In this document: piece after piece, positions 1 through 10,932 of the stretch
How positions within the stretch are numbered: position 1 is the first letter of the stretch
Layout of the letters: every line of letters begins with the position of its first letter
From: Candidatus Heimdallarchaeota archaeon
GTDB taxonomy: Archaea; Asgardarchaeota; Heimdallarchaeia; Heimdallarchaeales; Heimdallarchaeaceae
Assembly: GCA_019057815.1 (NCBI GenBank)
Contig: JAHLWR010000042.1
Span: forward strand, 1 to 10,932
DNA: 10,932 nucleotides
Direction of reading: 5' to 3'
Program-made: the position numbers and the translations under genes
The notes under the pieces: generated by a model
What the model was told of the DNA's origin: nothing
The model's input: only the letters and a program-made list of their open reading frames with translations
Database searches by the model: none

Positions 1-66
1 ACGCTTACTGAGGGAGGTGGGAGATAGTAAAAGGCTTATTGCGGAAGTACTAATTATTCAATAATA

Positions 67-73
67 TTTATAA
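67..73 (+). promoter_or_regulatory. Putative TATA box for the EEP gene
   Basis: TTTATAA lies ~20 nt upstream of TTG 93 and ~29 nt upstream of the in-frame TTG at 102. The context is AT-rich, so specificity is low. Confidence 0.4.
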
Positions 74-92
74 GTATTGTAAGTATTTTTAC

Positions 93-1481
93 TTGGTTAA
101 ATTGAGAAAGATACTTTTAGTCCCTATTGCAATTGCACTAATTGCAGCAATAACAGTACCTATTCTAGTTACACAACTAGATTGGGAGGATCCAATAATT
201 ATAAATTACTATCCAACGGAATTTAAGCTTTACTCAGGAGTTGTAGCTATTGGAATGGAAGCTGAAGACAACTCTGGAACCGTTTTGTACAGTATTTATG
301 TTAATGATGAGCTAGTGTCTACTTCTAACACTTATGATTGGGATACAACAACTTTTGAGGATGGTTCAATTGTTGATGTTGTTTTCAAAGCAGAGGATAA
401 GCGAGGTAATTTCGTAATAGAAGATGTTAGACTAGCTGTTGACAACTTTATTGATTCCCCTCGAGATGATGTATTCAAAGTTATGGCTTATAATATCTGG
501 GAAAGTGGTGAAAAAGTCAAAGGTTTCAATGGTGAAACCCGCCCAAAAGGTGCCTGGAGAGATGTAATGGAGGAAGAAAGTGCAGATATTGTTATTCTTG
601 TTGAAACAGGTACGCTTGATGATAGTAATAGTTCTGAATTAAAGAACTCTATTAATAGATTAAATACATATTTCTATGATGAAGCTCCTTATTCTGGCTA
701 TGCCGAACAAGGAATCCGCGCACGTACAGATGGTCAATCAGTTCTTAGTAGATACCCAATACTAGAATTTCATCAAATAATAGACTATGAATTAGATGAT
801 GGAAGTATGTATCATTATAGTCGCTATTTCTGTGATGCTGTCATTAATATTAGTGGAACTATAACACATGTCATTGGTTACCATGGTAAATGTTGTCAAC
901 CTTCTCCTTTATGTAACACTACTAGAATGAGAGAAAATGAAACTGAAGGTATTATTAACTATCTAGATGATCTAGGTGATGTCCCAGTAATGTTCATGGG
1001 AGACTTCAATTCTCATTCTCCTGATGATATTGGAGACTTAGCACCATTGGGTTGGTTAGGAGATGGTCCATTAAGAATGTTACTTTATCCTGAAGATCCG
1101 GTTTATGGACAGTATTCATCACATGTTCATAATTTCACAGATGTTTATAGAACAATAAATCCGACATCATTCGGTCCAACATTTGGCTATTGGGAACCAC
1201 AATATTGGGGGAGAATAGACTATATCATTGTAAACCACCATTGGGCTGATAAAATGATCAATTCAACTGCTGGTGATACACTTTCAGCAAACATGAGTTC
1301 CGACCACTATTCAGTTGATTGTTTCTTCTCGTTAGATGAAAACTATTCATATTCCGATCCAGTAATTAAAGCACCAAAACACACTAGATCTTTAATAATA
1401 TCTGAGAATAATCCTCTGATGATTTTTAAACAAAGATATTTATTTGATGTAGTAAAAACCAAAGACTATTTTCTTATCTAA
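93..1481 (+). CDS. Membrane-anchored/secreted endonuclease/exonuclease/phosphatase (EEP, DNase I-like fold) protein with an N-terminal Ig-like domain
   Basis: The N-terminus is basic then hydrophobic (RKILLVPIAIALIAAITVPILV). A beta-rich Ig-like segment follows (YVNDELVS...WDTT...FKAEDKRGN). EEP motifs appear in order: VMAYNI, ADIVILVE, SRYPI, GYH, MGDFNS, RIDYI, SDHY. The TTG start is uncertain (93 or 102). Confidence 0.88.
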   Translation: MVKLRKILLVPIAIALIAAITVPILVTQLDWEDPIIINYYPTEFKLYSGVVAIGMEAEDNSGTVLYSIYVNDELVSTSNTYDWDTTTFEDGSIVDVVFKAEDKRGNFVIEDVRLAVDNFIDSPRDDVFKVMAYNIWESGEKVKGFNGETRPKGAWRDVMEEESADIVILVETGTLDDSNSSELKNSINRLNTYFYDEAPYSGYAEQGIRARTDGQSVLSRYPILEFHQIIDYELDDGSMYHYSRYFCDAVINISGTITHVIGYHGKCCQPSPLCNTTRMRENETEGIINYLDDLGDVPVMFMGDFNSHSPDDIGDLAPLGWLGDGPLRMLLYPEDPVYGQYSSHVHNFTDVYRTINPTSFGPTFGYWEPQYWGRIDYIIVNHHWADKMINSTAGDTLSANMSSDHYSVDCFFSLDENYSYSDPVIKAPKHTRSLIISENNPLMIFKQRYLFDVVKTKDYFLI

Positions 1482-1494
1482 TTGAAGGAATATC

Positions 1495-1524
1495 TTTATC
1501 TTTTTTTTCTGTTTTTTCCTTTTT
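1495..1524 (+). terminator. Oligo-T archaeal-type terminator between convergent genes
   Basis: T8, T6 and T5 runs lie directly downstream of the EEP stop, in the 50-bp gap before the convergent RING-like gene. Confidence 0.55.
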
Positions 1525-1531
1525 AATTACC

Positions 1532-1987
1532 TTAGTCAACTTGTCCCCACGATATAAATTGACCACCTTTGCGTTTTACTAAAACTGTACCGAACTTCCT
1601 CCATTGTTCTTCTCTATATCTGATAATGCTGAAGTCATCTTTTTTATCCCGTTTTTTCGATGACGTAAGAAGATTTCCTTTTTTCTTCTCATCCTCAAAG
1701 AAAATCTTACTCAGAAACCTACCCTCTCCAGGCTTTCTCTCAAAGTTCTTGGTTACCTCTATTATTTGTTCAATTGGTAATATGTTAAATAGTGGGAAGT
1801 GTGCTTCTGTGTATGCAGCACCGGGGCACATTTCATCTTGTTTGCAACTGGATTTACATTCCTTGCAAAAAATGAGTTGGCAACCATTACATATTTGCCA
1901 TTCTTCTAGAGCAGCTTCTTTTACTGTTTTAAGTTGATTGCAAAAAGTACATTTTAAGAAATACTGTATAACATCTTCTTCTTTCAA
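1532..1987 (-). CDS. RING/PHD-like Cys-rich zinc-finger protein (Nse1-RING-like spacing) with a basic C-terminal region
   Basis: Ligand pattern is C13-x2-C16-x16-C33-x2-C36-x4-C41-x2-C44-x3-C48-x5-C54-P-x7-H63. The TTG start overlaps the upstream TGA (TTGA, 1984-1987). It is the last gene of the operon. Confidence 0.7.
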   Translation of the reverse strand: MKEEDVIQYFLKCTFCNQLKTVKEAALEEWQICNGCQLIFCKECKSSCKQDEMCPGAAYTEAHFPLFNILPIEQIIEVTKNFERKPGEGRFLSKIFFEDEKKKGNLLTSSKKRDKKDDFSIIRYREEQWRKFGTVLVKRKGGQFISWGQVD

Positions 1988-2613
1988 AGCTTCCTAAACT
2001 CCGACGCTATTTTTTGTCTTTCTTCTACTCCAAACTCTATTTCTGTTCTATAATTGTATACCCATTTGTTTTTTATTCTTGTAATGTAACCCAATTTTGT
2101 GAGTTCTCTTAAAGTCTCATCAACAACGTACTCTTTTATCTTACCGCTTATCACAAGTCTATCTTTAACTGACTTTGATGCTATAGGAAGCTTAGTTTCT
2201 TCATATAATCCTATTATGGTTCCTAGGACCAACAATTCATTTTTTTCAAGTTCTGAAGGAGCATAATATTCAGATCGAATACAATACCAAATTTCATGAC
2301 CTGTGGGAAGAGAATATTCAACTACTTCCAAACCTAAAATATTGACAAAATCTTTATACTCACGTATAATCTCTCTTAAGCTGCCAATATCCATCCTAGT
2401 AGCTAAGAGGAGGTCATTTTCAGAACAGCCAAACACAACTTGATTGTTCTTTTTCCATTTTCGCGTTAGAATAACTGTCATTTCTTTAAAAAGTGCGCTT
2501 TTATCTTCGTCAGTTATACATGATGGTAGAGAAATAATTTTCTCCTTTTTATCTATGGTTTCAACTTCATGATTATCTTCATGATTATCAGGTTCTTCTA
2601 CCATTTTTTCCAC
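1984..2613 (-). CDS. KITE-family tandem winged-helix subunit (Nse1/Nse3-MAGE/ScpB-like)
   Basis: The size (209 aa) fits. WH-A ends at ILGLEVVEY. WH-B begins ELLVLGTIIGL and ends LRELTKLGYI...WVYNYRTEIEF, resembling the Nse1 (LHGRAILEM) and MAGE (WGPRA.AE) wing motifs as recalled. It follows the SMC and kleisin-like genes. The start is GTG 2613 or ATG 2604. Confidence 0.72.
   Translation of the reverse strand: MEKMVEEPDNHEDNHEVETIDKKEKIISLPSCITDEDKSALFKEMTVILTRKWKKNNQVVFGCSENDLLLATRMDIGSLREIIREYKDFVNILGLEVVEYSLPTGHEIWYCIRSEYYAPSELEKNELLVLGTIIGLYEETKLPIASKSVKDRLVISGKIKEYVVDETLRELTKLGYITRIKNKWVYNYRTEIEFGVEERQKIASEFRKL
2566..2589. repeat. Perfect 12-bp tandem duplication (TTCATGATTATC x2) encoding DNHE-DNHE
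   Basis: The repeat is directly visible and in frame, in the acidic N-terminal extension of the KITE protein. Confidence 0.85.
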
Positions 2614-2617
2614 TCAA

Positions 2618-3376
2618 TCATTCTTTCTTCAACGCCGATAAAAGAATAGAACTAGATGCACTTTCTTTATCTGAATTTGGATCTTCATCATAAAACTCTA
2701 GAACTTCATTTTCATGCTGTATAACAAAAATTTTCTTTTCGCTTATCAATTTTGATAATATCTCTGCGTCTAGAGGGGATAAGATTTTTTCAAGTTCTTT
2801 CTTCTTAATTTTATTATTAACAAGTTTATCTAGGATTATCTTTTCAATATTCATTATTTCGCCCTTTCCAAGGAATTTACTCTCTAGTATTGATATAAAA
2901 GGTTTATATTTTTGTAAGAAAAGCGATAATTCTTCCTTTTTCAAAGCAAGAAAAGAATCATCAACTCCATCTATGAGATCAATATTAATTACCATTGTTT
3001 TTCTTTCAGCTGTAAAAACTATAGGCTTACAAAGTTTCATAGCAAAATTGGTGAAACTTTCTACTCTTTTTTTAGGATGGAGAAGTTCTTCAAGATGAGA
3101 AAGTTCTCTTAAATCATTCATATCGATGAAATCTTCATATAAAGCAGCATCAATCAAAACTTTCTTTATTTCTTGTAAATAGAGGTAAGCTTCTGAAACT
3201 TTAATTCGATCTTGCTCTGTTTGTTTCAATAATACTACTTCTTTTCTTCTTAGGAATCTCTTATATTTTTTCTCCAATTCAAAAATCGTTTGAAAAATAA
3301 GAGATGACCAATCAGCGCCTTGCTCATAGTTGTCTAGAACAGGCATATCATCTTGGTTTCTTCCTATCTCTGTCAT
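2618..3376 (-). CDS. Putative kleisin subunit (ScpA/Nse4-like)
   Basis: At 252 aa it is ScpA-sized. The N-terminal region is helical. The C-terminal ILSKLISEKKIFVIQHENE resembles the kleisin C-terminal winged-helix pattern (L.L...g.i.l.Q). It has an ATGA overlap with the SMC gene, an AAGGTGG SD, and sits between SMC and KITE. Confidence 0.58.
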   Translation of the reverse strand: MTEIGRNQDDMPVLDNYEQGADWSSLIFQTIFELEKKYKRFLRRKEVVLLKQTEQDRIKVSEAYLYLQEIKKVLIDAALYEDFIDMNDLRELSHLEELLHPKKRVESFTNFAMKLCKPIVFTAERKTMVINIDLIDGVDDSFLALKKEELSLFLQKYKPFISILESKFLGKGEIMNIEKIILDKLVNNKIKKKELEKILSPLDAEILSKLISEKKIFVIQHENEVLEFYDEDPNSDKESASSSILLSALKKE

Positions 3377-6348
3377 AATACCACCTTTGATTCTATGAGC
3401 ACTTTGTGAGTGAATTCTTCTGTTAATGATACATCATCTAATGTAGGAGTAATTAAAATGAACTGTGGTGTCAACATTCTGTTTTCTTTCGCAATTTTAT
3501 ACGTAGATAATGCCATTGAAAAGGCAAGAGCTCTATTTTTCTTATCTAATTTTTGAGTAAATTCATCAATTGCATGCAATGGAGATTGATTTATCATATG
3601 TAATGCCAATATTATTGCTTGCGCAAGAAGAGTTTTTTCTCCCCCTGACAATTGACGATATTGTCTTTTATCCCCTTGAGTTTCAGCTTTGATTTCTAGA
3701 GCTGCATTTCTTTCATCACTGTAATTTTTGATACCTACTGAAATTGTTTCAAACACATCTTTTAGTAATAAATTAAGCATTCTATTCAGGTGAGTAACAA
3801 CATTGGTGAGCTCACTTTTCCATTCTGCTAATCTCTTATCTAAATCCGTTTTCAGGTTATTGAGGTGTTTCTGATTTTCATCTACCTCTTTTTTCATCCA
3901 TTCTACTTTTTCTTCTTGTTTTTCTATTGTTTCAGGGGCAACATCCGTTGTTATTTCAAGTAAATCTAGTTGTCCTTTTATTTGATTATATTCTGCTAAT
4001 ACTGCTTCTCTATCATTTCTAATAACTTCTGGTTTTTCTCCCACTTCTCTAGCTCTTGTTTTCCTTTCTTCATTATATTTTGTTAATTCTTGAATTTCAG
4101 AAGATAGTAGATCGATCTTTCTTAATATCTTAACACGTGTAATATTAAATTCTTCACTCTTTTTAGCTATTGTATCTAATTCAATTTCTTTTTCATTAAA
4201 CTCTTCAATAAAAATTCCAATCTTTCCCTCTAATTCGGTTACTTTACTAATAATCGTGCTGAGTTCTTCCTTAATCACTTCAATTTCTAATTCTTCATCT
4301 TGGATATGTTGTTCTAAATCGCTTTTCTTTCTCTCCAACCTTAGAAATTCATTTTCTAGATCATCACTCCCTAATTCCCAAGGTCTCAATTTCTCTTCTA
4401 ATGCTCTTCTTTCTGATTCTATTTTACTTCTCTCTCTCATCAATGCTCTATCTTCTTCCCTTATACCTTCCATTTCTGCACGTATTTGAAGTAAATTCTC
4501 TCTTACTCTTTCAAAGGATTGGTATTTTCGTGCTGAAACACCTAAACGAATGTTAGATGTTAAAGGAGGGCGAGTAAAAGCTTCTTGTGAAAGGTAGAAA
4601 CTTTTACCATCTTTTGTGAGAATATTAATTCTATTCTTAACTGCATAATCTGTTAACTCATTAGGCGAAAGAGTTGTATCAGCTAGAGCGATATTCACGA
4701 ATCTTCTAAGAAATGTTTTGAGTTGTAAAGGAGCCTTTATAAGATTCAGTACATGACCGATGATACCATTCTTTTCATCAGCTAGGTTAGGTTTTATTAT
4801 AGTGTCTTTCTCACCCTCAAGGCTATTGTTCAAAACTCTTCCAACTGAGAAATTAGGTTTTCTACCTGGAAAAACTTTATCAAAAATCTTCTTTGATTCT
4901 TCATAAGATTCATAGGAAACAGCAACAAAACTAAACAGATGTCTTCCTATAGCAGCTTTAATTACAGCAGTTAAAGGTAAATATTTCTCATCGATACTAA
5001 TAATTTCGTAAATAGGACCTAGTATTTTTTCTTTATAGGGAGATTTCTCTAAATTGTCTTTAAATGCATTAACAGCTGCTATTAATTCACTTTCATATCT
5101 ATTTAATTCACCAAATAAAGCTGATCTCTCATCTATTTTCTTGTTGATCTTCTCTTCTTCCTTTGTTTTCTCTATGAATAATTCCTTATTATGTTTCAAA
5201 TTGTTAACAATCGATCGTACATTTTTGTTAATTGAATTTAATTCATCTGTAAGTTCTATTTTTCTTTGAAAACCACTCTCTGTATTTAGATCTTTTATTT
5301 TCTTAATATTGAATCCAATACTTTCAACTTCATCCTTTAATCGATTAACATTGCTTTCTTTTTCTTTTATCTGTCCCTCCAGCAGATTCATTTGCTTTGT
5401 AAAATCGTTATTAATTGCCTTCTGATCACTTAATTCCTCTTCAAGTTTCGAGTGTTCTTCGCTAAGCTCTTTATATCTCTTCGAGTAAAATGCTCCTTTC
5501 TCCTTCAAATTATTATTTTCAGTTTGAAGTTTTTTAACTGTACCATCAAGCTCTTCTAATTGTTTTTGACTGTTATTTACGTCAAACCAAACTAACTCCC
5601 GCTCAACTTCTTGAAAACGAACAATCAGCTCTTTTTTTCTTTGTAATTTTTCATAACTATCCTGTAATTTTCTAAGTTTGAGTTGTTCTTTTTCTAGTTG
5701 TATCGATAATGGAGATATATCTTTGCTTTTCTCTTCAACTCTATTTTTTGATTTTATATAACTTTGATAGATATTTTTTATTCCAGTTGCAGCAAGTAAT
5801 GTATCAAGCTTTTTATGTGGAGAACCATCAGCAAAGCTGCTCAAACATCCTTCTTCGGTGAAATTCAACATAGCATCTTCATAGATACCTATACTTTTCA
5901 CCAAGTTCTGTACAGCTCTTTGAGTAACTTCTTTTCTTTCATTTTTTTGGTTGGAAATCCATCTTTTTGTCTTACCATTTTTATTAATTCTTATTTCCAG
6001 TCTAAATTTCTCTTTGTTTATGTAAGGACTTATTTCAGGATCTGAACTGCTTATCACTCGTTGATCAGACAATTTTGGATTATTTATGTACAGCTTGATT
6101 ATACAGTAATCATCGAAAGATCCTACTAACTCTTCATTTGTACTTAGAATTAACCTTTGAGGTTTGTGTCCTAGAGCAAGAATTAAAGCTTCTAATATCT
6201 GTGTTTTTCCACTCCCATTTGCTCCTGATATTACTGTTAGGGGGGTTTCAGAAAGTAATAACTCAGTATTCTTGTGCATTTTAAAATTATATATAATGAT
6301 TTTGTCAAAAATATACTGAGTTTCGGTTTCTTCTGAAGTAATAATCAT
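3373..6348 (-). CDS. SMC-superfamily ATPase, SMC5/6-like (archaeal SMC5/6/coalescin-related)
   Basis: Head motifs are Walker A GANGSGKT (6225-6202), signature LSGGEKT (3651-3631), Walker B/D-loop PLHAIDEFTQKLD (3582-3544) and C-terminal QFILITP (3465-3445). Two long coiled coils flank a globular hinge starting ILGPIYEII (~5025-4560). There is no CxxC zinc hook. Confidence 0.9.
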   Translation of the reverse strand: MIITSEETETQYIFDKIIIYNFKMHKNTELLLSETPLTVISGANGSGKTQILEALILALGHKPQRLILSTNEELVGSFDDYCIIKLYINNPKLSDQRVISSSDPEISPYINKEKFRLEIRINKNGKTKRWISNQKNERKEVTQRAVQNLVKSIGIYEDAMLNFTEEGCLSSFADGSPHKKLDTLLAATGIKNIYQSYIKSKNRVEEKSKDISPLSIQLEKEQLKLRKLQDSYEKLQRKKELIVRFQEVERELVWFDVNNSQKQLEELDGTVKKLQTENNNLKEKGAFYSKRYKELSEEHSKLEEELSDQKAINNDFTKQMNLLEGQIKEKESNVNRLKDEVESIGFNIKKIKDLNTESGFQRKIELTDELNSINKNVRSIVNNLKHNKELFIEKTKEEEKINKKIDERSALFGELNRYESELIAAVNAFKDNLEKSPYKEKILGPIYEIISIDEKYLPLTAVIKAAIGRHLFSFVAVSYESYEESKKIFDKVFPGRKPNFSVGRVLNNSLEGEKDTIIKPNLADEKNGIIGHVLNLIKAPLQLKTFLRRFVNIALADTTLSPNELTDYAVKNRINILTKDGKSFYLSQEAFTRPPLTSNIRLGVSARKYQSFERVRENLLQIRAEMEGIREEDRALMRERSKIESERRALEEKLRPWELGSDDLENEFLRLERKKSDLEQHIQDEELEIEVIKEELSTIISKVTELEGKIGIFIEEFNEKEIELDTIAKKSEEFNITRVKILRKIDLLSSEIQELTKYNEERKTRAREVGEKPEVIRNDREAVLAEYNQIKGQLDLLEITTDVAPETIEKQEEKVEWMKKEVDENQKHLNNLKTDLDKRLAEWKSELTNVVTHLNRMLNLLLKDVFETISVGIKNYSDERNAALEIKAETQGDKRQYRQLSGGEKTLLAQAIILALHMINQSPLHAIDEFTQKLDKKNRALAFSMALSTYKIAKENRMLTPQFILITPTLDDVSLTEEFTHKVLIESKVVL

Positions 6349-6351
6349 CTA

Positions 6352-6389
6352 CCCCACCTTGGAATCTAGGGAGAAAATGGTATTTAAAA
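6352..6389 (-). promoter_or_regulatory. TATA box (TTTTAAATA, 6389-6381) and SD (AAGGTGGGG, 6360-6352) of the SMC operon
   Basis: The TATA-like element is ~33 nt upstream of ATG 6348 and downstream of the previous gene's T-tract. A GGTG SD lies immediately before the ATG. Confidence 0.6.
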
Positions 6390-6402
6390 CCAGCTATTAC
6401 GT

Positions 6403-6427
6403 AAAATAAAAAAAGAAAAAAAAGAAA
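6403..6427 (-). terminator. Oligo-T terminator of the surface protein gene
   Basis: The minus strand reads TTTCTTTTTTTTCTTTTTTTATTTT just after the TAA at 6434. Confidence 0.65.
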
Positions 6428-6433
6428 TAGGAA

Positions 6434-9400
6434 TTACTTTTTCCTTTTGATTCTAGCTACAATAGCAGTCACAAAAACTGCACCTAGAGCCCAAAAGACC
6501 ATATCTAAACTTCCAGCACGAGTGTGAGATTCACTTGTTGCGACTTCAGCACCAGCAGAAGTTCCTGTTGCGGTAGAGGCGCCATAATCTTCCCAGTCAT
6601 TTGTATCTTGGGATACAGCATTCATTGTAATTAACAATTGTTCTCCACTGGAAACTTCTATTGCAACACCGCCACCACCGAGTTCGTTCTCGAAGCGACT
6701 GTCGTAGATTATTTGAAGTCCAGGTAAGTAGCATCCATCATTGGTTAAGAATTTCCATCTCATGGTTAGAGTGACTGACTCTCCAGGAGCTAGTGTTATA
6801 CCATCAAAGATTATAAGACCCATACCATAGTGGTCGGGAATTACTGATGCGCTACCTAATGTTGAATCCTCGAATGCATATTCAAGTTCAGCTAGGTTGT
6901 AGTATTGGTAAGCTGTAATGGAAGTTGTCTCATCACCAACATTAGTTATTGTAATAACTAATTCTAGCTCAACTGGGAGATATGGGTGTACATCTGGATC
7001 AATAATGAAGCTAGGAACTACTTCAATATCTAAAACTGGTTGTGGGAAAGCAGGTTCCATATTTTCTGTTGATGGAAGCAGTATAGCCCAATCCATGTTA
7101 GATAGAACCAAATGGTGAGCTTCAGCTGCACCTTCAAATTGCTCAGTATTTCCAAACCAATCCTCAACATCAAGTGGTAGTTGACCATAGTCACTTATGA
7201 AATCAGCAACTCCGTAAACTGAGTGGATACCTAAGAATGAATTAGCATCTACAATTATGAAACCACTATAAGTTTCTCCTGCAGGAATTGTACCTATATC
7301 GTCTACTGCAAATTCTTCTGGATGAGTTATTTGCCAGTTATTACCCATTTGTCCATGGAATAGACGTAATTTGACTTCTCGAGCATCACAATCACCAGTG
7401 TTTTCAATAGTGTAGTCAATTCTAACTGGGTCTCCCACTATGTAACCTGTTTGATCCATAGCTACATTAACATTCAGAACTGCTTCATCATCAGCAATCT
7501 GGAAGTTAAGACCGTTGCTGAAACCGAAGTATTCGAAGTTTTGTGGATCTTCATATCTGTATCTGGCTCCTGGGGAAATCCAGACATCATTCCATGCATC
7601 ATAAAAGCTGAGTAAGCGCCCATGTGCTAGTTGACCTGCAGCATCAGCGAAACCAAGAGCAGTTTGCATGATTTCCTCGAAAGTCCAGTCATCTGTGTCT
7701 AGTTTAACAGCTGGAATTGTACCTCCTACTTCGAAGGGATAAACAATTCTCATAAAACCTATACTCCATGCTTGAGATGGAATGTTGGTTAAATTCCAGT
7801 TAAGAGTAACTGTTTCAGCTGGGGCTAAACTTCCAATACTAGCCTCCAAGAAATATTCTGTACGTTCTGTTTCAAAACGACCTACAGTTTTTTCAACTAT
7901 AGCAAAATCTCCTACAACAAGGTCAAATACAGATTGTTCTTGGTACAACAAGTCAAATAGTTGTCTTGCGGCAAGTGAGACAGAAACTTCTAATGTATCT
8001 AGATATTTATCAATACCCTTTTGAACATCAGCAATACTTGTATAATCTGCTAGATTCACGAGTTCAAGAGCTTCCGTTACTCTTTCGATTAGGATATTAC
8101 TCAATCCATCAACGCAGTGAATGCTCACCGATATATCAACTTCTCCAAGTAGAGTAGTCAAGAACCAATATTCAACATTTTCTGTTTTTAGTACTTGATT
8201 AGTATTTGTCTCATCTATATCGACCCATGTACCATCAGTATCATTAACATACCAACCATCAAGGACTAAAACGATTTGATCTACATAAATATCATCAACG
8301 TCAGCAAATGCAGTATGATCGCTGTAAGTAACATTGAATGTACCATAAATTTCCATATAGATACCCTCATCAACCGTTACATCATCGCGTAATCGATAGA
8401 TATCAGGTTTTTCGTCTAATAAATCTTGGAAAGCTGGTCCTAGAGGATAGCTAATTAAGATATCTTCTGCTGTTTCTTCACCTGTGTTTGTTACTTCATA
8501 AAGCATTTCGAGTGTTCCTTCTTCTCGCAAGAGTGTCTGATCATATCCCATGTTTACATGAACTCTTGGATTTGAAGCTAATGCAGAATGATCTATGTCA
8601 AATATGACCTCGTAATTTGTTGGTGATTCAACAAATAGTCCTCTCTGAATCATCCAATCCATTTTACCCGTTATTTGTGGAGCAAAATTATCTGGCATTG
8701 GACTTATTGAGGATGGATTAACTGTATATGGGAATCTGAACTTTACTTCAGAAAATTTAAGATATCCAGCATCTGAGCATGGAGCTACATAAACTCCAAA
8801 GACGTTATTTGTGGACAGTGTGTAAGGTTCTGTTCCTGTTATTGCGTCATCATCAACATAAGTTACACCTCTCATAGGGAATGTATAACCTTCAAAGTAA
8901 CCTGCACCAATATATACTGCTTTAATGGGGGCACCACTTACTACTGTTGGATCAAGTAATTCAGCAAAACCTGTTGTGAATGCGGACCCTATTTCTGTTA
9001 CAAGATCTACAATGTTTGTTTCACTGGCTCCTCCGGTGAAAGCATAAACATAATTACCAGAAGCAGACAGCATTGCTCTTGCCCAATGAAGTGTAACCCC
9101 ATAGAATGTTGAGAAATCTTCTGCTATTGATAATGCTTCAGTGAGACTTCCATCAGCTCCTAATGTTGCCTTGATTTCTAAAACTAATGTAGCGTTTTCG
9201 GGAGCTAAGAAAGGTCTTCTTAATAGATAGGTATCAAACCCATCTTGGAACGACACAACGTAAACCCAACTAGCAACATTTGCTAATAACGTCCCTGTGT
9301 CAATATCTTGGTCAGGTCCACCAACTATGTTGATTTGTACCAACGCAGCAGAACCTATACCTGCTGTGACCGTTAACTCTTCAGCAATTATTGCGGGAGT

Positions 9401-9520
9401 TGCTGTAAGACTATTGTATTGTTCTGTTACAATAGAAGCTTGCAAAAGACTTCCGCTTAATGTTAGGAGGATAACGGTTAAGCCTAAAACTGTTGAACCC
9501 ATAAGGATTTTCTTTTTCAT
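6434..9520 (-). CDS. Large acidic cell-surface/S-layer-like protein with signal peptide, CARDB/DUF11-type Ig-like domains and a C-terminal membrane anchor (1028 aa)
   Basis: The start is re-assigned from TTG 9538 to ATG 9520, because GGAGGT (9536-9531) is an SD and MKKKILMGSTVLGLTVILLTLSGSLLQA is a typical signal peptide. There are three NxG motifs (VTNTG, IENTG, ITNVG) and three [LI].[PA][AG]E[TS]-type motifs (LAPAET, IPAGET, LAPGES). An S/T/G-rich linker precedes the TM helix VFWALGAVFVTAIVA and the RIKRKK tail. Confidence 0.78.
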   Translation of the reverse strand: MKKKILMGSTVLGLTVILLTLSGSLLQASIVTEQYNSLTATPAIIAEELTVTAGIGSAALVQINIVGGPDQDIDTGTLLANVASWVYVVSFQDGFDTYLLRRPFLAPENATLVLEIKATLGADGSLTEALSIAEDFSTFYGVTLHWARAMLSASGNYVYAFTGGASETNIVDLVTEIGSAFTTGFAELLDPTVVSGAPIKAVYIGAGYFEGYTFPMRGVTYVDDDAITGTEPYTLSTNNVFGVYVAPCSDAGYLKFSEVKFRFPYTVNPSSISPMPDNFAPQITGKMDWMIQRGLFVESPTNYEVIFDIDHSALASNPRVHVNMGYDQTLLREEGTLEMLYEVTNTGEETAEDILISYPLGPAFQDLLDEKPDIYRLRDDVTVDEGIYMEIYGTFNVTYSDHTAFADVDDIYVDQIVLVLDGWYVNDTDGTWVDIDETNTNQVLKTENVEYWFLTTLLGEVDISVSIHCVDGLSNILIERVTEALELVNLADYTSIADVQKGIDKYLDTLEVSVSLAARQLFDLLYQEQSVFDLVVGDFAIVEKTVGRFETERTEYFLEASIGSLAPAETVTLNWNLTNIPSQAWSIGFMRIVYPFEVGGTIPAVKLDTDDWTFEEIMQTALGFADAAGQLAHGRLLSFYDAWNDVWISPGARYRYEDPQNFEYFGFSNGLNFQIADDEAVLNVNVAMDQTGYIVGDPVRIDYTIENTGDCDAREVKLRLFHGQMGNNWQITHPEEFAVDDIGTIPAGETYSGFIIVDANSFLGIHSVYGVADFISDYGQLPLDVEDWFGNTEQFEGAAEAHHLVLSNMDWAILLPSTENMEPAFPQPVLDIEVVPSFIIDPDVHPYLPVELELVITITNVGDETTSITAYQYYNLAELEYAFEDSTLGSASVIPDHYGMGLIIFDGITLAPGESVTLTMRWKFLTNDGCYLPGLQIIYDSRFENELGGGGVAIEVSSGEQLLITMNAVSQDTNDWEDYGASTATGTSAGAEVATSESHTRAGSLDMVFWALGAVFVTAIVARIKRKK

Positions 9521-9530
9521 TTTATATAAG

Positions 9531-9588
9531 ACCTCCAAAATTTTGGCTAATATCTACTATCCCAAACACACATTATAAAGATTATTTT
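9531..9588 (-). promoter_or_regulatory. BRE/TATA (AAAATAATC-TTTATAA, TATA at 9579-9573) and SD GGAGGT (9536-9531) for the surface protein gene
   Basis: An A-rich element is followed by TTTATAA ~55 nt upstream of ATG 9520, and the SD is a perfect match. Confidence 0.6.
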
Positions 9589-9691
9589 AGATTTCAGTAT
9601 AAGCATTTAGTTCGAGAAAATTAGAAAATCAATAATATGTTACTTTCAAGGCTTTTAACGTAGAAAGGACAGATTCAAGCAAAAAATACTG

Positions 9692-10648
9692 CTATTCAAA
9701 GTTATTTCGTAGACTTTTTGCTGCTTGTTCTGGTAATGTCCCATTTATAAAAGTTCCACCGCTAGTTTCAACAGCTCCTAATAGCTTTAGAGATTCCTTG
9801 TTTCTTTGAGGTGTGTGTATCTTGAAATACATATGAAAAGCAGCAGAACCAAGAGTGTTCAATGGGCTTTGATTAAGACTCAACGAGTAACTGACTTTTT
9901 TGTTGAAAATAGAGTTCATAGATTGGATAACTTTTGGGAGCAAATTAGAAAACGATTCCTTTTCTCTTTGAGTACTATTATGTAGTAGTCCATAATGTCT
10001 TTTAGGATAAATATAAACATCATAAGCATATTTAGCGAAATATGGTACTAGACCAATGATATAGTCATCTTCGTAGATTATTCTTTCTTTCTTTTCTTTT
10101 TCAGATACAATATAATCACAAGTCATGCATTGTTTGCTTTCCTTTTGATACTGCACTGTTGCATTGAACTCTTTTTCAATTATTGGAGGAATAAATGGAA
10201 ACCCGTATATTTGTCCATGAGGGTGAATCAATGTTGCACCAACATCTTCTCCATAATTTTCAAAAGGGAGAATATACTTTATATTGGAGTCTTTGGCGAA
10301 ATCTACGGTTGCATCACACCACTTGATGAAAATAGCTAGAATTTCTTCTTCACTTAAATCAATAAACATCGCTTCGTGTTTTTCTGTATAAACTACTAGT
10401 TCACAAAACCCATATGGATTAGATTTTTCAAAAAAAGTTCCCGTTTTAACCTTTTTAAAGTCCTCTTGATTATCTAATGATGGATATTTGTTTGGGATTC
10501 TCAGAGGTTTCTTAAATTCTGGGACTTCTTCACTTCCAGAACATAATGGACAGTACTCTTCTTTGCGATCTGGCCTTTTTTGCCTTGCTGGAGAGTAAAT
10601 TATTAATTCATTTGTGAAAGGATTTCGTCGTATTTCTGATTCTGCCAT
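9692..10648 (-). CDS. galT: Galactose-1-phosphate uridylyltransferase (GalT family, HIT superfamily)
   Basis: The N-terminal motifs are EIRRNPFT...SPARQKRP, the Zn motif CPLC and NKYPSL. The catalytic motif is FENYG...GATLIHPHGQIY. FHMYFKIH and LGAVET...PEQAA lie near the C-terminus. Confidence 0.92.
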   Translation of the reverse strand: MAESEIRRNPFTNELIIYSPARQKRPDRKEEYCPLCSGSEEVPEFKKPLRIPNKYPSLDNQEDFKKVKTGTFFEKSNPYGFCELVVYTEKHEAMFIDLSEEEILAIFIKWCDATVDFAKDSNIKYILPFENYGEDVGATLIHPHGQIYGFPFIPPIIEKEFNATVQYQKESKQCMTCDYIVSEKEKKERIIYEDDYIIGLVPYFAKYAYDVYIYPKRHYGLLHNSTQREKESFSNLLPKVIQSMNSIFNKKVSYSLSLNQSPLNTLGSAAFHMYFKIHTPQRNKESLKLLGAVETSGGTFINGTLPEQAAKSLRNNFE

Positions 10649-10669
10649 TAAGAAAAAATTTCGTTTTCT

Positions 10670-10677
10670 TATTTAAA
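10670..10677 (-). promoter_or_regulatory. TATA box (TTTAAATA) of galT, likely leaderless transcript
   Basis: It lies 21 nt upstream of ATG 10648, with no SD in between. Confidence 0.55.
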
Positions 10678-10932
10678 GGTGAACATAGCAGAAATCCCCT
10701 AACTTTAGGTGGGGGATGAAGCTATATGACTATCTCTTCGTCTATTATTCAGCTTTTTATACTAAAAAATGAACTAAAGAAGTAAGGAAATGAACAATGC
10801 TAACCTACAAAGTGCAACTGTACCCTAATAAACAGCAACAAGCAAAACTTGTTGAACAGTTGGATAGTTGTAGAAATCTCTATAATAGGTTACTAGAAGA
10901 GTGCAAAAAAACGCAAGAGAAGGGAGAAAAAC
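10677..10932 (+). mobile_element. IS200/IS605-family element, left end and 5' part (no tnpA upstream of tnpB; IS1341-like), truncated by the window edge
   Basis: A subterminal imperfect hairpin ATCCCCTAAC-TTTA-GGTGGGGGAT spans 10694-10717. The arrangement TTAA | 15 nt | AAAT | CCCC hairpin mirrors the IS608 left-end geometry. A tnpB start follows. Confidence 0.85.
10797..10932 (+). CDS. tnpB: TnpB RNA-guided nuclease, N-terminal fragment (partial)
   Basis: Manual translation gives MLTYKVQLYPNKQQQAKLVEQLDSCRNLYNRLLEECKKTQEKGEK..., matching the IS605 OrfB N-terminal pattern YK.rLYP...Q...L......cR.lYN..L. It is absent from the ORF track because it is truncated. A TATA-like TTTTTATA lies at 10754-10761. 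Confidence 0.88.
   Translation, partial: MLTYKVQLYPNKQQQAKLVEQLDSCRNLYNRLLEECKKTQEKGEK

Follow-up and report, generated by a model that had tools for sequence, protein, structure and literature searches.

A gene for a RING-like zinc protein directly follows the KITE gene in an SMC operon of Asgard archaea

Gene content of the locus

The window (the whole 10,932-nt stretch of Heimdallarchaeota DNA that was analyzed) carries an operon of four genes on the minus strand. The first gene (3373..6348) encodes a 991-aa SMC ATPase with a match to Pfam SMC_N (E 8e-28) and a weak match to SMC_hinge; it falls well short of the cut-off set for the canonical prokaryotic SMC models. The second gene (2618..3376), which overlaps the SMC stop codon in the sequence ATGA, encodes a candidate kleisin of 252 aa. 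No Pfam match was found for this protein, and an iterated HMM located it between the SMC and KITE genes in 40 related loci. We infer its kleisin role from its position and from the operons described by van Hooff et al. (10.1101/2024.01.07.573240). The third gene (1984..2613) encodes a KITE protein of 209 aa, and the fourth and last (1532..1987) is a stand-alone, Cys-rich ORF for a 151-aa zinc protein.

SMC5/6-related SMC-kleisin-kite operons are known from TACK and Asgard archaea (bioRxiv 10.1101/2024.01.07.573240; PMC8665677). The published operons from Asgard genomes agree with this one in their three core genes and in gene order, and their kites were described as Nse1/3-like and placed as sisters of Nse1/Nse3 (van Hooff, Raas, Tromer & Eme, 10.1101/2024.01.07.573240). 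However, three subunits are described for the published operons, whereas four genes are present here; the RING-like fourth gene is mentioned neither in the main text nor in the supplements of that study (10.1101/2024.01.07.573240).

The junction between the KITE and zinc protein genes

The KITE ORF (1984-2613, minus strand) ends with ...YRTEIEF, a further 15 aa (GVEERQKIASEFRKL) and TGA. Minus-strand positions 1989..1984 read CTTTGA, and the TTG start of the zinc protein shares the TGA of the KITE stop in a TTGA overlap of 4 bases (1984..1987, minus strand). The zinc-protein frame is -1 relative to the KITE frame, and the first CxxC (C13/C16) is reached after 12 residues. These features, re-derived here from the sequence, are as given in the initial annotation, which had also described the two genes as one base out of frame. 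The -1 offset is real, but its interpretation as a lesion fails, as the 4-nt overlap is kept in 26/26 loci of the window's family (23 TTGA, 2 GTGA and 1 ATGA). The zinc gene thus has a non-ATG start codon in 25 of these 26 loci. Stop/start overlaps of 4 nt (ATGA, GTGA or TTGA) occur in coupled prokaryotic cistrons between genes for subunits of one complex, and the SMC/kleisin junction of this operon is likewise ATGA. The sole peculiarity here is the retention of the rare TTG start in 23 of the 26 family loci.

In other Asgard families, the KITE and zinc genes are separated by spacers of 0, 20, 23, 27, 38 or 44 nt, or overlap by 11 nt. Where spacers are present, the zinc gene has a Shine-Dalgarno-like sequence (GGAGG/AGGAG) and an ATG start, and the relative frames vary.

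The possibility of an assembly indel, raised with the initial annotation, is contradicted by contigs of four runs from four different studies, which run across 1984-1989 with 0 gaps and without a listed indel. The 70-nt junction is identical in an independent genome of the same genus (L022). Homologues of both ORFs (27-32 each, 50-60% identity) are about 150 aa (zinc protein) and 200 aa (KITE) long, and the open frames in Asgard genomes span 146-203 aa and 180-264 aa, respectively. The N-termini of zinc-protein homologues align with the TTG-initiated N-terminus. Whether orthologues are fused in related genomes had also been asked; they are split in every locus and protein found. No KITE-zinc fusion was detected in about 60 loci, 92 family proteins and 1.84 billion representative proteins, and a fusion of about 360 aa was absent from near-length, longer-length and exhaustive profile searches. 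The search for longer relatives alone is weak evidence against a fusion, and is backed by the exhaustive profile search and the open-frame lengths in the genomes.

We conclude that these are two intact genes with ordinary stop/start coupling, with no indel and no frameshift; the one-base offset reflects this coupling and is of no particular significance. A single gene broken by an assembly indel, or a KITE-RING fusion produced by programmed -1 frameshifting at CTTTGA, is scarcely credible: a -1 shift would join both frames, but the single-gene interpretation is largely refuted by the contigs, by the conserved overlap (which includes the non-slippery junctions CTGTGA and CTATGA) and by the varying spacers, as well as by the homologue N-termini, and programmed frameshifting was rejected because the junction geometry differs between families.

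The KITE protein

The protein is predicted to have an acidic, disordered N-terminus (residues 1-26) followed by tandem winged helices. The AF2 model (pLDDT 80) has WH-WH secondary structure. Foldseek matches include ScpB (6juv, E 3e-4) and NSE1 (5hvq_C, E 7e-4), as well as MukE and JetB. VIA structural matches are 7dg2_A (Z 11.4, 163 aa, rmsd 4.2), 5hvq_C (Z 10.9, 162 aa, chain residues 9-187) and ScpB 3w6j_C (Z 9.7). The best two-domain matches are therefore chains of Nse1-Nse3 complexes, and they span residues of about 2-187 of those chains, i.e., the WH-WH part that precedes the Nse1 RING. Pfam matches are weak (MAGE in 5 and MksE in 3 of 20 members). Two tandem winged helices encoded beside a kleisin and an SMC gene are the hallmarks of the KITE class, to which the protein had originally been assigned. 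As judged from the model, the structural matches show KITE membership and not Nse1 orthology, since ScpB and MukE match nearly as well.

The zinc protein

The zinc protein appears to have four parts: an N-terminal RING-like domain and a short helix, then a disordered linker rich in Lys and, at the C-terminus, a highly conserved helix with a hairpin. The putative cross-brace, two-zinc domain (1799..1951, minus strand) has C13, C16, C33, C36, C41, C44, C54 and H63 as its predicted ligands, i.e., eight zinc ligands in four pairs, as in RING-type domains. Conservation was evaluated in an alignment of 92 unique family members. C33 and C36 are conserved in 85/85 and C54 in 86/88, and 81 of the 83 residues aligned at position 16 are C, H or D. 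Ligand 5 (position 41) is Cys in 78 of 86 members and never His. Ligand 8 is His63 in 78/88; all 9 members without His63 carry Cys at position 59, and these alternatives accompany the invariant ligands 3, 4 and 7. In two divergent members, positions 13, 16, 41 and 44 (ligands 1, 2, 5 and 6) have been lost together, and 33, 36, 54 and 59 are kept. This pattern of joint loss and retention indicates cross-brace ligation (pairs 1+3 and 2+4), in which C13, C16, C41 and C44 would form zinc site 1 and C33, C36, C54 and H63 would form site 2. Position 48, an alternative candidate for the last ligand, is Cys in just 2 of 92 members and was rejected.

Confidence in the AF2 model is no more than moderate (pLDDT about 80 for residues 10-80 and 62 overall). 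The best fold match of the zinc domain is the RING of RNF4 (2xeu_A; Z 5.0, rmsd 2.4, 58 of 64 aa). It is followed by 8pjn_i (Z 4.9) and 2bay_A (Z 4.6). All of these matches, that to RNF4 included, are below the confidence range of the tool, the best Foldseek E is 0.45, and every single fold match is weak. The lists consist almost entirely of RING, U-box, ZZ, B-box or IBR domains, including the CTLH RING, the Prp19 U-box and the Mms21 SP-RING. Although individual matches are weak, the modeled domain most likely has a cross-brace, RING-like fold.

No significant Pfam or PDB sequence match was found for the zinc protein. Sub-threshold matches are to the RINGs of RNF4, NOT4, TRIM and TRAF6 and to Pfam RING, FYVE and B-box families. 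The best matches to curated profiles, zf-RING_UBOX (E 1.9e-4, one member) and zf-C3HC4 (E 0.001), are below significance, and the window's own protein matches zf-RING_6 with E 0.039 (14.3 bits, cut-off 35). Thus, no curated RING profile places the domain in the RING family at a significant score. An ESM Atlas feature search returned unnamed clusters only, all <0.9. Conservation is not clear at the residues with which RINGs bind E2 enzymes: just before ligand 2, the close family has Phe and distant members have Gly, and ligand 6 is not followed by a conserved Trp in the family alignment.

The most conserved part of the protein is a C-terminal motif (residues ~118-151; 1535..1636, minus strand), ...REEQWRKFGTVLVKRKxGxFISWGQ. 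This block hardly varies in A1, and W129 is unchanged throughout the broad family. AF2 predicts a helix and a beta-hairpin at low confidence.

Distribution and genomic context

The zinc protein was identified in 58 of 301 Asgard genomes, 57 of which also carry this KITE clade. The order SMC-kleisin-KITE-Zn was found in all related loci with enough flanking sequence, in at least eight Asgard families, and the zinc gene lies directly after the KITE gene in all loci examined for linkage. Two genomes with the KITE initially gave no zinc-protein match; the zinc gene is present in both. In Heimdallarchaeota LC_3, a Hodarchaeales genome, the zinc-protein homologue adjoins no SMC gene. A complex prediction for KITE, kleisin and zinc protein gave a score of 0.01, which weighs neither way.

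In two separate Asgard families of different classes (loci L036, family f6, and L042, family f10), genes for Prok-JAB (E 5e-9 and 2e-8) and for a ThiF E1 (E 1e-38 and 2e-36) come directly after the zinc gene and on its strand. L036 additionally encodes a protein with a weak match to UQ_con (E 0.004) and, in a 103-aa ORF that ends in Gly, a candidate modifier. No ubiquitin-like conjugation genes flank the operon in the window's family or in family f17. Ubiquitin, E1 and E2s are encoded elsewhere in the window's own genome, where the operon-linked, 259-aa E2-like protein of L036 has no match (single query).

Proposed role of the zinc protein

We put at about three in four the probability that the KITE and 151-aa zinc genes are cistrons three and four of an SMC5/6-related SMC-kleisin-KITE operon of Asgard archaea, and that the zinc protein is a dedicated accessory subunit of that complex with its RING-like domain as an E3-type adaptor and/or brace. 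Through the TTGA overlap, translation of the zinc protein would be coupled to the end of KITE translation, and the non-ATG start in 25/26 family loci would make zinc-protein output depend on that of the KITE. The zinc protein is most likely a dedicated accessory subunit of the SMC complex, and its C-terminal motif would serve as the anchor, either to the complex or to DNA. The RING-like domain may serve as an E3-type adaptor for ubiquitin-like conjugation, as a structural brace, or both; a structural role is documented for the NSE1 RING (PMC11335289, PMC8750328).

The zinc domain may instead be a cross-brace finger of FYVE, ZZ, B-box or PHD-like type, with DNA, a peptide tail or the SMC arm as its binding partner. 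It would then take no part in conjugation, and the JAB and E1 neighbors of some lineages would be there by coincidence. We regard this as unlikely, if worth serious consideration. It is consistent with sub-threshold Pfam matches to ANCHR-like B-box (7/31 members), FYVE (5/31) and IBR (5/31) families, which are as frequent as those to RING families, with the ZZ domains in the fold lists, with the E2-contact residues noted above and with the documented structural role of the NSE1 RING (PMC11335289). Most lineages that carry the operon, including that of the window, also have no adjacent conjugation genes. However, most of the top fold matches are to catalytic RINGs or U-boxes, and JAB and E1 genes placed directly after the zinc gene on the same strand, in two families of different classes, are hard to ascribe to chance.

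A RING-type protein that is a separate subunit of an SMC5/6 complex is Nse2/Mms21, an SP-RING SUMO ligase on the Smc5 arm. SP-RING chains are among the fold matches of the zinc domain (3htk_C, Z 4.5; 7qcd_C, Z 4.2), although these are weak and have poor rmsd, and in the two divergent family members site 2 is the one zinc site left, as in SP-RINGs. However, the RING of Nse2 is C-terminal to a helical arm-binding domain, whereas the archaeal zinc domain lies at the N-terminus and, in most members, has two zinc sites.

Relationship to Nse1

The likeness to Nse1 (NSMCE1) is in architecture and context. In both cases a two-zinc cross-brace domain comes after a tandem-WH KITE and the partners include an SMC5/6-type SMC and a kleisin; the KITE model aligns best with Nse1-complex chains. 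The ligands of the C4HC3 RING of human NSE1 are C191, C194, C204, C207, H212, C215, C228 and C231 (PMC11335289). The spacing C-x2-C-x4-X-x2-C of C204, C207, H212 and C215 equals the C-x2-C-x4-C-x2-C of the zinc domain, although only this stretch (ligands 3-6) agrees (PMC11335289). The C4HC3 pattern is not matched by the zinc domain in the 92-member alignment: ligand 5 is His in Nse1 and Cys in the archaeal protein, and ligands 7/8 are CPxC (C-x2-C) in Nse1 and C-x8-H or C-x4-C in the archaea. The central spacing also occurs in FYVE and PHD fingers and does not, therefore, point to Nse1.

There are further differences. Nse1 is one polypeptide with a C-terminal variant RING, in an Nse1-Nse3-Nse4 module, whereas two polypeptides are encoded here. 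The archaeal operon has a single KITE gene, the product of which presumably forms a homodimer, in contrast to the eukaryotic Nse1/Nse3 pair. The archaeal zinc protein has an extra Lys-rich linker and a conserved C-terminal motif for which we know of no Nse1 counterpart. No sequence likeness or top-ranking fold likeness to the Nse1 RING was detectable; PDB profile searches up to E 10 and the top 50 of three fold searches contain no Nse1 chain, an absence that leaves remote homology possible.

These comparisons divide the proposals of the initial annotation. An eight-ligand cross-brace with RING and U-box domains as the nearest folds agrees with the ligand co-loss pattern and the fold lists. Of the Nse1 RING spacing said to be reproduced, CxxC-x4-[C/H]xxC and Cys in place of His are borne out, and ligand 8 does not lie in a CPxC; of the two candidates for the last ligand, H63 (or Cys59 where it is missing) stands and C48 does not. 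The KITE-RING order does equal the Nse1 domain order, with no Nse1-specific signal in the zinc-domain match lists. "Split Nse1" is thus a fair description. As a statement of ancestry it is unproven, and we think it rather improbable.

The ancestral scenario holds that the Asgard KITE and RING-like genes are direct ancestors of the WH-WH and variant RING parts of Nse1, and that KITE duplication and fusion during eukaryogenesis gave rise to Nse1 (with RING) and Nse3 (without). Gene order, the central ligand spacing and an ancient, widespread pairing of KITE and zinc genes in Asgard archaea are compatible with it, as are the best full-length KITE matches, which are to Nse1-complex chains and end at the WHB/RING boundary (~181-187), and the placement of kites as sisters of Nse1/Nse3 (van Hooff et al., 10.1101/2024.01.07.573240). 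We nevertheless consider it doubtful. The zinc domain matches many unrelated RINGs and, weakly, the Nse2 SP-RING, but no Nse1 RING; its ligands 5 and 8 depart from C4HC3 and CPxC, its central spacing is common to other fingers, and its C-terminal motif has no counterpart known to us in Nse1. Moreover, a fused intermediate was not found in the loci, genomes and proteins searched, and the LC_3 gene is unlinked from SMC genes. Similarly speculative is the wider proposal that the partnership of SMC5/6 with a RING ligase pre-dates eukaryotes, that the pair is the direct forerunner of Nse1 by fusion, and that the archaeal RING-like subunit was already an E3 for the JAB-E1-E2-like system of some lineages.

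In the literature on SMC evolution, the Nse1 RING and the link of SMC5/6 to a tagging ligase are treated as eukaryotic inventions (van Hooff et al., 10.1101/2024.01.07.573240). The synteny of a RING-shaped gene with an Nse1/3-like kite in at least eight Asgard families, sometimes with JAB and E1 genes, suggests an older association, and this holds whether or not Nse1 descends from the Asgard pair. The question is now testable, as four small archaeal proteins (six to eight for the extended operon) could be expressed and reconstituted.

A possible role in defense

The four-gene unit could also be an SMC-based defense against foreign DNA, like Wadjet or eukaryotic Smc5/6 restriction, rather than a housekeeping complex of the chromosome, with the RING-like protein and E1/JAB as a signaling arm. 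E1 and JAB modules are common in bacterial defense systems, the operon-linked E1 and JAB match the PADLOC E1-E2 and JAB models, and the distribution across the phylum is patchy. Even so, we consider this very unlikely. The kleisin, KITE and zinc protein are not matched by any PADLOC model, the SMC has generic ATPase matches alone (JetC, up to 31 bits), and no JetD-type nuclease partner is seen in the window. The operon may be the main SMC complex of this genome, which is 95% complete, because it has no match to ScpB and its SMC_N matches include no further frame of SMC length. Within the window's family, the operon is near-universal (25/28) and syntenic.

Operon organization and distribution

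The window encodes a minus-strand operon of four genes: SMC (3373-6348, 991 aa), a candidate kleisin (2618-3376, 252 aa, with a start that overlaps the SMC stop as ATGA), KITE (1984-2613, 209 aa) and a cysteine-rich zinc protein (1532-1987, 151 aa). The zinc protein is well supported as a fourth, RING-like subunit encoded by this Asgard operon of the SMC5/6 type. One neighbour of the operon is a minus-strand gene (6434-9538) whose 1034 aa product has a signal-like segment at its N-terminus, a membrane anchor at its C-terminus and a weak match to CARDB. The other, downstream of the zinc gene, is a convergent plus-strand gene for a secreted-looking Exo_endo_phos family protein (93-1481, 462 aa).

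Related loci were obtained by whole-genome searches of the phylum (46) and after a KITE search (4 more), and others were taken from the genome of the window itself and from one Hodarchaeales record. Of 301 Asgard genomes sampled, 58 carry the zinc gene: 25/28 of the window's family (f1, Heimdallarchaeaceae by NCBI record names), 10/11 of family f6, 16/19 of family f17 and members of several small families. It was not found in the two largest families sampled (0/76 and 0/68). KITE of the same clade has an almost equal distribution, and in two genomes where KITE matched strongly but the search gave no zinc match, the zinc gene does follow KITE directly. The order SMC-kleisin-KITE-zinc is found in every locus with flanking sequence; distant KITE paralogues of families f20 and f23 have no adjoining zinc gene. 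One exception to this linkage was found, the homologue HeimC3_51610 of Heimdallarchaeota LC_3 (Hodarchaeales; GCA_001940645.1, L063:8001-8501), which follows two ABC-transporter ATPase genes and has no SMC, kleisin or KITE gene beside it.

The operon may encode the main or only SMC complex of this organism, as its 95%-complete genome has no match to Pfam ScpB and the 991 aa frame is the only one of SMC length among the SMC_N matches. Archaeal SMC-kleisin-kite operons related to SMC5/6 have been described, and the Nse1 RING was reported to be absent from archaeal kites and to be a eukaryotic innovation (van Hooff et al., bioRxiv 10.1101/2024.01.07.573240). A fourth RING or zinc gene is mentioned in neither the text nor the supplements of that study. 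No description was found in a wider full-text literature search, the coverage of which is incomplete, so that earlier publication is possible.

The KITE/zinc gene junction

The initial annotation described the gene pair accurately: KITE ends in YRTEIEF, 15 further residues and TGA, the next frame starts within CTTTGA (minus strand, 1989 to 1984), where the TTG start and the KITE stop have three bases in common (TTGA), and the first CxxC of the zinc protein is at residues 13-16. An assembly error at this point can be rejected, as contigs (rather than raw reads) of four runs from four different studies span 1984-1989 with 0 gaps and 0 indels. The 70-nt junction is also identical in a congeneric, independent genome.

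A frameshift or recoding event that joins the two proteins is likewise rejected. Within f1 the 4-nt stop/start overlap is present at 26/26 loci (TTGA in 23, GTGA in 2, ATGA in 1). In other Asgard families the junctions include ATGA overlaps, 11-nt overlaps (ATGAAACTTGA), direct abutment, and spacers of 20-44 nt with a GGAGG-like motif and an ATG start. The relative frame thus varies between families, which makes a single recoding mechanism impossible.

Fused forms were sought as well. The orthologues are split throughout the proteins and genomes searched. The KITE search, which admitted proteins of up to 366 aa, returned only matches of 199-208 aa; a search with the zinc protein found no longer relatives; and genomic open frames span 146-203 aa (zinc protein) and 180-264 aa (KITE), none of fused size. 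When 1.84 billion representatives were searched exhaustively with a profile, no fusion was found: the 43 matching proteins were stand-alone forms (143-192 aa), fragments (69-122 aa) and two long repeat proteins with partial matches. In one of the latter (P0096, 1016 aa) the finger region occurs 8 times, and in the other (P0088, 2155 aa) a 20-residue stretch of the C-terminal motif occurs 10 times.

Given the overlap kept in f1, the varying frames and the absence of fusions, the one-base offset is the ordinary layout of cistrons whose translation is coupled. In f1 the zinc gene almost always starts with a non-ATG codon, which suggests that the zinc protein would be made mainly by re-initiation after KITE.

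Ligands and fold of the zinc domain

Ligand conservation was assessed in a close-family alignment and across the 92 unique sequences of a broad family. Cysteine is found at position 13 in 81/83 sequences, at 33 and 36 in 85/85, at 44 in 84/86 and at 54 in 86/88. Position 16 is Cys in 65, His in 10 and Asp in 6, and position 41 is Cys in 78 and Asp in 6. The last ligand had been proposed as H63 or C48; the first stands, as His is present in 78/88 sequences, and the second does not, as position 48 is Cys in only 2. Nine broad-family sequences have Cys at position 59, all of which lack His63, and therefore a fourth ligand is required alongside 33, 36 and 54. In two divergent sequences, 13, 16, 41 and 44 are jointly lost, with 33, 36, 54 and 59 kept. 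This co-variation fits cross-brace ligation (ligands 1 and 2 with 5 and 6; 3 and 4 with 7 and 8) rather than a sequential arrangement.

The AF2 model of the zinc protein is of moderate quality (pLDDT ~80 for residues 10-80; 83-118 disordered). Its nearest solved folds are almost all RING, U-box, SP-RING or ZZ, including RNF4 (2xeu_A, Z 5.0, rmsd 2.4, 58/64 residues), a CTLH RING (Z 4.9), the Prp19 U-box (Z 4.6) and Mms21 (Z 4.5). ESM Atlas clusters are RING-like, B-box and IBR. Sub-threshold matches are to RNF4, NOT4, TRIM21 and TRAF6 in the PDB and to RING, FYVE, B-box and IBR families in Pfam. No single sequence or fold match is significant alone. Given the consistency of the weak matches and the ligand co-variation, the best reading is a RING-like cross-brace fold, in support of the original assignment. 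The most conserved part of the zinc protein is not the finger, it is the C-terminal 30-odd residues, in which W129 is invariant across the broad family.

A shorter paralogue of 119-131 aa keeps the finger, with Asp at ligand 5 and a weak FYVE match (L032:15407-15766, L033:5326-5712, L034:3078-3464, L039:2895-3281, L040:15360-15755 and L036:18105-18482). In f17 its gene is ~1.5 kb upstream of the SMC gene, on the opposite strand; in f6 it is ~10 kb away.

KITE and the comparison with Nse1

KITE has no match at threshold in Pfam or NCBIfam. Its AF2 model (pLDDT 80) has a disordered acidic N-terminus followed by two winged helices, and this architecture and the fold matches place it among the KITE proteins. 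Foldseek matches include archaeal ScpB (6juv, E 3e-4), NSE1 of the MAGE-G1/NSE1 complex (5hvq_C, E 7e-4), MukE and JetB. On re-alignment, the best two-domain matches are 7dg2_A (Z 11.4, 163 aa) and 5hvq_C (Z 10.9, 162 aa, chain residues 9-187), followed by yeast Smc5/6 chains and ScpB (Z 9.2-10.2). From the residue numbering, the two best chains should be Nse1, and the match would stop where the Nse1 RING starts. Nse1 scores above ScpB by no more than ~1-1.5 Z units, a margin that is not decisive.

The zinc ligands of human NSE1 are C191, C194, C204, C207, H212, C215, C228 and C231 (PMC11335289). Their spacing, C-x2-C-x9-C-x2-C-x4-H-x2-C-x12-C-x2-C, agrees in the middle ligands with that of the window, C-x2-C-x16-C-x2-C-x4-C-x2-C-x9-C-x8-H, as had been claimed. 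The same middle spacing is that of FYVE and PHD fingers, and S. pombe Nse1 deviates from it (Cys3 and Cys4 at residues 197 and 199); thus it is not diagnostic of Nse1. The zinc domain lacks the His at ligand 5 that defines C4HC3, and its last ligand pair also differs. The proposed split Nse1 is therefore neither one polypeptide nor C4HC3. Nse1 chains are absent from every sequence and fold match list of the zinc domain, although a remote homologue could be missing from such lists. Direct ancestry of Nse1 from the pair, for which there is no specific signal, is possible but seems unlikely. A functional analogy is reasonable, in which a complex of the SMC5/6 type would bear a RING-type module on its KITE/kleisin part. 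By the same analogy, the zinc domain could possibly have a structural role like that documented for the NSE1 RING (PMC11335289, PMC8750328).

Links to ubiquitin-like conjugation

Same-strand genes for a Prok-JAB peptidase (E 5e-9 and 2e-8) and a ThiF-type E1 (E 1e-38 and 2e-36) come after the zinc gene in loci L036 (f6) and L042 (f10). L036 also contains a gene for a 259 aa protein that matches UQ_con weakly (E 0.004), as well as a 103 aa ORF ending in Gly. The window's genome has a cluster (G000:C38:218742-221610) for a 78 aa ubiquitin, a 348 aa ThiF E1 and a 489 aa UEV/UQ_con-Vps23core-Vps28 fusion, which resembles the known Asgard ubiquitin/ESCRT-I arrangement; E2s are encoded elsewhere in the genome. 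Based on these neighbours and the ubiquitin, E1 and E2 genes, an E3-type role of the zinc protein is feasible and plausible, at slightly less than even odds. In f17 the neighbours are unrelated to conjugation: directly downstream of the zinc gene (L034:10240-12523) are an HDAC-family gene on the opposite strand and a gene for an SCP2-domain-containing GNAT acetyltransferase, a neighbourhood that could reflect chromatin modification or coincidence.
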